Below, piece after piece: positions 1 to 64,000 of a stretch of DNA of 64,000 nucleotides. Source of the stretch: a virus (lineage: Duplodnaviria; Heunggongvirae; Uroviricota; Caudoviricetes); IMG/VR virus record IMGVR_UViG_3300027710_000009, one strand, 5' to 3'. Every line of letters begins with the position of its first letter. Within the stretch, counting starts at the first letter, position 1. A program made the position numbers and the translations under genes. The notes below the pieces were generated by a model. The model made no database searches. It had not been told where the DNA came from and saw only the letters and a program-made list of their open reading frames with translations.

Positions 1-874
1 TTACTCCGTTTTGAGAGGCACCCACAAGATTGTATAGATGTTGATCATATTGGACCTGCCATTGTTGTTGTAATCTGATAGAGCAGATATCGCCAGCTAC
101 TACACAAAACTCAGGTATTTCAGATTTTTGCAATGTTTTTCTTCGTAGCAGTATTGAATAGATTGGGGGACTAGAATAAAAATTCTTGACTTTGTATTTT
201 ACAATATTGTTATGCACTACGCTGGGTGAGAATGATCGAGACTCCACCACTATGCTGGAACCTTTCATCAGCGCACCATGTAGCATCATCAATCCGTAAG
301 AAGTTTCTATAGGAGCCACAGTGTACACTGTGCCTTTTCCAATGGTTTCTTTGTTAGGGAAGTCACTGAGACCAGTGGCATGGTAAAACATACTTCTATA
401 TGATTGCACTAGTGCGTCTGCATTTCCACCTGTACCACTGCTCCAACAGATGCACGATTCGTTATCGGGTTGTGTATGAATAATGTCATAGACTTCAGAT
501 TGAGCAAGGTATTCTGTGTAATTTTTAATCACTATGGTGTTTTGGTCAACAAGACTGTCGTATAGCTGGTCTGTAATTATTACATTGCACCCGGTTAGTA
601 AACAACGTCTTTTCATCTCGTCTGGGGTTATCCTGCGAAGCAATTGAACATATGTTATACCAAGTTGTGCTAGAGCAAGTCTTACAGCCACTGCGGTTAT
701 ACTGTCAGAAAATGTCACTCCTACAGATTTTTGGCCCAGCAAGTGCTTGAACGCAAAAGCCAACTTGGAAATCAGTATCATTAAATCTTGATATGTGATT
801 GATTCGTTATTGTCATAGATTGCTACTTTATTAGGCACCTGAATTGAGATCAATTTTATTTGTTCAATGATCAT
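1..874 (-). CDS. AMP-binding (acyl-CoA synthetase-like) enzyme, paralog 2, truncated by window start
   Basis: Not in the ORF track. Manual translation from ATG 874: MIIEQIKLISIQVPNKVAIYD...CWSSGTGG...TVYTVAPIETSYG, collinear with 879..2300. Confidence 0.85.
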   Translation of the reverse strand, partial: MIIEQIKLISIQVPNKVAIYDNNESITYQDLMILISKLAFAFKHLLGQKSVGVTFSDSITAVAVRLALAQLGITYVQLLRRITPDEMKRRCLLTGCNVIITDQLYDSLVDQNTIVIKNYTEYLAQSEVYDIIHTQPDNESCICWSSGTGGNADALVQSYRSMFYHATGLSDFPNKETIGKGTVYTVAPIETSYGLMMLHGALMKGSSIVVESRSFSPSVVHNNIVKYKVKNFYSSPPIYSILLRRKTLQKSEIPEFCVVAGDICSIRLQQQWQVQYDQHLYNLVGASQNGV

Positions 875-878
875 ATGA

Positions 879-2300
879 TTAGGTTCTTAACAGCCCTCGC
901 TGTACCTTCATGGTCACAGGGTGCATGGGTATTTTATCAATGATTTCTATTAGTTTAGGACGTTCGTGCGATTCTAGTTTACTGGTGTGAAATTTAATTT
1001 TGCTTTGTAATACTGATAGATCTATTGTGTGTGTTGGTACTATGCAAACTTTTACACAACTCAGTCCATTATCGTCAATGGCATGTACTGCAACAACCTC
1101 ATCAACTTCTGACAGTTCTCTAATGGTATCTTCAATCTTAATCGGGCTAACAAACTTACCCGAAGTTTTGAAAGTGTCTTTGCTACGACCTTGCATGTAA
1201 AAGTAATCTTGTTTCTTTATTAAAATATCGCGAGTGGTCAACCAACCATCTACAAGACTGGCAATGCCTTCAGTTATTTCTCTCACAGCATTACATTTGG
1301 TTTTCATCCAAATTTCACCAGGCTCGTTATCCTGCACAACATTACCTTGAGCATCGCGCAGTTCAAGTTCTAGTTCGCTGTCAAATATTTTCAATGCTCC
1401 CCACGGATCACCTGGCATTCTAGCAAGCGAAAGACCATTTTGACTACTTCCAAGGAAATTATGCAAGTGGGTGCCGTATTCTTCTTGCCATTGTTGTTGT
1501 AATCTAATAGAGCATAAATCACCAGACGAGGCACATACATTAGGTACCGCATGTTTTGGTAATGCTTTTCTTCTTAGCAACACAGAATATACCGGAGGAC
1601 TAGAAGCAAAATTTGTTACTTTGTATTTTACAATGTTGTTGGATACTATGCTTGGCGAAAATGGTCGAGACTCGACTACTAATCCTGCATCTCCTAACAG
1701 GGCCGCATGCAACATCATTAGACCAAAAGTGGTTTCTATCGGGGCCACAGTGTACACCACACCATTTTCAATTTGTTCGCCTTGGTGTTTGGCCAAGCGA
1801 ATACCAACATGAAACATACTGCGATGAGAATGTACTAGCCCATCTGCTTTACCGCCGGTGCCGCTTGACCAGCTGATGCATAATTCGTCATCAGGCTGTG
1901 CATGAATAGTGGTGTACATGTCCAAATTTTGGTCGTACTTGGATAGATTTTCAATTATGATAGTACGTAAGGTGCCCAACGACTCATAGTGTTCGTTGGT
2001 AATAATTGTATTGCATTGAGATAATCTACACCGTCTTTGTACTTCTTCTGCAGGAAGTCGACGTGGCAGTTGAACATACGTTATACCCAGTTGTGTTAGT
2101 GCTAGTCTTATTGCAACTCCAGCAATACTATCTGGATATACTATACCTACAGATTTTTGACCAATCAAATGTTTGAAATCAAATGCAAGTTTAGCAACTA
2201 GTATTGTTAAATTTTGATATGAGATTGATCCAGTTTCGTCATAAACTGCTATGCGATCAGGTGACGCAAGTGCAGTGGATTTTATTTGTTCAATAATCAT
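879..2300 (-). CDS. AMP-binding (ANL superfamily) acyl-CoA ligase-like enzyme
   Basis: SSGTGG P-loop variant, GWLTTRD, GRSKDTFKTSG..VSPIKIE motifs. Confidence 0.85.
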   Translation of the reverse strand: MIIEQIKSTALASPDRIAVYDETGSISYQNLTILVAKLAFDFKHLIGQKSVGIVYPDSIAGVAIRLALTQLGITYVQLPRRLPAEEVQRRCRLSQCNTIITNEHYESLGTLRTIIIENLSKYDQNLDMYTTIHAQPDDELCISWSSGTGGKADGLVHSHRSMFHVGIRLAKHQGEQIENGVVYTVAPIETTFGLMMLHAALLGDAGLVVESRPFSPSIVSNNIVKYKVTNFASSPPVYSVLLRRKALPKHAVPNVCASSGDLCSIRLQQQWQEEYGTHLHNFLGSSQNGLSLARMPGDPWGALKIFDSELELELRDAQGNVVQDNEPGEIWMKTKCNAVREITEGIASLVDGWLTTRDILIKKQDYFYMQGRSKDTFKTSGKFVSPIKIEDTIRELSEVDEVVAVHAIDDNGLSCVKVCIVPTHTIDLSVLQSKIKFHTSKLESHERPKLIEIIDKIPMHPVTMKVQRGLLRT

Positions 2301-2301
2301 G

Positions 2302-3171
2302 TTAGTCTTTGCGTACCACGTTGGTTAGGTCATAGTGTGGTACTGCTGCCAGTGGTTTAGCATCAGCACACATGGTGCAGATTTTAGTGTTGGGTTTGCC
2401 AATGTCTTGCACAAAAGCTTCTATATCATCGTTGATTCCGTAGCCTTTGTAGCTCAAATAGTCTTGCCATGGTGCATTATCTAATAATCCTTGAAGTTCC
2501 AGGATATCTTTAAGATTGGCAATTGGTGCGCATTTATACAATCTGTTTTTGTACAACTGTGGATTGCGAGGAGATGAACAAATTGAATGTGCAGCCACTG
2601 GATCTTTTGATCTCCATGGACGTATTAACATTCCTGTGCCGTGATAGGTTCTAACAAACTCGCTGTACACAGCCATCTTTACACTGACACTGTCCTGTTC
2701 CATGTCTAGATATACATCATCAACAATTTGTGGATGCTTGTTTGTCCATTTACCATGTGCGTTGATTAATGCGTGTGTTCGATGTTGTAGTAAATCAAAT
2801 GACGGACCAATATTCCAATGACAACTGATCCATAATGTGGCATTGCCCACTTGTTTGAGCATGGCAATAGGATCAACAGTTTCAAAGTGCTCTCCATTGG
2901 TCACTAGCTTTATATGTGCATCTGGCCAATGATCACGAGCAGATTTAATAATTTCTGCTAGGTCAGGATTCAGTGTTGGCTCACCACCAGTTATTACCAA
3001 GGTGTCCATGGAGATTTTTTCACTCCAGGCTTGCATCCACTCAGTGGCATCAGACAACGTCACCGACCCTTCGGATCTATTGTGATCACTCATGCTGTTG
3101 CATCCTCTGCATTGCAGAGTGCATGCATGCTCAACAGTAAATTCCAGTAAGGGTAGGTGATGTTTTGTCAT
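2302..3171 (-). CDS. Radical SAM protein
   Basis: CTLQCRGC (CxxxCxxC), TGGEP, TNG, extra C-terminal Cys residues. Confidence 0.9.
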   Translation of the reverse strand: MTKHHLPLLEFTVEHACTLQCRGCNSMSDHNRSEGSVTLSDATEWMQAWSEKISMDTLVITGGEPTLNPDLAEIIKSARDHWPDAHIKLVTNGEHFETVDPIAMLKQVGNATLWISCHWNIGPSFDLLQHRTHALINAHGKWTNKHPQIVDDVYLDMEQDSVSVKMAVYSEFVRTYHGTGMLIRPWRSKDPVAAHSICSSPRNPQLYKNRLYKCAPIANLKDILELQGLLDNAPWQDYLSYKGYGINDDIEAFVQDIGKPNTKICTMCADAKPLAAVPHYDLTNVVRKD

Positions 3172-3186
3172 AGTTTATAATTGGAT

Positions 3187-3336
3187 TTATCGCCCTCGTC
3201 CTGTTGCTTTCATAATCTTTTGTGCTGGCGGTGCTGCCATCTTCATTGTCTGTTGTTTCTGTACCGCTTGTAACTGATGCGGTGCTTTGCTTTCTTTTGC
3301 TTTGGGCACTTTGGCCTTGGAACGTGGATCACCCAT
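3187..3336 (-). CDS. Small basic 49-aa protein MGDPRSKAKVPKAKESKAPHQLQAVQKQQTMKMAAPPAQKIMKATGRGR
   Basis: Manual ORF with AGGAG SD and an upstream TAAATA motif; below the ORF-track size cutoff. Confidence 0.65.
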   Translation of the reverse strand: MGDPRSKAKVPKAKESKAPHQLQAVQKQQTMKMAAPPAQKIMKATGRGR

Positions 3337-3411
3337 TTTTTTCTCCTATAGTTGAAGTGGAGCAGAGGACACTCCTGCATCCACTAAGTATTTAATCTAC
3401 ATCAATATTGC

Positions 3412-4113
3412 CTAAACAGTTTTATTGTTCAGATAAATTTTTCTAAGATCCGTACCAGCCAAACTTACTGTTTCTCCTGGTTCCGTATTTCTCATGACCA
3501 TTAGCCCTTGCTGTACCACTGTGCCGCTGGCTATGGTCAAATAACTCTTGAGAATTCCACTACCAAGGCCCAAATAAACATTATCCTGAATGGTGGTGTT
3601 GCCTATCAAAAGAGAATTCCGTTGTAGTACACAGTTGTTACCTACCACACTGTGATCACCTATCCGAGCACCTGAGTACACTGATGTGTAATCACCAATG
3701 GTCAAATTACTAGAAATGTAACTGAAGTTGTCAATAAACACCCCTCGACCAATACGCACATTGTATGTGCATACATGTGCCCACTTGCCTATTACTGTGG
3801 CAACATCAAATTGTTGTTGCTCGCACAAAGCAATCAGCTTATGACGCTTCTGACGATTACGTGCTTGAGATATTTCATTGAATACAGGCGGTTGCCAATT
3901 GGTGGTGCAAAAATACTGATACTGTTTCCAGTGTTCAGGATTGTCAATGAGATCTTGCTCACGGGCAAGGATCGGTATGTCTTGAAACTGTCCTTGTCCG
4001 TGATAGTCATCATCAATGATACCAGCAATTTCAAATCCACTGTCTGTGGCAATGTCACAAAAGTCGTGGATGTTTGAACTGGTGCCCAGCAATAACAATG
4101 GTTTCATTGGCAA
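3412..4113 (-). CDS. NeuD/PglD-like sugar O-acetyltransferase (hexapeptide repeat)
   Basis: N-terminal LLLLG...IAGIIDD Rossmann-like part followed by left-handed beta-helix repeats. Confidence 0.8.
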   Translation of the reverse strand: MPMKPLLLLGTSSNIHDFCDIATDSGFEIAGIIDDDYHGQGQFQDIPILAREQDLIDNPEHWKQYQYFCTTNWQPPVFNEISQARNRQKRHKLIALCEQQQFDVATVIGKWAHVCTYNVRIGRGVFIDNFSYISSNLTIGDYTSVYSGARIGDHSVVGNNCVLQRNSLLIGNTTIQDNVYLGLGSGILKSYLTIASGTVVQQGLMVMRNTEPGETVSLAGTDLRKIYLNNKTV

Positions 4114-4120
4114 CAGCTTA

Positions 4121-4390
4121 TCAAGCGGTGCGTTTGATCAAGTGCCAACCAAATTGTGTTTGCACTGGCTGACTCAGGCCACCAACTTCAAGAGCAAAGG
4201 TAGCGTCTTGAAACTGTGGTACCATTTGTCCTGGCCCAAACTTGCCTAATGAACCGCCTGCGGCACGACTTGGACACGAACTGTGTTGCTGTGCCAACGT
4301 GGCAAAATCGTCGCCCGCAGTGATCTGCGTGTGTAATTGTTGTGCCTGTTCTAGGCTAGGCACCAGGATATGACTTGCTTCAACTAACAT
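4121..4390 (-). CDS. ppiC: Parvulin peptidyl-prolyl isomerase
   Basis: ASHILV, FATLAQQHSSCPS, GGSLG, GQMVPQF, TQFGWHLIK. Confidence 0.92.
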   Translation of the reverse strand: MLVEASHILVPSLEQAQQLHTQITAGDDFATLAQQHSSCPSRAAGGSLGKFGPGQMVPQFQDATFALEVGGLSQPVQTQFGWHLIKRTA

Positions 4391-4417
4391 TTTGTTTTCC
4401 TTTGAAAAATTGGTTGG

Positions 4418-4852
4418 TTATACACCATTGACCGTTACTCTACCTATATTGAAACGATTAAATACTCGTTCAACAATATAATACAAAACCAGAAGCACCA
4501 CAAACTGTGAGACTGCAAATGCCGCGGCAGTTTGGTTGCTGTCCGACAAGATCAATTTGGACAAGATAATAGAAAGTACAAAGGTAATCAATCGATAACA
4601 CATAGTTTTGACTACACTACGACGAAGACTTTCTTTACCATGTTCATCTCTGTCCCAATTGACTCTATTCCACGCTCTGTCATGACCATAGTACAACACA
4701 AGGCCAATGCCCAAAATAACCAGTGCCATGAATCCAGACTGGGCCGCACTACCGCCCAGTGCAATGGCAATAGAATACGTTGCTATCAAACAAAGAAGTC
4801 GATAGGTAATGGTTTTTAATACTGTTCTACCATGTGTTTCGATAACTGTCAT
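4418..4852 (-). CDS. Membrane protein with duplicated DUF2061-like domain
   Basis: Two repeats of ET/ES..R.V.KT..YR...YY..(D/E)R..N with hydrophobic helices. Confidence 0.7.
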   Translation of the reverse strand: MTVIETHGRTVLKTITYRLLCLIATYSIAIALGGSAAQSGFMALVILGIGLVLYYGHDRAWNRVNWDRDEHGKESLRRSVVKTMCYRLITFVLSIILSKLILSDSNQTAAAFAVSQFVVLLVLYYIVERVFNRFNIGRVTVNGV

Positions 4853-4872
4853 AATATCCTCTAATATGTTAG

Positions 4873-5075
4873 TGTTGGGCTACCAGTCCTAGTTGGCCCC
4901 CAACTGAGCTGTTACTCTGTCCAGCTTGCTGTATATCTGGATGATCCAAGCCTTCATCCCAACGATTTCTCCAGGCTCCCAAAAAAAGGACTCTGAGGCA
5001 GATCGTGTGCGCCCGGCATTTATGGTGCTGCCTAACCCTCTTTGTATAACGTAAAAGAGTAAACCGAGGTTCTTG
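4873..5075 (-). ncRNA. Putative structured ncRNA or long 5' leader
   Basis: ORF-free ~200 nt downstream of a sigma70 promoter; stems CTCTTT/AAAGAG, AGGCAG/CTGCCT, GTTGG/CCAAC. Confidence 0.5.
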
Positions 5076-5081
5076 TAACGT

Positions 5082-5111
5082 ATTATATATGACTGCTCAA
5101 TGAGCTGTCAA
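5082..5111 (-). promoter_or_regulatory. sigma70-type promoter
   Basis: TTGACA-18nt-TATAAT. Confidence 0.75.
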
Positions 5112-5114
5112 CAG

Positions 5115-5717
5115 TTACATGGTAGGACCGTTGCCGTTTGTGAAACCCACTGTGCCACCTTCTGCTTCGATACGTGCAATCACTTCTTCGAACAAGATGG
5201 GTGCAAAGTCAGTTTGCTCCACGCACACGCAATGATAACGTGGATCAATTTCGTCGCTGTACAAGATCTCTCCTGTTCTGGCGTCAACACCACGAGGCTT
5301 ACGCACACGGTTGGCATGTGTGTGTCCGTGAATGTTAACACCAAAGCGACCCATTGAATCTGAGTGCAACGGAATATGACTCAAGATCATGCCGTTCATC
5401 ACATGATATGCTCGCAACTCACGAAAGTACTGTCTGTACTCTGCATCTGGAAAGATGTCGTGGTTACCACGGATCAATACCTTGTCACCGTTCAAGCGAG
5501 CCAATGTGGGCAATGCACGTCTGTTGATCACAACGTCACCCAAATGGTACACCTTGTCAGTGGGCCGGACCCGTGCGTTCCACTTTGCAATCATGTCCTC
5601 GTCCATCTCCTCAGGAGTGGAGTAGGGCCTCAACTTTGTGACACCGTCGTTGCGAGTAAACTTGCACACGCCCATGTGACCAAAGTGAGTATCACTTACC
5701 AAAAATACACTAGGCAT
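5115..5717 (-). CDS. Calcineurin-like metallophosphoesterase
   Basis: SDTHFGH, HLGD, GNHD, HGHTH motifs. Confidence 0.92.
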   Translation of the reverse strand: MPSVFLVSDTHFGHMGVCKFTRNDGVTKLRPYSTPEEMDEDMIAKWNARVRPTDKVYHLGDVVINRRALPTLARLNGDKVLIRGNHDIFPDAEYRQYFRELRAYHVMNGMILSHIPLHSDSMGRFGVNIHGHTHANRVRKPRGVDARTGEILYSDEIDPRYHCVCVEQTDFAPILFEEVIARIEAEGGTVGFTNGNGPTM

Positions 5718-5718
5718 A

Positions 5719-5952
5719 TTATACCCTTTCTTTTTTCATTCGTCCAATACGGCTGGCCTTGTTCCAGGTGTAGGGTACACCATCGGGTGTTTTACCATCA
5801 CGCACACTGTCTACACCAAACCGGCCACACGCTTCAAAGTCAGGTCCTTGTATTGTTACAAAGAAGCCCACTGCCTTTGCCGCTTGCATTGCAGAATCCA
5901 GAGTCTCAAACCCGTCTAGTTCTGCACCTGCTTTGTTAATTAATTTATACAT
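5719..5952 (-). CDS. Hypothetical protein
   Basis: ORF tightly packed between its neighbours. Confidence 0.7.
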   Translation of the reverse strand: MYKLINKAGAELDGFETLDSAMQAAKAVGFFVTIQGPDFEACGRFGVDSVRDGKTPDGVPYTWNKASRIGRMKKERV

Positions 5953-6412
5953 CTAAATTCCTAAAATTACGCCAATCATCAATGTTTGGCTTTTCGTTTT
6001 CATCATAGGTCCAACCCAGGACCCGCATCAATTTGTGTTTCACCAGCAGGTTTGGACTGCGAAACTTTTCAGTGTCTTGGAAACCCATCATTACACCAAT
6101 TTCACAGACTGCGCCACTACGGCACAACCCAGCCATACAGTGTACTATAACATCCATTTTTTGGTCAAGTGCATGTTGCAAAAGAGCCACAATGGATTCT
6201 GCTTGTGCATCAGTGATCTTGGCTTCGTCCGGAAAGTCATCTGTACGTTCTGCATCCAGGAATTCAAACCTATGCACTTCGCAAAACTTGTGCTTGGGCT
6301 CGGGCCACCAGGAACTGCACGGATCCATGATCTGGATCAGCATGGAGTTTTCCTTTACGGCAACGTGAAAGCCTTTAGGAATATCTGCCGCGGCTACATT
6401 CTGGATCCACAT
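5945..6412 (-). CDS. Cys-based protein tyrosine / dual-specificity phosphatase-like protein
   Basis: VHCMAGLCRS (CX5R) motif. Confidence 0.85.
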   Translation of the reverse strand: MWIQNVAAADIPKGFHVAVKENSMLIQIMDPCSSWWPEPKHKFCEVHRFEFLDAERTDDFPDEAKITDAQAESIVALLQHALDQKMDVIVHCMAGLCRSGAVCEIGVMMGFQDTEKFRSPNLLVKHKLMRVLGWTYDENEKPNIDDWRNFRNLDV

Positions 6413-6441
6413 AAGAAAGCCCTTTATTACTGAATACCCAT

Positions 6442-6470
6442 AGTATACAGCAAAAGGGCTTTTTGGTCAA
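6442..6470 (-). promoter_or_regulatory. sigma70-type promoter
   Basis: TTGACC-17nt-TATACT. Confidence 0.7.
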
Positions 6471-6477
6471 CCAAAAG

Positions 6478-6495
6478 AAAGCCCCTTGCGGGGCT
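6478..6495 (-). terminator. Intrinsic terminator at the end of the fibre gene block
   Basis: AGCCCC-GCAA-GGGGCT followed by TTCTTTT on the - strand. Confidence 0.75.
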
Positions 6496-6518
6496 CCAAA
6501 AGTAGTACTTTTGTTAAC

Positions 6519-7364
6519 TTAGGACCCAGCGGCTGACAAGCGGGCCGCAAGCTGATTTAGGGCCGCACCAATGGTGCTTACGTTGCTGGTCCACTGCTGA
6601 TAATTGGCCATGGTAAAAGTGGCCGCTACACTTATGCTGTCTAGTAGCGAAGGACTCAGTGCAATATTGTTGATGGCCACGTTGGCCGCCGCAATGTTGG
6701 CTTGCAGTGAACTGATAGCAGAATTGGCCGCTGTGACGTTTGCTCTTACGTCTGCCACTGCCACGTTGGTAGCAAAGGTCACACCTTGTGTGCTGATAGC
6801 AGAGTTTACTGCTGTGATGTTGGCAGTGAGTTGTTCAATATTTGCAAATCCAGATCCTGTTACAAAACTAGCAATAGCCAAATTGGCGGCTGTGATGCTG
6901 GATTGTAGTGCTGTGATGTTGGCATTGGCCAACACAATGGCTTCGTTTTGAATTGTGGCGTTGCCAAACAACAGACCAATCTGTACATTTGCAGCCTCAA
7001 CGTTGGCACGAACTCCTGCAATGTTGGCAAAAATCACAGTGGCATTACTTGCCAAAGTAAATGCATCAATTGCCGCTTGTTGTACAACAGCATTGGATTG
7101 CAAGGCCACAATAGCATTGGACTGAGTGGCAGCATTGGCTTGTAACACTGTGATTGTTGTGGCTTGATTGGCAGCATTGGCAGTGAGTGAACTGATGCTG
7201 GCGTTTACTGCACTGGCGTTGGCAAGTGGAACACCGCCAGCTGTGACACCGTCGTGTACAACCACCACGTGCTTAACTGTGTCTACTGTGATTTCGCCGT
7301 TGGCGCCCACAAAATTTGCATGTTCTGCTGTGGTTCCTCTGCGGTATATTACTTGCTTGGCCAT
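6519..7364 (-). CDS. Fibre-like virion protein (Mtd-N-like N-terminus plus coiled coil)
   Basis: RRGTTAEH..F.G..GEITVDT....VVHDGVTAGG motif, then Ala/Asn heptads. Confidence 0.75.
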   Translation of the reverse strand: MAKQVIYRRGTTAEHANFVGANGEITVDTVKHVVVVHDGVTAGGVPLANASAVNASISSLTANAANQATTITVLQANAATQSNAIVALQSNAVVQQAAIDAFTLASNATVIFANIAGVRANVEAANVQIGLLFGNATIQNEAIVLANANITALQSSITAANLAIASFVTGSGFANIEQLTANITAVNSAISTQGVTFATNVAVADVRANVTAANSAISSLQANIAAANVAINNIALSPSLLDSISVAATFTMANYQQWTSNVSTIGAALNQLAARLSAAGS

Positions 7365-7395
7365 TTTATATTATCCGTTTATCGTGTATTTATTG

Positions 7396-9579
7396 TCATG
7401 CGCCGCGCACCATAGCGCCGTTGAACCAGGTAATATTAGGGGAGTTCACTGCTGTAACAGTTACGTTTCCGCCGGACCCTTGTTGTACTCTGATTTCAAA
7501 ATAGTCTGTGGTGCCATTGGCGTACACCAATGAGCTCACTGTCATGGCCCAGAAGTTTGCGGCAATTTGTGTGCCTTGTTGGTTTGTGCCACGCTTGTGT
7601 TCTGTGGTATTTTTGTAGATCACAATCATCATTTCGCCTGTGCCGCTGACACCATCCAGTCGAACTTGTGCATTCAATTGATAGTAGCCTTCCACATTAG
7701 GAGTAAAGCGCGAGTTGGTGTAGCAATTATCTGTGTCAAATTCTTCTGTTTGGAATAGAACCTTTTGTTGGCTACCTGTTGTTATAGTTTGTAGTGTGGC
7801 ATTTGCATAGGCACTGAAGGCAGGACCGTTCACTGCTTTCTTACCGCCTATTGTGTACCCACCTGTGACATTCAAGTTGCCAGTATCGTACAAGGTCATC
7901 TTGGTTGATCCTGGGACGAACCAACGGAATGCTCCAGCATTGTTGTCAATCTGCCAGTTCTGTTGAGTGTTGCCGTTGAAGAATCCCACTCGTGGCGTTA
8001 CACCAGGTGCGGTGCCAGTGTTGCCCACAAACACACCACTCAAGATTGAGTTCTCGTCGTATGCACCACGGAACAGGCCAGACTGAGCAACAGTTAAGTT
8101 AGCCCCAACTTCTATGTTACCACCAGCGTACACATTGCCAGCAATGCCTGCGCCGCCTTTGACTACCAGAGCGCCGGTTGTTGTACTTGTACTGGATTGA
8201 TTGTTGTTGATTGTCACTTGCCCAGCAGAACTGAATGTAATATTCTGTCCACTTGCGTTAGTGCCACCAGTTGGGGTATTCTGACTGCGTAGAGTTGCTC
8301 CTAACCTAAATGTTATTTCAGCTGACGAGAACACTTGCAGTCCTGCACCACCGGCCCAGAGTCCGCCGCCAGAAGCTAATCCATTGGTTGCATTTTGGAA
8401 TACTTGATTCTGATCAACTGCTTCGTTGTAGATACCAAATTGATTTATAGTTGTGCCGCCGCCTGAGGTGTATCCAGGAACAAATACATTACCACCACTG
8501 AATTTTGCTACCCCACCAAAATTAAGATTTACAGAAGATGCCAAGTATGCAACTGTGTTTGCATTGGACTGTGTTACTAGATTACTGATGTTGGTTGTTG
8601 CTGTACCTAAGTTGGCATCAAGGGCGGTTATGTTTGTTGTAGCTGTACCCAGGTTGGCATCAAACGTGCTCAATGATGTTGATGAGCCAGGATATGCTGT
8701 GGTTTGTGTTGATCCATCTGGAAACAAGATCCAACTGCCAGGACCGCCAAAGGTATTCAATTGACTGAAAAATTGCCAGCTTTGTCTACCGTAGGCTGGA
8801 TGTGCCGCACCAGAGATGTTGGCAAAGTATCCGCCTGTGCGACTGTCTACTGTGAGTGGGCCTGTGGTGACAGAACTTGCCAACAACGCTGTGGTATTGG
8901 CATTGGCCTGTGTTACCAAGTTTGAAATATTTGTGGTTGCTGTGCCAAGATTGGCACTCAGCGTGGTAATGTTTGTTGTGGCTGTGCCAAGGTTGGCGTC
9001 ACGGCTGAAAATACTGGTATTGGCCCAGATTTGGTATGCGCCAATGTTGGCATCCAGTCTGTTGATGCTGGTGGCTTGTGTGCCTGCGTTGGAACTGAGT
9101 CCAGCAATGTTGGCATTGGCCCAGATCTGATATGCACCGATGTTGGCATCAATAGCAGTGATACGACTGTTGGCCGCTATCACATTGGCATTGCCTGTGG
9201 CCAGTGCCGCACTAGTAATGTAACCTTGTGTGGTCACAAATGTCTGTGTGGCATACGTGGCCAGTACCGCACCGCTTAGATAGTTTGAATCGTTTTCCAG
9301 CTGACTCACACGAGTTGGTTGTAGCACATCAATCAACGCACCTGCGGCAATGACGTTGGCGCCCAGTTGTACTCCACCCTTTACACTAGGAGTAGCAGTG
9401 GGTAGTGTGTAGGACCCACTTTGCCCTGTTACTATCTGCCCACCAGGTGTGTGGCCATCACTAACACGCATGGTGTTGGTGATGCTGTCATACCATAACC
9501 TGCCAGCAGAAACAACTCGTGTGTTTCCATCGCTGGCATTACGGCGTCGAGCAAAAAGGTCTTGCGTGAAGTCTGTCAT
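7396..9579 (-). CDS. Tail fibre with C1q-like C-terminal domain
   Basis: DANLGTATTNI repeats; C-terminal PAFSAY...FDTDNCY..SRFTP..EGYYQ...WFNG. Confidence 0.75.
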   Translation of the reverse strand: MTDFTQDLFARRRNASDGNTRVVSAGRLWYDSITNTMRVSDGHTPGGQIVTGQSGSYTLPTATPSVKGGVQLGANVIAAGALIDVLQPTRVSQLENDSNYLSGAVLATYATQTFVTTQGYITSAALATGNANVIAANSRITAIDANIGAYQIWANANIAGLSSNAGTQATSINRLDANIGAYQIWANTSIFSRDANLGTATTNITTLSANLGTATTNISNLVTQANANTTALLASSVTTGPLTVDSRTGGYFANISGAAHPAYGRQSWQFFSQLNTFGGPGSWILFPDGSTQTTAYPGSSTSLSTFDANLGTATTNITALDANLGTATTNISNLVTQSNANTVAYLASSVNLNFGGVAKFSGGNVFVPGYTSGGGTTINQFGIYNEAVDQNQVFQNATNGLASGGGLWAGGAGLQVFSSAEITFRLGATLRSQNTPTGGTNASGQNITFSSAGQVTINNNQSSTSTTTGALVVKGGAGIAGNVYAGGNIEVGANLTVAQSGLFRGAYDENSILSGVFVGNTGTAPGVTPRVGFFNGNTQQNWQIDNNAGAFRWFVPGSTKMTLYDTGNLNVTGGYTIGGKKAVNGPAFSAYANATLQTITTGSQQKVLFQTEEFDTDNCYTNSRFTPNVEGYYQLNAQVRLDGVSGTGEMMIVIYKNTTEHKRGTNQQGTQIAANFWAMTVSSLVYANGTTDYFEIRVQQGSGGNVTVTAVNSPNITWFNGAMVRGA

Positions 9580-9590
9580 TGATTAGTCAG

Positions 9591-10376
9591 TTAATCCCAA
9601 GTGCCACCGCTGGCCACCCAAGCACCTTCAATGTACATGAGATGCACTAGAGTTGCTCCAGGGGCGCCGCCGTCCAAACTTTCAAATGGGTACCAATCTA
9701 AATTGTCATATTCTGACACACTTTGACCGCCCCAGAGTCTGGCTCGTGCAATCGTAACCAAGCAGTGCTGTGGATCCCAAGCAGTGGCAGCTGACTGTTG
9801 TCTGGGAGTAAAGTACATGATCTGACCTTCGTAGCCATGATCCAAACTATACTGCCCAGCGTCAAGTTTTTGTACCTGGAATTCCAAGTCAAGAACCCTG
9901 GGGTTACTGGCCAATGTAGCAACTGAAAGCACAATGTTGTTGCCTTCTGTGCTGCCAAACTCTGCACCACTGAGTGTGACAGTGTCGTTTATCTTGTAGA
10001 ATTGGCCGCTGCCGGCGTATTGGACCTGTACGGTCGAGCCTTCATTGGTGATATCAACAACAAATGTGGCGCCAAAGCCGCGAGCACTGTTTGAACTCAG
10101 GTTGGGCACATCATAGTATGAGCCATCAGGGAGGCCTATGTTTGCGCCTGAGATGACGTTTACATTTCCAATTATACCAGCACCGTTGGTGGTAGGAGTA
10201 ATAGTCGAGATGCCGCCTATGTTTCGGCCAGTGTTACCGTCACGTTCATGTGATCGCAGTTGGCGAGTGTTGTAATCTCCGTCAACGGCTAAAAGTATGG
10301 TACCGTAGGCATGGCCAAGATCGTTATCGGGATTGGTGCTTAGTTGTGTTTCGCTGGTGTTTATTCTGTGTGTCAT
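9591..10376 (-). CDS. Putative virion structural protein
   Basis: Beta-rich; GSGQFYKINDTVTLSG repeat unit also seen in 19841..25099. Confidence 0.6.
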   Translation of the reverse strand: MTHRINTSETQLSTNPDNDLGHAYGTILLAVDGDYNTRQLRSHERDGNTGRNIGGISTITPTTNGAGIIGNVNVISGANIGLPDGSYYDVPNLSSNSARGFGATFVVDITNEGSTVQVQYAGSGQFYKINDTVTLSGAEFGSTEGNNIVLSVATLASNPRVLDLEFQVQKLDAGQYSLDHGYEGQIMYFTPRQQSAATAWDPQHCLVTIARARLWGGQSVSEYDNLDWYPFESLDGGAPGATLVHLMYIEGAWVASGGTWD

Positions 10377-10395
10377 TGTTGTTACCTTTGTTTAA

Positions 10396-13188
10396 TTAGT
10401 CAAAATGATTCTTTGTTTCTGAACCATAAAACACCTTGGCGGTCCATTGAACAATCACAGTTTCATTGTCGAAATAGCTGCCTCGGTAGTACAGTTTGCG
10501 TTCTGAATTGTTGACGTTGTATGGTCTTTCCCAGAAGCTTTCGTCCTCAACGCTAAAACCACTTTGAGTTTCTGAGTGGGTGACTCTGTTGTCAGAATCG
10601 TCCTTGGCAATCATGATCTGTCCAATAAAATTACCGGCATCGTCACTGGCGAACGCATGGTAGTCAATTACAGCGCCGCGGAAATTGTATGGACCATTTG
10701 GCAGGTCTGCCGCGTCCCACCATAACACAGGTGCGGCAGGCACGCCTATTGTCATGGATACCGCACCCACATTGGCTGTGGGTCGGAACGGAGTGCTGTC
10801 ACTGGTGAAGTTTATGGTGCCAACATCGTTGGCTCTGTTGTAACCAGTTATGCGATACACAGTTGATGTATTGCTGAATCTCAAGGACGGCGGATTGTTT
10901 ACAAAATTGCTGTCATCGTCCCATCGAGCCAATGCCTCATCAAGCCCAGCGTAGGTGGCCGCATTAATGGTAACTGAATTGCCGCTGGCAATGTTGGCCG
11001 CTAATGCCACGCTGGTAAACTCGTCACCGCCGGGCCATTCAATCACCGCCATGCCCGACACTTGTTCACAACGCCATTCGTTTGCAGGATAGATACCAGC
11101 ATAGCCTGGGCTGGTGTGTCGTGCCAGTACCGGAGTGTAGGCTGTGATTTGTGTTGTGCCATCAGCAAAGCGAATGCCTGGCTGATAGTCAGGATTGATT
11201 TCTCTGCGTGTGTATTGTAAAAATGGTTCGTCACCGTTGTTGTAGCCTGTGAACTTGATGGCAAAGTAACGATCTGTGGCAATGTCTTTCATGACCAATA
11301 GTGCGCCAACAATGTTTTGTTGAAAGCTACTGTTTTCGTCGTAGGCAAGAGCACGATAAAAATTAGTGTATGATCTGTCTCTTACATTGCTAAAATCATC
11401 CCAGCCATCTGTGTTCCAAACTGTGCCCCGAGGAGCCACTCTGTCTTGATCATAATCAAGGTCAGCAGGTGTCTCCTGTGCGATGTTGTACAGATTTTCA
11501 CCTTCAACACGAGTCAACACCACATTGGCTGTGATTTCATCAGAGAGTTCGTCGCCTGCGTTCACAATAGTAAAGGTCACAGGATCGCCAATGTACCAGT
11601 CAGCCGCACCAGTCAGCTGAATATTGCCAGTTGCAGGCATGCTGCCTGCAACACTTGAGCCACGGTAGGCCACATCCACAAAGCCTGTCATGGTGATGTC
11701 GTTGTTGTCAACCACACGAGTCCAGGTCTGCAAGTCTGTTGATGTCAACAGGTCGTCGTCAAGGTTGCCCACAAAAGCCACATTGCCCACAATGGCCACG
11801 CCAGTGATTGGCCAACCATGACTCCATGTCAGTGTGGCATTGCCTGAGATTGCGCCCAGGTTGGCCCAGGCTTCAGCATTGGCCAAAGTGGTCATTGCAG
11901 GATTGGTATAGATGGTATATGTGTCTATTCCAGCGTTAGCGCCAAGATATTGTGTATAGTATGTGCCGTTGTAGCCAGACACTGATGCATTGGAAATGGT
12001 GATGCGTTCGGCTTCACTTTGGTCCCAGATCTGCCATTCACTGCTAGGAATTTCAATTGTTGACAAGGCAGCATCAATGGCCACAATGTTTGCAGTATAA
12101 GGAGCAGGCACAGATACAACATAACTGACACCGTTGTCACGAGTTGCAGCCACAGCACCTGTGTGGGCGCCAAACATGTGCCAGTTTGATGTATTGCCCT
12201 CAAAGGTGATTGGACCGCTGGCCTGTGCTACAAAGCCGTAACCTTCGTTGTCAGGTATGTACTTCAGTGTGTCATAAACCGCAGCCGCAACGTTGGAATT
12301 GGCGCTCCAGGTGGCAGTTGGTGTTGCAGTGATTGCCACATTGGCATTGCTGGAGAAGCGAGCACGGCCAAGGTTATTGTCGATTGACCCATCAAATGCC
12401 ACCCAGCTGTTGCCGGACCAGCCCACATGGTCAAGATCTAGGCCAAGTTCATCGGTCCAAGTGTCTTCTGCATATATCTGTGCAGTTGTGATGTCTGACA
12501 CAAAAAAACCGTCGCCGGGGCCTCCACCAAAATCTTTATTACCAAACAGCCAACCAGTGCCATTGTACGCCACTCGATTAAATTGCACCCCACCTTCTTG
12601 CTGGCCTCGTATGGTCCAGTTGTAGCCGTCCTCACTGTAGGCCCAGGCTGGTCCATTTGGACCTTCACCTATGAGATACCCACAGGCCACATAGTAGCCA
12701 CCGCCATAGATCACATCCAGCCAAAAGAGATAATAATCCTGGGCGTCAATGTTCACAGACAGGGTGTTGACCAGTTCAACTGGCTTGCTTTGGACATTTG
12801 GAGCATAGAACAAACATGGATCGCCGTTGCTGGTTTGACCAACATAGACCACTGCATCAGGTCCAATGGCCACGCTACGGCACAGTGTGCCGTTGTCTTC
12901 ACCCATGCCAATTTCATAAGTGGGTGTCCAGGTTTCAGCGTCATGACTGTAGCTGGTTCCGCCCGAGGAGTTCACGGCAATCCACAAGGGTTTGTTTGTG
13001 ATATCTGTTTCAGTCAACCCGCCTGCAGAAGCAGAGGAATATTCCAAACTGACCCATGGAGTAGAGCCATCACCGTATTTTACCCGGTTTGTGTTGGTTT
13101 CCAAGCCAGGTTCGCCCTGTGCTAGAGTAGGGTTGGTTGCTGTCCAGTTTGCCGCTGTGTCGCGTCGGATTTGTATTTTACTTGCCAT
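10396..13188 (-). CDS. Tail fibre / receptor-binding protein with Mtd-N-like domain
   Basis: IQIRRDTAANW...NP.L..GEPGLETNT.RVKYGDG; propeller-like S.DG..W repeats. Confidence 0.8.
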   Translation of the reverse strand: MASKIQIRRDTAANWTATNPTLAQGEPGLETNTNRVKYGDGSTPWVSLEYSSASAGGLTETDITNKPLWIAVNSSGGTSYSHDAETWTPTYEIGMGEDNGTLCRSVAIGPDAVVYVGQTSNGDPCLFYAPNVQSKPVELVNTLSVNIDAQDYYLFWLDVIYGGGYYVACGYLIGEGPNGPAWAYSEDGYNWTIRGQQEGGVQFNRVAYNGTGWLFGNKDFGGGPGDGFFVSDITTAQIYAEDTWTDELGLDLDHVGWSGNSWVAFDGSIDNNLGRARFSSNANVAITATPTATWSANSNVAAAVYDTLKYIPDNEGYGFVAQASGPITFEGNTSNWHMFGAHTGAVAATRDNGVSYVVSVPAPYTANIVAIDAALSTIEIPSSEWQIWDQSEAERITISNASVSGYNGTYYTQYLGANAGIDTYTIYTNPAMTTLANAEAWANLGAISGNATLTWSHGWPITGVAIVGNVAFVGNLDDDLLTSTDLQTWTRVVDNNDITMTGFVDVAYRGSSVAGSMPATGNIQLTGAADWYIGDPVTFTIVNAGDELSDEITANVVLTRVEGENLYNIAQETPADLDYDQDRVAPRGTVWNTDGWDDFSNVRDRSYTNFYRALAYDENSSFQQNIVGALLVMKDIATDRYFAIKFTGYNNGDEPFLQYTRREINPDYQPGIRFADGTTQITAYTPVLARHTSPGYAGIYPANEWRCEQVSGMAVIEWPGGDEFTSVALAANIASGNSVTINAATYAGLDEALARWDDDSNFVNNPPSLRFSNTSTVYRITGYNRANDVGTINFTSDSTPFRPTANVGAVSMTIGVPAAPVLWWDAADLPNGPYNFRGAVIDYHAFASDDAGNFIGQIMIAKDDSDNRVTHSETQSGFSVEDESFWERPYNVNNSERKLYYRGSYFDNETVIVQWTAKVFYGSETKNHFD

Positions 13189-13228
13189 TTTGGAATGTCC
13201 TTGTATCCTATCGTGTATTTATTGCTTT

Positions 13229-13933
13229 TTATATTCCCCAGCGTCCGCGGGTTGTTTGAAAGTTCTGTAGTACTTCTGCGTCTGACAGGGCTCGTGTGTA
13301 TAGCCTAAATTCCCCAAAATCTGCTGTGAGTGCGCTGCCGTTGCCAAAGTTGGTGACAGAAGCAGTAAACATGTCAAAAAACATGGGATTGACGCCGTAG
13401 TCTCTTGGGCTGACCTCTGGGCTAAAATTGGATGTGTTTACCAAGGCGCCGTTGTAATAGGTTTTGAGTGCGCCGTCTGTGACGTAGGTCACTACATAGT
13501 GTTGCCACGCATCTCTTGTGATTGCGGGATTACCGCCTTCGTAGCCAGCACTGCCGCCGGTCCAATAGCCAGGAACCAGTGTGGTTGCACTGATTTCAAC
13601 TGCACTCACTGTGTAGCCACCTGTAGCTTGTTTGATCAACAATGCGCCATTGTTGCTGCCTGTGGTACGCACCCAGAATTCGTAGGTGTAGTCGTTGTTG
13701 GTGAGTGTGGTGGTATCAATCGTATCTGTTGTCAATGACTGTGAGCCAGTAAACACCAGATAGTTGCCTGTCTGTGCGGGACTACCTGTGCGTGTGAGTC
13801 CTGCCCAGTTGTTGGTACTGGTGGCATCAAACAAGGGTGTGCTCACAATAGGGCCAGCGGCAGGCTGAGCCTTGACTGTGAGATTCTTGATGGTGGCGTT
13901 GGTTATCAACATAAAATATTCTTTATAATGCAC
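13229..13933 (-). CDS. LamG / concanavalin A-like domain protein
   Basis: TYEFWV, WQHYVVT, YYNG, RLYTRALSDAEVLQNF. Confidence 0.8.
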   Translation of the reverse strand: MHYKEYFMLITNATIKNLTVKAQPAAGPIVSTPLFDATSTNNWAGLTRTGSPAQTGNYLVFTGSQSLTTDTIDTTTLTNNDYTYEFWVRTTGSNNGALLIKQATGGYTVSAVEISATTLVPGYWTGGSAGYEGGNPAITRDAWQHYVVTYVTDGALKTYYNGALVNTSNFSPEVSPRDYGVNPMFFDMFTASVTNFGNGSALTADFGEFRLYTRALSDAEVLQNFQTTRGRWGI

Positions 13934-14882
13934 CCACTAGAGTTACTGTGACATAGCCATTGCCCAGGATGGTGTTTCCTGTTGCTGACACACTAGACAA
14001 GTTTAGAGTATAACTACCGCCGCCGGCGGCTGCGAAGGTTTGACCAGCATCGCCAGCACCACCACCGTTGTATCCGCCGCCGCCAGAGCCGCGAGCACTT
14101 CCGCCGCCGCCACCACCAAATCCGCCTACAGATTCGCTGCCGTTGCCAGGACCGCCATTGGCTCCAAATCTAAAACTGCGGCCGCCCAAGACTAATCCGC
14201 TGGATGCGCCACCGTTACCAAAAAAGCCGCCACCACCACCTGGATAGCCACTAGTGCTTTGATTCTCGCCGGCAGCACCATTCTGGCCACCATTTACGTT
14301 TGAGCCGCCACCGCCGCCACCGCCTGTGGCTTTATTATAACCTGGGATAAATCCCGGAGTTACTGCCACGTTGCCGCCGGCAGGAAATATGTTTGATGAG
14401 AGGCCATTTCTGCCGCCACCGCCACCTGCTATAGCTATGATACTGGCATTTGAGTTAAACGGAGCTCTAACAACAAATGATGCACCGCCACCTGATCCAT
14501 AACTGGCAATAGTATTAGCACCACGTTGTCCCACTACAATTTGAATGACTTCTCCACGAATGAGTGTGGTAGTGCCAGACACCAGCGCACCCAAGCCCAC
14601 ATTGGTTCCACCGCTGGCGCCAGCGGCTGTTATAGTATACGTACCAGTGGCAGGAACCGTCCAAGTTTGAATGCCAACTGGTGATGTAAAATACTCATCG
14701 CTGTTGATCCAGGTGTTGCCTGTGGTGTCGTAGATAGCACGTAGATTGGCAGTGGTAGGACCAAATCTACCCACGCTGTTGGCATTAGTAAATGTCCAGG
14801 TGGCGAAGGCATACAAGGGAGGATTACCCTGTATGTTTGCACCGTTGATGTTTCCGCCGTTAATATCCATGTTAATACCCAA
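13923..14882 (-). CDS. Glycine-rich virion protein
   Basis: GIQTWTVPATGTYTITAAGASGG followed by poly-Gly tracts. Confidence 0.75.
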   Translation of the reverse strand: MGINMDINGGNINGANIQGNPPLYAFATWTFTNANSVGRFGPTTANLRAIYDTTGNTWINSDEYFTSPVGIQTWTVPATGTYTITAAGASGGTNVGLGALVSGTTTLIRGEVIQIVVGQRGANTIASYGSGGGASFVVRAPFNSNASIIAIAGGGGGRNGLSSNIFPAGGNVAVTPGFIPGYNKATGGGGGGGSNVNGGQNGAAGENQSTSGYPGGGGGFFGNGGASSGLVLGGRSFRFGANGGPGNGSESVGGFGGGGGGSARGSGGGGYNGGGAGDAGQTFAAAGGGSYTLNLSSVSATGNTILGNGYVTVTLVGAL

Positions 14883-16287
14883 ACCTGGTTTTGTAAGCCG
14901 CGTGTTGGGCTTGTATTTCAGTCAAGGTCAATTCTCCGTCCCAGACTTTGACAAATCCGATATCAGCATCTACTTGTTCACTGTTGGTAGTAGTATTGGC
15001 AAATCTACCCCACAATCTTAAACCATTAAATCCGCCATTGTCACTGCCGGTGCCGTTGGTACCTGTAGGTGCTGTGTTGGTAGCTATGTAGCTTTTGCTT
15101 CTAGTTGCGCTCACAGTACCAGTACAAGTAAACCAAATAAAGCGCCAGGCAGTATTTGCGGCAGTGGAACTAGAGCCAATGAATGAGCCAGCAAATGCAA
15201 TGTCCATTCGTGCGGCAGGTGCACCCCATAGGCCCATCAAAAAGTCCGGAGAAGCTGTGTTGGCATTTAGCAATCTACCAGCGGTAACGCCATTCCACTT
15301 GTAGGCCATGCCCACAGTGTAGGCTTGTGTGCTACTGGTAAAATCAGGACCAAAAGTCATAAAATTATTAGTAGATGCTGAGGTCACTCTAAACACACCA
15401 CCGTTATCACTGCTCCATGAAATCCTTGGTGTAGGATTTTGCACAGTTATAGGATAAGCACCAGTGGCATCATAAGAGGTAAACGGATACTGTAAAGAAA
15501 CACTGGTAGTGCCTACATTGGTCACTGTTAATGCGTTTGTTGAACTATCTGTAAACGGCACAGTGGTCAGTGGCAATAGTAACTGTGTTTGCCCAGCAGT
15601 GATGGCCGAAATATTTGTACCTGCGTTTTGTGTCAATGCCAGCGGACTTGTGGGTACCGTGAATGTGCCGGTGTACACAGCAACACCTCTAACCACACGA
15701 ACATTGGACAAGTTACCACTGCCGTTGGCACTGGCACCGTGGTCGCCCATAATACGAAGTTTCATATCAGCACCCATGTCTAGTACGTTAGCTGAGTATG
15801 TGCTACCTGCTTGTGTTCCATCAACCCACATTTTGATAGAACCCGACTGTCGGGTTATTGCTATGTGATGCCAAGCGTTGAGCAAGGATGCTATTGATGG
15901 GCCAGTAATTTTTGCACCGCTGCCTCCTGTGCCATCTGTGTATAGGTCAAGAGTGGTGCTGGTAATTCTACCAAAGTCAAATCTAGTAACGGGATAACTG
16001 CCTACACCCGGATCAGACCAAAAATCAAGCACATCGCTTCGTTGATTCACGGTGGGTCTCCACCAACATTCAATAGTAAAATCTGCTGTGCCAAAACCAA
16101 ATGCTGCGGTTGAGGCGATGTCAAAATATTGTGTGCTTCCATTAAAGTTAGCACTCAACCCCGTATAAGTGGCCGCATCTAGATCAAGTACCAGACTGGC
16201 TGAGGTTGTCAATGCGGCAGCTACCACAGGAGGTTTGTATACTCTCTGTGCGGGCTGGTGTAAAGCACTAAATCGTCCTAGTTTCAT
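14872..16287 (-). CDS. LamG domain virion protein
   Basis: FGTADFTIECW, WHHIAITR, SNVRVVRGVAVY. Confidence 0.8.
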   Translation of the reverse strand: MKLGRFSALHQPAQRVYKPPVVAAALTTSASLVLDLDAATYTGLSANFNGSTQYFDIASTAAFGFGTADFTIECWWRPTVNQRSDVLDFWSDPGVGSYPVTRFDFGRITSTTLDLYTDGTGGSGAKITGPSIASLLNAWHHIAITRQSGSIKMWVDGTQAGSTYSANVLDMGADMKLRIMGDHGASANGSGNLSNVRVVRGVAVYTGTFTVPTSPLALTQNAGTNISAITAGQTQLLLPLTTVPFTDSSTNALTVTNVGTTSVSLQYPFTSYDATGAYPITVQNPTPRISWSSDNGGVFRVTSASTNNFMTFGPDFTSSTQAYTVGMAYKWNGVTAGRLLNANTASPDFLMGLWGAPAARMDIAFAGSFIGSSSTAANTAWRFIWFTCTGTVSATRSKSYIATNTAPTGTNGTGSDNGGFNGLRLWGRFANTTTNSEQVDADIGFVKVWDGELTLTEIQAQHAAYKTRFGY

Positions 16288-16290
16288 TGA

Positions 16291-19200
16291 TTATCCATAA
16301 CTGCTTTGTTGTCCTAGCACACGATAAGTACCGTTGCCTAGGTTTATCAAACTGATACTGACAATGTCAGTGTTGCTGGCTGTGCCTGTTGGTACTGTTG
16401 TGCCTGCCCATCTGATTGTTTGTACGCTGCCACCATTTATTTGAAGATTGGCAATGCGATAAGGAGTAGCGCCTTGATCAATGATCACAGTAAAGCCAGT
16501 CACTGTTGATAGACTGTTTGCAATACCCACAATATTAGCTGTAACGTTGGCAGTGAGCGCGGCATAGAACACTGAACTGTTTGCAAAGTTGAATGTGATA
16601 TTGCCACCTGTGTTAGACACATTGCTGTATGTTTCGTAATAGGAAGCAGTCTGTATTATGTTGCCTGTGGTCATCACACCATTGCTGAGGAAGCTGGTTA
16701 CATAGGCACCTGCTGTGATTGTGGTGTTGCTGGTAGCACCAATGATGTTGCCCACACCTGAAATGTTACCAGCTGATGTGATTGCAATGTTAGCAGTACC
16801 AGAAATATAACCACCTGCAATAACTGCATTGGATGTGTATATGTTTGTGGTATTAACGTTACCTGTGGTTATCGAACCAGTGCCTGACCCAACACTCACT
16901 GCCACTGTGGATGCACCCATGTTGATTGTGGTTGCCGCACCACCCAAGTTGATAGTGGTTGCAGTGGTGTTAAACAATGCGCCAACAGACTGTGATGTTA
17001 TCAAACCACCAGCACCAGCAATGGTCATTGTACCTGCACTGGCAATACTAATACTGTTTTGTGTTGCAAAAGTACTGCCGTTCAAGCTCGCCCATAATCC
17101 AAATCCTTGGACTGAGCCTGCTGTTACAGCACCAGTTGTACCAGCCCAGCTAAAACTACCGCCGCTTATAGAGAACTGTGCGGCTCCGGTTTGTGTGTTT
17201 CTAGCATACATTGCACCATTGGCACCAAAGTAAGCATTGTTTAAGATATAGGTGCCGCCAAGTTGATTGCTACCTGCTCCAATTGTGGTTGTGTTACCAA
17301 TAAACGTTTGTGTAACGTTGGCCTGTAGCGCAGGTCTTGTGACAGGGTTACCAAGGTATATGGCTGTGTTGGCTGCTAGATACGCTGCTACATCTGCATT
17401 GGCATAACTACCTCCACCGCCTGCTACAGTTGATAATATGTTTACGCCATTAGCAAATACCACTGCTTTGTCGTTGGGTATAATCAAGTTGCCGGTTTTG
17501 ATTTCAAGGCCCGCGCTGGTTATCACTGTTCTCTGACCATTGTTGGTAAAGATTTCAACACTTCCAGCTTTGACACCGTATCCATCTTGGCCGTTGCGAT
17601 ACACAGTGATGTCGTTGTCAGCCCAGAGTCTAAACTCCCCGTTGTTGCTGATGGTAGCAGTATTTCCAAATGTGGTTACACCATTGGCTTGTAGCGCAAC
17701 TTCGCTGCCACCGTTGGTTAGTCTGGTGGTTGCATTTGCCGCTGTCTGGAACGCACTGAGTGGAACTGATTTCCAAATTGCAGGCTGAGTTGGATTGGTC
17801 AGTGTGGCGTTACCGCCTGTGGGCGAGCCGTACGGGGTACCAACCCAGGTAATCTGCCAACTGCCGTATCCATCATCGGATATGGTATCAATGGTAAAAT
17901 CGTACCCGCCTTGACTAACGATCCATCCCACTTGTGGAGTTGGGTATGCACCTTGTGTTATAAACAGCGTGTTACTAACTGCACCGCCCCAACCCACTAT
18001 GTAGACATTTGAAGCAAAGGTGCTGGTGCAATAGTAAATGTAGTTGCTGTCCACGCGAACCATGCCAGCTCGGTCGCCTGCGGATCCTGACAGTGTGCTG
18101 GGTGCAGGTCCTGACACTATCAAGTTGGCCACATTTGCTGTGCCAGTTGCTGTTACATTGCCAACATTGATGTCCACATTGCCAAACGCCAAGGGAGCAG
18201 AGTATCGTATTTCAAACGAATTGGTTACACCGTTGACTGCATAGCTGTATCCTAACAATCCGTAACTAAAATCACCAGTGGCATCACTATAGGTTTCAGT
18301 GGTAACTGATGTGCTGATACTGGTCACACCTGTGATTGTGTCAAATATGTTTACGCCATTGGCAAAGTTGTACTGTGTGGCAGTAACATTGCCGTTGGCA
18401 GTGATGCTGGTCACACCATCAATCACACTGGTGGCACTAGAATCAAATATTAAATTACCACCAGTTGGGAATGTTAATGTACCGTCTGCGTCAAAGATCC
18501 ATTCAATGAATGCTTCAGGACCGGTGGTGGCTCCAGTTTGAATAGCAACAGCACCAGTTGTGTCATTGAACGCAACCAAGGCTATGTTGCCTGGTTCAAA
18601 TTCAAACTCACTCCAGCCAATATAGGTAGCGGCATTGCCGGTTGTGGCCACTGTGATCTCAGCATTGGCCTGTGATATTATGGTGCCAGAACCAAGTGGG
18701 TTTGACCCTATTATTAAGTTGCTTGGGAATGTTAGGCTACCAGCATAATCAAAGTTCCATTGATTAGAGTAGTCATCGCCTGTGCGTAGAGTTACATTAC
18801 CACCGTTGTGTGCTATACCATTATATCCTAATCCACCAGATATTATGGTGTCACCACCCGGTATACTACAGCCCTGGGTGTGACCTGCGGTGATGTATAA
18901 ATCGGTTCCTGGACCATTGCCAAATCCGCGATTGGGCTGATCAAGGTTACCTGTGATTGTTAGGTTACCGGCAGTGATATTACCAGTGGCTGGGAATGTT
19001 GTTGTACCGTTGGAATAGAATACATAGTCTGTGGTGTCGGCTGTGATGGTTACATTGGTACCTAGGCCTGTGATATCACTGCCAGAAAATGTGATGTCGC
19101 CGGTGCTGGCTGCAAGATTGCTCAGTATGCTTACACCATTGCTGAATTGGTAAGCAGGACTTCGTATGGAGTCCGTCACTGTGATCACATCCACATTGCC

Positions 19201-19839
19201 AATTCGTGCTGTGCTTGAAGTAAATTCAATGTCCCCATCAAATTCTAACAGGTAACTGGCCACAGTGGCATTTGAGTATGTGCCAGCACCCACTGTGCTG
19301 AGTATGTTTACACCGTTGGCAAAGTTGATGTTGCCATCGGTAGGTAATGTCAAGGTGCCATCTGTGCCAAAGGTCCAAGAATATTGAGTGCTGTTACCTT
19401 GTGAGGCGATTTCAACTCCGCCTCCCCAAGGAAGTTTTACATAATTACTGTCATCACCTAAGAATAAATCAAGGGCCTGCTGTCCACCTTTCATTATATG
19501 GAAATGATCAGCTAGGCCAATTTCAGGACTGTTGCCCAGCAATATTGTACCACGGTCCGTGGTTATTGGTACACCAGAGAAAGTATCAGCATCTCCTATG
19601 GTAGAACCGTTTGGTAATGTTAATGCACCAGTTGATTCAAGACTAACTGTGTTTGCACCGTTGACCAATGTGCTGCCGCTGGTAGTGGCATAGGCCAGTG
19701 CAGTCCAGACTGTGTTGCCATCACCATACTTGACCCGGTTGGTGTCTATTTCTAAACCTGGTTCTCCATCCTCTAGAACAGGATTGACTCTGGTCCAGTT
19801 AGCGGCTGTGTCTCTTCGTAGTTGTATTCTATTTGCCAT
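16291..19839 (-). CDS. Long tail fibre with Mtd-N-like domain
   Basis: IQLRRDTAANW N-terminus; repeated W.F...G.L..P and FANGVNIL modules. Confidence 0.8.
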   Translation of the reverse strand: MANRIQLRRDTAANWTRVNPVLEDGEPGLEIDTNRVKYGDGNTVWTALAYATTSGSTLVNGANTVSLESTGALTLPNGSTIGDADTFSGVPITTDRGTILLGNSPEIGLADHFHIMKGGQQALDLFLGDDSNYVKLPWGGGVEIASQGNSTQYSWTFGTDGTLTLPTDGNINFANGVNILSTVGAGTYSNATVASYLLEFDGDIEFTSSTARIGNVDVITVTDSIRSPAYQFSNGVSILSNLAASTGDITFSGSDITGLGTNVTITADTTDYVFYSNGTTTFPATGNITAGNLTITGNLDQPNRGFGNGPGTDLYITAGHTQGCSIPGGDTIISGGLGYNGIAHNGGNVTLRTGDDYSNQWNFDYAGSLTFPSNLIIGSNPLGSGTIISQANAEITVATTGNAATYIGWSEFEFEPGNIALVAFNDTTGAVAIQTGATTGPEAFIEWIFDADGTLTFPTGGNLIFDSSATSVIDGVTSITANGNVTATQYNFANGVNIFDTITGVTSISTSVTTETYSDATGDFSYGLLGYSYAVNGVTNSFEIRYSAPLAFGNVDINVGNVTATGTANVANLIVSGPAPSTLSGSAGDRAGMVRVDSNYIYYCTSTFASNVYIVGWGGAVSNTLFITQGAYPTPQVGWIVSQGGYDFTIDTISDDGYGSWQITWVGTPYGSPTGGNATLTNPTQPAIWKSVPLSAFQTAANATTRLTNGGSEVALQANGVTTFGNTATISNNGEFRLWADNDITVYRNGQDGYGVKAGSVEIFTNNGQRTVITSAGLEIKTGNLIIPNDKAVVFANGVNILSTVAGGGGSYANADVAAYLAANTAIYLGNPVTRPALQANVTQTFIGNTTTIGAGSNQLGGTYILNNAYFGANGAMYARNTQTGAAQFSISGGSFSWAGTTGAVTAGSVQGFGLWASLNGSTFATQNSISIASAGTMTIAGAGGLITSQSVGALFNTTATTINLGGAATTINMGASTVAVSVGSGTGSITTGNVNTTNIYTSNAVIAGGYISGTANIAITSAGNISGVGNIIGATSNTTITAGAYVTSFLSNGVMTTGNIIQTASYYETYSNVSNTGGNITFNFANSSVFYAALTANVTANIVGIANSLSTVTGFTVIIDQGATPYRIANLQINGGSVQTIRWAGTTVPTGTASNTDIVSISLINLGNGTYRVLGQQSSYG

Positions 19840-19840
19840 G

Positions 19841-22800
19841 TTATGCTCCGCCCCCGTTTAATGTGTAATAGGTTGGTTCAGTTATTTCCGCGCCACCTCC
19901 ATTGAACGATGGTGTGTTTACTCCGTATCTTGTTGATGAGAATCCGCCTTCTGCGTAGTCCACTGTGACTTCATATATGGCAGCGGCTGCGCCACCATCC
20001 AGCATCAGGTTGTCCAGTCTTGTATAAGCTGTTTTCTGGAATGTGCCATCACTGAATGTAATGCCAACATTTGATGTTTGTGGCAGGGTCAAATTGCCTG
20101 TGTTTTCAAATGCCCAGGTGTTGGTGCCAACCACTAACTCTATTGGAAGGCGCTCAACTGTGCCATCGCCAATTTCAAAATCAGTTGTGAGTATCTTTAC
20201 ACCGTCACTGTCGGCTCCAGTTTCACCAAGATAACTAACACGATCAATGTCAGCATTCACTGCCACCATGGTGAACATGCCCACTTCAGTGTTGACCATG
20301 CTCACATAGTCGCCACCACCAAATGCCGGGCTGTTGTACTGCGGATCATTTATGCCATAGTATATGCCATTGGATGTGTAAACAGTGGCATTTGCTTGGT
20401 CATTGATGTCATCATAACCACCTAGAGCGTAAACGCCCGCTCCGCCTGGCGTGCCTGACACCTGATGCAGTATCATGTAATTGTGGTTGTCTTCGTTTTG
20501 TGACCAAAATGCCTGGAATGGAGCCAGTTCACCTGAGGTCACTGCGGACACAGTAATTCTCTCAGTTGCGGCATTGGCAGTGGCTGTGAACACACACTCA
20601 CTGAGGTCAGTGCCAATAAAGTTGCCTTGATCGTAGGCGTCGTTGTTGCCTTCAACGATAAAATGTTTTGCAAACAAGTTGTCAAATCTGACACTGGCCA
20701 TGCTGCCTGATCGTGTGAGATTGGTAATTCCGCCAGATCCATTGACCCCAGTCACAGTGATTGTCATGTTGTCATCAGGAGCAATACCACCTAGCACTGT
20801 GCCAGGAACTGTGATAGTGTCGTTGACTTGATATCCAGTGCCTGCAACCAAGATTTGTGTTTCTTCAGACCCACTGTAAGTACGGCCATCATTGTTGTAG
20901 TAGTACACAAAACCTGAGCCAGTGCCCGATGTGGTCATGCCTGCGGTGTTGATCACTGCTTGTATTTCATTGAAATCAAACGGAGTATGCAGAGTGTCGG
21001 CCGGCAAGCTGTCTATCAAATCTGCTTGTGCTGTGTCAAATGCTGTTTGTATGTCAGCAACATCTGTTCGTAAAGTATCGCCATCATACAGAACCAAATC
21101 AATGTAGGTTCGAACAAAAGTTTTGATGTGTTCCAAAGGTATTGGATCGCTGGTGTCGGCGCCGTAGAGGTTAATCACAGCCACATGACTGCTGCCAGTT
21201 ATACCATTGGCAAAGAATGTATCTTCATTGGTGTCATCAGACAGGTTATAGCCACGCATGGCGGCGCTACGACTCAATATGATTTGATTCAGTGATGGAT
21301 CGTCATCTGCGCCGCCATCTTGTTCTGATATTTGATTTACAGTGGCATAGAATCCGCGATAGGCCTTTGAGTTTGAAACGCCAGCAACGATTGCGCCGGG
21401 CACTACCACAGTACCGTTAGCACCAAATGTCCATGTGTGTTCTATGGATGTTGGATCACTTGGATCAAAAGAGCCAGTTATGAGTTGAACAGCACCGTTG
21501 GCAGCAAACGGACTGTTGATTATCATCCCTGCAACAGATGTTGGGTTGCTATAATCATTTACCCATTGTACACCAACACCACCAGCTGATCCTTGTGCCA
21601 AAATGCCTATGAAACTATTGGCAGTTGTTTCTATGACATCGCCGGCGCCTGTGTTTCCCATGGTCATGCCCGACGGGAATGTTAGCATGCCGCTGGTGTC
21701 AAATGTCCAATGCTTGGTATTTGTGTCAGTGCCAATAACAACATCACCGCCGTCTTTTTCAATCTTCACATACTGGTCATCGTCGCCTAGGTATATGTCA
21801 GTTGTTGCGGGATCACCTGCTACCAAGTGGATGTGACTGGTTTCAATAACACCATTGTCGGTGACTGTTATAAAGGCAGTGTTCCAAGGGTTGTCGCCGC
21901 CCACTGTCAATGTAAATGTGGTAGCACTGGTATATTCAGGAATTGGTAGTACTACCGTAGTTGTTTGAGGAAGTTCACCAGCTGGAGAAAAAGCAGGGAA
22001 TGTTCCTGTCAAACTGCCTATGCCCAACTGTTGCGCTGTTGCTCCAGTGATTTCATAAGTTACGCCTGTAATATCAAGACTGGCATCTATATTGTTTAGA
22101 GTAATTGTTAAATTTTGTCCAGGAACAATCGCACCGCTGGCAGTTAAAGTACCACCCGCAGTTGGACGAATAACCAGACTCTGTCCGGCAGCGGCCCCAG
22201 GTGGTGAAATAACTGTGGTGGTTTCTGTTTCACCTATTGTACTACCCAGTGGTAATGTTATGTTTCCATCTGCTTCAAGTACAACTTCATTGGCACCATT
22301 TGTTAATCTATCACTACTTCCGACTCCGTTGCCACCTAGCACACTCTCACCGTCGCTGTTGACAATGTCAGCACCTGCGGGTAGTTTTAGTTTTGGGGAA
22401 TCACCAACGTTATTAAATTCAAATGTTCCACTGCCCACTTGAATGTAAGCCGCACCCGTATCGCCATCACTACTCTCTGCCCATATATAAACGTTGCCGC
22501 TTTGTAGCTGTGCGTATGAACTGGCATTGATATTAACTACATTGCTTGTGGATCCAATCTCATCATCAGTAAATGTGATGTTGCCAGTGTTGGCACCGCC
22601 ACCTGCATCAAAATCGTATTCGCTTTCGCCTGCACGAGTTTCTGCACGGAATGGAATCTGTGTCCAGTCTCCAGCAACAAAGTTGTTGATGGGATCCGCT
22701 GTCTCAGTGGCCCACATGTTCTGTTCTGCCAAGTCTGCCACTTGGCCACTATATCCCGATCCTGCTGTGTCAACAGTGATGTTTCTAATGTATCCTTCGT

Positions 22801-25099
22801 CGTCAATGCCGCTGGATGAATAAGTTGCTGGAGTGAATGATAAATTGTCAGCGTTGCCATTCAAGAAGGCAAAGTGAGCATTGTCAATTATGGTTGGATT
22901 GGTTGCAAAGCTGTAGGACTGATCCCCAGTTTCTTCCACTTGTTCCACAAAGGCCGAACTGGCCACTGCACGAGTCACGCCTGGCAGAATCAAGTTGCCA
23001 GATACGGTGGACTTGATTGCGGCATTGCCAATATACACCGTGCCTGGGCCCACATACAAGTGACGGAAACGATAGAGTGAACTGCCTAGATCAAACACAT
23101 TGTCTGAGTTGGGCAGTATGCTACCAGGTACTGTGAGATTACCGGCGGTGTCTAGTACGGCATTGTACCCACTGTTGAACAGAACACTGATAGGTGCCTG
23201 TGTGTATGCTGTGCGTTGGAATGAGCCGTCACCAAACACAATACCTGTAGTGGATATTGCAGGACTGCTCATGAAATTCATGTTGTTTGGCAAGAACAGG
23301 TTACCGTCTTCTCTAAAGGTCCAAGGTTCTGCATTGGCTGTTATATAAACATTACCATTAGTTGACTTTAATTCAATATCGTTGATACTGCCTGTACCTG
23401 CATTGGATGCGTTGCCAAATACCAATTTGCCATCACCAGCGCCATTGAATAGATAAAACTCTTGAGTATCGCTGTCCAGTATCCAGGCGTTTGTGCCATT
23501 GCCAGTCTCTAATACCCACGAACCAAGTGTAGTTGTTAGTCCATTGTAATATAAAGTAGTTGTAGCACCACCAATCATTGGATCGTAAAAATGCCAATTG
23601 AATCCTTGACCGTTTGGTAGTGTGATGTTGTTGTTAAAGAATCTGGTGTTGTTAGCAAAAATCACGTTGCCAACTGTGATTGGTTTGTTGAATTCAAACG
23701 AGTCACTAACAGATGAATAAGAGATGTTGGCCAGCGCACCAGCCACACGCAGACCAGCACCGTTTGCTGCCGCGCTGTTGATTGCACCATTGGCCACTGT
23801 TATGTACAAATCAGCTACATTCAAAGTGGCTGTATTAACTGTGGTTTGAGTACCATTGACCTGAAGGTTACCAAGTACCACTGCATTGTATGACACAGTT
23901 AGATTGCCAGTGGTTACATTGCCTGCCAGGTACGCGGCTGTGTTAACATTACTATAGACCTGTGTTTGTAGTGTGGTAATAGCAGAGTTAGCCGCGGTGA
24001 TGTTTGCACGAAGCGCATTTATATCTGTAGCCTGTGTACCAGCATTAGCAGTCCATGCAGTGGTAACTGCATCAACATAGCTCTTCATGCCTGTGTTGGC
24101 AGTGACAATAGCTGAGTTGGCTGCTGACACGTTTGCGGTCAGTTGCTGTATTGTTGCAAATCCGGATCCAGTTTGCAAGGTAGCAATGGCTGCATTGGCC
24201 GCGGTAATATTAGCACGTAGGTCGTCAATCTCTGCGTGTGCGGCTGCGGCATTTGCTGTCCATGCAGTGGTAACTGCATCAACATAGCTCTGCATTCCTG
24301 TGTTGGCTGTGATAATAGCACCGTTGGCTGCGGCAACGTTTGCATTGATTGTGTTGATCTGTGTCGCCTGCGTGGCTGCATTGGCCACTGTGCTGTATGT
24401 TGCATTAGCATAGGTATAAAACGGAGCCATGTATGCCGCAACATTGGTGTTCGAGTATGTTCCGCTTTGTGGATTGGCCACTAGATAAGACGCAACATTG
24501 GCATTGCTATAGGTGCTGGCACCACTTACAGGTGCACCGTTTACCAACAATGATCCATCAGCAGTGATACTCAATGGAATGCTATTGATGTAAATGGTGT
24601 TGTTGCTGACCCAGAGATCTTTCCACTGACGTGTGGCACTGCCTAGGCTGTATACTACATTGGCAGAGGGAATAATGTTGCCAGCAACTGTGGTTAGGTA
24701 TGCAACCACATTGGCATTGCTGTAAGTACCTGCGCCGCCACCTGTAAATGTAGCATTGGCATAGGTTTGGAACGCACCAATATTGGCGTTAATGGAGTTG
24801 ATTGCTACTGCTTGAACGGCTGCGTTTGCATTTGCCGCTGTGATTTGTGCTGTGGTTGCATAACCACTTAGGTTAATGTTGCCCACTGCAACGTTGGCAA
24901 GTTCAGCATAGGTGGCCAATCGTGTACCACCCACAACAACTCCGTCATGCACACGTAGAGTTTTCAACGTTGTGTCCATGGTGATTTCACCACGCACGCC
25001 TGTGTAGGTACTGCTTACTGTGGTGTTGCCGCGACCTACTAGGATCTTTTTAATTTGTACGTTTGCTGTAGCCATTTTATTATAGTTCTCCGGCGTCAA
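19841..25099 (-). CDS. Very long tail fibre / virion protein (likely start at MATANV, 25075)
   Basis: GEITMDT..TLRVHDG N-terminus, YSNANVA repeats, WTF..G modules. Confidence 0.8.
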   Translation of the reverse strand: MTPENYNKMATANVQIKKILVGRGNTTVSSTYTGVRGEITMDTTLKTLRVHDGVVVGGTRLATYAELANVAVGNINLSGYATTAQITAANANAAVQAVAINSINANIGAFQTYANATFTGGGAGTYSNANVVAYLTTVAGNIIPSANVVYSLGSATRQWKDLWVSNNTIYINSIPLSITADGSLLVNGAPVSGASTYSNANVASYLVANPQSGTYSNTNVAAYMAPFYTYANATYSTVANAATQATQINTINANVAAANGAIITANTGMQSYVDAVTTAWTANAAAAHAEIDDLRANITAANAAIATLQTGSGFATIQQLTANVSAANSAIVTANTGMKSYVDAVTTAWTANAGTQATDINALRANITAANSAITTLQTQVYSNVNTAAYLAGNVTTGNLTVSYNAVVLGNLQVNGTQTTVNTATLNVADLYITVANGAINSAAANGAGLRVAGALANISYSSVSDSFEFNKPITVGNVIFANNTRFFNNNITLPNGQGFNWHFYDPMIGGATTTLYYNGLTTTLGSWVLETGNGTNAWILDSDTQEFYLFNGAGDGKLVFGNASNAGTGSINDIELKSTNGNVYITANAEPWTFREDGNLFLPNNMNFMSSPAISTTGIVFGDGSFQRTAYTQAPISVLFNSGYNAVLDTAGNLTVPGSILPNSDNVFDLGSSLYRFRHLYVGPGTVYIGNAAIKSTVSGNLILPGVTRAVASSAFVEQVEETGDQSYSFATNPTIIDNAHFAFLNGNADNLSFTPATYSSSGIDDEGYIRNITVDTAGSGYSGQVADLAEQNMWATETADPINNFVAGDWTQIPFRAETRAGESEYDFDAGGGANTGNITFTDDEIGSTSNVVNINASSYAQLQSGNVYIWAESSDGDTGAAYIQVGSGTFEFNNVGDSPKLKLPAGADIVNSDGESVLGGNGVGSSDRLTNGANEVVLEADGNITLPLGSTIGETETTTVISPPGAAAGQSLVIRPTAGGTLTASGAIVPGQNLTITLNNIDASLDITGVTYEITGATAQQLGIGSLTGTFPAFSPAGELPQTTTVVLPIPEYTSATTFTLTVGGDNPWNTAFITVTDNGVIETSHIHLVAGDPATTDIYLGDDDQYVKIEKDGGDVVIGTDTNTKHWTFDTSGMLTFPSGMTMGNTGAGDVIETTANSFIGILAQGSAGGVGVQWVNDYSNPTSVAGMIINSPFAANGAVQLITGSFDPSDPTSIEHTWTFGANGTVVVPGAIVAGVSNSKAYRGFYATVNQISEQDGGADDDPSLNQIILSRSAAMRGYNLSDDTNEDTFFANGITGSSHVAVINLYGADTSDPIPLEHIKTFVRTYIDLVLYDGDTLRTDVADIQTAFDTAQADLIDSLPADTLHTPFDFNEIQAVINTAGMTTSGTGSGFVYYYNNDGRTYSGSEETQILVAGTGYQVNDTITVPGTVLGGIAPDDNMTITVTGVNGSGGITNLTRSGSMASVRFDNLFAKHFIVEGNNDAYDQGNFIGTDLSECVFTATANAATERITVSAVTSGELAPFQAFWSQNEDNHNYMILHQVSGTPGGAGVYALGGYDDINDQANATVYTSNGIYYGINDPQYNSPAFGGGDYVSMVNTEVGMFTMVAVNADIDRVSYLGETGADSDGVKILTTDFEIGDGTVERLPIELVVGTNTWAFENTGNLTLPQTSNVGITFSDGTFQKTAYTRLDNLMLDGGAAAAIYEVTVDYAEGGFSSTRYGVNTPSFNGGGAEITEPTYYTLNGGGA

Positions 25100-25577
25100 C
25101 TACACCGTCATATATTGCGACTGGAAGTACAGGAGTATTTGAATAGTAGCCACTTAGTACCTGTACAGGTAATCTCACGCTGTAGTTGTCGTCAATGTAC
25201 AATGGCGTTTCGTCGTTGGAAGTCAAGTCAATCAACTTGACTGTGAATTCATAGTGTCTTTGATCTAGTGCATTAACCACTGAAGCTGGTATTGTGAACA
25301 CGCCTAGACCCTTGTTCTGAGTAACAAAATCCACAGTGAAAGTTTCTACTGTGAGTTTGTTTTCTGGATCTTGTATGTCAACTTGCACATCGTAACCAGT
25401 TAGATCAACAGCTTTTTGATCCTGATTTTTGGTCACAATGTGAATAGGGTTATCAATACCCTGGTAGATTTTTATTGTTCTGCTGTACACGATCCTGTTC
25501 CTCGTAGAGAAGATGGCTGGATCTATGACCTGAATTTCTAGGATATTTTTATAAAAAAACGCTTCAATTGTTTGCAT
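25080..25577 (-). CDS. Putative baseplate / fibre-attachment protein
   Basis: First gene of the fibre block after a TAAATA motif; IYQGIDN...N.DQK.VDLTG pattern. Confidence 0.5.
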   Translation of the reverse strand: MQTIEAFFYKNILEIQVIDPAIFSTRNRIVYSRTIKIYQGIDNPIHIVTKNQDQKAVDLTGYDVQVDIQDPENKLTVETFTVDFVTQNKGLGVFTIPASVVNALDQRHYEFTVKLIDLTSNDETPLYIDDNYSVRLPVQVLSGYYSNTPVLPVAIYDGVVDAGEL

Positions 25578-25612
25578 AGGATACTTTTGCCATCTGTATC
25601 CAGTATTTATGG

Positions 25613-26170
25613 TTAAACGGTGTAACGGTAGTTGACCATAATTCCCCAGCTTTCGTCCTGGCGGATGTCGCTGGCGTCTGCGTCAAAGTTAACTGCATGT
25701 AGGCTAGCACCATTGCCCAAATGGAACTTGGCCACAGGATCTTTGCGTAGAGCAATAAACTCACGCACTTGTTCTTCAGTGGGCTGAGTATCAAAGTGCT
25801 TGCGCAAGCTGGGAATAGGGCTTAGTGTGTAGAAATTCTTCACACCTTGTGCGCTAAAATGATTCACAGCTTCTCTTAATGCTCTAGCACCCACGCCCAT
25901 TAGTGCGTCAGGCAAACGGAAGATGGTGTAGAACATGGCAGTCAAACCTTCTTCTTTGCTGTCTACAAAGATGTCTTTCATGCTTCGTACCAAATCGTCA
26001 CTTACCTTGGTGCAAATCATGCATTGGTGTTGCTCGTCTTCGTCGTACATGAGCACAGTACGTGTGCCCACTGCGCGAGATTCTTTGGCAATGGTTGGAT
26101 GAACAGGGTCATGGCTGATGAGTTCTAGCCATTGCTTGTCAAATTTTTCTGAGTTGGATGGGATGATCAT
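25613..26170 (-). CDS. Malonyl-CoA decarboxylase catalytic-domain-like protein
   Basis: AMFYTI, FYTLSPIP, DPVAKFHLGNGA, SWGIMVNYRY motifs. Confidence 0.8.
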   Translation of the reverse strand: MIIPSNSEKFDKQWLELISHDPVHPTIAKESRAVGTRTVLMYDEDEQHQCMICTKVSDDLVRSMKDIFVDSKEEGLTAMFYTIFRLPDALMGVGARALREAVNHFSAQGVKNFYTLSPIPSLRKHFDTQPTEEQVREFIALRKDPVAKFHLGNGASLHAVNFDADASDIRQDESWGIMVNYRYTV

Positions 26171-26214
26171 GGAAATTTCCTAGTTGAGTTATATGCGTAT
26201 TTATTACAGTCGTG

Positions 26215-26237
26215 AAAAAAGGGGCCGTAGCCCCTTT
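26215..26237 (-). terminator. Intrinsic terminator after tRNA-Ser
   Basis: AAAGGGGC-TACG-GCCCCTTTTTT. Confidence 0.85.
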
Positions 26238-26247
26238 ATTCTATGTT

Positions 26248-26337
26248 TGGCGGAAGCGGTGAGATTCGAACTCACGGTGCCTTTCGACACGACAGTTTTC
26301 AAGACTGTTGCAATAAACCGGACTCTGCCACACTTCC
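26248..26337 (-). tRNA. tRNA-Ser(TGA)
   Basis: Cloverleaf, loop CTTGAAA, long variable arm, encoded CCA. Confidence 0.92.
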
Positions 26338-26338
26338 A

Positions 26339-27508
26339 TTAGTTGTATAAATCTTGCAGGCGATATATGCCTGTGCGATCTAGATTTTTGTTCACGGCCA
26401 AATAGGCCAAGAGCCCGGCGTCATTGCGACGGACAAGCTCTTTTTGTATACTAGCATCAACGATGGCGTCAATTATATTTTTTTCGTCCAGCTCTAGTGT
26501 TAGTTTTAACAGTTGTATGTCCTTGAACGGCGTGAATGTAATAGTGCGTCCAAGATGCCAGTGCTGGTGATCGTTAATGCACATCCGCAGAATATGCTCC
26601 GCAGTTGTTTGTTTGCTTTGTATTACCTTTTGTATTTGTTCGTCCTGCTGTTGTCTTGCATAGATAGCAGATTTCTCTACACCTTGAAAGTACAGGTAAT
26701 GATAATGCTCAGGTTCTAACACCTGTTCCATATTTTTGCCTAGATGCATCAGCATGATATTTGCTGTTGCAGGCCCACGCAAAAAATACTCATCGCCACA
26801 GGCCCCAGTGACTAGAATAGTGGGCTTGCGGTAATGATGTATTTGGTTATAACCCCAGTGTTCACGCAACTGAGATTCAAAATTAATTGTGAACTGATCG
26901 TAGTCAGTGTGTTCAGCCATGATCAATTCATGTGGTATGTGCAGTGCTCGTAGATAACTGATACACAGCAAGGTATCGATGCCACCAGAGTAAAATACCT
27001 TGATGTTGTCTGCGTTTAGACCCAACCACGAAAACTTAGCAGTCAACAAGTTGTGCATTTCATCTACCACTTCAGTAAAACTGCGTGTGGACCCTGGCAC
27101 AGGAATCACTGTACAACGATGTTCATGTATGGTTTGATCAATAGTTACCCAGGCATCTGCCCATACGTTCACAGGATGTTGTACTTCAATGTTGCCAACT
27201 GCATGCTCGGCATCGTCACGAAACAGTGGTGTTGCTCTACTGGTATCATTGGTAACTGTCACTGTACCGTTTTTATGAGCTAGTACTGCTACAAAGTTAC
27301 CTTCAAATCTAGGCTGTGCATTTTCAAACAGTTCTTCTGCCAGCACATGATTGATGCCACGCTGAAAGCAATAGCCCTTGATGTATGCATAACCATACTG
27401 GGTGTGTATCTCTTGCCAACCTAGATCACAATTGAGCCAAAGTTCTTTGGTCAGCGGATACTGCGCAGGGAACTTGGTGTCTTGTGTGGGCTTGATACAA
27501 AAGAACAT
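26339..27508 (-). CDS. Asparagine-synthase-like protein (ATP pyrophosphatase domain)
   Basis: Degenerate Ntn part (EGNF...D....PLF), YSGGIDT PP-loop, TGACGDEYF. Confidence 0.65.
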   Translation of the reverse strand: MFFCIKPTQDTKFPAQYPLTKELWLNCDLGWQEIHTQYGYAYIKGYCFQRGINHVLAEELFENAQPRFEGNFVAVLAHKNGTVTVTNDTSRATPLFRDDAEHAVGNIEVQHPVNVWADAWVTIDQTIHEHRCTVIPVPGSTRSFTEVVDEMHNLLTAKFSWLGLNADNIKVFYSGGIDTLLCISYLRALHIPHELIMAEHTDYDQFTINFESQLREHWGYNQIHHYRKPTILVTGACGDEYFLRGPATANIMLMHLGKNMEQVLEPEHYHYLYFQGVEKSAIYARQQQDEQIQKVIQSKQTTAEHILRMCINDHQHWHLGRTITFTPFKDIQLLKLTLELDEKNIIDAIVDASIQKELVRRNDAGLLAYLAVNKNLDRTGIYRLQDLYN

Positions 27509-27867
27509 TACTTTTGACTGTCGCCTTTTGCTACTCTGTAATTGTCTTCCACAGAGTCCGGTGTGCTGACTTCAATCACTGTGCCTGCTTCGACGCATTC
27601 CAGCTGATGAGGTTTGCAAGGTTCATTGTGCCATACACTACCATCACGCAGTTCTTTTTCGTGCAGTTCAGCAGTGGCAGTGTCAATCCAACGCACAATA
27701 AATCGTCCTGATTGCACATACCATGTTTCTTCTTTGAATTGATGAAAGTGCATACTGAACTTGGCGCCAGTATTAAAGTTCATCATCTTGCCGCAGTACT
27801 TGTCATTGGTAGCCCAGATAAATTCTGAACCCCACCCCTTGGGTACTAATCCTTTTAACTGTGTCAT
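27508..27867 (-). CDS. Cupin (sugar isomerase-like)
   Basis: KGWG.E, SMHFH..KEETW, EVSTPDSVEDNYR. Confidence 0.8.
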   Translation of the reverse strand: MTQLKGLVPKGWGSEFIWATNDKYCGKMMNFNTGAKFSMHFHQFKEETWYVQSGRFIVRWIDTATAELHEKELRDGSVWHNEPCKPHQLECVEAGTVIEVSTPDSVEDNYRVAKGDSQK

Positions 27868-28613
27868 CGTATTTCATCCAATCTTGGTGCATACACACCA
27901 GTGTGTTGTACAGTAACGGCGCTGGCACGAATAGCAAATAAAATTGCTTGACTCATGTCACCATCTGTATTTAGATATTCATATGCCAATGCTGCCAAGA
28001 ATGTATCACCGGCTCCACACACGTCAGTAACGTCTATTTCAGGCGCCGGATACATGACAAAATTGTGCAAAGCGCCTTCTTTACCCAGCGTTACAATCAT
28101 GTTTGTGCAATCGCTGTGTCTTGCCTTGTATTCAACTTCGTTGATCTTTACAATGCAACCTTCAAATCTTTTTAGATCCTGCTTTTTGGTGTCAATGAAA
28201 ATAGGACCCGGAAATTCTCTGCGTAGTTCTTCCACCAGCTCATATGTGATCAGGCCTTTGTTGTAGTCGCTGATCACAATGGCATGATACACTTGTGGTA
28301 TTGCTGTTTCAAACACTAGCGGATCGTTTTTGACATCAGCATCTATTCTAACAATCTGTTGCTTGCTACGACTGTCAATCAATCGTGTCTTGACACTTTG
28401 TTGCCCTGTGATAAAATTTGCATCTAGGCCAAGTGCTTTGAGATTTTCATATACATTGGCCGCCATGCCTGGGCGTTTTTCTTCTGTGGTGGGTGTGAAC
28501 ACAGGAACAGGTGCTTCTGGACTCATACGATCCACAACACCATATTGATAAACATCTAAACAACTGTCACCTAGTAACAATATGTTGAATTGCTTTTGTA
28601 CTGGAATACTCAT
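27864..28613 (-). CDS. HldE/RfaE domain I heptose-7-phosphate kinase-like (PfkB family)
   Basis: GDSCLD.Y, RMSPEAPVPV, ISDYNKG, DVCGAGDTF; start moved to MSIPVQ. Confidence 0.88.
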   Translation of the reverse strand: MSIPVQKQFNILLLGDSCLDVYQYGVVDRMSPEAPVPVFTPTTEEKRPGMAANVYENLKALGLDANFITGQQSVKTRLIDSRSKQQIVRIDADVKNDPLVFETAIPQVYHAIVISDYNKGLITYELVEELRREFPGPIFIDTKKQDLKRFEGCIVKINEVEYKARHSDCTNMIVTLGKEGALHNFVMYPAPEIDVTDVCGAGDTFLAALAYEYLNTDGDMSQAILFAIRASAVTVQHTGVYAPRLDEIR

Positions 28614-28962
28614 CGAGTCTTTCAAAAAATTCAATGCGTGGCACATGTTCTTCACCAATGATTGGCCGACCACGATAGTCGCTGCCTTTGACCATGATGT
28701 CTGGCTCGCTTGTTTGGATCAGGTGTTCTAGTTCTTGATCTGTGTCAAAAGTACAAACCTTGTCCACGTACCTTAGAGCTTGCAACATTAGCCTGCGTTC
28801 ATCTTGATTGAAGAACGGACGGCCTGTGCCTTTTAGCTGTCGTACACGACGATCTGTATCTATAGCAACTGTTACCCTGCCAAGACTAGCCGCATACTGC
28901 AACAGCATCACATGCCCCGGATGCAGGATATCAAACGTACCATTGACGAACACTTTAATCAT
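28567..28962 (-). CDS. HldE/RfaE domain II nucleotidyltransferase-like
   Basis: NGTFDILHPGH, LKG.GRP, VKGSDY, YSST; start MIKVF lies just after the promoter. Confidence 0.9.
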   Translation of the reverse strand: MIKVFVNGTFDILHPGHVMLLQYAASLGRVTVAIDTDRRVRQLKGTGRPFFNQDERRLMLQALRYVDKVCTFDTDQELEHLIQTSEPDIMVKGSDYRGRPIIGEEHVPRIEFFERLDEYSSTKAIQHIVTR

Positions 28963-28968
28963 TGTTAC

Positions 28969-28997
28969 ATTATATATTGTTGCACAAGCTTCGTCAA
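28969..28997 (-). promoter_or_regulatory. sigma70 promoter, likely leaderless transcript
   Basis: TTGACG-17nt-TATAAT-6nt-ATG. Confidence 0.75.
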
Positions 28998-29005
28998 TAG
29001 ATATT

Positions 29006-29079
29006 TGGTGCTCAAGTACAGAATCGAACTGTCGATTGCTCCTTACCATGGAGCCGTTATGCCACTTAACTACAAGAGC
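29006..29079 (-). tRNA. tRNA-Thr(GGT)
   Basis: Loop ATGGTAA, CCA. Confidence 0.88.
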
Positions 29080-29080
29080 G

Positions 29081-29157
29081 TGGTACCCCTCCCCCGACTC
29101 GAACGGGGAACACACTCCTTTTGAGAGAGCCGCGTCTACCAATTGCGCCAGAGGGGT
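29081..29157 (-). tRNA. tRNA-Leu(CAA), short variable loop
   Basis: Loop CTCAAAA, 77 nt. Confidence 0.85.
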
Positions 29158-29163
29158 ATTGAG

Positions 29164-29239
29164 TGGTGGAAGTGGTGAGACTCGAACTCACGATAAACAC
29201 CGTATGAAGGTGGCGCATTAGCCACTATGCTACACTTCC
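29164..29239 (-). tRNA. tRNA-Met(CAT), elongator-type
   Basis: Loop TTCATAC, G1-C72. Confidence 0.75.
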
Positions 29240-29244
29240 TGAAA

Positions 29245-29321
29245 TGGCGACCCCGAAAGGATTTGAACCTCTGACATTTGGTTTTGGAGACCAACGTTCT
29301 GCCGGACTGAACTACGGAGCC
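29245..29321 (-). tRNA. tRNA-Trp(CCA)
   Basis: Loop CTCCAAA. Confidence 0.92.
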
Positions 29322-29326
29322 ATGTA

Positions 29327-29404
29327 TGGAGCAACGGGTGAGATTTGAACTCACGGTTTTCGGGATTTGCAATCCCGTGCATTGGGCCGCTCTGCCACCG
29401 TTGC
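29327..29404 (-). tRNA. tRNA-Cys(GCA)
   Basis: Loop TTGCAAA, U73. Confidence 0.92.
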
Positions 29405-29408
29405 ATAT

Positions 29409-29482
29409 TGGTTGCGGGCCCAGGATTTGAACCTGGGATGCTCCTGGCTTATGAGACCGGAGTGGTGGCCGCCCTGCCCGCG
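29409..29482 (-). tRNA. tRNA-fMet-like (CAT), degenerate D arm
   Basis: CGCGGG 5' end, C1:A72 mismatch, loop CTCATAA. Confidence 0.7.
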
Positions 29483-29489
29483 ATAATCT

Positions 29490-29581
29490 TGGCGGAAACG
29501 GAGAGATTCGAACTCTCGGTGCCAATTACTTGACACGACAGGTTAGCAACCTGCTGCCTTAGACCACTCGGCCACGTTTCC
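29490..29581 (-). tRNA. tRNA-Ser(GCT)
   Basis: Loop TTGCTAA, long variable arm. Confidence 0.92.
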
Positions 29582-29591
29582 AGTTGTTTGT

Positions 29592-29620
29592 ATTATATAG
29601 TGATAGCACATTGCTGTCAA
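29592..29620 (-). promoter_or_regulatory. sigma70 promoter inside the tRNA array
   Basis: TTGACA-17nt-TATAAT. Confidence 0.85.
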
Positions 29621-29629
29621 TGTTTATTT

Positions 29630-29705
29630 TGGTAGTTCCTAGCGGGCTTGAACCACTGACCTTTACGATGTCAACGTAACGCTCTACCAACTGAGCTAAG
29701 GAACT
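29630..29705 (-). tRNA. tRNA-Val(GAC)
   Basis: Loop TTGACAT. Confidence 0.92.
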
Positions 29706-29707
29706 GT

Positions 29708-29782
29708 TGGTACCGCTAGGAGGAATCGAACCTCCGTCTTAACCTTAGGAGTGTTTTGTTCTATCCACTGAACTATAGCGGT
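29708..29782 (-). tRNA. tRNA-Arg(CCT), weak anticodon stem
   Basis: Loop CTCCTAA, A20. Confidence 0.78.
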
Positions 29783-29988
29783 TTGTTTAGTTTTTTGATA
29801 TGCTCAATGTGGCGTTTGAATTCGCGCACATAGTAAGGATCTTTTTCCAGCATCTTGGCTAGATATCCTGCTAGAAAACCTGCATGATACAGCCTGTGCA
29901 TTCTTTCGTTGCCCTTGTATTCCACAGGACACACTGACTCTACACTTTGTTGTATAAACTTAACATAGTCTTCGTGTGAGTAGTCCAT
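29773..29988 (-). CDS. Hypothetical protein within the tRNA array
   Basis: 71 aa filling the gap between tRNAs; TAAATA-5nt-ATG. Confidence 0.7.
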   Translation of the reverse strand: MDYSHEDYVKFIQQSVESVCPVEYKGNERMHRLYHAGFLAGYLAKMLEKDPYYVREFKRHIEHIKKLNKPL

Positions 29989-29999
29989 ACAAATATTTA

Positions 30000-30075
30000 T
30001 GGAGCCCCCTGAGGGATTCGAACCCCCGACTAACTGGTTCGAAGCCAGCTACTCTGTCCACTGAGTTAAAGGGGC
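30000..30075 (-). tRNA. tRNA-Arg(TCG)
   Basis: Loop CTTCGAA. Confidence 0.9.
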
Positions 30076-30081
30076 AATGTG

Positions 30082-30157
30082 TGGTGCCAAGGACTGGACT
30101 CGAACCAGTAACACACGGATTTTCAATCTGCTGCTCTACCATTGGAGCTACCGAGGC
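30082..30157 (-). tRNA. tRNA-Phe(GAA)
   Basis: Loop TTGAAAA. Confidence 0.9.
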
Positions 30158-30162
30158 ATGTT

Positions 30163-30237
30163 TGGGGAGAAGTACGGGAATCGAACCCGTGATAGCGGAA
30201 TCACAACCCGCGGTTTTGCCACTAAACTAACGACTCC
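30163..30237 (-). tRNA. tRNA-His(GTG)
   Basis: Loop TTGTGAT, G-1:C73. Confidence 0.88.
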
Positions 30238-30243
30238 ATTGAT

Positions 30244-30317
30244 TGGCACGGGAACTAGGGATCGAACCTAGGACGACAGAGTCAAAGTCTGTTGTGTTAC
30301 CGCTACACCATTCCCGA
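30244..30317 (-). tRNA. tRNA-Gln(TTG)
   Basis: Loop CTTTGAC. Confidence 0.9.
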
Positions 30318-30324
30318 ACAAAAC

Positions 30325-30401
30325 TGGCGCGACCAGCAGGATTCGAACCTACCACCCCAACGTTCGTAGCGTTGTACTCTATCCAAATGAGCTATGGTCG
30401 C
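30325..30401 (-). tRNA. tRNA-Arg(ACG)
   Basis: Loop CTACGAA. Confidence 0.92.
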
Positions 30402-30504
30402 ATAATTAGTGCTAGATTGTTTACTGCACAACCTAGCAAAGCAGGGGTCTGTAGACTGCATACAACTTGTCTCATTGTACTCCGTATGCAAGGGAGAGAT
30501 TGAA

Positions 30505-30722
30505 TTTGAGAGCCTACGCCGCGTTTATCGTAGATTTATTCAGGACTTACCGGCCGCCTAGCCTGACCTCGCTCGCGATGGATATCACTTGGGCGCCTGT
30601 CCAGTTAGCAACCAATCTGCACCGCTCTTCCGAGCAGCCGGGAGTTGAACCCGTCCCCTTTTACTATTTTGGTAGTTCGAACTTACCTAGATAGCGTGAC
30701 TGCGCTTGCTGACACTCTCAAA
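30505..30722 (-). ncRNA. Structured ~218-nt ncRNA, family unassigned
   Basis: Closing stem TTTGAGAG/CTCTCAAA, T-loop-like GGGTTCAACTCCC, GNRA hairpin GCTC-GGAA-GAGC. Confidence 0.65.
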
Positions 30723-30725
30723 ACT

Positions 30726-30802
30726 TGGTCGGAGTACAAGGATTCGAACCTTGGACCCCCTGGTCCCAAACCAGGTGCGCTACCAGACTGCGCCACACTC
30801 CG
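30726..30802 (-). tRNA. tRNA-Pro(TGG)
   Basis: Loop TTTGGGA. Confidence 0.92.
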
Positions 30803-30809
30803 AAATTGA

Positions 30810-30883
30810 TGGTGCCCCGTGACAGAATCGAACTGCCAACTACTGATTACAAAACAGTTGTTATACCACTTAACTAACAGGGC
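30810..30883 (-). tRNA. tRNA-Thr(TGT)
   Basis: Loop TTTGTAA. Confidence 0.9.
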
Positions 30884-30890
30884 TTGAAAC

Positions 30891-30964
30891 TGGAGCGGGG
30901 TAGGAGAATCGAACTCCTCGCTTTAGCTTGGAAGGCTAAGGTATTACCACTATACGAACCCCGC
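30891..30964 (-). tRNA. tRNA-Gly(TCC)
   Basis: Loop CTTCCAA. Confidence 0.92.
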
Positions 30965-30973
30965 AATAAAATC

Positions 30974-31048
30974 TGGTGCATCGTGAGAGGGTCGAACTCC
31001 CGACATTCGCCGTGTAAAGGCGCTACTCTACCACTGAGTTAACGATGC
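30974..31048 (-). tRNA. tRNA-Val(TAC)
   Basis: Loop TTTACAC. Confidence 0.92.
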
Positions 31049-31053
31049 AATGT

Positions 31054-31128
31054 TGGTGGAGGATAGCGGGGTCGAACCGCTGACTGAAGCTTGCAAAGCT
31101 ACTGTGTTCCCAACTATACCAATCCCCC
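31054..31128 (-). tRNA. tRNA-Ala(TGC)
   Basis: Loop TTTGCAA, G3:U70. Confidence 0.92.
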
Positions 31129-31135
31129 ATAACAC

Positions 31136-31211
31136 TGGCTCCACAGGGTGGGCTCGAACCACCGACCAAATGATTAACAGTCATCTACTCTACCAACTGA
31201 GCTACTGCGGA
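31136..31211 (-). tRNA. tRNA-Asn(GTT)
   Basis: Loop CTGTTAA. Confidence 0.92.
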
Positions 31212-31219
31212 ATAAAATC

Positions 31220-31295
31220 TGGAGCGGGCGAAGAGGTTCGAACTCTCGACATTTACCTTGGCAAGGTAATGCTCTACCAACTGAGCTACGCCCGC
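31220..31295 (-). tRNA. tRNA-Gly(GCC)
   Basis: Loop TTGCCAA. Confidence 0.92.
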
Positions 31296-31306
31296 ATGTG
31301 TTTTAC

Positions 31307-31528
31307 TTATTTGTCGCGAACTTTCTTCAAATATTCGCGACCTACTTTACCTTGTTCAATTTCTTCAAGCACTTGAATAATAGGACCATTTGTTGATACA
31401 ACTTTTGATCTATGTCCAGCTTTGATTTCTCTTAGTCTAGCTGATGCAATCAACACTAGGTCAAATTGATTACCTATCATTTGTGCTGCCTCTTGTGATG
31501 TTCTACCAGTGATGTATTCGTCGGACAT
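31307..31528 (-). CDS. rpoZ: RNA polymerase omega subunit homolog
   Basis: IGNQFDLVLIASARLREI...VLEEIEQG matches the omega core GNRFDLVLVAARRARQ...ALREIEEG. Confidence 0.85.
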   Translation of the reverse strand: MSDEYITGRTSQEAAQMIGNQFDLVLIASARLREIKAGHRSKVVSTNGPIIQVLEEIEQGKVGREYLKKVRDK

Positions 31529-31552
31529 TAAGTTCCTTTGTTTTATTTACTT

Positions 31553-31581
31553 AGTATAACACACGATCATGCTAATTGCAA
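31553..31581 (-). promoter_or_regulatory. sigma70-type promoter upstream of rpoZ
   Basis: TTGCAA-17nt-TATACT. Confidence 0.6.
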
Positions 31582-31656
31582 TGGTTGCCTATCTTGGGAA
31601 CGATCCAAGGACCCCCGCCTTATCAAGACGGTGCTCTACCACTGAGCTAATAGGCA
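31582..31656 (-). tRNA. tRNA-Ile(GAT), variant T loop
   Basis: Loop TTGATAA; T loop ATCGTTC. Confidence 0.88.
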
Positions 31657-31661
31657 ATAAT

Positions 31662-31823
31662 ACCATATGGAAACACACTAGTGAGCCAGTCTAACGCAGC
31701 CATCGCAACTTTGCAAGTCGTTTCCAACTTGTGTATCGTCTTTCTGGGCGAGCTGTATGTGTAGAGCTCCGCAAGTTCTCAATGCAATCGCTTGCAAGGA
31801 CAACTAGTATGTTTTCATATGGT
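31662..31823 (-). repeat. Stem-bracketed cassette A
   Basis: ACCATATGAAAACATACTAGT...ACTAGTGTGTTTCCATATGGT. Confidence 0.85.
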
Positions 31824-31895
31824 AGAAGCAGTGGGACTCGAACCCACAACTATCCGGTTAAAAGCCGGGTACTCTAGCCATTGAGTTATGCTTCC
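31820..31895 (-). tRNA. tRNA-Lys(TTT)
   Basis: Loop CTTTTAA. Confidence 0.92.
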
Positions 31896-31898
31896 ATA

Positions 31899-31974
31899 TG
31901 GTCCCTGCGGTCAGGCTCGAACTGACGACCAGCGGATTAAGAGTCCGTTGCGCTACCAACTGCGCCACACAGGG
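31899..31974 (-). tRNA. tRNA-Lys(CTT)
   Basis: Loop CTCTTAA. Confidence 0.9.
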
Positions 31975-31997
31975 TTGTACGTATTGTTTGATTTTAC

Positions 31998-32067
31998 GTG
32001 CCAACCCTAGACCATACGGATGCCTAGAGCGACACTAGAGTTTACCTCGTTTCATGTCAATCTCCTT
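31998..32067 (-). other. Minigene MKRGKL* (32035..32055) with SD and a hairpin starting at its stop codon
   Basis: AAGGAG-6nt-ATG AAA CGA GGT AAA CTC TAG, then a ~14-bp hairpin. Confidence 0.55.
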
Positions 32068-32079
32068 GATTAAATAAAA

Positions 32080-32272
32080 TGCTCTGCGAACCCCGGTGGT
32101 AATTATACCGTATCAGACCTTTGGAGTCATCACGCACGGCCTCCACCCACTTCCCGACGGGTTCCGTTGTCGCATTGCCAGCGGCCTTTCGGTAGGAAGA
32201 CTACCACCCTTGGCTATCACACCACTTCTCATCGTGCGGGTCACACTATCTGCTGATTAGGCAGAACGTTCT
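32080..32272 (-). ncRNA. Structured ~190-nt ncRNA, family unassigned
   Basis: GC-rich, ORF-free; hairpins TCTGC-CTAATCA-GCAGA and CC-GAAA-GG; long-range pairs CGCACG/CGTGCG and GGTGGTAG/TTACCACC. Confidence 0.65.
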
Positions 32273-32331
32273 AGCTACAGGACACTTGTGTTGTTTAAGC
32301 CTGAGCACGGATGCAAGGCTCCTCTAAAAAT

Positions 32332-32406
32332 TGGCGGTGCCAAGGGGTAACGATCCCCTTCTTCGAGCGTGACAGGCTCGTGTGCGTCCATGAACACTTT
32401 GGCACC
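32332..32406 (-). tRNA. tRNA-Asp(GTC), variant T loop
   Basis: Loop CTGTCAC; T loop ATCGTTA. Confidence 0.88.
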
Positions 32407-32412
32407 TAAAAA

Positions 32413-32488
32413 TGGTACACGGTACGGGAATCGAACCCGTCTTACTAACGTGAAAGGCTAGTGTCCTAAACCGATAGACGAACCGTGC
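32413..32488 (-). tRNA. tRNA-Glu(TTC)
   Basis: Loop CTTTCAC. Confidence 0.9.
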
Positions 32489-32493
32489 ATAAA

Positions 32494-32578
32494 TGGTGGA
32501 GGTGGCTGGACTTGAACCAACAATGCACAAGGGCGGCGGATTTACAGTCCACTGGGGATACCATTTTCCTACACCTCC
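32494..32578 (-). tRNA. tRNA-Tyr(GTA)
   Basis: Loop CTGTAAA, long variable arm. Confidence 0.9.
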
Positions 32579-32586
32579 AAATTTTT

Positions 32587-32720
32587 ACCATATAGAAACA
32601 CACTCGGCTCCCCTTACAACCTTGTTCCTGTCAATTCAGGATGCACCTGGAATGAACCCAGCGGATCTCCTTGGTTGTTTGTATCTGTCAATTCAGATTG
32701 AAAATGTGTTCTTATATAAT
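32587..32720 (-). repeat. Stem-bracketed cassette B
   Basis: ATTATATAAGAACACATTT...GAGTGTGTTTCTATATGGT, pairing through several G-U. Confidence 0.8.
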
Positions 32721-32804
32721 ACCATATAGAAACACACTGGCTGTTGCTTGTCATTGTCTTTAACTACCTCTCGGTGGCGGTAGACCAGTGTGTTTTTATA
32801 TGGT
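32721..32804 (-). repeat. Stem-bracketed cassette C
   Basis: ACCATATAAAAACACACTGGT...GCCAGTGTGTTTCTATATGGT. Confidence 0.85.
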
Positions 32805-33688
32805 GGAGGACTGAGAATACATCTCTCCCATAAGCACCTCAAGCATTATTGTACACCTTGCGAGCGTACTTTCTCTTGACTTCCACTCGGGTCCTTGCGG
32901 ATCTCCTAGTCTGCTTACAGTATCGCCGTTTTTAACGTCAAGCAGTAGACGTGTCATCATATGCTATTCTGCGGATTCCATTCCGTTAGCCTTGCGAGCT
33001 ATTCAGGTGCGCTAACACCTTACGAACCCCCCTCCACAAACTAATGTCACCTTGCGAGCTTCATTAGACTTGATTCACTTGCGTGTCAAGTATTAGATAC
33101 TTTTCACATATGACCGAGGCAGTCTTTGCGTTTTTGTAATGATAGTTGGGATTTGAACCCGACTGCATCCAGCTTAAAAGGCTAGCGTTCAACCATTGAA
33201 CTTTATCAACCTACCGTGATGAGCTACCTCTGTTGCTATATAATCTTTTGGACTACATAATACAACTCACCACATACCTTTCCTCTTGCGGAGTAATCAG
33301 TGATGTTTCACGACCAGTGTCCTGCTTCAAAACAGTCCACCACCCATTAACATTGCACACGAGCCCTTGGGTGCAACCCCTCGAACCAATATACTACCCT
33401 TTCTCATACCTGTTGACAAGTTGGTTTTGTATGGAAGTCAGCACCACCTGTTACTTTTCATGCACCCTGGTTCCCTTACGGGCCAGTCGATACACATTCT
33501 TCCCCATACACTTGCTTCACAGTTACAACCACCGGTCTTATCAGTGATCGCTACCTTGCGATAGTGAGCAGGCTTGTTTACATGAACCATCTCTGGCGCA
33601 GGAGTGTAGGACTCATCTGCTTTGGGTAGGTCACCCTACTTATTCTTCGTAGACGGCAAGCCGCCTACAGGACAATAAACTGCCCCGA
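32805..33688 (-). ncRNA. GOLLD-like giant ncRNA (~880 nt) with an embedded tRNA-like domain
   Basis: No - strand ORF, about seven GCAA tetraloop hairpins, located in a phage tRNA cluster; size and context fit GOLLD. Confidence 0.72.
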
Positions 33689-33690
33689 AA

Positions 33691-33817
33691 CTTTATTTGT
33701 TCTGCCATCTGCACTATATGCCTCGCTCAACAGCTTTACTCGAGTTTACTGTTTATTGCTTTGGTTACATAACGCTTGATCTTGCCTCTGTGCTTACAGA
33801 AGGCAGAACAAATAAAG
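33691..33817 (-). repeat. Stem-bracketed cassette F (stem sequence unrelated to A-D)
   Basis: Perfect 16-bp inverted repeat CTTTATTTGTTCTGCC/GGCAGAACAAATAAAG. Confidence 0.8.
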
Positions 33818-33818
33818 C

Positions 33819-34031
33819 CCATATCAAAACATACTACAGGAACTCCACTTACCTCACAGGACCGTCTCCTGCTACTTCCGTTTCGTCATTACAGTCTAAC
33901 ATACTCCACCGTGTCATACTTGGGTTTCCCCTCAACTTTCATGTGACTTGCACAGAGCCAGTCCGTCAACTGGTTATCCTCAGTGCAAGCACCTAGTGGT
34001 GTTAGCAACCTCTAATACATTTAGATATGGT
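33819..34031 (-). repeat. Stem-bracketed cassette D
   Basis: ACCATATCTAAATGTATTA...TAGTATGTTTTGATATGG with G-U pairs. Confidence 0.8.
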
Positions 34032-34104
34032 GCCCAAGGAGAGACTCGAACTCTCAAAATTTGGCTTCTAAGACCAACACGTATACCAATTCCGTCACCT
34101 GGGC
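34028..34104 (-). tRNA. tRNA-Leu(TAG), short variable loop
   Basis: Loop CTTAGAA, 77 nt. Confidence 0.85.
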
Positions 34105-34119
34105 ATTGCTTTTTAACGA

Positions 34120-34131
34120 TGTTAAAGAACA
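34120..34131 (-). promoter_or_regulatory. boxA-like Nus antitermination site
   Basis: TGTTCTTTAACA versus rrn boxA TGCTCTTTAACA. Confidence 0.7.
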
Positions 34132-34165
34132 TTTGTTCGTCTGCAAACGATGTTGCAGTTGGGTT

Positions 34166-34194
34166 AGTGTAACTGCAATTTGCATTGCTGTCAA
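34166..34194 (-). promoter_or_regulatory. sigma70 promoter P2 of the RNA array
   Basis: TTGACA-17nt-TACACT. Confidence 0.75.
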
Positions 34195-34267
34195 CTAATT
34201 TTTCTACTGTGTTGCAAAACAACAACAGCACCCTTGTTAGCAACACGATGTTTGCTACAGTTTCACA

Positions 34268-34296
34268 AGTATATGTGATCCTGGCATTGCTGTCAA
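34268..34296 (-). promoter_or_regulatory. sigma70 promoter P1 of the RNA array
   Basis: TTGACA-17nt-TATACT. Confidence 0.8.
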
Positions 34297-34391
34297 CTGC
34301 TTTTTTAACATGTTGCAAAAATACTACACTGGTTGTTGACTTTGCAACACTTACAGATTCACAGTCGGTAAGTCATGTTCGTCCAATGTAG

Positions 34392-34455
34392 GTATCAAAG
34401 CACTCTTCATGGATGAACCCACTTGTCCCCTCGCGGGTAGAGAATGCTTTGATAC
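34392..34455 (-). repeat. Stem-bracketed cassette E
   Basis: GTATCAAAGCATTCT/AGAGTGCTTTGATAC, 15 bp. Confidence 0.75.
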
Positions 34456-34577
34456 GTTACCATTTTACCATCTGCGTTTCCACCACAGACTTCTCATCCG
34501 GTAAGCCGCCCACATTAATAGCCGATGTTTTGAGTGCCAGCAGGGTCGCGTTCCCTATACACACTTTTCATGATCCT

Positions 34578-34612
34578 AAAAACAAAAAACCCCAGGGTTT
34601 TAAGCCTAGGGT
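34578..34612 (-). terminator. Attenuator terminator
   Basis: ACCCTAGG-CTTAAAAC-CCTGGGGT followed by TTTTTGTTTTT. Confidence 0.8.
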
Positions 34613-34639
34613 CCTTGGAGTTTGCTGAGTTAATTTGTG

Positions 34640-34780
34640 TTAACTGTGCGAGTCTCCTGGACCCTTGGTGCCTGGTAGTGTGCGATCATTACTAATCTCA
34701 GTCGCAGACCACAAGGCCACTGGCATAAATGAATATGCTTGGCTATGCTGTTTGCAGTTGAGAACGAATGTCGGTTTCAT
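34640..34780 (-). CDS. 46-aa leader peptide MKPTFVLNCKQHSQAYSFMPVALWSATEISNDRTLPGTKGPGDSHS
   Basis: AAAGGA upstream; lies between a promoter and a terminator; contains the antiterminator arm. Confidence 0.7.
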   Translation of the reverse strand: MKPTFVLNCKQHSQAYSFMPVALWSATEISNDRTLPGTKGPGDSHS

Positions 34781-34834
34781 TTTGTTTCTTTTTCCTTTGA
34801 TACTCAGTACATTATTGCACTGTGTAAGTCTTGT

Positions 34835-34863
34835 ATTGTAGAGATATTTAGCAATGCTGTCAA
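34835..34863 (-). promoter_or_regulatory. sigma70 promoter with nested TAAATA motif
   Basis: TTGACA-gcattgcTAAATAtctc-TACAAT. Confidence 0.8.
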
Positions 34864-34909
34864 CCTCTTATGGTTTATTTAGTCTTTTGTTGTTTTTTCA
34901 CAATGTATC

Positions 34910-34999
34910 TGGTCCCCCGTTGCAGAATCGAACTGCATCCTGGACCTTATCTAGATTAATCGTGTATAAAACGACCTGCTCTCCATGAGCTAACGGGGG
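34910..34999 (-). tRNA. Atypical tRNA-Ile(TAT)-like gene with long variable insert
   Basis: CCCCCGT/ACGGGGG-ACCA acceptor, loop TTTATAC, ~21-nt variable region. Confidence 0.6.
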
Positions 35000-35009
35000 A
35001 TTAAAAACT

Positions 35010-35094
35010 TGGTACCCCCGACCGGACTCGAACCGGTACGCCTCAACGGCGGCAGATTTTAAGTCTGCTATGTCTACCATTCCATCACAGGGGC
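35010..35094 (-). tRNA. tRNA-Leu(TAA)
   Basis: Loop CTTAAAA, long variable arm. Confidence 0.92.
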
Positions 35095-35175
35095 ACGATC
35101 ATCATAAAGATGATATTCGTAATCGGCCTATGTAGAATGGAGTGTTCATGTGTGTACTATAACTTGAATATTTAT

Positions 35176-35658
35176 TTATGTCAACCGCGATTCTTCAATT
35201 TCTAACCAGGTGTGGTCACCCATGTATTTCACTTGCGTTTGGTATTCGTAGTCTTCGGGTGCAGAGCTTGACCAATCGTTAGGCCCATGGTGTGTCAGTA
35301 GAACATGTTGTTTGCGCTTGTCCCAGACCAACCAGTAAGTCTGGCCCATCACAGGACTGAACTGATATACAGCGGCATGCACTGCATCTGTGACATCTAG
35401 TCGTCGTTTGATTGACTGTGCTTGTTTTTCCAGTACTGAGACCAGTTCCATGATCCTGTCGTACTCTTGCTGGGCATACATCCTAGCATGGTTGATCATG
35501 AGATCTTTTTGCTGTGTAACGGGCACAAGATCAAACTTGGGTCCACCTGCTTCAGTTGGGTAAGGTGTTACATTACGATTAAAAAACGGAATAATCCCGC
35601 CTGTGGTGGTAGAGTCATAACTGTCTCTGCCCTTGGCTAGGTTTGATTTTTTTTCCAT
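35176..35658 (-). CDS. Hypothetical protein (DUF2452-like)
   Basis: PYPT..G.PKF, F.PVMGQTY, P.DW, DHTW pattern. Confidence 0.6.
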   Translation of the reverse strand: MEKKSNLAKGRDSYDSTTTGGIIPFFNRNVTPYPTEAGGPKFDLVPVTQQKDLMINHARMYAQQEYDRIMELVSVLEKQAQSIKRRLDVTDAVHAAVYQFSPVMGQTYWLVWDKRKQHVLLTHHGPNDWSSSAPEDYEYQTQVKYMGDHTWLEIEESRLT

Positions 35659-35674
35659 GTAATTACTTATGTCT

Positions 35675-35749
35675 TGGTCCGGCGTGAAGGAATCGAACCC
35701 TCATTCTGGGAGTAGAAATCCCATGCATTATCCATTATACTAACGCCAG
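35675..35749 (-). tRNA. tRNA-Arg(TCT)
   Basis: Loop TTTCTAC, A20. Confidence 0.85.
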
Positions 35750-35754
35750 ATGTT

Positions 35755-35829
35755 TGGTGGGCTCACTGTGAATTGAACACAGACTCAATCGATTATGAGT
35801 CGACTGCTTTACCATTAAGCTATGAGCCC
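35755..35829 (-). tRNA. tRNA-Ile2-type (CAT, lysidine substrate)
   Basis: CGACTCATAATCG anticodon arm typical of ileX-type tRNAs. Confidence 0.75.
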
Positions 35830-35837
35830 AAATTGCT

Positions 35838-35866
35838 ATTGTATGATTTATTTAGATTGCTGTCAA
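35838..35866 (-). promoter_or_regulatory. sigma70 promoter with nested TAAATA motif
   Basis: TTGACA-gcaatcTAAATAaatca-TACAAT. Confidence 0.8.
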
Positions 35867-35869
35867 CCG

Positions 35870-37204
35870 TCATCTAGCACGTGGAAACACGGGTCTCTGT
35901 GCAGATGGTGCTGGTGTTGCCGCTGTTTGCGCTGATGGCGCCATGGTTCGTGCTGGTATTGCAACCGGAGCTGGTGCTGTTGCATCAGGTTCTGATTTTT
36001 TGGTTTTAGGAAACATTTTGTAAACCATTTTACCAATTTTGGCTGGATCGGTCCCTTTGGTGTATTCTTGTGCAATCATATTAGTTATGTTGGCAATAGA
36101 TTGCGGATCCGACACACCTCGCTCATAGGCCATTTCTTTGGCTGCTGCCTGAGCAATGGTCATAATTTTTTGTTTAGATAACTTTTGCCCAGTTTGTGGC
36201 AAAGATTTGGCCACGTCAAAACGTCCAGCACGTATAGACGCACCCGGTGCTAGTTCCACTTGCGGCATCATTTCTGCTTCTGGTGCCAGAATGTAAGCAG
36301 TTTTCACGCTGATCTGGCCTTCCATGTCGTCAAAGTCTTTGAAGTATTGTACTTGTTCTGTGGGCAGGTCCATGATCAACATGCCTTCAAATTGACTGTA
36401 CTTTTTGTAGTTATTATAACCAACCCTGGCAATGGCACGTAGGATGGAGTTTTCATCACCGTCCATGAGTGCTTTTTGATATTCACCATTGGGCACATGA
36501 TTGAATGTGCCGTCTGCAATGGCTTTACAAACTGTTTTTAAGTTCTTGGGATTGATTCTTGGACGAATAGTGTTTACCCAGTTGTCCAAACCCACACGAT
36601 CACCAATTTTTACAAGGCGGCCTGCTGAGTTTGCAATAGCACTACGAATACCTGTTAGATCTAAGTTGGCTTTGCGGGCATTGATCCAGCGGCCACCTTT
36701 GGCTGCACGTGCTTTGACTTCAACTGGCATCTTGTTAACGATAATATCGCCGCCGCCTTTGATACGGCCACTCCAGGCAATGTTGGGATGTAGTACTGCC
36801 AGTGCCACCTCGCACGGACCCACACCTTGCGCAGTTAATTCTGTTGATAAATCTTTGAATAACTCTTTACCAAATCCTGTGCCAATTACGTCGTCAAATG
36901 AATGCAACGATCCGTCTAACAGTTTACCTACATCGATTCCGTTGCCGTTTTTTACAAGCTCTAGGAAAGCATCTTTTTCTTCAATTGGAGCATCAATGTC
37001 AATGATTGAACGTGCGATCTTTGATAGAAACACACTGGCGTCAGCATCTTTGCCCAGCACTGATTTGATGCGTTCTTCAATGTTTCCTGCTTTGAGCGTT
37101 CGCAAGACTTTTTGCAGAACAGATGGATCATCGGTGGATTTTACCACTGCGATAATCTCTTTCTTAAGTGCAGGATCTTCTAGTACCAGGTCTGTATAGC
37201 GCAT
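35870..37204 (-). CDS. Hypothetical protein, possible PD-(D/E)XK nuclease fold
   Basis: G.CE....GGGDIIV....VEVK motif; upstream TAAATA. Confidence 0.55.
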   Translation of the reverse strand: MRYTDLVLEDPALKKEIIAVVKSTDDPSVLQKVLRTLKAGNIEERIKSVLGKDADASVFLSKIARSIIDIDAPIEEKDAFLELVKNGNGIDVGKLLDGSLHSFDDVIGTGFGKELFKDLSTELTAQGVGPCEVALAVLHPNIAWSGRIKGGGDIIVNKMPVEVKARAAKGGRWINARKANLDLTGIRSAIANSAGRLVKIGDRVGLDNWVNTIRPRINPKNLKTVCKAIADGTFNHVPNGEYQKALMDGDENSILRAIARVGYNNYKKYSQFEGMLIMDLPTEQVQYFKDFDDMEGQISVKTAYILAPEAEMMPQVELAPGASIRAGRFDVAKSLPQTGQKLSKQKIMTIAQAAAKEMAYERGVSDPQSIANITNMIAQEYTKGTDPAKIGKMVYKMFPKTKKSEPDATAPAPVAIPARTMAPSAQTAATPAPSAQRPVFPRAR

Positions 37205-37234
37205 TGTTTAACTCGTAATAAGAGTATTTATGCG

Positions 37235-37984
37235 CTAGTGATCAATACGGTAAAGAGCTTTGTCCAGCCACGGAAACAGCGCATCCTGCTGGCGCACATG
37301 CCCGTAAGTGCGAACACTGTTGGCAATGCTGTCGTTTACCAAGCCTTTTTCTATTAGCTCAAACCATGTGGTTTTTGCCGGATCCATAGGAGCAACATCT
37401 GATTTGAACACAGCCACATGCAACCAAGGATCATCTATGGCCTTGCGAAAATACGCATCTTTACAATCAAATCCATTCACAGCCAGCATGTACAGCATGG
37501 TCACAAATGTATGATTAAAAAACTGAAAATTTTCGCCACGACTTTGCCAGCGTCCGTATTCATGATAGGTCAGCATGGGCATGCCCAGATACAGCATGCC
37601 GTTTACATTCATTTGTTCGCTGAACAGTCGCATGGTTTTTATTGGATTCACTGCATACTGAAATGCATCGTGACACCAGATTACATCAACAGTCTGTGGT
37701 AAACATGCTGTTTCAAAATCTTTTTGGATGTACAACATGTTGGTTGGTTGCTCAAAGTCAATCAACTTTGGCCTGCGATCCACTGCATAGCATTGCAGAT
37801 TCAACGGATCTCGTACATCATCTCTGGTGGATGCTTGTGCCCACCAAAGTGTATCCAGACATGCACCAGCACCCATGTCTGCTACGCTACTGATACTTTC
37901 CATGAACGTATCATGTTCTCGTAAGAGATTCAACACCATTTGACTATGGTTGTGACTTTGTATTGCATTATCAAACTGAGCCAT
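37235..37984 (-). CDS. Class I SAM-dependent methyltransferase
   Basis: VADMGAG motif I, DVIWCHDAFQY. Confidence 0.8.
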   Translation of the reverse strand: MAQFDNAIQSHNHSQMVLNLLREHDTFMESISSVADMGAGACLDTLWWAQASTRDDVRDPLNLQCYAVDRRPKLIDFEQPTNMLYIQKDFETACLPQTVDVIWCHDAFQYAVNPIKTMRLFSEQMNVNGMLYLGMPMLTYHEYGRWQSRGENFQFFNHTFVTMLYMLAVNGFDCKDAYFRKAIDDPWLHVAVFKSDVAPMDPAKTTWFELIEKGLVNDSIANSVRTYGHVRQQDALFPWLDKALYRIDH

Positions 37985-38228
37985 GTGTCAATATCTCAAC
38001 TATTATTTTTTCTCTGTAGCTTTTTAATCTTGACTCAAATTGGTAGATAGACTCTGCGGTGTCCGTGTGCGTTGGATTCCATGAAAGATTCCTGGACATA
38101 TAATTTGCCCAGTGTTCAAGTGCATCTCTTTCAATTTGCAAATTGATAGCATCGCTTTTGGGCTTGGCATTTTTGCACAAGGTCCATTCTTCCAACAGTT
38201 GTTCGCCACGTTGCTGTATGGTCATCAA
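37971..38228 (-). CDS. Hypothetical protein
   Basis: ORF overlapping both neighbours, operon-like. Confidence 0.65.
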   Translation of the reverse strand: MMTIQQRGEQLLEEWTLCKNAKPKSDAINLQIERDALEHWANYMSRNLSWNPTHTDTAESIYQFESRLKSYREKIIVEILTHGSV

Positions 38229-38677
38229 ACACTCACGTCTTCCATGCCAGCTGTGCGTAATCTAACAATGTGCCCAAGCATGAAGTTTTTACTTTCAATG
38301 CCTTTCATGATACCCAACCAACGGTTACGCAACAAAGCCACTTCATTGATGATTGTTTCAAAATCAATCACTTCGTCTTCACCATCCACATACTTTTCAG
38401 CATCACGTGATGTAAGTGCTCGATTGTAAGATTCAAGATACTTCTGAAAGTGTTTTCTACGTATTTTCCGCAATTGAATATTCAGGTGTTCAAGCACCGC
38501 TTCAATCTCTTGTAGCTGATTAAATCGATGCTCGGTCAGCCCTGGCAAATCGCTTATGCGTTGTTCAACACGGCCAGCAATGGCCACGTCTCGCTTGGCA
38601 GCAATCATTTCTGCTTCATAGAAAGCAATGAAGTCAGGAATATTACCAAGGTCCTGAACTACCTTGTTATACCACAT
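38225..38677 (-). CDS. uvsY: UvsY-like recombination mediator
   Basis: Helical, KYVDGEDEV motif, downstream of UvsX. Confidence 0.65.
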   Translation of the reverse strand: MWYNKVVQDLGNIPDFIAFYEAEMIAAKRDVAIAGRVEQRISDLPGLTEHRFNQLQEIEAVLEHLNIQLRKIRRKHFQKYLESYNRALTSRDAEKYVDGEDEVIDFETIINEVALLRNRWLGIMKGIESKNFMLGHIVRLRTAGMEDVSV

Positions 38678-38920
38678 TTAGTCTTCTTCGCCGTCGTCAA
38701 AGTTATCTTCGTCAACTTCCTCATCGTCATGGAAGTATTCTTCGCATGAACGTTGAAGATATGAGTCGCATCCAGAAAATGCCTTAAGGTCTTTTTCGGA
38801 TATACCATCCATATCGGTTAGTATACTAAACAAATGGTCTGCCACCGCCTGGCGATCTTTTGAGCTAATGTATTCTTTCATTACTCCATAAGTTTCGCAC
38901 AAAACTTCTACATCAATCAT
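38678..38920 (-). CDS. Hypothetical acidic protein
   Basis: Coupled ORF between uvsX and uvsY. Confidence 0.7.
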   Translation of the reverse strand: MIDVEVLCETYGVMKEYISSKDRQAVADHLFSILTDMDGISEKDLKAFSGCDSYLQRSCEEYFHDDEEVDEDNFDDGEED

Positions 38921-39984
38921 TCTACTGGTTCCTCTTCTGATAATTGGGCAGTAACCACGTGATGTGGATTCTTTACAAAGTCCTCCATGACCTTGTCTAG
39001 TGAACTGTTTTCATTGCGTTCCCAAGCCTTGCGAAACTGCTTGATAACTGTGCCATCGCCCAGGGTGTATTTAAGACTGTTGCCTTCTTTGGTCAATAAA
39101 CCTTTTGCTTCCAACATGTCTGTCATGCCCGAGTATGGACTCATGCCTGACTCATATGGAATCTTGACCTGTACTGATTCAAACGGTTTAGCATAACGAG
39201 TTTTCATGACCTTGCAAGCGGCACGAATACCTTTTACTTCTGAAATCTTGTTGCCGTCTTCGTCTTCCTTCAGTTTCAATTTACGCATGGCAACCACAAT
39301 TGAGCTGGCATAGATAAAGCCTTGTCCACCACTGATTTTATCATCTGGATCAAACATGTCCTGACTTGCATAAGTGTGATTTGTACAAACCAAACCTAAA
39401 TTCAAATCGCCAAACATGTTAACACAGTTTCTTACTAGAGCAGTAAGTGCTTTGGGTTTACGACCAAGATCGCCTTTCATTTCACCTGCTTCAAACTGAT
39501 TCACGTCAGTTGGAGTAAGCAACATGCCCAAGCTGTCAATAACAAACAGCACCTTAGGACGTTCTGTTTCAGGAATAGTTTTGTATTCCTTTACAAAGTC
39601 TGAGATAACTTTGGCCAGGTCATCGATCATGGCCATGTTCAACTTGAGCAGTTTGTCGTCTGTGGTTTGTACACCAAGAGCATGCAACCACTTTTCATCC
39701 AGTGCGTTTTCACTATCTACCAAGATAACATAGATACCTTGATCTTGTGCGTTCTTAATCAAATTGCCCGAACAGATAAAAGATTTGCCTGCACCTGATT
39801 CGCCAGCAAACACAGTAACTTTGCCCATTGGAATACCTCGATCAAAGGCTCCAGAGATCAGATAGTTTAGTGTGTAGTTGCCTGTGCTGATCCATGTGTC
39901 GGGATCTTTGAAGCCAACACTGATACCGTCAATGCTTTTTGTAATTGATTTTCTAAATTTACTTACGTCAAAAGGTTTTGCCAT
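38917..39984 (-). CDS. uvsX: RecA/UvsX recombinase
   Basis: ISTG, GESGAGKS, DSENA, VIDSLG, SGG. Confidence 0.93.
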   Translation of the reverse strand: MAKPFDVSKFRKSITKSIDGISVGFKDPDTWISTGNYTLNYLISGAFDRGIPMGKVTVFAGESGAGKSFICSGNLIKNAQDQGIYVILVDSENALDEKWLHALGVQTTDDKLLKLNMAMIDDLAKVISDFVKEYKTIPETERPKVLFVIDSLGMLLTPTDVNQFEAGEMKGDLGRKPKALTALVRNCVNMFGDLNLGLVCTNHTYASQDMFDPDDKISGGQGFIYASSIVVAMRKLKLKEDEDGNKISEVKGIRAACKVMKTRYAKPFESVQVKIPYESGMSPYSGMTDMLEAKGLLTKEGNSLKYTLGDGTVIKQFRKAWERNENSSLDKVMEDFVKNPHHVVTAQLSEEEPVE

Positions 39985-40052
39985 ATTTTTCTCCGTGTTG
40001 ATATATTAGCAGAAAGAGAGCTAGAGGTCAACCCTAGCTCTCTCATGATAGA

Positions 40053-41048
40053 TTACTGCTTTTGACGATTGCGGATCATGGCCAGGATATCTTCTGCGCG
40101 AGCATTAGATTTTGCTGGTTGAACCGGTGCTGTTGCTTCAGGAGCATCCTCGTCGGGTGTTGCTACTGGTGCTGGACGAGCCGCAGTTGTTGCAACTGGT
40201 ACGTCATCCTCAGCGTCATCATGAGCCACTCGTGTTGCCGCTGCCGGCTTGTCGCCACCTGCAAAGCCTGCTGGCTTGTAGTACTGGCTCCAACGATCTG
40301 GATCATATGCTTGGCCGTCAACTGAAGCTTCAAACATTTCTTTGATCACTTTGAGTTCAACATCGCTAGGCTTCTTGGGCAAGAAGTCTGACAAATTAAA
40401 CAAACCGAATTGGTCAATTGATGCTTGTTCTGCACTTGTGATTGCAGATTCTTTACGTGCCCAGCTAGAAGTGCTGTAGTCAGCGTAACCACCTTTGGAT
40501 GTTTTCTTGATAGTAAAATCAAGTCCGCCAGTGTAGTCAGTTGGCAAGTTCTCCATTTCAGGATCCATCAACGCATTTTTAATGATGTTGAAGATCTGTG
40601 GACTAATGATGAAACGACGGATTGGATTCTCCGGTGTCTTGTCATCGCCCATTGGGTTTTCGTGTACAAAGCCCTGGAACAAATAACTTTTCTTCTTCCA
40701 GTACTTGCGACCCATTTCTTCCAAACTCTTGTCTTTGAACCATGTGCGCACTTCTGCAAGCACAGGGCATGCTTCACCATACATCTCCACGCATGGAACT
40801 TGTACGATAACAGGCTTTGAGTCTGCTTGACCTTTGATGCCAGCAAATGGCAAACGGATCATTAGACGTTCGACCCAGAAGAAAGAATTTTTGGAATTGC
40901 CGTCTGGTAGAAAACGGACTTTTGCTGTGGAACCTTCTGCAATGTTCCAGTGAGCGTAGATGGCATTGTCGCCACCTGTTGAGTTACCGCCTGTGCGGCT
41001 TTCTTGCGCTTGTAGTTTTGCGCGGATTTCTGCGAGAGATGTAGCCAT
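40053..41048 (-). CDS. gp32-like ssDNA-binding protein
   Basis: VRFLP, C...G..CP, GYADYSTS, acidic tail; next to UvsX. Confidence 0.85.
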   Translation of the reverse strand: MATSLAEIRAKLQAQESRTGGNSTGGDNAIYAHWNIAEGSTAKVRFLPDGNSKNSFFWVERLMIRLPFAGIKGQADSKPVIVQVPCVEMYGEACPVLAEVRTWFKDKSLEEMGRKYWKKKSYLFQGFVHENPMGDDKTPENPIRRFIISPQIFNIIKNALMDPEMENLPTDYTGGLDFTIKKTSKGGYADYSTSSWARKESAITSAEQASIDQFGLFNLSDFLPKKPSDVELKVIKEMFEASVDGQAYDPDRWSQYYKPAGFAGGDKPAAATRVAHDDAEDDVPVATTAARPAPVATPDEDAPEATAPVQPAKSNARAEDILAMIRNRQKQ

Positions 41049-41111
41049 GATAATTTTCCTTTATAGTTTAAGATGGTCTTTATGTGCCTAGATACACACT
41101 AGCACCGTGCT

Positions 41112-41141
41112 AGTATATAACATTAGTATTTAGCAAGTCAA
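41112..41141 (-). promoter_or_regulatory. sigma70 promoter with nested TAAATA, upstream of the SSB gene
   Basis: TTGACT-18nt-TATACT. Confidence 0.65.
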
Positions 41142-41142
41142 T

Positions 41143-41168
41143 AAAAAAGGCGCAAATTTTGCGCCTTT
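41143..41168 (-). terminator. Intrinsic terminator
   Basis: AAAGGCGC-AAAATTT-GCGCCTTTTTT. Confidence 0.8.
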
Positions 41169-41184
41169 GGTAGAATAGTTCGAA

Positions 41185-41580
41185 TCACATGTTTGGTTGT
41201 GTTTGTGTTATGGCAATAGTAAACTCGCCGCCCACGGGTTGATCGAATCGCCAACCTTTTTGTCTAAACATGTTGTAGTAAGGATCAATCACTTTGCTAA
41301 CATTCTGAGGACTTACTACGCCTTCTTGGTTGGCGTGTTGTGGATCCATGGTGCCTGGGTGACCCTGAATCACAGTTGCTGATCCGTCTTGATTGAATTT
41401 ATGACTAAATCCATATTGTCCTGGCGTTGTGCCAAAATAACCATTCAATTTGTTAACAATTTCTTCAGCGTATTTGGCTGTGGCCTGTGGATCAATTGGT
41501 GCATTTGCCGCAGGCATTGCTTCTTCAACAGAAGCTTCAGTAATTAGATCTGCGTATTTTCTAAAAAACTTTGGGTCCAT
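41185..41580 (-). CDS. Hypothetical protein (possible internal head protein)
   Basis: GAGG SD; N-terminus ends in LITE. Confidence 0.7.
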   Translation of the reverse strand: MDPKFFRKYADLITEASVEEAMPAANAPIDPQATAKYAEEIVNKLNGYFGTTPGQYGFSHKFNQDGSATVIQGHPGTMDPQHANQEGVVSPQNVSKVIDPYYNMFRQKGWRFDQPVGGEFTIAITQTQPNM

Positions 41581-41595
41581 GTTATTTCCTCAATT

Positions 41596-43377
41596 TTATT
41601 TTACAAGGAGACCAGCAATTCGAAGCATCTGAACTAGATCTGCATCCTCGCTGACCACGCCACCTGAGTTTTGGCCAGCTGGTGTATTGGCCGCAGTTGG
41701 TTGTGGTGGTGGTGGAGTTTCTGGTGCAGGCTGTGCAGGCGGTGTATCAAACTCAGATGTTTCCAATCCTAGTTTTTGGTATATGTTTGGCCAGTTGTCT
41801 TTGAGCCATTCTTTGATTGCTGGCACAGCATCTGCATCCTCGCCAAGGTCATCCACTAGATCATGCAAGGTGTCAAACAAAGTGTCGTCGCCAATGATGT
41901 CATACAACACTGACGTTACATTGGTTGCGTCCATGCCAAACGGCAGTGGCTTGGCCAATAGTTGTTGTAGTTGTTGCAGGTCTTCAGGCGTTTCAGGAAT
42001 AGCCCAGGTGCCTTCGTCTAGTAGATCCACACCTGGGTCAAGGTCTTCTGCCACTTGATATTCTGCTTCGTAACGTAGATTTTGATTTTCTTTGAGATTG
42101 CGTAGGTCGCGTAGATAGTGTGTGGCCAATTGTACTGCTAGTGTACGTGAGGGTGATTGACTGTCGTCTTCGGTTATTGTATCGTATTGTGTTGCCCAGT
42201 GTTTTGCAAATTCTGCTACCTCAGGCATGGTGGTAGCACGATTGGCAATATCTTCTAAAACAGATTTTACCAAGGTGCTGGGGTCTGAGAATCTGAGCAT
42301 CTTCATGTATTCATCCATGCCTTCATTGGTTGCTAGTGCAAGTACAGATTGGCCTTCAATGATATCCGTGATGGACTGAATTTGATTTTGTTTTCTTTGC
42401 TCGTGTAGCTGATATGCTTTGTATACATGTGGTAATGCCGCTGTCATGCGGTCATCAAAAATTTTCTTGACAAAACGTTCTTTGAGATCGTTCACGTCCA
42501 TTTCGTCCAATTGAGTTGTTTGTGGCTCAAACGATTCAATAAATTGATTGTATGATCTTGTGCCGCGCAAAGAATTCAATTGATGGTGCAGGTGATTATA
42601 GTGTGCAACTGCGGCTTCAACCATGGTCTTGGTCACGTTGTCTTCAAACACACGACGGCGCATGCCTCGTACAAATGTACCAAGCTCATTCATCTCTTTG
42701 ACAGTTTCATTGATGAACGATCCAACATCATCATAAGGATTGCCGCCTTCGCTGATGTGTCGTGCCATTGCACGTGCGGCGCTTAGTTTGTTGTGTTCTA
42801 GTTTGAAACGTTCACCTTGTGAATTTTCAACATAGATAGCGTTGATGTGTCTTGCACGACTACCGCGCACTTCTGGATTGACACTTTCGGTGTGTACAAT
42901 ACGAATACGGGCAGAGCCAATATTTTCAAAACTGTGCTTGGGTGTGCCGTACAGCCTGCTCTCAGTCACTTTTACATCACCTGAGTCAAATGTAGAATCT
43001 GCGTGTGTCACTTGCTGTATGTCCTTGATGTTAAGGTTGCTCCTGGTTATATCTCGAGTGTCAAATGTCATTAGGTTGCGCCGAGCAAATTTGCGCATTT
43101 CATATAAAAAGGCATACCACTCTTTGAGTTGGTCAGGGTCAAGTTTATCGCTGATATTTTTGCTAAAGTAGATTTTTAAGCTGTCATTGTCAATGATGCT
43201 GAGTGTTATATTTCCAAACTCTTCGCCATCTTTGCTGGTGTAATTAAAGTTGAAAAATCTAGCTTTTTCGGGTGCGGCAGTAGCTTGTGCTTTATCGTCG
43301 CCCAAGCTCACATCTTCAAATCTGCTACGGACTTTTTCAAACAATGCTTCTGCAATTTTATCAATATCTTGTGCCAT
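41596..43377 (-). CDS. Hypothetical late/virion protein
   Basis: 593 aa after TAAATA, adjacent to terminase. Confidence 0.7.
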   Translation of the reverse strand: MAQDIDKIAEALFEKVRSRFEDVSLGDDKAQATAAPEKARFFNFNYTSKDGEEFGNITLSIIDNDSLKIYFSKNISDKLDPDQLKEWYAFLYEMRKFARRNLMTFDTRDITRSNLNIKDIQQVTHADSTFDSGDVKVTESRLYGTPKHSFENIGSARIRIVHTESVNPEVRGSRARHINAIYVENSQGERFKLEHNKLSAARAMARHISEGGNPYDDVGSFINETVKEMNELGTFVRGMRRRVFEDNVTKTMVEAAVAHYNHLHHQLNSLRGTRSYNQFIESFEPQTTQLDEMDVNDLKERFVKKIFDDRMTAALPHVYKAYQLHEQRKQNQIQSITDIIEGQSVLALATNEGMDEYMKMLRFSDPSTLVKSVLEDIANRATTMPEVAEFAKHWATQYDTITEDDSQSPSRTLAVQLATHYLRDLRNLKENQNLRYEAEYQVAEDLDPGVDLLDEGTWAIPETPEDLQQLQQLLAKPLPFGMDATNVTSVLYDIIGDDTLFDTLHDLVDDLGEDADAVPAIKEWLKDNWPNIYQKLGLETSEFDTPPAQPAPETPPPPQPTAANTPAGQNSGGVVSEDADLVQMLRIAGLLVK

Positions 43378-43405
43378 GTGTGTATTTAGCTTTTTGACTC
43401 TAACG

Positions 43406-44968
43406 TTAGATCATGATAAAAGGCATGGGTTCTACAAAATCTTCCACGCTGTCACGTACATAGCTATCTAAACTGGCGTCAAATTCCTTGACAAACTGTA
43501 GCATACGCACAACCAACAGCATGCTCATGACCAAATCATCAGTTTCGCCTTCTTTGGCTTCGTAGCCAGCACCTTTGGCAATGAACGTTTTTAATTCTGA
43601 TATTAAGTTTTTGCTGGCAATTTTTAATTTGCTGTTTTCAACCAGTTGCTTGAATTTGGCACAAGCCGCCAGCTTGGATTTGTTGCTGGTATTAAAGCCC
43701 TTGCGCCAGATGTTGTTTGATCCAGGTCTGCGTGGCTCGCTGATAAAAATACCTGGAATGTTTTCTTCGCCAATTTCTGCAATCGCAACCAGTGCGGCTT
43801 CGCCCAGCGTGTTGTTTTCTACAGAGTAGTAAACATCAATATTGCTGCCTATTGCGTCAACAATGTACTTGTTGATTTCTTTGAGAATGACCACTTGCTT
43901 TTGTATGGGTGTTTTGTTATGTTGCCATTCAGCCACTTGCATGAGGCTAGGCAATTCCACAACTTGTATGGCGCTGGGATCTCCACCTGTGCCCAAGCTG
44001 GGATCTAGTCCTACCAAATAGGTACAACCTTTTTGTGGTTTTTTATACCAGCGCACTTGTCCTTGACGTTCCAGTGGCTCAATGCCTGCCATTTCAATCA
44101 GGTGAATTGGATTAATCAGTGTTTCATCAAAGATCAAGAATTCACATTCCATTTCACGACGGAAACGTTCTTCGCCTAGTTGGGCTTTCATTTCATGTGC
44201 CCATGCATCGTCACGGTCTGGATGTTCTTGCCATTTTGAACGATAGGCTTTGAAGCCATTGGTGCCCACTTCTGTTTCGTTGCCAAACTCATCCATGCAT
44301 TTGTTTGCCTGGCGCCAGATTTGTGAGAATTGATCTTCGTCAGAGTTGGGTGTGCTTGTGATAATACACTTACCACCTGTTGACAGTGTGGGCGCAATAG
44401 AAGTCCAAAACTCAGTGGCAATGCTGGGGCGTACGAATGCAAACTCGTCCATGTACAGCAATGAAATACTCATACCACGACCAGTATTTTCTGTTGTGGT
44501 TTGTGCCACTATACGTGACCCGTTGTCAAAATCAATTGAACCTTTGTTGTAGCTGGTAACACCTGCTCGAATAAAGTCAGGACAGTTTTCATATGCATAA
44601 CGAATACGTTGCATGATTTCCTGCGCACCCAAATACTTGTGAGCCGCTACTAGAATAGTACTATCAGCTACAAACATTGCATACCATAATAAATACCCTG
44701 CGGCAGACGTTGATTTCCCCGTTTGTCTTGGCATTAAGCTGATAGAGTATCTATAATTGTGATACGTGTCAATGAGACGTTTTTGATAGTCCCATGGATG
44801 ATACTGCATGCTACCCTTCATAGGATGCTGTATGTAAAAGTAGTTGTCCATGAAGTATTGTGGACCCGTGATAGGGTCTGCACAACGGGCAATTTCAAGG
44901 ATCTGCTGTTCGGTAAAGCTCTCCTGTTGGTGAGCTTTTTTTACAATAACGCTTTCAAGTGTAGACAT
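43406..44968 (-). CDS. terL: Terminase large subunit (T4 gp17-like)
   Basis: PRQTGKS, LYMDEFAF, ITSTPN, GLDPS.G.GGD, DDLVMS. Confidence 0.96.
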   Translation of the reverse strand: MSTLESVIVKKAHQQESFTEQQILEIARCADPITGPQYFMDNYFYIQHPMKGSMQYHPWDYQKRLIDTYHNYRYSISLMPRQTGKSTSAAGYLLWYAMFVADSTILVAAHKYLGAQEIMQRIRYAYENCPDFIRAGVTSYNKGSIDFDNGSRIVAQTTTENTGRGMSISLLYMDEFAFVRPSIATEFWTSIAPTLSTGGKCIITSTPNSDEDQFSQIWRQANKCMDEFGNETEVGTNGFKAYRSKWQEHPDRDDAWAHEMKAQLGEERFRREMECEFLIFDETLINPIHLIEMAGIEPLERQGQVRWYKKPQKGCTYLVGLDPSLGTGGDPSAIQVVELPSLMQVAEWQHNKTPIQKQVVILKEINKYIVDAIGSNIDVYYSVENNTLGEAALVAIAEIGEENIPGIFISEPRRPGSNNIWRKGFNTSNKSKLAACAKFKQLVENSKLKIASKNLISELKTFIAKGAGYEAKEGETDDLVMSMLLVVRMLQFVKEFDASLDSYVRDSVEDFVEPMPFIMI

Positions 44969-44982
44969 AATAAGTATTTAAC

Positions 44983-45513
44983 ATGAACTGCCTTCTTCTA
45001 AACTCTAATTACGAGCCTATTTCTATCCTGCCATTGAGCATTATCAATTGGCAACATGCTATCAAATTGATGTTTCTGGATAGAATCACTGTGCTCGAAG
45101 AATACGAGAATCACGTTGCTCGTAGCGCCAGCTTGACTATTCATTACCCTGCGGTTGCTGTGACCAAAAACTATTTCAACAACAAGAAGGGTGTGCGCTT
45201 TAGCCGTGCTAACTTGTACTTACGTGACTTGTATCAGTGCCAATACTGCGGCGATACATTTGACAACAACGAGCTGACCATTGATCACATGGTTCCAAAA
45301 GCATCAGGTGGTAAAGTAAACTGGGAAAATGCGGTAACTGCTTGCAAGACTTGCAATCACAAAAAAGGCACCAAGCTGTGGAAGCCAATGAACATGCCTT
45401 ACAAGCCAGACTACTACCAATTGGTCAACAAGTGGAAAGGCCGTCCTGTGCATATCCAGCACTCAAGTTGGTACCAGTATCTGGGTATTGAAGATCAACG
45501 GGCCACTGGCTAG
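44983..45513 (+). CDS. HNH endonuclease
   Basis: RDLYQCQYCG, LTIDHMVP..GG...WEN....C..CN..K. Confidence 0.92.
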   Translation: MNCLLLNSNYEPISILPLSIINWQHAIKLMFLDRITVLEEYENHVARSASLTIHYPAVAVTKNYFNNKKGVRFSRANLYLRDLYQCQYCGDTFDNNELTIDHMVPKASGGKVNWENAVTACKTCNHKKGTKLWKPMNMPYKPDYYQLVNKWKGRPVHIQHSSWYQYLGIEDQRATG

Positions 45514-45710
45514 ACTGGTTTTTCGCCTGTCCAGTAAGGCAGACTGAACCACAGGCGAAACCATTCAGGTGTGCCTGGTTGTATGTTGTGCTGTTTTTCT
45601 AGCTCTCGCTTTTCCGTACCAGTAACACTGATGTTCATGCCAGTATACTGCGACCAGTCTGGTTGCTGGCATGTGCCACTCAGCTTGCGGAGTTCTTCAA
45701 TTGGATCCAT
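45510..45710 (-). CDS. Small protein with HNIQPGTPEWF motif
   Basis: Start MDPIEEL coupled by TAATG overlap. Confidence 0.7.
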   Translation of the reverse strand: MDPIEELRKLSGTCQQPDWSQYTGMNISVTGTEKRELEKQHNIQPGTPEWFRLWFSLPYWTGEKPV

Positions 45711-45961
45711 TATTTGCCAAACCATAAAGCAAACCACGCAGGGGTGCCTGGTTTGATATTGTGCTCTTTCATGTAACGAGCTTTGTTGTTTTGTGGATTG
45801 TCTTTTTGCCAGGCTTGCAATTGAGAGTAGTCACGCTTGGGTGCTTCTTCTCCGCGGGCAATTTGAAAGATAGGATCGTTTACATCTAGTACAGCATCTT
45901 CATGCCCAGCATCATGTTCAGCTAAGCCAAAATCTGACCTAGTGAATACTCGCTGTTTCAT
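45710..45961 (-). CDS. Small paralog with HNIKPGTPAWF motif
   Basis: Shares the C-terminal motif with its neighbour. Confidence 0.75.
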   Translation of the reverse strand: MKQRVFTRSDFGLAEHDAGHEDAVLDVNDPIFQIARGEEAPKRDYSQLQAWQKDNPQNNKARYMKEHNIKPGTPAWFALWFGK

Positions 45962-46038
45962 TAGTGTTGTCCGTAAGGATTAACAGGGCGGTCGTATCCG
46001 TCTGGCTCAGGATACACAGGATATTGATTTGGGTTCAT
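45961..46038 (-). CDS. 25-aa microprotein MNPNQYPVYPEPDGYDRPVNPYGQH
   Basis: ATGA overlap with the upstream stop, TAATG overlap with the downstream start. Confidence 0.6.
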   Translation of the reverse strand: MNPNQYPVYPEPDGYDRPVNPYGQH

Positions 46039-46856
46039 TCAGCGGTGCCCTTGCACTTGGCACGTTTGGCATTGGTCAATGCACCGTAGTCCACTGGCCA
46101 AATTTGTCCGCCCGGCACTTCTTTGGCATTAGCAGGGAAAGCAAATGCAACACCCGATGCTTTTTCAACAGCATCAATACTTGCACGAACTGCAACCAAG
46201 TCGTTGCCTTGTCCTGGACGATGGTCAAATGCAAATGCCATTACTTCGCCTGTTACTGTGTCAGTTACAATCTTGTAAAAGCCACGTGGTACTACAACTT
46301 GATTGGCGCCAATGGTTTTGTCACCAGCGCCATATATAGCTCCAACGTATACCACAAGGGTATGGCCACGTTGAACTGCCCACCCGCGGGTCGCAGTTTC
46401 TAATAATTTCCAAATTCCACGATTGAACCCCGGGAGTTGTGGATACATGTTTGTTAGTAAAAAACTTTCTTTTTCCGCACGGTCATTAAAACTCATGTCA
46501 CCATTGGGTGCCACGTGTCCAATATCATATCCTGACTTGGCATAGTCTGCTAGTTCAGCACGAGATCCTTTGGGAATACTTTGATCTGGTGCAAAGCCAT
46601 TTGAACGTGGTACACAGCCCAGTGCGTTCTGTGGGGTTAGTGTGTAACTGACCCACACAGGAATACGTGCGGCTGTGTCGTTTAGTGTAACATAACTTTG
46701 ACGACAAATAGCCACTCCGGGTTTTTTGGTTTGTGGAAAACCGTACGGTGCTTGTGCCTGGCATTGTGCTACAGGTAATGGTGGCCATTGTTCCCAGGCA
46801 TGTGCTGTGGTAGCAAATAGTGCTATCGCTATAATTGAAATCCAGTGTTTCATCAA
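46035..46856 (-). CDS. Secreted DNA/RNA non-specific endonuclease (NucA/EndoG family)
   Basis: Signal peptide ending AHA; YDIGHVAP, SF..TNM.PQ...FNRGIW..LE, VP..FYK. Confidence 0.9.
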   Translation of the reverse strand: MMKHWISIIAIALFATTAHAWEQWPPLPVAQCQAQAPYGFPQTKKPGVAICRQSYVTLNDTAARIPVWVSYTLTPQNALGCVPRSNGFAPDQSIPKGSRAELADYAKSGYDIGHVAPNGDMSFNDRAEKESFLLTNMYPQLPGFNRGIWKLLETATRGWAVQRGHTLVVYVGAIYGAGDKTIGANQVVVPRGFYKIVTDTVTGEVMAFAFDHRPGQGNDLVAVRASIDAVEKASGVAFAFPANAKEVPGGQIWPVDYGALTNAKRAKCKGTAE

Positions 46857-46867
46857 TGATCCTTGAG

Positions 46868-49696
46868 TTACTCAGCGTTTCTAATTTTGTCCAGCATGCG
46901 AGCCAGTCGTGCTTCCAAATAGTTGTTGCCTTCTGGAATTGCCATTGGGTTGTCACTTTGCTTGTAGCTGTGTTTGTACATGACTTTGCTCTTGTGCATG
47001 TCATTGCCACTGGCAGTCACAGCAGATACAGGTGCAGTGCGCTCATCAGGCTCATTGGCGTATTCGTCCAAGTCACCAACTCTTACCACTTGTGGTTCTG
47101 GCTTTTTGCCTATCATGCCTGCCATCTTGAGCATACTGGCTAACTCTTCTGCGGCTTCACCGTCAGCAGTTACAGTAACAGTCTTGCGACCTGTCTTGGT
47201 GTCCATGCTGGTATTGATGCTGACACCATCTTCTTGGCTCATTCCGCCCATGCCCATGTCGCCGCATTCCTCTAGCTCTTCTTTGTCCTTGGCAGCGTCT
47301 TTCATGGACTCTTTTTCATCATTGTCACCGTCAATATCAGCATAGTCTGGCTTTTCTTCACTTTCCATCATGCCGCATTCGTTCATGCCATGCATTTCGC
47401 AGTACTGCCCTTCAGCAGTCATGTTGCATCCGCCTTCATTCATTTGTTCGTCTTCGGCGCCTGTGACACTGAAAGACTTGCCGCCTACTTCAAAAGAGTC
47501 TTTGCCTGCACGAATGGCATTGGCACGAGCACCTGAAAATTCATTGCCTTCGTCAGTGGCCACTTCATCCATTGCGCTAGGCAATCCCGCAAGTCTTGCC
47601 AGTTCGTTTAGGCTGTCATGAACTTTGGTTTCACTAATTTCTACATCGCCGCCTTCAATCGCATTATGGAATTCATCAGCAACCCATTCATACGGATCAC
47701 CATCACGACCTTTTTTAACACCGTATGGCATGTCGTCAAAGTAATAGTCATACAATGCTTCAAACAAGTCTTGATCAAAATGTCCGCCTTGTGCAAATTC
47801 GCGAACTTCTTTACCAAAGCGGCGAACGATTGCTTGTAACGTACTTTCTGTCAGAACGCTTTCGTCAACTTTTTTCTTTTTAACTTTGTCTGGCAAACCT
47901 TTGTGCTTGGTAGATGCAAAATCTTCAGCATCTTTTTTGCCTATGTCTTTGGCAACCTTGCCGACTTCTTTGCTGGCTGGCTTTTCGCCTTTTTGTGCGG
48001 CGTGTACCATACCAAAGAATTTTTGTTGTGACTTGCTCTTGGCTTTTTCCATTACGAAAATTGCTTCAAGTTCAGCCATGGTGTCTTCAACATAAGTTTC
48101 AAGATTGATAGACTCAGCAACACGTGAACCTTTGTGTTTGTATGCCTTGGCTGTGGTACGCTCTGGGCCAAAGTTTTTCTTTGGACGACCTTTGGTCTTG
48201 GGTGCATCACCGGGTGCAGTTTTTTTCACACCTTTCTTTTCGTTGCCGTACTCGTCGTAGTCATCATCGTTGCCTGTGTCGTCACGATCACTGCGAGCAC
48301 CATATTTCTTGTTGCGATTGCGTTCGCTTTCAGGATCAGTGTTAACACCTCTCATGCCGCCTTGTGCGCCTTTGAGTAGATTCATGTCTAGGCCAGCTTC
48401 ATCAATGGTCTCATGATGCTTTGCGCATTTCTTGCAAGCGTTTTTGACTTCGTCAGTCAACGTGTCATCATGCTTGCTGTCCAAGTTGTCCATGATGTAT
48501 TTCATTGCTGGTTTGAATTCACTCTTGGGATCCCACCCACGCTTACGCATCCACTTGCGAACAGTATGTGCTGCCGCATCGTATTCACTGTGTTCTTCTT
48601 CTGTGGTTTTACGTGTGCCTGGCAATGAACTGTTGGCATTGTTCTCGTCGTACTGTTCTTCTTTGACTTCGTCATTCAATGCATCATCATCGTAAACACC
48701 GTGGCCACTGGTCTTTGATTCATCGTCGTAGCGGAATACCATTACATTTACATCGTCAATGTAGCCACGCACTTCCATGCCGTCGTCACTTTCTTCTTCA
48801 CGATCCAACCAGTCACCTTCAATGGTACTAAAGAAATCATCTGCATTGTCATAGTGGCGGCCATCGTCAGCTTGTAATTCTTCATTCATGCCTAGTCGTG
48901 CTTTGGCTTTGGCCAAACCTGCAGAACCAGTTGGGCTCTTGCTGGCTTCGTCGTCTAGGTCTTTTGTAGTTGTCTTCCAGCTGTCGTCACCAGGAGCGGC
49001 TTTGGCTTTGCGTTGGAAAGCAGGAATGTCACTCTTGTTAGGGCCGTCTTGATATTCGCCTTCATAAACTGTATCAACATCGGGTCTGGAACCCAAGTAA
49101 GTGAAACGATTTGTGCTGTCCCATTCTTGAAACGCTGCCTTTGCTTCAACTGCACTAGTAGCCTTGACTTGAGTGCTGTGTGATTTGCCTGGCTTCTTAG
49201 AATCTTTGTAGGCTACTGTGTATGTGCTGGCGCCTTTAGTTTCGCCTTCGTTGACATCGTCTTTATATTTGTTATATTTGTCTCTTACTTTGTCTAGGTC
49301 TTTGCCTTCACGTCCGGCCTTGGCTAGTGCTTCCATGCCTTTTTTGCCGTACTTTTCATAACCTTTGGCAGCACGACTCATTGTGCGCTCTTCAGCTTCA
49401 TCTACTATGTTCTTTTTACCCATGGCTTTTTTAATAGCTTTGTCTTTGCTACCCATGTACTCATCTTTACCAGATTCTTTTTTGCCGTCGCCGTCATAGT
49501 CTTTCTTGGCAAGCATGTCTTCATCAACTTCTTTTGCTTCAGCCAGTTTCTTGGCCAAACGGTCTTTCAACGAAAGAGGATTAGATGCAACAGCACCTTC
49601 ATTCAATTGCTTGAGCAGGCTCTCTTGCCTAGGAGGTTGTGGTTCCAGCGAGGCTAGTTTGTTCAATATATTGTAAATGTTATTACTTGTGGTCAT
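46868..49696 (-). CDS. Large acidic/lysine-rich modular protein, likely internal head protein
   Basis: Many (L/V/I/M)xE-ended segments; DUF3008-like KSKSQQKFFGM...FASTKHKGLP module. Confidence 0.65.
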   Translation of the reverse strand: MTTSNNIYNILNKLASLEPQPPRQESLLKQLNEGAVASNPLSLKDRLAKKLAEAKEVDEDMLAKKDYDGDGKKESGKDEYMGSKDKAIKKAMGKKNIVDEAEERTMSRAAKGYEKYGKKGMEALAKAGREGKDLDKVRDKYNKYKDDVNEGETKGASTYTVAYKDSKKPGKSHSTQVKATSAVEAKAAFQEWDSTNRFTYLGSRPDVDTVYEGEYQDGPNKSDIPAFQRKAKAAPGDDSWKTTTKDLDDEASKSPTGSAGLAKAKARLGMNEELQADDGRHYDNADDFFSTIEGDWLDREEESDDGMEVRGYIDDVNVMVFRYDDESKTSGHGVYDDDALNDEVKEEQYDENNANSSLPGTRKTTEEEHSEYDAAAHTVRKWMRKRGWDPKSEFKPAMKYIMDNLDSKHDDTLTDEVKNACKKCAKHHETIDEAGLDMNLLKGAQGGMRGVNTDPESERNRNKKYGARSDRDDTGNDDDYDEYGNEKKGVKKTAPGDAPKTKGRPKKNFGPERTTAKAYKHKGSRVAESINLETYVEDTMAELEAIFVMEKAKSKSQQKFFGMVHAAQKGEKPASKEVGKVAKDIGKKDAEDFASTKHKGLPDKVKKKKVDESVLTESTLQAIVRRFGKEVREFAQGGHFDQDLFEALYDYYFDDMPYGVKKGRDGDPYEWVADEFHNAIEGGDVEISETKVHDSLNELARLAGLPSAMDEVATDEGNEFSGARANAIRAGKDSFEVGGKSFSVTGAEDEQMNEGGCNMTAEGQYCEMHGMNECGMMESEEKPDYADIDGDNDEKESMKDAAKDKEELEECGDMGMGGMSQEDGVSINTSMDTKTGRKTVTVTADGEAAEELASMLKMAGMIGKKPEPQVVRVGDLDEYANEPDERTAPVSAVTASGNDMHKSKVMYKHSYKQSDNPMAIPEGNNYLEARLARMLDKIRNAE

Positions 49697-50310
49697 TTTT
49701 GCTTTCCTCGCGGATTAGGGTTTTTTGTGTTCACAGGACTTGTGTTGTTCTGTGCAATGTCTGCTGTGGTCTTTGCAGTTTTTTCTTTGTGCAAAGATGC
49801 GGCCAAGATGTTGTCGTTGACATTTTTAACTTGTTGCGGCTCACTGCGATTTTTTTGTAATTCTTTGAGAAGACTGTCCACACGTTTTAATCCCACGTGC
49901 TCTTGTGCTTGATCATCTTCTTTGAAGTTATCCTTGCCAGGCTCGAGACTCTCTTCTGGATGCACATGCAAGTCGGCACCGTTTATTTCATCTTCGAGAG
50001 TGAAACGTGCCACAATCTGTACAGCAGGTATTCCTGTGCTGGCATGAATGGCAGCACGTACAGCTTCAGCTGTGGTTGGATAGTTTAGCTTTACTTCGAA
50101 CTGTTGTCGTGCAACAGGACCAAGACTATTAAATTCTCTGGTCACTGTGATTGGCTGTGCTTTGGGCTTGCTGATGTCCACTAGATCAAATGCGCTGAGT
50201 CCACGCTCAATTTTGTCCAGCAGTTCATTATCAAGCTCGCAATCAGCAATACGCACACGAAAATCAAATGTTCGGTGGCTTTCTGCTAGGTATTTCTTAA
50301 ACGCTTTCAT
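49693..50310 (-). CDS. Hypothetical late protein
   Basis: MKAFKKYLAE N-terminus, upstream TAAATA. Confidence 0.7.
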   Translation of the reverse strand: MKAFKKYLAESHRTFDFRVRIADCELDNELLDKIERGLSAFDLVDISKPKAQPITVTREFNSLGPVARQQFEVKLNYPTTAEAVRAAIHASTGIPAVQIVARFTLEDEINGADLHVHPEESLEPGKDNFKEDDQAQEHVGLKRVDSLLKELQKNRSEPQQVKNVNDNILAASLHKEKTAKTTADIAQNNTSPVNTKNPNPRGKQK

Positions 50311-50341
50311 TACAGGATCCTATATCACATATTTAGCATTA

Positions 50342-50821
50342 TCATGCCTTTTTATTCTGGCCAAGTATCTCTTTGAGCAGGGTATTACGGTCCAACACTA
50401 CACCTTGACCATCAATCGGCGGTTCTTTAGTACCTTCTTTTTGTGCAACTTGATCTATGCGTAGCTTTTTGAGCTGTAGATCTACCATGCGCAGTTTCTT
50501 ATCCAACTTGGCTTGCTTGGCAGTAATTGCATGTCCCAACAACACACCTGCTGTTTGAAAGATTGTACCAGCATAACGTGCTTCTACATTCATGCCCAGA
50601 TCCATTAGATCTTGAAACTTGTCTTGAGCAAGTGCCGCTAGGTCATCCATCTCTTGATCAGCAACTTCTAAATCACGCACACCAGGCAGTGCGGCATCAA
50701 TTTTGTCAATGGCCGCATCAATGTCACGTATGTGTTCCTTATGATCACTGATAGTGGATTTTGGGTCCTCTATAAATGTTTCTGCAGGAAGGTCAAAAAG
50801 TTGTTCTAATTTTTTGGTCAT
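50342..50821 (-). CDS. Hypothetical protein (possible small terminase-like)
   Basis: Helical 159 aa with C-terminal VLDRNTLLK; function inferred only. Confidence 0.5.
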   Translation of the reverse strand: MTKKLEQLFDLPAETFIEDPKSTISDHKEHIRDIDAAIDKIDAALPGVRDLEVADQEMDDLAALAQDKFQDLMDLGMNVEARYAGTIFQTAGVLLGHAITAKQAKLDKKLRMVDLQLKKLRIDQVAQKEGTKEPPIDGQGVVLDRNTLLKEILGQNKKA

Positions 50822-50829
50822 GCAGGTAT

Positions 50830-51264
50830 TTACCGCTTGGCACCTTGGTGGAAAATCTCATTTTCAGTTACTACCCTAAAACGCATACCGTTTTGTTTGC
50901 ACCAGGCATTGGCTGCGGCCCATTTTGCATGATTAAGCGCCACATAGGCTTTGTCTCTCATGCTACGTGCGCTTTCCATTGTGGTTTCAGTTGACGGTTT
51001 GATTTCAATTACCTCAGCATGTTTTTGCTGATTCTTGTCTGCGTAGATTATTAAAAAATCTGGAATGTACACTGTGTTTTTGTTTGTGAAAGGATTGCGA
51101 TAAGGTATACTAATTGCTTCACTTGCCCATTGCAGTATCGCAGGGTTGTTGTCGCAGAATTGCATAAACGCAAATTCCCATCCTGATCGATAGGTGGGAG
51201 TTCCTTTACCAATGTACTTGGCAGGATTGCGTACTTGAAATTTGCCTTGTGCGTATTTTGCCAT
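50830..51264 (-). CDS. Head completion nuclease (T4 gp4-like)
   Basis: NPAKY.G, YRSGWE, WASE..IPY, Y.PDF, IEIKP. Confidence 0.88.
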   Translation of the reverse strand: MAKYAQGKFQVRNPAKYIGKGTPTYRSGWEFAFMQFCDNNPAILQWASEAISIPYRNPFTNKNTVYIPDFLIIYADKNQQKHAEVIEIKPSTETTMESARSMRDKAYVALNHAKWAAANAWCKQNGMRFRVVTENEIFHQGAKR

Positions 51265-51644
51265 TATGCCAAGATGCTACGTTTGACAAACACGCTGGCT
51301 CTTGGTTGATTGGTTAGGCCAAGCAAGCTGGTGTTTATTCTATTGAGATTAAGAAAAGTTGCTAGATACAAATTAAGTTCACCAGGTGGCACTTTCTTGA
51401 AGTCTGCTAAAATTTTCATAGGAGTACTTCCACTGGCTAGACTAGTGAACACCACTGCATTGGTTAAATTTTTTGCACTTTCTTTATCGCCAGTTACACT
51501 TTCAAAGTAACTTAGTATAGCACCTTCAGCATCCACTGGCACATTCAATGTTGGTTGGAACAAGTTATTAAAATATTGTTCTACGTCTTTGCGAGCGCCT
51601 GGTGTCAGGTCCACACTGTTTGGTAGATTGCTAGATGTTGACAT
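51264..51644 (-). CDS. Hypothetical virion protein
   Basis: Coupled ORF in the tail module. Confidence 0.65.
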   Translation of the reverse strand: MSTSSNLPNSVDLTPGARKDVEQYFNNLFQPTLNVPVDAEGAILSYFESVTGDKESAKNLTNAVVFTSLASGSTPMKILADFKKVPPGELNLYLATFLNLNRINTSLLGLTNQPRASVFVKRSILA

Positions 51645-53056
51645 TATACTGTTTTACCTTGTGATAAATTTCTTAATAGGGTATCAGCATCATTGATGTT
51701 GATTTCATATCTGGCTGCAATCTCAGCTGTGAGTTCTTCAACACTAAATTGAGGAAGAGTGCGAGCACTGGTTGCCAATGTGTTTGTTGTAGCTTGCGGC
51801 AACTGAGGAAACGGTGCTGGCGTAAATGGTCCAGTGCTCGAAGGCACAGTTGATACCAATGCACCATCACTACTGGCTCTGTAATCTATTGAAGGCAGTG
51901 TTTCGTCGCGCAGTTGTTCTCTATTGAGAACATCAACAATAGTAGTTCCGTTAGGTAGTCGTGGATTATTACCACTGGCATTTAATGCATTGATACCAGT
52001 GCCTGGCTGTACGCCTGATGATTCTGCAATGATTGGCGAGCCACTACCACGTATGGTATTTGTTGAGTCAGCAACACTAGGCACGGTGACTCGAGACAAA
52101 GGATTTGCACCACTGCCAAGTGCCACTTGAATAGTGTTCAACCCTTCATTGATTGCCATGTCTCCAATGTTTTTACCTTTGAATGTTTGCTGTGCTTTGT
52201 TTAGTTTTAAGAATGCTGCACCAAAGTTGCCTGTGGCCAGGTCTGCCATAACGTTGTCTAGAGTATCTACCAGACCGCCAGTACCAAACACACTAGAAGT
52301 AACACCAGTTTTAAGAGGACTTGGCACATTATCGTACAACAATAAAAAACTGTCGCTGAAATTGTCCTGCGTGACTGCACCTCTAAAATACTTTACTGTT
52401 TCGTAGGCAACAACCATGTCATGTTCTAGTAGATTAGATCCGTCATTGGTATGTTCGCCATGGCGGAATGCTGTAATAATTGGATTGATTAAAACATACT
52501 CGCTGAATCGACCAAGACTAAAACTAAAGATGCGAATGGCTCGCAGTGGGTTATAACTTTGAGTTCCTGCCAGCTCGTCAAAACCTGGACGAGGATTATA
52601 ACCCCATCCATCTTTATTTCTAGGAAAACTTTTATTAGTAGTTAGATACTGTCCCAGTACATAGTCACTATCTCTATAGTAAAATGACATATAGTCATAC
52701 CAAAATTCTCTAATGATATCACTGCTGTCGTCATGAAACTTCAGTGTCACCGGATCATACTTTAATTTCTTCTGAATAATATTGGCACGATTGTAGGCAT
52801 TTACAGTTTGAGTATCAATGGTAAACTTTGGAAGCTGTGCAGACTTGGCCAAGGCGCCCATTTGGATTGCTGATTTTGCATTTGTCAATAGACCTTGCGG
52901 GCCATCGTCAAAATCAAATTGCACATAGAACATGAACGCATATTTGGGACTGCGAATAAATTTGCCGTCCACAAATATTTTTGAAGCGTGTTGATACGAC
53001 TTCAAAGTGTCTTGTGAGTTTAATCCTTGGGTAAGGGTTTCTAGTAAATTGGCCAT
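51644..53056 (-). CDS. Tail-tube-like baseplate protein (gp54/gp48-like)
   Basis: AQLPKF....NAYNR.....YDPV...FHDD tube-like N-terminal domain; start MANLLE. Confidence 0.65.
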   Translation of the reverse strand: MANLLETLTQGLNSQDTLKSYQHASKIFVDGKFIRSPKYAFMFYVQFDFDDGPQGLLTNAKSAIQMGALAKSAQLPKFTIDTQTVNAYNRANIIQKKLKYDPVTLKFHDDSSDIIREFWYDYMSFYYRDSDYVLGQYLTTNKSFPRNKDGWGYNPRPGFDELAGTQSYNPLRAIRIFSFSLGRFSEYVLINPIITAFRHGEHTNDGSNLLEHDMVVAYETVKYFRGAVTQDNFSDSFLLLYDNVPSPLKTGVTSSVFGTGGLVDTLDNVMADLATGNFGAAFLKLNKAQQTFKGKNIGDMAINEGLNTIQVALGSGANPLSRVTVPSVADSTNTIRGSGSPIIAESSGVQPGTGINALNASGNNPRLPNGTTIVDVLNREQLRDETLPSIDYRASSDGALVSTVPSSTGPFTPAPFPQLPQATTNTLATSARTLPQFSVEELTAEIAARYEININDADTLLRNLSQGKTV

Positions 53057-53084
53057 TGGTGTTTTCCTAGTAGTATTTATGACC

Positions 53085-53113
53085 AAAAAAAAGCCCAGCA
53101 AATGCCGGGCTTT
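53085..53113 (-). terminator. Terminator after the tail tube gene
   Basis: AAGCCCGGC-ATTT-GCTGGGCTTTTTTTT. Confidence 0.85.
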
Positions 53114-53134
53114 TGTAGTGTGTTGCCGTCTGGA

Positions 53135-53761
53135 TCAACCAGTCATTGTTGTACCCAATGTTCTTCCAATAGCGGCTCCTACTCCTGAGACGCCTTGTGT
53201 TTGAATTGCATTGTCATATTTCATTGTTAACTGAATTTTGACAGGATCGTTTGATGTGTAGTTTAGTTCACCATAGTTGACTGCGCTCAGCAAGCAACCA
53301 TAGATTTCCCAAGTTTCAAGCACGTTTGGTCCACCACCACTAGCAGTACCGTTACCGCCATCTAGCATTTCACAAACTGTGATAAACTTATAATCAATAC
53401 CCGAAGCGGCAGAAGCCTGCTCCATAAAGTCAAACTGTTTCTGTAATTGCTCGCCCACTAAACGGCTTACGTTACCTTGCGCATCGTCGCGTAGGTTAAT
53501 TGTAATGTCTTGCCAAGCTGGTTTTCCAAGTAGTTTCACACGACTGTTGTAAGCATCGACTGTGACTTCGTCGAATGTTACTTGAGGGCGAGTAAAATCC
53601 ATAACCTGTTTGGTAAGTTCTGTTTTAGGGTTGCTTACCCCAAAGCCGTTAAATGTAATGCGGAATCGGTAGGACAGTTTGGGCATCAACAGACCTTGCG
53701 TTGACGCACTTTGGCTGGTAGCCAACGGTACTGTAAATTTTGTTAATGATGCAACAGCCAT
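53135..53761 (-). CDS. Tail tube protein (gp19-like)
   Basis: Directly after the sheath gene; PKL.YRFR, GK..WQDI, ETW...GC, YDNA. Confidence 0.85.
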   Translation of the reverse strand: MAVASLTKFTVPLATSQSASTQGLLMPKLSYRFRITFNGFGVSNPKTELTKQVMDFTRPQVTFDEVTVDAYNSRVKLLGKPAWQDITINLRDDAQGNVSRLVGEQLQKQFDFMEQASAASGIDYKFITVCEMLDGGNGTASGGGPNVLETWEIYGCLLSAVNYGELNYTSNDPVKIQLTMKYDNAIQTQGVSGVGAAIGRTLGTTMTG

Positions 53762-53841
53762 TTTTGTAATCTCCTATTACTTTTATTTATCCTTTTTGGA
53801 GAGTTATAAATCAGCCCCAGCTGACCTATAACTCATTCCAA

Positions 53842-56800
53842 TTACCTTCCGCCTGCCGCAATATCACCTGGATTCTTCAAGCGAATTGGGATGTAGATAA
53901 ACTCAACATCTTTCATTGGCTCGATAGCAATATCCACATACAGCTCATTACGTGCAATACGATCTGACGTATTGTTGGTGGTGTCACAAACTACTAGGTA
54001 GTCGTAAATACCACGTTTTGCTACTAGATCGTTCATTGCGCCATCAATTGCATTCTTGATCTGGTCACGTGTGCCTTTGTCGTTTGGCTCAAACAAATAA
54101 GCATTACTGATACCTGTTAAAGTGGTACGAATAAAGTTTACCAAACGACTTACGTTCACGCGATCTGTGCTCTGAGCAACTGCGCTACGTGTTTTGTTAC
54201 CATACACAGTGATACCTGCACCTGGCAACAAACTGATTGGGTTGATACGATTGATGTACAACATATCGCGTTGGCTTTGTGTGATACCAGTGCGTACAAA
54301 CTGCCCAGTAGTGTAGTTTACATAACCAATTGCATTGGCATTGTCAATCTGTCCACGGCGTGTTCCAGCTGGTGCGAACCAAGGAAAGCTGATGTTATCG
54401 CTGTAGATGAATGTACGCAATGCCATATGACTTGCTGGGACTACAATTTCGTTGCCGTTGATATCATTGGTCAATCCATGTGGATAATATGTACCTAGGT
54501 ACACATGTCCAGACACTTCTGATGTTTCGCTCCACTGAGTTACTGCTGTGCTAACAGGAGTAAGATCAAGTGGTGTGTCGCCAATGATAAATGCAGTTTC
54601 GTTACGGTCCTTGTTCAAGGTTACCATGTTAGGAATCAGCTCTGGATAACCTGGGCAAACGATCAAGTTGTAGTTGTATTGCTCTTCACGGATGTCAGTA
54701 TTGCTATCAATGGCGCTTCGCAGAGCCTTGATAACCATTTGGCGTTGAGCTTTGTGTCCATGATATGGAGTTCCGTCGCTTTGTACACCGCTGGCATTTA
54801 CCCATGTGCTGGTATAAGTTGGAATAGTACCAATTTCGTTGCTGCCATCATCTGTTGCTTCTGGATAAGCTGTGGCTGTGAATTTGGCGCTGACAAATTG
54901 TTTTACATTCATGCCGTTGCGGCGTGTGTTCCACAACAATGTACCACGTGGATACAAGCGATAGTCTGGGCAGTCAAGGTCAATGTAGTTGCTGAGCAAC
55001 ATGGTTGCAACCTCTGGTAGATCGCCTGCTACTGGGTCAACAATGCCACCAACACTGGTTGCACCATCAAGACTTGCGTCCCAACGTGCATCAGCAAATA
55101 TCACACCGTTTTGGCTGATCTTGTCGGTGTTGTCAAGCAATGTCCAGTTTGCACCTGTGTAACGATACAATACTGGGAAGTTTTCCAAGTCAGCTGTGTC
55201 AATCCACAAGTCACCTGCCACAAGAGCAGTGCCGTCACTTTGCAGTGTTGGTTGTGTTGTTGCAAACAATGGACCAGCTGGGTCGGTGTTGGTCAGATTG
55301 TAACCACGAGCATCGTTGGTTACTGTGCGATACCCTTTCCAACCGTCTGTGCCACAGATCATTACATCTGCTTCAGTAGCATTTCCATAGTACCACAGTG
55401 CGCCATCTTCTGGAGCAATGTATGGTGTTTCGGTGCTGTAAGTCAAGTCTGTCAGTGTTGTCCACTTGCTGGCAACCAAACTACCAAAATATGAACCACT
55501 TTCGATACGTTCAATACCAGATATAGTAGTGCTAAAGCCTGCTTCACTGATTTGATTGTTACCCACACCCTGGTTACCAGTTGTGTCAGTTAAAATAATG
55601 TCACCACCTGAACGATGAATTAAACTTACTGCGCCAGTGGTTTCCTTTTGTGCAAACACATTTGGAATATTCTTGGCCAGGACCAATGCTACAAAAGCAT
55701 CAGCTGTGGTACCATTGGTAGTAAATGTATAGTCAGAAACTGTAGGACTACCTGCTTGTGTTACACTGAGAGTAAATGTACGTCCAATAGTAAATGTTGG
55801 ACTTGTGGTACCTGTTACTTTTGTTTGGCCTGTACCGTTGCGTTTGAACACACGGAATGTTGCAGGATATGATGTTTTGGCATTTGGACTGTAAGGATTG
55901 GCTCCGCCATCTGTTGTGATATCCAATGATCCGTATTGAATAAACACACTGGAATCAACAATGCTTGCTCCGCCGTTCAGTGCATCAATACCCGCAAGTG
56001 CGGCTGCACGTGAAGCATACAAAGGAGCACTTTGTGTGGTAAAGGTTGATGTTGAACTATTGTATTTTTTAACTGCCCAGCTTGCGCCGCCGCCTGTGGC
56101 ACCAGTCTTGATCCAGATACTACCGCTTGGTGCAGGTGTTGCTTCGCCTGTGGCAAATGTTGGCACTTGAGTATAAGTACCAAATTTTAGCATTGGTGCA
56201 TAGTATGTTTTGCTGGCCACGCCTGCTGCCAACAATCCCAAAGTCACAGCGGTGTTGTTGCTGCCTTCTTGAATAGTGACTGTTCCAGCGCCGCTGGCTG
56301 CTGTTGCATCTGCACGAATAATCAAACGCAATCCAGTTGCTGTATCAGTGTCAGCAGTGATACCAGTCAATCCTGCGGTGTTGTTAATACTGCTAACAAC
56401 TTCCGCTACAGTTTCTGCTGTAATACTGTTTGTAGCGTTGATAGTAACTTGTACACCATTGATGCTAAAATAGTCACCATCGTTAACTTTGTCTGTGGTG
56501 TAATCAACCACAGTGCTTTCCACTGTTGGCCATGTTTCTTGCCAAGCACTGGTACCTAGTGGTACCCAGGTATTGGTATGATCTTTATAGAACATTGGGT
56601 TGTTTGCATTACGCACCACAACAGCATATGATCCAATGCTACCCACGCTGGTTTTTGGTGTGTTCAAATCATCATTTTGAACATCGTTTACGCTGGTAAT
56701 TATTGTAGGAGTAATTTTGCTGTAGGCCTGGGTTGCCGCGCTCCACTGGAACAAACCAAAATCTGTTGCAGTAAGATCAAGGTACAGGAAGTTGTTGGCA

Positions 56801-57189
56801 ACTTCGCCTTTGGGACGAATGCTAGTGGCTGTGAGAGCATTGAGATCAATGTCAGCACGGATGGCATATACCTGACTGCCAATTCCCAAAGCACTGTATG
56901 CGGCTTGTAGACCATATTCGTTGCGCTCATCGCCGTGTAGTGGACTGCCACCCGAAGTACGGAATGTTGGATATCCTAATGCGTTGATTAGTTCGCGTTG
57001 ACTACCAAACGACTGAAGTCTGCCTGCGTTAGCTTTGGTAGTACCAGTAGCAGTGCCACCGGTAGCAGGACTAGTTTTGTCTTGTTGTGTAGCAAGTAGG
57101 AGCAGAGGAATGGTTCCTGTTCCGGCAGTAACATATTGACTTTCGTCTGTTACTGTAATGCTTACACCTGGTGAAGTTAAAGTTGCCAT
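53842..57189 (-). CDS. Tail sheath protein (gp18-like), enlarged
   Basis: SPGVSI..DES N-terminus; PWFAPAG.RRG, INPI, RVNV.RL, FEPND, VCD..NN. Confidence 0.95.
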   Translation of the reverse strand: MATLTSPGVSITVTDESQYVTAGTGTIPLLLLATQQDKTSPATGGTATGTTKANAGRLQSFGSQRELINALGYPTFRTSGGSPLHGDERNEYGLQAAYSALGIGSQVYAIRADIDLNALTATSIRPKGEVANNFLYLDLTATDFGLFQWSAATQAYSKITPTIITSVNDVQNDDLNTPKTSVGSIGSYAVVVRNANNPMFYKDHTNTWVPLGTSAWQETWPTVESTVVDYTTDKVNDGDYFSINGVQVTINATNSITAETVAEVVSSINNTAGLTGITADTDTATGLRLIIRADATAASGAGTVTIQEGSNNTAVTLGLLAAGVASKTYYAPMLKFGTYTQVPTFATGEATPAPSGSIWIKTGATGGGASWAVKKYNSSTSTFTTQSAPLYASRAAALAGIDALNGGASIVDSSVFIQYGSLDITTDGGANPYSPNAKTSYPATFRVFKRNGTGQTKVTGTTSPTFTIGRTFTLSVTQAGSPTVSDYTFTTNGTTADAFVALVLAKNIPNVFAQKETTGAVSLIHRSGGDIILTDTTGNQGVGNNQISEAGFSTTISGIERIESGSYFGSLVASKWTTLTDLTYSTETPYIAPEDGALWYYGNATEADVMICGTDGWKGYRTVTNDARGYNLTNTDPAGPLFATTQPTLQSDGTALVAGDLWIDTADLENFPVLYRYTGANWTLLDNTDKISQNGVIFADARWDASLDGATSVGGIVDPVAGDLPEVATMLLSNYIDLDCPDYRLYPRGTLLWNTRRNGMNVKQFVSAKFTATAYPEATDDGSNEIGTIPTYTSTWVNASGVQSDGTPYHGHKAQRQMVIKALRSAIDSNTDIREEQYNYNLIVCPGYPELIPNMVTLNKDRNETAFIIGDTPLDLTPVSTAVTQWSETSEVSGHVYLGTYYPHGLTNDINGNEIVVPASHMALRTFIYSDNISFPWFAPAGTRRGQIDNANAIGYVNYTTGQFVRTGITQSQRDMLYINRINPISLLPGAGITVYGNKTRSAVAQSTDRVNVSRLVNFIRTTLTGISNAYLFEPNDKGTRDQIKNAIDGAMNDLVAKRGIYDYLVVCDTTNNTSDRIARNELYVDIAIEPMKDVEFIYIPIRLKNPGDIAAGGR

Positions 57190-57291
57190 GTTCGTCTTTC
57201 CTTTATATGATGACGTTTTAGATATTTATTTGGTTTCGGCAAAAGACACCCATTACAGGTACCTTTATAAAGGTCACCGCATAAATACCAT

Positions 57292-57645
57292 ATGACAACA
57301 CGTAAATTGTGCCCAAAATGCAATCAACATCCGGTTGCAATCAACTACATACGCAACGAAAAAACCTATTATCGAGGTTTATGTGGGTATTGTAGTAAAA
57401 AGGGCAAGAAAGTCAAACACCAACCACCGCAATGGTATCGGTCTGGATATAGAAAAAAACCACAGTGCGAACGCTGTAGCTTCAAGGCTGAAATGCCCGG
57501 TGACCAGTTGTTAGTATATCACGTTGACGGTAACCTGCACAACAACGACCGTAGTAATCTAAAAACTATCTGCTTAAACTGTCGGCCAGCGGTTTATAAA
57601 TCGCGGCTTCCGTGGCGACCTGCTGAGGTTGTACAAGACTTCTAA
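57292..57645 (+). CDS. Zn-finger HNH-like protein
   Basis: Several CxxC pairs and HVDGNLHNN...NL..ICLNC. Confidence 0.75.
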   Translation: MTTRKLCPKCNQHPVAINYIRNEKTYYRGLCGYCSKKGKKVKHQPPQWYRSGYRKKPQCERCSFKAEMPGDQLLVYHVDGNLHNNDRSNLKTICLNCRPAVYKSRLPWRPAEVVQDF

Positions 57646-58240
57646 TCTGAGTGTACAAGGATTCGATAGTGCCATTGTTATCAATTATGGCATCAAAGTC
57701 TGTGCCTACCCAGGCTGTTTCACTTGCATGGATAGCATTGTCAGTTAGCCACTGTTGTGCTTTTGTATCACCTCGATTGGCCATACAAGCAATGTCATGC
57801 CAATGCGGCATGACGCCACGTTGTACCCATACTATACGGCCACCTTGTTCTTTGATTGCTTTGATTTCATTAGGAAAACGCACATCACTAATAACTGTAT
57901 GATCACTGCGCCGGGCAAGTCTTGATTGCAGTGCGGCAATCCAGATATCATCGTGGAAGTGGTTACGGCATACCTCTGTACCCCACCACTGCAAAATCCA
58001 CCGTGGCGTCAAGAGTGGCATTTGCAATCTTTCTGCCCACCAGGTGTCCACTTGCTCGCGCCAGGCACGAGCTTCAGGAGTACGTCCTTCAATTAGTTCT
58101 CGATCCCAACCAAACACCGCGCTTACTGCATCCTTGAGTGTGCCAGCAAAGCTGTCGCGTCTGAAGCCATGAAAGCCCACAAGATAGTCTGCCGCTGTGT
58201 CTTTGCCACTACCAATGAAACCGCAAATTCCTATGATCAT
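57566..58240 (-). CDS. Deoxynucleoside monophosphate kinase (T4 gp1-like)
   Basis: GFIGSGKDT, PR.ILQ..GTE..R, ISDVRFPNE, HASE. Confidence 0.92.
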   Translation of the reverse strand: MIIGICGFIGSGKDTAADYLVGFHGFRRDSFAGTLKDAVSAVFGWDRELIEGRTPEARAWREQVDTWWAERLQMPLLTPRWILQWWGTEVCRNHFHDDIWIAALQSRLARRSDHTVISDVRFPNEIKAIKEQGGRIVWVQRGVMPHWHDIACMANRGDTKAQQWLTDNAIHASETAWVGTDFDAIIDNNGTIESLYTQIRSLVQPQQVATEAAIYKPLADSLSR

Positions 58241-58291
58241 AAAAAAGCCCCTAGTATATAGAGGCTAGTTTACACAAATAAATGGCAAAAG

Positions 58292-58672
58292 TCAAACGCC
58301 GTATTTGTTCTTTTTCTTGGGTGCAACAGGACTTTGTTTATGAGTGTCTTGCATTTCTAAACTTTTCATGTTGCCTTTGTTCATGTCTTTGTAGTTGGCC
58401 CCTACCAGTTTGTAGCTTTGTTTCAGCATGTCTGCTTCTTCTTGTGTGTAAGGATGTGCTGTGTGTTTCTTGCCGTAGAAAGTTTTAGGATCCATGTCAG
58501 CAAGATTGCCTTTGCCATCTGCACAAGCCAAGGCCAATCCTAATCTAAAATGTGTGTAATCTGTGTTTGCTCGTTCTGCATCGCTAAAGGTATGCAGTCC
58601 CGGGTTCGACTCCTTGTAATTTTTAGGAATGTCTCCGGCTTTCACTTCCGTGATAATTTCATTAATTTTCAT
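58292..58672 (-). CDS. Hypothetical protein (possible internal head protein)
   Basis: MKINEIITE N-terminus. Confidence 0.7.
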   Translation of the reverse strand: MKINEIITEVKAGDIPKNYKESNPGLHTFSDAERANTDYTHFRLGLALACADGKGNLADMDPKTFYGKKHTAHPYTQEEADMLKQSYKLVGANYKDMNKGNMKSLEMQDTHKQSPVAPKKKNKYGV

Positions 58673-59689
58673 TTAGCAATTCCATTTACGTAATGCCAAT
58701 GCTTTGCGAGTTGGCTTGCCATTGGGCTTTTTCATAGGCCCTTTGACTCCGCCCATTCTAGCACAAAATGATTTGCGGCGCTTGGCTGCTTTAGAGCCTG
58801 GCTTCAACTTGCTGGGTTTAGTAGTCACTGCCATTTGTAGTTTGCTACCTGGATTTTCTCTACGATAGCTAGCAACACCTTTTGCGTTGAGTCCACCTTT
58901 TTTGCTTTTGCCAGCACTGCGTCTCCAGGCTGCTGTTTCAAACAAAGCACGATCGTCCATGGCTTCAAATGTTTCCCATACTGCATCAGCACTGGTCTGT
59001 GTGTTGGTTGCAATTTCTTCAGCAAACAATTCCATTGCTTCGTACATTTCTGCAATCTCTGGATCTTCATTACCTTCTTCAGACTTCATGTAGTCCCATA
59101 CTGTAACCAGCATTGACTTTGCCACAGCAATCTTTTCTTGACACCATTCAGGCAAGTTATCGCCAGCTTGAATTAAATCATCAATGCCGTCGACTGCACG
59201 TTCTAGTGTTTCAAGGTTATTGTCTGCCATGCCTGCTTCGTCGTCATACTCAGGATTGAACTGATCGTGTTCACCTAAGGCTCCTTTAATGTTACCCTTG
59301 GCTAGTTTGGCAATAGGACCACCGATGTCTTTTTTGATTTTTTGAACTATGTTTGTTGGTTGGCCAGCACGTGCGGCCAAACGCTGTTCAGCATCATCAG
59401 CACGATTTTGTATTTGCATTGATCGAACTTTGGCATCCATTTCTAGTTCTTGTGGGTGCGGAGCGGCCTCGTCAACGTTCTTTGGCTTCTTGCCTGCCTT
59501 CTTCATGCTGATAGCAATAGCCGCTTGCTGTGCAGGGTTGGCAGCTTCTTCCACTGACTCAGCAGGTACGCAGTTGTTTACACGTACTCCACCCTTCATT
59601 TTGGTTTTAGGGTTGCCAATTTTTTTACCTGTCCAACACTTGGGATCCAAACGGACTTTTTCTTCTACAACAATTTCAGTTACTTTCAT
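58673..59689 (-). CDS. Modular hypothetical protein (possible internal head protein)
   Basis: CW.G......K.KGG..V.NCV and GGLN.KG...RRKSFCARM...LRKW.C modules. Confidence 0.7.
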   Translation of the reverse strand: MKVTEIVVEEKVRLDPKCWTGKKIGNPKTKMKGGVRVNNCVPAESVEEAANPAQQAAIAISMKKAGKKPKNVDEAAPHPQELEMDAKVRSMQIQNRADDAEQRLAARAGQPTNIVQKIKKDIGGPIAKLAKGNIKGALGEHDQFNPEYDDEAGMADNNLETLERAVDGIDDLIQAGDNLPEWCQEKIAVAKSMLVTVWDYMKSEEGNEDPEIAEMYEAMELFAEEIATNTQTSADAVWETFEAMDDRALFETAAWRRSAGKSKKGGLNAKGVASYRRENPGSKLQMAVTTKPSKLKPGSKAAKRRKSFCARMGGVKGPMKKPNGKPTRKALALRKWNC

Positions 59690-59699
59690 TTTTGTTCCT

Positions 59700-60833
59700 T
59701 TATCCTGTTACCCAGGTATATGGTTCACTGCCGTCGATAAAACGCTTGAGCTCTTCTTCCAGCGCATCCATTTCGGCTTTGGCTTCTGATTTGAGTGCCG
59801 CACCATTCAATTGCGTTCCGCCCTGTGGACCAGCAATGGTAGCAAACTTTTCACGTGCTTGACCCAACATGTCTTTGGCCGCAGCCAAGGCATAGTCTTG
59901 TATCCAAGGCAACACTCGGTAGTCGTTGAATATCATGCTGTCAGGTTTTTTGTTATATATCCAAAGCAGTACTGTTTCTGATGGATCTTCATTGGCTGGT
60001 GCATAGATGTTGGTCACATTGAGATCAAATCCAGTCACTGCTGTAGTATTCAATATTTCTTTGCTTTCAACTGTGAACAAGGTATTGTTGTTGCTGGCTG
60101 TTAGTACTTCATAGGTATTGTTATAGCCGTTCTTGGGGCAATTGATAATGGCAATGGTACTGCCCACAGTTGCAATATCCCAAGGGTCGTACAGTTCAAA
60201 TGTGATAGTGCTACCAACTGCGGTGCCACTGGCGCTGAGTGTCTTCATGCGCTTGTAGGTATGACCAGTGTTTGGCATCTTGCGGACAATGGTCAGTTTT
60301 CTAGTGACTGGGTTGAATGTAAAATTCATATAGCCACCAAACATACGCATGGCCAGCTCTTGATACTGCGAGAACAATTCGTAGTTGACCAAGCCGCCCA
60401 CGCGACCTGCTACCAACATATAGGTATTTAGATAGCCTGATGCAAACGGTTCAAATTGACTGGCAGTTGTGCCAGTGACACTGCCAATGCCACGACGAAA
60501 CACTTGCCGTACCATTTGTATTTCTGCTGGCAGTATGTATTCTTGTGTTTCTGGCAGTAGCTCAAGAAACGCATAGCTTTCTTCTTGGCTGTTTTGTGCT
60601 CGTTGACGATACCGGCTTAGTGCCTTGTCAATGGCCACTTTGTAGTGTGCAGGATCTAGTTCAACATCAACCATGCCGTCACCCAGACGGAAACGGATAT
60701 AGTCTTCAATTTCTTTGCGCTTTAGCGCATTTGAATCAACGGTGGTTTCATCGTAGGCAATTGGACCCGGCCCGCCTAGGCTGTCCGTTAATAGTGCTTG
60801 TCTACCATTTAACCCTGTTTTGAGTGTGGCCAT
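59700..60833 (-). CDS. Neck protein (T4 gp13-like)
   Basis: YI..RLG..MVDVEL, WIQDYALA..K..LG..R.KF..I.GP.GG..LNG. Confidence 0.85.
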   Translation of the reverse strand: MATLKTGLNGRQALLTDSLGGPGPIAYDETTVDSNALKRKEIEDYIRFRLGDGMVDVELDPAHYKVAIDKALSRYRQRAQNSQEESYAFLELLPETQEYILPAEIQMVRQVFRRGIGSVTGTTASQFEPFASGYLNTYMLVAGRVGGLVNYELFSQYQELAMRMFGGYMNFTFNPVTRKLTIVRKMPNTGHTYKRMKTLSASGTAVGSTITFELYDPWDIATVGSTIAIINCPKNGYNNTYEVLTASNNNTLFTVESKEILNTTAVTGFDLNVTNIYAPANEDPSETVLLWIYNKKPDSMIFNDYRVLPWIQDYALAAAKDMLGQAREKFATIAGPQGGTQLNGAALKSEAKAEMDALEEELKRFIDGSEPYTWVTG

Positions 60834-60885
60834 AAAAAATCCCTGTATGCTGTATTTAGCACACAGGGATTTGGAACAGTCCTTG

Positions 60886-62109
60886 TTACTGTACTCGAAG
60901 CAACATCACGTCTGCATTTATGCGTCCGTTTAGTTTGGTTTCTGTGGCTTTGATACTGTTAAGGAAAGTGCGCAATGCCACTTTGCCGGCTTTCATAAAA
61001 TCAGCCAATTGCTGATCTGGTTTGCGCAGGGTCTTGCTTGCGCTTTTGGCAGTGTAGTTGTCAATACTGGTACCTTTGATAGCCAGCCCAGAACTTGACA
61101 TTGCCATGTACTGTCCTAGCTTGCGAGTTTTTGTATTGTAAACCCACAGCTCTTGAGCACCAATGATATCCACAGGATTAACACTGACCAATTTCAATGT
61201 GTTATCTTGCTTGAGATACTTGAGCTTGGCCACCAGTTTTTCTTTGCTAGGGCTCTTTTTAACTCTAGCTTTCTTTGTGGCTTTTTTCACACCACGATAC
61301 TGCTCAACTGCTTTTTGCAGTTCATCCAACCAGGCGTAGATACGCTTGTAGTCAGCGGCTTTGAAATGTTTGTAACCTTCAACCAATTGCTCATCTTCTC
61401 GGGCCTGTGCGGCTTCTAACTCTGCACGGGTAGAGTCAAACGCTGATTCAAGTTTGCCCAACTGGGCTTGCGCAACATTTTGTGCAACAAGGAAGTCATA
61501 GGGCTTGAACGTGCTCTTGGTGTTGGTCACAACATCATCAAAGTGACCTTCAAGTTCACCAATGGTAGCGGACAACTTTTCATTCAAACGGTCTTGAATG
61601 GTTGGTACGTATACTTTGGGCGTGTCTTCTTTTACTGCCAGGTCATCTTCTTCTTCGTTGTATTCGGTGTATTTTTCAACGACGTCACGAACTGCTGTTT
61701 CAAGATATTGCAATGCACGAGGCTTGAGTGGCATGCCTTTGCCATGTGCGGCAATGATACTACATGCAGTGATTGGTACCCAACGGCTTTTGATCACCTT
61801 GCTGAGATCAGATTTAGTGACCACAAAGTGTTTTTGCTCTTGGAGCCATGTGATAAAATCAGGCTTCAAGTCTTTAACACTGAAGTGATAATTGTAGTAG
61901 TAAAAACTACGGCGCAGGTGGTGATCAAAATCTGCATCACTCATTGCAAGTGCTCGTTCAGTGTCCCACTGAGGTTCACCACCTGTGTACTTTTCGTCTG
62001 CTAAGTGAGCTCTGCGTACACTTACTTTTTTCTTTGCAATTTTAACGCCCGCCACTGTTTTGCCAGTGTTGGCTTTTTTAACGGGTGCTTTTTTAGTGGC
62101 CGTTGCCAT
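60886..62109 (-). CDS. Hypothetical protein
   Basis: 407 aa, AAGGAG SD, sigma70 promoter upstream. Confidence 0.75.
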   Translation of the reverse strand: MATATKKAPVKKANTGKTVAGVKIAKKKVSVRRAHLADEKYTGGEPQWDTERALAMSDADFDHHLRRSFYYYNYHFSVKDLKPDFITWLQEQKHFVVTKSDLSKVIKSRWVPITACSIIAAHGKGMPLKPRALQYLETAVRDVVEKYTEYNEEEDDLAVKEDTPKVYVPTIQDRLNEKLSATIGELEGHFDDVVTNTKSTFKPYDFLVAQNVAQAQLGKLESAFDSTRAELEAAQAREDEQLVEGYKHFKAADYKRIYAWLDELQKAVEQYRGVKKATKKARVKKSPSKEKLVAKLKYLKQDNTLKLVSVNPVDIIGAQELWVYNTKTRKLGQYMAMSSSGLAIKGTSIDNYTAKSASKTLRKPDQQLADFMKAGKVALRTFLNSIKATETKLNGRINADVMLLRVQ

Positions 62110-62140
62110 TTTTGCTCCTTGGAAAATTGATTACCTAGTA

Positions 62141-62169
62141 ATTATACAATAAAACGGAAAAAAGGTCAA
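62141..62169 (-). promoter_or_regulatory. sigma70 promoter
   Basis: TTGACC-17nt-TATAAT. Confidence 0.75.
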
Positions 62170-62435
62170 CCATGTTGCAAATGAGCTAACATTAGCCATT
62201 TTTCGTACTCTATAATACTTTCGTTTATACGGGCCAGCAACTCTTGTTGTCGTGGACTTGATTCTTTTCGGTTGCGCCGGAGCTCAACTTCTTCACTGCC
62301 CAATTTGTGTACCAGGCTTTCAATGCCACCTATCATACGGGCTAGATCTTTGCGGCAATTGGTTGGTGCGGAGTGCATCTGGGCACGAAGTTCCGTACTA
62401 ATTGGGTTCCAATCCAGGGCTGTTTTTACACGCAT
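62166..62435 (-). CDS. Hypothetical protein (start MRVKT)
   Basis: TTGACA-17nt-TACAAT-6nt-ATG, promoter at 62442..62470. Confidence 0.65.
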   Translation of the reverse strand: MRVKTALDWNPISTELRAQMHSAPTNCRKDLARMIGGIESLVHKLGSEEVELRRNRKESSPRQQELLARINESIIEYEKWLMLAHLQHG

Positions 62436-62500
62436 AGCAGTATTGTAGCACCGTTTGGACATAGTGTCAATCCTGATAAATATCACAATAAGGATCCAAA

Positions 62501-63697
62501 ATGCCTCGTTTGAGCTTATGGCGTGAAAATCACGGCGCCGATTACAAGTTTATAGATCGCCGCATAAGCGAAATGTTTACCATTGGCGGAACTGGTGTGT
62601 TGATCCACAAATATCTGGGCACCACAAACGACAGCACCGAAGCAGATGCAACTCGTCCTGCCTATGCCAATCAAAGCGAACTAAACATTCAAGATTTATT
62701 GTTTTTGGAAAACCGCGATAGAAAGTACGAACCAGATGTGTACAGCATGCGCGGTATATATCAATTGACTGACAGCGATTTTGATCTAAAACAATTTGGT
62801 ATTTTTCTTGCTACTGGCACAACTTTCATGACGTTTCACATCAACGACATGATACAACTGCTAGGTCGTAGACTCATGGCAGGTGATGTACTTGAACTCA
62901 TGCACCTCAAAGACTATGATAGTCTGGACACGTCAGTTCCTTACGCACTCAAAAGATTCTACGTTATTGCTGAAGCCACTAGAGCCGCAGAAGGATTCTC
63001 ACCAACTTGGTGGCCGCACCTGTGGCGTTGCAAACTACAACCGCTAGTGGACTCGCAAGAATACAAAGACATCTTGGACAAACTTTCTGCCAGCTCTGAT
63101 CCATTTGCTGGTAACATAAATGCAAACACCAATCCAAGCATTGGTTCAGTACTCAGTACCTACAGCAAGTACATGAGCATCAATGAAGCTATCATTGAAC
63201 AAGCTGAAATAGAATTACCCAAGAGTGGATACGATACCAGCAAATATTACACAGTTCCAGCCGAAGGCAAAGAGCTTGGAGACCCCGATGGTGTTAATGT
63301 TGCTGATCCAAATGTAAATGTTGCTACAGATTCGTTGACCGCAGACAGTGGAATAACATCACCGGCTGGCAAGATCCAAGGCTATTTGGCCGGAGATGGT
63401 TTGGCACCAAATGGACTGGATGTAAGCATGGGTGTGGCATTTCCTAGCTCATCACTCAAAGGCGATTATTTCTTGCGTTTGGATTTTGTGCCCAATAGGC
63501 TGTTCCGATATGATGGCAAACGCTGGGTCAAGATTGAAGATGCAGTTCGCACCAATCTTACCCCTGGCGCAGTAGACAACAAAACGGCACGAAATCTTTA
63601 TGTTAATAACACCAACACCTACACTGATTTGCAAGGCAACGTGCATCCACAAAGACAAAGCCTTAGCAAGGCACTTACCCCTGAGGCAGATAATTAA
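62501..63697 (+). CDS. Neck protein (T4 gp14-like)
   Basis: DLLFLENRDRKY, L.QFG, GDVLEL; lies between gp13-like and gp15-like genes. Confidence 0.7.
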   Translation: MPRLSLWRENHGADYKFIDRRISEMFTIGGTGVLIHKYLGTTNDSTEADATRPAYANQSELNIQDLLFLENRDRKYEPDVYSMRGIYQLTDSDFDLKQFGIFLATGTTFMTFHINDMIQLLGRRLMAGDVLELMHLKDYDSLDTSVPYALKRFYVIAEATRAAEGFSPTWWPHLWRCKLQPLVDSQEYKDILDKLSASSDPFAGNINANTNPSIGSVLSTYSKYMSINEAIIEQAEIELPKSGYDTSKYYTVPAEGKELGDPDGVNVADPNVNVATDSLTADSGITSPAGKIQGYLAGDGLAPNGLDVSMGVAFPSSSLKGDYFLRLDFVPNRLFRYDGKRWVKIEDAVRTNLTPGAVDNKTARNLYVNNTNTYTDLQGNVHPQRQSLSKALTPEADN

Positions 63698-64000
63698 TGG
63701 CTGTGCAATTTTTCTACGATAATCAAATCAGACGTTTTCTACTACAGTTCACACGTTTGGTCAGTAACTTCCAGGTGCAGTTTTCAACCACTGATGCCGC
63801 TACAGGCAAACTGGCGTTACAAACTGTACCAGTGTTCTATGGTGACGGTAGTCGTCAAGCATCTGCAATACTTCGCAACAACAGTGAGAATGCACTCAGC
63901 GCAGTTCCTGCCATGGCATTTTATATTGCCAATCTACAGTATGATCGTCAACGCATACAGGATCCAAGTTTTATTGGAACAATGAACATACGAGAAAGAC
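63697..64000 (+). CDS. Tail sheath stabilizer (T4 gp15-like), partial
   Basis: Manual translation MAVQFFYDNQIRRFLLQF...VPVFYG...P.MAF....L.YD..R. Confidence 0.75.
   Translation, partial: MAVQFFYDNQIRRFLLQFTRLVSNFQVQFSTTDAATGKLALQTVPVFYGDGSRQASAILRNNSENALSAVPAMAFYIANLQYDRQRIQDPSFIGTMNIRER

Follow-up and report, generated by a model that had tools for sequence, protein, structure and literature searches.

Cassettes in the tRNA region of the window

The window (the whole 64-kb stretch of phage DNA that was analysed) carries on its minus strand a run of tRNAs, RNA cassettes and a GOLLD RNA in the order Leu-D-F-GOLLD-C-B-Tyr...Lys-A. The features are as follows.

34389..34458 (-): E, a 15-bp variant of the standard stem with a small conserved cargo
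34296-34268 and 34194-34166 (-): two sigma-70-type promoter matches, from a consensus scan only
34028..34104 (-): tRNA-Leu(UAG), D's upstream neighbour
33818..34031 (-): cassette D, standard stem and 178-nt cargo; 5' arm shares the ACCA of tRNA-Leu(UAG)
33688..33820 (-): F, a long stem, variable and unrelated in sequence, around a conserved cargo
32801..33685 (-): GOLLD RNA, Rfam match at 32808-33273; 5' limit approximate
32721..32804 (-): cassette C, standard stem and 48-nt cargo; 5' arm shares the ACCA at the end of GOLLD
32587..32720 (-): cassette B, standard stem and 98-nt cargo with two copies of the CUGAAUUGACAG hairpin
31820..31895 (-): tRNA-Lys(UUU), A's upstream neighbour
31662..31823 (-): cassette A, standard stem and 126-nt structured cargo; 5' arm shares the ACCA of tRNA-Lys(UUU)

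A re-scan of the whole window confirmed what the first-pass annotation had proposed, namely that A–D are each closed by a related stem of 18-21 bp on the minus (tRNA) strand, and the consensus-like stems that it returned were those of A–D and cross-pairings of their arms, and nothing else. The arm pattern matched seven times in the window, six times inside cassettes, while 1.8 matches are expected from shuffles of all 64 kb; the stems of A–D are not a chance occurrence. Between the 18-bp arms the interiors measure 126 (A), 98 (B), 48 (C) and 178 nt (D), and B adjoins C with zero spacer. Fold z-scores were -2.8 for B, -6.5 for C, -5.2 for E and -4.7 for F. The stem described for D was found, but its lower coordinate was moved from 33819 to 33818, which makes the cassette one base longer, with A.G as pair 1. 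Pair 9 is, as had been noted, A.C in A, B and C and U.U in D. The reported overlaps were found as well: in A and D the 5' arm covers the last 4 nt of tRNA-Lys(UUU) and tRNA-Leu(UAG), respectively, and C begins on the ACCA that closes the GOLLD RNA. The latter had been called GOLLD-like, and matches RF02032 at 198.2 bits against a gathering score of 150; it contains an internal tRNA at 33137-33210.

E and F had been added to the set as similar elements. E does have a related stem, but its pair 9 is A-U and no CCA lies upstream. F has a long closing stem and a cargo, but the stem (21-24 bp) is unrelated in sequence to those of A–D; in a close relative, represented by contigs of runs X1 and X2, F is missing and 10 nt stand in its place. 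Both promoter matches lie upstream of the run from tRNA-Leu to A, a consensus match being no proof of activity.

The cassette family in related phages

Related phage contigs from uncultured freshwater phages contained 490 distinct cassettes at 384 loci, with 277 cargo families, and the Chao1 estimate for the number of such families is about 650. Interiors span 4-204 nt. Of 483 cassettes, 95-100% have a base pair at each of positions 2-8 and 10-18 (97-100% at positions 10-18), and 85% at position 19. The mismatch at pair 9, which had been taken as a mark of the family, did not hold up: the position is mismatched in 46% and paired in 54%, being G-C in 198/483 (41%) and C-G in 6/483, and is thus a weak spot and not a signature. 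The capture of an upstream CCA end is true of A, C and D, but is not essential: 213 of the 490 cassettes overlap the end of an upstream tRNA, and GOLLD homologs without CCA keep the cassette at the same place. A cassette follows GOLLD in 10/10 cases, with CCA present or absent. The start of the next tRNA is overlapped by 92 of the 490. Many cassettes stand in tandem runs away from any tRNA, five of them at locus L084.

A search of a genome collection gave nine matches, of which five were on short MAG contigs with tRNAs, probably of phage origin; the four without tRNAs were dropped. Three queries against 50,697 records of cultured phages gave no real match, and the tRNA regions of Variovorax V45v66 and Xanthomonas BUDD held no family member. 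A host assignment was attempted with an omega-like protein, for which the closest sequence in the plasmid collection was from Ralstonia at 41%, and was rejected as too weak.

It had been suggested that the cargos are interchangeable; each is conserved individually, and near-identical cargos were indeed found in different slots. Cargo B recurs elsewhere at 97-99% identity directly behind a tRNA 3' end, which at locus L074 is that of tRNA-Lys(UUU), and cargo C is identical in six other contexts, after tRNA-Lys or GOLLD, with differing arms. The 91 Lys(UUU) slots hold 75 cargo families, and 30 of the 92 families with several members occur directly behind at least two different tRNAs. Nearly all matches to the cargo A pattern (13/14) and all matches to the cargo D pattern (13/13) lie within the same type of stem. 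A same-flank swap test was uninformative, as only three pairs resembled each other at 85% in both of their 150-nt flanks, and all three carried the same cargo.

A T-arm is present in 23 of the 277 cargo families (8%); 25 representatives carry the T-loop motif, where shuffles give 0.4. A–F have no T-arm. There was no Rfam match inside the cassettes of the window or of 40 loci that were selected to span 114/277 families, and no target or ligand of a cargo was found. Mimicry of rRNA was considered after 17 matches of at least 11 nt had been seen by eye, against 9 in shuffled sequence. The family-level tests spoke against it: in alignments 11 and 15 of the 277 families beat 19 shuffles, with about 14 expected, and the k-mer comparison gave z of at most 1.4. 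It is possible that a few single cargos mimic rRNA. Several other candidates were rejected. As to a copy of host rRNA stems, Burkholderiales operons gave no match (6/18 mismatches at best, eight operons scored), and antisense matches to phage genes of the window reached 9-12 nt at the longest, as in shuffles. SD plus ATG, expected of small peptides, occurred in 22/483 cargos against 36 in shuffled ones, and CsrA-type and TTGACA motifs were not enriched. A CRISPR mini-array or repeat-like anti-CRISPR RNA does not agree with the range of interior lengths, and no Rfam CRISPR match was obtained.

The stem as RNA and its predicted processing

Substitutions in the stem support the earlier claim that it covaries and acts as RNA. 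Outside pair 9, G-U outnumbers A.C by 714:53 on the tRNA strand; for the 181 cassettes without a match to any scan pattern the ratio is 290:32. Within cargo A compensatory change was found at 10/32 pairs, and 99.5% of the cells are paired.

The stem had also been proposed to be an RNase III-like processing signal, and the predicted stem agrees with most rules given for E. coli RNase III in PMC1540722, in a distal-box register that we infer. The helix runs at least 11 bp from the predicted cut. In this register, the distal box has U-A at pair 18 (461/483) and U.G at pair 17 (334/483), and pair 15 is C-G in 371/483. Positions 2 and 3 of the proximal box are A-U, as the rules ask, at pair 11 (479/483) and pair 10 (444/483), while position 1 departs from the expected G-C, since pair 12 is A-U in 318, G.U in 102 and G-C in 52 of 483 cassettes. 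A G-C or C-G pair beside the scissile bond suppresses cutting by RNase III of E. coli, according to PMC1540722, and in the inferred register G-C at pair 9 is such a catalytic antideterminant, which counts against the model. In A–D pair 9 is not G-C, as against 41% family-wide. No RNase III domain was found in seven related phage records.

Contigs that contain only D and both start and stop within its arms were present among the assembled contigs of four RNA runs, a weak hint, and in two RNA runs D was joined to GOLLD in one assembled contig. RNA-run contigs covered D in 6/8 runs, and those of GOLLD were long. Cassettes A, B and C had no RNA-run contig cover in most runs, which carries no weight either way.

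We propose that host RNase III would cut the one standard double-stranded stem in the transcript of the tRNA operon. The staggered cut would quite probably fall near pairs 7-9, best at 8|9 on the 5' arm, give or take one. The weak outer 6-8 bp would then come apart. About 4 nt of trailer would stay on the upstream tRNA or GOLLD and a short leader on the downstream tRNA, and the cargo would retain an 11-bp closing helix. The predicted released RNAs are 148 (A), 120 (B), 70 (C) and 200 nt (D) long. The cassette stem further points to a way in which GOLLD may get its 3' end.

Possible roles of the cargos and comparison with known systems

The reading that we favour, at about even odds (roughly 0.5), is that A–D belong to a widespread family of phage cassettes whose stem releases swappable folded small RNAs, which are likely to be decoys or binders of host proteins. 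Once released, the cargos could with an even chance act by their shape on host defence or RNA-handling proteins, and their exchange may proceed by recombination between shared arms and tRNA flanks. The tRNA region of phage T5 is described as a counter-defence locus in PMC11555353. A wider proposal, which we put forward tentatively, is that phages of fresh water maintain a plug-in library of folded RNA decoys, several hundred distinct ones, each in a standard RNase III-cleavable frame at tRNA ends, and exchange them in an arms race against the defence proteins of their hosts.

Released cargos might have other jobs, as base-pairing regulators, as catalytic or ligand-binding RNAs or as partners of the GOLLD cage, which we regard as rather unlikely. 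Cargo D, large and with many invariant blocks, would suit such a role, as would the constant place of a cassette behind GOLLD, which forms an empty nanocage, a proposed container for other molecules (bioRxiv 2024.12.08.627333); against this, the sampled cassettes gave no Rfam match, complementarity to the window was no higher than in shuffles, and the compensatory change in cargo A argues for shape over a pairing seed. Alternatively, the stems may stay uncut and work in cis: they would keep hold of the upstream CCA and the start of the downstream tRNA, so that the maturation of tRNAs and GOLLD is timed by the cargo or by a bound protein of the phage. The overlaps with tRNA ends and starts and the contigs joining D and GOLLD fit this idea, and RNase III may bind stems of the G-C class and leave them uncut (PMC1540722); it is nevertheless quite unlikely, as many cassettes stand in tandem away from tRNAs, cargos change slots, and the analogous RNAs of T5 have annotations as stable RNAs in their own right.

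It is improbable that the stem is a maturation signal only, for tRNAs and GOLLD, with neutral filler inside. Nearly cargo-free cassettes exist (7/490) and the mean folding z-score of the cargos is weak (-0.48), but this reading is largely refuted by cargo conservation: cargo C is identical between variable arms, cargo A covaries, and A and D are found almost solely within such stems. A reading of the cassettes as MITE-like DNA elements bounded by terminal inverted repeats is hardly credible and, for the family, refuted by the strand bias of the G-U pairs: inverted arms, variable interiors and the presence or absence of F between relatives recall such elements, but the arms overlap tRNA ends, and the target duplications that the first-pass annotation would have taken as their mark were not found (378/485 cassettes share zero flanking bases, 381 in controls).

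Searches can use the stem as a tag for the ends of hundreds of natural structured RNAs not described before, and with it the old question of what the 'stable RNAs' of T4 and T5 do becomes testable in bulk, for example by pooled screening against the defence systems of laboratory strains. Should the cargos be decoys, RNA-based counter-defence by phages would be far larger than is known at present, and a plug-in decoy library, if true, would be the RNA counterpart of anti-defence gene islands.

Bacterial Y RNA (YrlA, RF02553) combines a constant closing stem with a variable, partly tRNA-like module, and the cassettes resemble this architecture. However, RF02553 had no match in the cassettes of the window or of the 40 loci, and no TROVE/Ro60 gene was found in five related phage records. 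A long AU-rich helix likewise closes a structured RNA in the 16S rRNA stems and in the minimal E. coli substrate uR1.1 (PMC1540722). The cassettes share with RNase III substrates the UA/UG pairs that resemble a distal box and A-U at proximal positions 2 and 3; they differ in that the part outside the predicted cut is just 6-8 bp long and overlaps tRNA ends, and in having mostly A-U at proximal position 1 and G-C in 41% at position 4. Phage T4 encodes RNAC and RNAD (species 1 and 2), small RNAs of its tRNA region whose role is given as unknown in PMC3014915 and PMC12685909. RNAC has a T-arm, as do 8% of the cargo families, but no long enclosing stem was found for RNAC or RNAD, which are two fixed genes and not a library.

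The closest known RNAs are the stable RNAs RNAIII, RNAIV and RNA2H of phage T5 (misc_RNA, AY543070.1), of unknown function, which also lie in a phage tRNA region and have a closing stem of 17-21 bp that runs beyond their annotated ends. These ends are staggered inside the longer stems, and RNAIV begins on an A.C mismatch. RNAIII starts 4 nt after the upstream RNA's CCA and shows a 2-nt 3' overhang, its annotated ends fitting the inferred cut register inexactly. The stems of the T5 RNAs are unlike one another and unlike the cassette consensus (13-15/18 mismatches, RNA strand), and comparison of the cargos with the T5 RNAs gave short matches only, mostly of T-arms. Unlike in T5, one standard stem here frames at least 277 cargo families.

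Cassettes A to F and the tRNA region around them

Genes for a terminase, a tail sheath, a gp32-like and a RecA-like protein show that the window comes from the genome of a large tailed phage, whose terminase shares 54% identity with its counterpart in Pseudomonas phage PA5oct. Its minus strand holds 33 tRNA genes and one GOLLD RNA (RF02032). On this strand the region begins with a promoter match at 34863, a short ORF, a terminator-like hairpin, a conserved RNA, cassette E, two promoter matches and tRNA-Leu. D, F, GOLLD, C, B and the tRNAs Tyr, Glu and Asp follow, and the region ends with a conserved non-coding stretch, two tRNA-Lys, A and tRNA-Ile.

34642-34782, minus: 46-codon ORF, read by eye, between promoter match and E
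34616-34585, minus: terminator-like hairpin, upstream of E
34462-34575, minus: conserved RNA, upstream of E
34389-34458, minus: E, short-stem variant
33818-34031, minus: cassette D
33688-33820, minus: F, cargo in a long stem
33137-33210, minus: tRNA within GOLLD, picked up by Rfam but absent from the ARAGORN predictions; anticodon UUU by eye
32721-32804, minus: cassette C
32587-32720, minus: cassette B
32587-32804, minus: possible alternative stem enclosing both cargos (C 5' arm with B 3' arm)
31976-32330, minus: conserved non-coding interval flanked by tRNA-Asp and tRNA-Lys; 98 BLAST matches, no Rfam match; at its end a Shine-Dalgarno-like site plus a six-codon ORF (by eye)
31662-31823, minus: cassette A
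31307-31528, minus: RNA polymerase omega-subunit-like gene (PF01192) within the tRNA array; 26 metagenomic relatives
30403-30720, minus: conserved non-coding interval flanked by tRNA-Pro and tRNA-Arg; 57 BLAST matches in fetched loci, no Rfam match; tRNA-like look at one end

The order of terminator, RNA and E is retained in several relatives, and the block ahead of E (34462-34863, minus) is possibly an attenuator or antitermination leader of the tRNA operon.

Cassettes A to D were borne out as first annotated, except that D differs by one base at its end. Pair tables confirmed their mismatch at pair 9, counted inward from the outer stem end (A.C in A, B and C; U.U in D), with every other pair among 2-19 formed. 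These cassettes contain 6 arm-pattern matches, against 1.8 expected for the whole window. E, annotated as having a similar stem, does carry a 15-bp variant, but its pair 9 is closed and no CCA precedes it. F has a long stem whose sequence is a different one; its cargo was found again with different stems, several of which begin on an upstream CCA, and F is missing from the close relative detected in two RNA runs. An exact 16-nt match to one of the arms of cassette C lies at 37024-37039, within the in-frame coding part of an ORF (35870-37204), and is probably due to chance.

The stem family and its cargos

Relatives were collected with three IMG/VR pattern scans, whose overlapping sets were estimated at about 460, 400 and 700 stretches. 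We used 384 loci among the matches listed, keeping overlapping loci and removing rRNA loci and four tRNA-free genome hits; the 768 stems extracted collapsed to at least 490 distinct ones once identical and nested stems were merged. Detection demanded at least 15 of 18 pairs plus likeness to the arms, so the high overall pairing is partly built in, whereas the position-wise pattern is not. The pair-9 mismatch did not prove general: pair 9 is the single weak position, yet it is paired in 54% of 483 cassettes (G-C 198, A.C 173, A-U 43, U.U 20), and pairs 7-9 form two main classes, UUG/CAA (171) and UAA/CUA (142).

On the tRNA strand, G-U outnumbered A.C by 714:53 in family cassettes and by 290:32 in 181 cassettes outside all scan patterns, which shows that the RNA is what selection acts on. 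MITE-like DNA elements, which the first-pass annotation had named as an alternative recognizable by target duplications, lost ground, as no such duplication was found at the family cassettes. Two tests spoke against the cargos being copies of rRNA.

The 483 interiors of at least 20 nt fell into at least 277 BLAST families among the matches listed, 185 of them singletons, and the Chao1 estimate of about 650 cargo families depends on the clustering cut-off. Used alone as queries, the cargo A motif gave 14 matches (13 inside the standard stem, one unrelated) and the cargo D motif 13, all within it. The 32 predicted pairs of cargo A hold in 99.5% of cells and 10 of them show compensatory change, an outcome favoured by deriving the structure from the same alignment.

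The proposed check for exchange showed that cargos move between slots: 91 Lys-UUU slots are filled by 75 cargo families and 23 Lys-Met slots by 21, while 30 of 92 multi-member families directly follow two or more tRNA types. Cargo C is letter-identical after GOLLD and after tRNA-Lys, the arms differing in one case, and seven cassettes are almost empty. One locus (L084, 1-618) has a head-to-tail row of five cassettes with 1-nt gaps and all cargos different.

No Rfam family matched inside cassettes of the window and 40 loci representing 114 families, overlap being assessed from coordinates by eye. The top shared motif was the tRNA T-loop (25 of 277 representatives versus 0.4 in shuffles), mostly 4-7 nt ahead of the 3' arm; it is in none of A-F.

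Proposed release and possible function of the cargos

Cassettes start inside the final 3-4 nt of a tRNA in 213 of 490 cases (Lys-UUU 94, Glu-UUC 33, Gln-UUG 18, Leu-UAG 16); 98 have no upstream tRNA within the locus, and 92 overlap the start of the following tRNA. All ten distinct GOLLD 3' ends among the matches listed, the window's own included, continue directly into a cassette, and just two carry CCA. Group I introns occur in cassette-bearing tRNA regions of related phages (L172 4765-4958, L335 239-474, L272 459-654).

Cutting of the stem by RNase III would set the cargo RNA free, and we put release by this route at about 75%. According to PMC1540722, the E. coli enzyme requires an 11-bp helix that bears a distal box (UA/UG) and a proximal box of 4 bp; a G-C pair adjoining the cut suppresses cleavage but still permits binding. 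With the stem numbered accordingly and the distal box position inferred, pair 9 would be the first base past the cut, pairs 10 and 11 the required A-U, and pairs 17-18 the distal box. Under these rules, the preference at pair 17 for U.G over C-G (334:112) agrees with the distal box. However, G-C is rare at pair 12, and the pair-9 G-C class violates the rule of no G-C at the cut. No RNase III domain was found in seven related phage records, and the host would therefore have to supply the enzyme. With the tRNA discriminator base forming pair 1, stacking between stem and acceptor helix may be possible and would make up for the missing outer half-site.

RNA data came from assembled contigs of 8 of 24 freshwater runs, without a DNA control. 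GOLLD was covered in all eight and D, in a close relative's version, in six. Four of these runs show D by itself (X3 and X8, 33828-34009; X5, 33847-34007; X6, 33837-34001), and X1 and X2 have it in one contig with GOLLD. Contigs end at 34009 in three runs, 14 nt inside the predicted D 5' end, and none in the eight runs bridges D to tRNA-Leu. Such contigs give a weak hint that D exists as a discrete RNA. A was covered once, at low depth, jointly with tRNA-Lys.

Given release, the chances are even that the cargos act as protein-binding decoys, a reading that fits their high diversity, slot exchange, structure-level conservation and T-arm subset. The combined reading of release plus decoy action, weighted towards the release step, is about as likely as not.

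Comparison with known phage RNAs

No description of the stem family was found in the literature searched, which included few subscription journals and no old T4/T5 RNA papers. The accessible part of PMC10690425, an IMG/VR screen for structured RNAs, mentions neither arrays nor RNase III, and the six arm motifs are absent from its supplements other than files 1, 2 and 4, which may contain single cargos. T4 RNAC and RNAD are described as having unknown roles in the available text of PMC3014915 and PMC12685909. The T5 tRNA-rich region counters retrons via a tRNA and an ORF, and the accessible part of that report names no role for the T5 stable RNAs (PMC11555353). Among these, RNAIII, IV and 2H have annotated ends that fall within longer stems and leave 2, 1 and 3 nt, respectively, as 3' overhangs. 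The cassette family is real, its architecture already known and this stem family new to the literature searched.

What the first reader, a model, noticed from the sequence alone, without database searches (positions are those of the whole stretch)
34578..34863. Pan-codon leader-peptide attenuator upstream of a complete tRNA array
Seen (- strand): sigma70 promoter (34835-34863), then a 46-codon ORF (34780-34640), then a terminator (ACCCTAGG/CCTGGGGT plus U tract). AGGGTCC.A.GGAG near the ORF end (34654-34665) pairs with CTCC.AA.GGACCCT (34608-34620), which overlaps the terminator 5' arm, so the two structures are mutually exclusive. By manual count the leader uses all 20 amino acids and 40 different codons of 46, with 31 different in the first 33; uniform random sampling of 61 codons would give about 32 of 46. 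The 28 tRNAs downstream cover all 20 amino acids. Known: trp/his/thr-type attenuators sense one or two amino acids through repeated codons. Inference: this reverses that design. A stall at any codon (starvation or tRNA cleavage) frees the antiterminator and lets transcription enter the RNA island; complete translation favours termination. Caveat: two further promoters (34166-34296) lie downstream, so control may be partial.
Basis: partly seen in the sequence, partly recalled or inferred. Interest (0 to 1): 0.93.

Follow-up and report, generated by a model that had tools for sequence, protein, structure and literature searches.

The report
All-amino-acid switch gating phage tRNAs
A large lake phage puts a 46-codon mini-gene containing all 20 amino acids, and a transcription stop predicted to be switchable, in front of its 28 tRNA genes; relatives conserve this design, so it likely lets the phage make more tRNA when ribosomes fail to read the mini-gene through, a control that is untested and that I did not find published for tRNA genes.

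Summary
Promoter, 46-codon ORF (20 amino acids, 40 codons), antiterminator, terminator and 28 downstream tRNAs are all present. It belongs to a conserved family. Of 152 distinct leaders, 119 hold all 20 amino acids, against 0.8% of equally long gene windows; column shuffles give 6.4 of 55 against 33 observed. The ORF is under purifying selection (dN/dS 0.34). The antiterminator covaries with the terminator arm and is read in all three frames. Folding predicts termination only once the ribosome passes codon 35. In cultured phage RsoM2USA, two leaders each match their own tRNA block and not the other. 'Pan-codon' overstates it: amino-acid completeness is the conserved trait and codon diversity is only mildly raised. 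In this genome Gly lies past the switch point and two internal promoters may bypass the gate; 72 of 90 family loci have none. It works like the whiB7 uORF attenuator but gates a phage tRNA array. Regulation is untested. This scan found the same design before on other DNA, and notes there mark a similar claim as in doubt.

The parts
35156..35184 (-). Upstream sigma70-type promoter; no terminator-like site found between it and the leader, so it may also feed the leader
   Evidence: a relative's RNA contig spans 34710-35133 (run X5)
34910..35094 (-). tRNA-Leu(TAA) and tRNA-Ile(TAT), upstream of the switch and outside its control
34835..34863 (-). Leader promoter, 11 of 12 consensus matches; start predicted near 34828-34829
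   Evidence: 93 of 103 family members score at least 11 of 12; RNA contigs of runs X2, X3, X4 stop at 34820
34806..34824 (-). 5' hairpin ahead of a weak, A-rich ribosome-binding region (AAGGA at 34797-34793)
   Evidence: sequence
34640..34780 (-). Leader ORF, 46 codons, all 20 amino acids, 40 distinct codons
   Evidence: no Pfam or PHROG match; family dN/dS 0.34
34676..34780 (-). Predicted sensing zone, codons 1-35: 19 amino acids, Gly absent; has codons for 23 of the 28 array anticodons
34654..34665 (-). Antiterminator 5' strand (core GGGTCC plus GGAG extension), inside codons 39-43
34628..34645 (-). Small hairpin over the stop codon, enclosed by the antiterminator
34608..34620 (-). Antiterminator 3' strand, overlapping the terminator 5' arm
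34578..34612 (-). Intrinsic terminator: 8-bp stem 34612-34605 with 34596-34589, then U tract
34392..34565 (-). Conserved structured RNA, first element after the terminator; no Rfam family
   Evidence: motif in 73 of 90 family loci; 18 of 23 consensus pairs show two-sided changes
34268..34296 (-). Internal promoter (11 of 12) that could bypass the gate
34166..34194 (-). Second internal promoter (10 of 12)
34028..34104 (-). First tRNA after the switch, Leu(TAG)
32808..33273 (-). GOLLD RNA (Rfam RF02032, 198 bits) with an embedded tRNA-like match at 33137-33210
29006..32578 (-). Main tRNA array, 27 genes, with a few small ORFs including an RNA polymerase omega-like gene at 31307-31528

Best explanation
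This is likely a ribosome-coupled transcription attenuator whose 46-codon leader, containing all 20 amino acids, would test the cell's decoding capacity and let transcription run into the phage's RNA and tRNA island when the test fails. Steps: (1) Transcription starts at the sigma70 promoter (sequence shown; start supported weakly by RNA contigs). (2) A ribosome translates the leader (inferred from purifying selection). (3) If it passes about codon 35 it covers the GGGTCC strand, the terminator folds and transcription stops (predicted by folding). (4) If it stalls earlier or never loads, the stronger antiterminator forms and polymerase reads into the structured RNA, GOLLD and the tRNAs (predicted). 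(5) Keeping each amino acid at least once makes shortage or damage of almost any aminoacyl-tRNA a trigger (selection shown, sensing inferred). The phage tRNAs would then restore decoding and close the switch (inferred feedback). In this genome the control is probably partial because of two internal promoters.
For: Unbiased retrieval: a terminator-only DNA pattern gave 110 distinct stretches, and 103 had a leader-type ORF 18-31 nt upstream. 60 of 66 with at least 1 kb downstream had 3 or more tRNAs; 4 of the 6 misses are non-members. 119 of 152 distinct leaders and 33 of 55 non-redundant ones hold all 20 amino acids; family-composition sampling expects 2.2 of 55, column shuffles 6.4 (max 15 in 2000), and half-swaps at the conserved Trp 17.4 against 32 of 53 (max 27 in 3000). 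Single Cys residues sit in 16 different alignment columns. Changes at once-only residues are depleted, 24 of 478 against 57.7 expected; dN/dS 0.34 over 46 disjoint pairs; the other two frames have stops in 52 and 54 of 55. Core/arm pairs: GGGTCC/GGACCC 131, GGGTTC/GAACCC 14, other 6, no core 1. L012 and L016 carry a two-base compensatory form. The inner extension folds better with its own partner, -15.6 against -13.5 swapped. The core is read in all three frames (47, 91, 13). Terminator probability is below 0.5 in 87% of 54 members for a stall 6-9 codons before the core and 1.0 in all at the stop. RsoM2USA leaders match their own tRNA block (21 of 24 and 33 of 36 codons) but not the other (6 of 24 and 5 of 36). 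In whiB7 one Trp codon determines the Trp response (bioRxiv 10.1101/2023.06.02.543512, passages).
Against: No regulation was measured. This genome has two promoters between the terminator and the first tRNA; only 3 of 90 family loci have two. Gly is outside the predicted zone here, and only 4 of 54 zones hold all 20 amino acids at a 13-nt footprint (23 at 10 nt, 28 at 7 nt). About 13% of members are not predicted to switch. The half-swap at the late Asp anchor is weak (31 against 26.9, P=0.03). Equilibrium folding ignores kinetics, polymerase pausing and Rho. SD-like words occur in only 24 of 54. Family members are related, so counts overstate independent events. 8 of 12 cultured phages examined in part showed no such leader, and the switch is weak in Atu_ph07 and not predicted in X1. 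The short leader before the 4-tRNA block of L008 is not significantly matched (8 of 21, P=0.14). Earlier scan notes mark a similar claim as in doubt, with no reason shown.
Confidence: 0.78

Rival explanations
1. The switch is real but mainly reports whether the leader is translated at all (initiation, ribosome availability, drugs, stage of infection). Amino-acid content is secondary.
For: With no ribosome the antiterminator is predicted to win, so any translation failure opens it. whiB7 responds to many stresses. A conserved N/Y-D-R-T-P-E stretch with nearly fixed codons (GAT in 37 of 37 Asp) lies just before the switch point and could be a pause or arrest signal.
Against: It does not explain the selection to keep each amino acid or the block-matched leaders of RsoM2USA.
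Confidence: 0.1
2. In this genome the gate controls only the 170-nt structured RNA, and the tRNAs are made from the internal promoters. The family trait is partly vestigial here.
For: Promoters at 34296 and 34194. RNA contigs cover 34062-34348 and 34187-34430 without showing their origin.
Against: No terminator-like site was found between the motif and the first tRNA. 72 of 90 family loci have no internal promoter. The leader here is intact. This rival can coexist with the best explanation and concerns scope only.
Confidence: 0.3
3. The ORF encodes a small functional protein followed by an ordinary terminator; the pairing is incidental.
For: dN/dS 0.34; Trp and Arg conserved in at least 90% of 43 aligned peptides.
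Against: No invariant column and 34% mean identity. The C-terminus is read in three frames. Compensatory pairing between coding sequence and terminator arm. The conserved trait is composition, not position.
Confidence: 0.06
4. Purpose variant: the switch evolved mainly against host anticodon nucleases rather than nutrient shortage.
For: Phage tRNAs rescue phages from retron-Eco7 and PrrC170, and rescue depends on promoter strength (PMC11555353, passages). The leader has codons for 26 of 28 array anticodons.
Against: 26 of 28 is only at the 95th percentile given the peptide. No host or defence system was identified. Starved lake hosts would select the same design.
Confidence: 0.35

Closest known systems
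whiB7/wblC uORF transcription attenuator of Actinobacteria (bioRxiv 10.1101/2023.06.02.543512; passages read)
   Same: Diverse uORF; full translation gives an intrinsic terminator, stalling gives an antiterminator; one codon can decide the response to an amino acid; the M. smegmatis uORF has all amino acids but Cys.
   Different: It controls a transcription factor, is enriched for Ala, and lacks several amino acids in M. tuberculosis. Here a phage leader of about 48 codons is selected for all 20 and gates tRNA genes. Sequence homology was not tested.
Leader-peptide attenuators trpL, hisL, pheL, thrL, leuL, ilvL (recalled; summarised in the discussion passage)
   Same: Promoter, leader ORF, overlapping antiterminator and intrinsic terminator; ribosome position decides.
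   Different: They use runs of one to three amino acids and control biosynthetic enzymes. As recalled, trp terminates when the leader is untranslated, whereas here read-through is predicted.
Anabaena trn operon under TrcR (PMC10272220; abstract and outline)
   Same: A 26-gene tRNA operon that is silent normally and induced by translational stress.
   Different: Control is by a protein repressor at initiation, on a bacterial plasmid, not by a translated leader.
E. coli topAI uORF (PMC12121999; search listing only)
   Same: A uORF sensing several kinds of translation stress.
   Different: It controls a toxin-antitoxin transcript; its mechanism was not read here.
T-box riboswitches (recalled)
   Same: Antitermination tied to tRNA charging.
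   Different: They bind one uncharged tRNA directly and have no ORF. No Rfam T-box match here.

Membership tests
Ribosome-mediated leader-peptide transcription attenuator | Short ORF between promoter and controlled genes | tested here: met
Ribosome-mediated leader-peptide transcription attenuator | ORF is translated | tested here: inconclusive
   indirect only: dN/dS 0.34 and stops in other frames; no ribosome profiling
Ribosome-mediated leader-peptide transcription attenuator | Mutually exclusive antiterminator and intrinsic terminator | tested here: met
   overlap 34612-34608; covariation
Ribosome-mediated leader-peptide transcription attenuator | Ribosome position switches the fold | tested here: met
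   prediction only: terminator probability at most 0.16 for codons 11-34, 0.32 at 35, 1.0 from 36
Ribosome-mediated leader-peptide transcription attenuator | Read-through changes with aminoacyl-tRNA supply in cells | not testable with these tools
   needs reporter or end-mapping
Classical amino-acid operon attenuators (trp, his, thr type) | Run of codons for one to three amino acids | tested here: not met
   20 types, 40 codons
Classical amino-acid operon attenuators (trp, his, thr type) | Downstream biosynthetic or synthetase genes | tested here: not met
   downstream are structured RNAs and tRNAs
whiB7/wblC uORF attenuator | Upstream of whiB7 in Actinobacteria | tested here: not met
   phage tRNA array downstream; RecA-like gene closest to GAP32/Atu_ph07-type jumbo phages
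whiB7/wblC uORF attenuator | Compositionally diverse uORF with read-through when untranslated | tested here: met
   (fold is predicted)
T-box or other Rfam riboswitch | Match to an Rfam covariance model | tested here: not met

The most novel reading that the evidence does not exclude
Phages and some bacteria use a general design rule: a tRNA array is gated by a translated leader written in the amino acids its tRNAs serve. A complete array gets a 20-amino-acid leader that audits the whole tRNA pool, so the phage detects damage by almost any host anticodon nuclease and answers with replacement tRNAs, GOLLD and an undescribed structured RNA. This would be an inducible, defence-agnostic counter-defence built only of RNA and ribosomes.
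Probability: 0.35. Interest if true: 0.92.

Novelty: new variant of a known kind. Interest (0 to 1): 0.82.

Why it matters
Why phages carry large tRNA sets is a long-standing question. A leader that tests decoding in front of the array implies the tRNAs are an on-demand repair kit, and it makes starvation against anticodon-nuclease defence directly testable: the leader states which shortages the phage watches for. The 260-nt element is small enough for a reporter in E. coli. Similar elements sit unrecognised in cultured phages (Phosso, Atu_ph07, X1, RsoM2USA). It could also serve as a compact sensor of translation stress.

Tried and rejected
No assembly is held for the window. Protein-seeded locus searches with the leader or its alignment could not run. 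blastn of the element and tblastn of the upstream DUF2452 gene found nothing in 50,697 cultured phage records. One pattern scan of GTDB genome contigs gave 121 stretches, mostly chance: one family member (L558) and one Leu-rich analogue (L520); one exact pattern does not show absence in bacteria. Of 99 stretches from the coding-motif pattern, 66 had the terminator, 10 more were added by eye and the rest were dropped as unrelated. Of 106 GAACCC stretches, 14 were kept; 5 others with tRNAs downstream had no ATG ORF by my filter. The idea that leaders avoid codons read by the ungated upstream tRNAs (TTA, AGA, ATA) was rejected at family level. Strict 'pan-codon' selection was rejected. The downstream RNA is not manA or another Rfam family (one search hid 44 low-scoring rows). 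The small downstream protein of relatives has only unnamed look-alikes and is absent from the window. No leader was found in the stretches read of GAP32, Vibrio 2.275.O, XaC1, DLP_6, V45v66, BcepSaruman, RHph_TM2_3B or XacN1; the filter also missed one true case (RsoM2USA block 1, L012), so these are soft negatives. A pair count on the RNA motif failed on a typing slip and was replaced. Literature searches listed no paper describing leader-peptide attenuation of tRNA arrays; most were seen as listings only, and subscription journals and bioRxiv supplements are not covered.

Full report
Observation. On the - strand the window has a sigma70-type promoter at 34863-34835 (11 of 12), a 46-codon ORF at 34780-34640 and an intrinsic terminator with stem 34612-34589 and a U tract. 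The ORF holds all 20 amino acids and 40 distinct codons, 31 in the first 33. The strand at 34665-34654 pairs with 34620-34608, which overlaps the terminator 5' arm; this fold is worth -23.4 kcal/mol against -12.0 for the terminator. The naked leader RNA folds into the antiterminator form. Downstream lie 28 tRNAs for all 20 amino acids, a GOLLD RNA and two more promoters. The RecA-like gene is closest to GAP32-, Atu_ph07- and Phosso-type jumbo phages at 60-69% identity. All 24 runs listed as holding part of the region are aquatic, 23 lake or freshwater; I laid six of them. No whole genome is held.

Family. A scan of viral contigs with the terminator pattern alone gave, with the synteny loci and the window, 110 distinct stretches. 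Two had no ORF, four were unrelated genes and one was truncated; the other 103 have a leader ending 18-31 nt upstream. Sixty of 66 with at least 1 kb downstream have three or more same-strand tRNAs. Adding members from a coding-motif scan and a variant-terminator scan (24 of them picked by eye on terminator, tRNA context or likeness to a member) gave 152 distinct leaders of 30-67 codons, 119 with all 20 amino acids and 143 with at least 19. An independent set chosen by the upstream DUF2452 gene (80 loci) had 21 loci with four or more tRNAs. Seven of these show a family leader, six with 20 types and one with 19. Five have a small Glu/Tyr/Asp/Leu block, with a different 32-codon leader in the two examined. 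In nine I found no leader in view (seven show only the upstream tRNAs; L013 and L054 were not examined further).

What is selected. Among 55 leaders under 60% identity, 33 hold all 20 amino acids. Real gene windows give 0.8%, uniform codons 2.4%, family composition 2.2 of 55, and column shuffles 6.4 (max 15). Swapping halves at the conserved Trp, which is robust to local misalignment, gives 17.4 against 32 of 53; at the late Asp it gives 26.9 against 31 of 43, a weak effect. Amino-acid changes between close pairs avoid once-only residues (24 of 478, 57.7 expected), and dN/dS is 0.34. So the ORF is very likely translated and kept complete in composition while its sequence drifts (34% mean identity). 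Codon diversity is raised only mildly: 34.2 against 33.3 in a column-preserving shuffle and +0.65 over uniform synonymous choice. Tyr, His, Asp and Asn use U-ending codons in 77-98% of cases, compared with about 50% in this window's genes (the background is one genome only). 'All-amino-acid' is therefore the better name than 'pan-codon'.

The switch. The six-base core and its partner change together: 131 GGGTCC/GGACCC, 14 GGGTTC/GAACCC, six other and one without a core. No GAACCC member kept GGGTCC. L012 and L016, found by synteny, carry a two-base compensatory form. The inner extension co-varies (native -15.6, swapped -13.5, no shuffle of 5000 reached it). The core is read in all three frames, so it is an RNA feature. 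Folding only the RNA ahead of a ribosome (13-nt footprint) gives terminator probability of at most 0.16 for A-site codons 11-34, 0.32 at 35 and 1.0 from 36. In 87% of 54 members a stall 6-9 codons before the core favours read-through. Against the strongest reading, Gly first occurs at codon 37 here, and completeness inside the zone depends on the assumed footprint (4, 23 or 28 of 54).

What is gated. In 72 of 90 family loci no promoter of at least 10 of 12 lies between the terminator and the first tRNA; this window is one of three with two, so control here is probably partial. The first element after the terminator is a structured RNA of about 170 nt, found in 73 of 90 loci, with strong covariation and no Rfam match. 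In 62 of 90 loci a conserved protein gene of about 50-58 residues comes first; the window lacks it. RNA contigs of runs X2, X3 and X4 stop at 34820, 8-9 nt inside the predicted start, with no loose end listed, while the DNA-like run X1 continues; contigs in all three bridge the terminator. Two other RNA runs, X5 and X6, have a relative's contig crossing the promoter. The three runs may be one campaign and contigs carry no strand, so this is a weak hint of transcription and read-through.

Cultured phages. I read tRNA regions of 12 cultured phages. Atu_ph07 (MF403008, 339246-339118, annotated hypothetical) has 42 codons, 18 types and a weak predicted switch. Phosso (PV764938, ORF ending at 419918) has 19 types and a partial switch. 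Xanthomonas phage X1 (OQ427096, 135559-135678, unannotated) has 39 codons and 19 types but no predicted switch. RsoM2USA (MG752970) splits its tRNAs into blocks. The leader before the Pro/Cys/Glu/Tyr/Leu/Trp/Ser/His/Val block uses those residues in 21 of 24 codons, and the leader before the Met/Ile/Asn/Gln/Lys/Arg/Phe/Ala/Val/Pro/Asp/Thr block uses its own in 33 of 36; the cross-matches are 6 of 24 and 5 of 36. The first was found by eye after the filter missed it, and the other RsoM2USA blocks showed none. These share design with the window; I did not show homology. Eight phages showed nothing.

Mechanism. Most likely a ribosome-coupled attenuator: completing the leader closes the gate, and stalling or failure to translate opens it. 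The anatomy, selection on composition and covariation are shown. Translation, switching and feedback are inferred or predicted. Whether the trigger in nature is starvation or host tRNA nucleases is open; phage tRNAs do rescue phages from such nucleases in a promoter-dependent way (PMC11555353, passages).

Comparison. The closest system is the whiB7 uORF attenuator, where a diverse uORF senses many amino acids and a single Trp codon matters (bioRxiv 10.1101/2023.06.02.543512, passages). The Anabaena trn operon is a stress-induced tRNA array, but under a repressor (PMC10272220, abstract). The RsoM2USA and XacN1 papers contain no occurrence of 'attenuat' or 'leader' in the main text (PMC8504454, PMC5852040; term search; supplements not read). 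Ten literature searches listed no account of this control for tRNA arrays. The classical trp/his/thr and T-box features are recalled. Earlier notes of this scan describe the same design on other DNA; they are not independent evidence, and some are flagged as in doubt without a stated reason. They gave me the leads on cultured phages, block-matched leaders and the whiB7 preprint.

Verdict. Real and conserved, a new variant of a known kind, untested in the laboratory. Interest 0.82.

Noticed in passing
window 34392-34565 (-): Conserved structured RNA directly after the terminator, in 73 of 90 family loci, with strong covariation and a likely pseudoknot by eye; no Rfam family.
   Followed up: partly
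L091:3051-3209 (+) and 61 other loci: Conserved protein gene of about 50-58 residues is the first gene after the terminator in 62 of 90 loci; absent from the window; only a weak PHROG match of unknown function.
   Followed up: partly
window 32808-34010 (-): GOLLD RNA with an embedded tRNA-like match, preceded by about 740 nt of ORF-poor sequence that RNA contigs cover continuously; relatives in two runs replace 33685-33819 with 10 bases.
   Followed up: no
window 31307-31528 (-): RNA polymerase omega-like gene (PF01192) inside the tRNA array.
   Followed up: no
window 34150-34350 (-): Repeated TGTTGCAA / TTGCAACA words around the two internal promoters, possibly operator sites.
   Followed up: no
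window 34910-35829 (-): Four tRNAs (Met-CAT, Arg-TCT, Leu-TAA, Ile-TAT) lie upstream of the switch under their own promoters; Met, Arg and Leu recur there in close relatives.
   Followed up: partly
L520:2941-3110 (+), Tepidisphaeraceae MAG: Bacterial 26-codon Leu/Ser-rich leader with terminator directly before one Tyr and five Leu tRNAs.
   Followed up: partly
L008:9785-10136 (+), L005: tmRNA-like region, then promoter, near-leaderless 32-codon ORF and a predicted switch before a Glu/Tyr/Asp/Leu tRNA block; composition match not significant.
   Followed up: partly
family leaders: In 15 of 101 members the ATG lies within 10 nt of the -10 box, suggesting leaderless translation.
   Followed up: no
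family leaders: Strong bias to U-ending codons for Tyr, His, Asp, Asn and Phe, which could make the switch sensitive to wobble decoding or tRNA modification.
   Followed up: no
window 26339-28996 (-): Genes downstream of the array resemble, by eye, sugar-nucleotide and asparagine-synthase-like enzymes; not searched.
   Followed up: no
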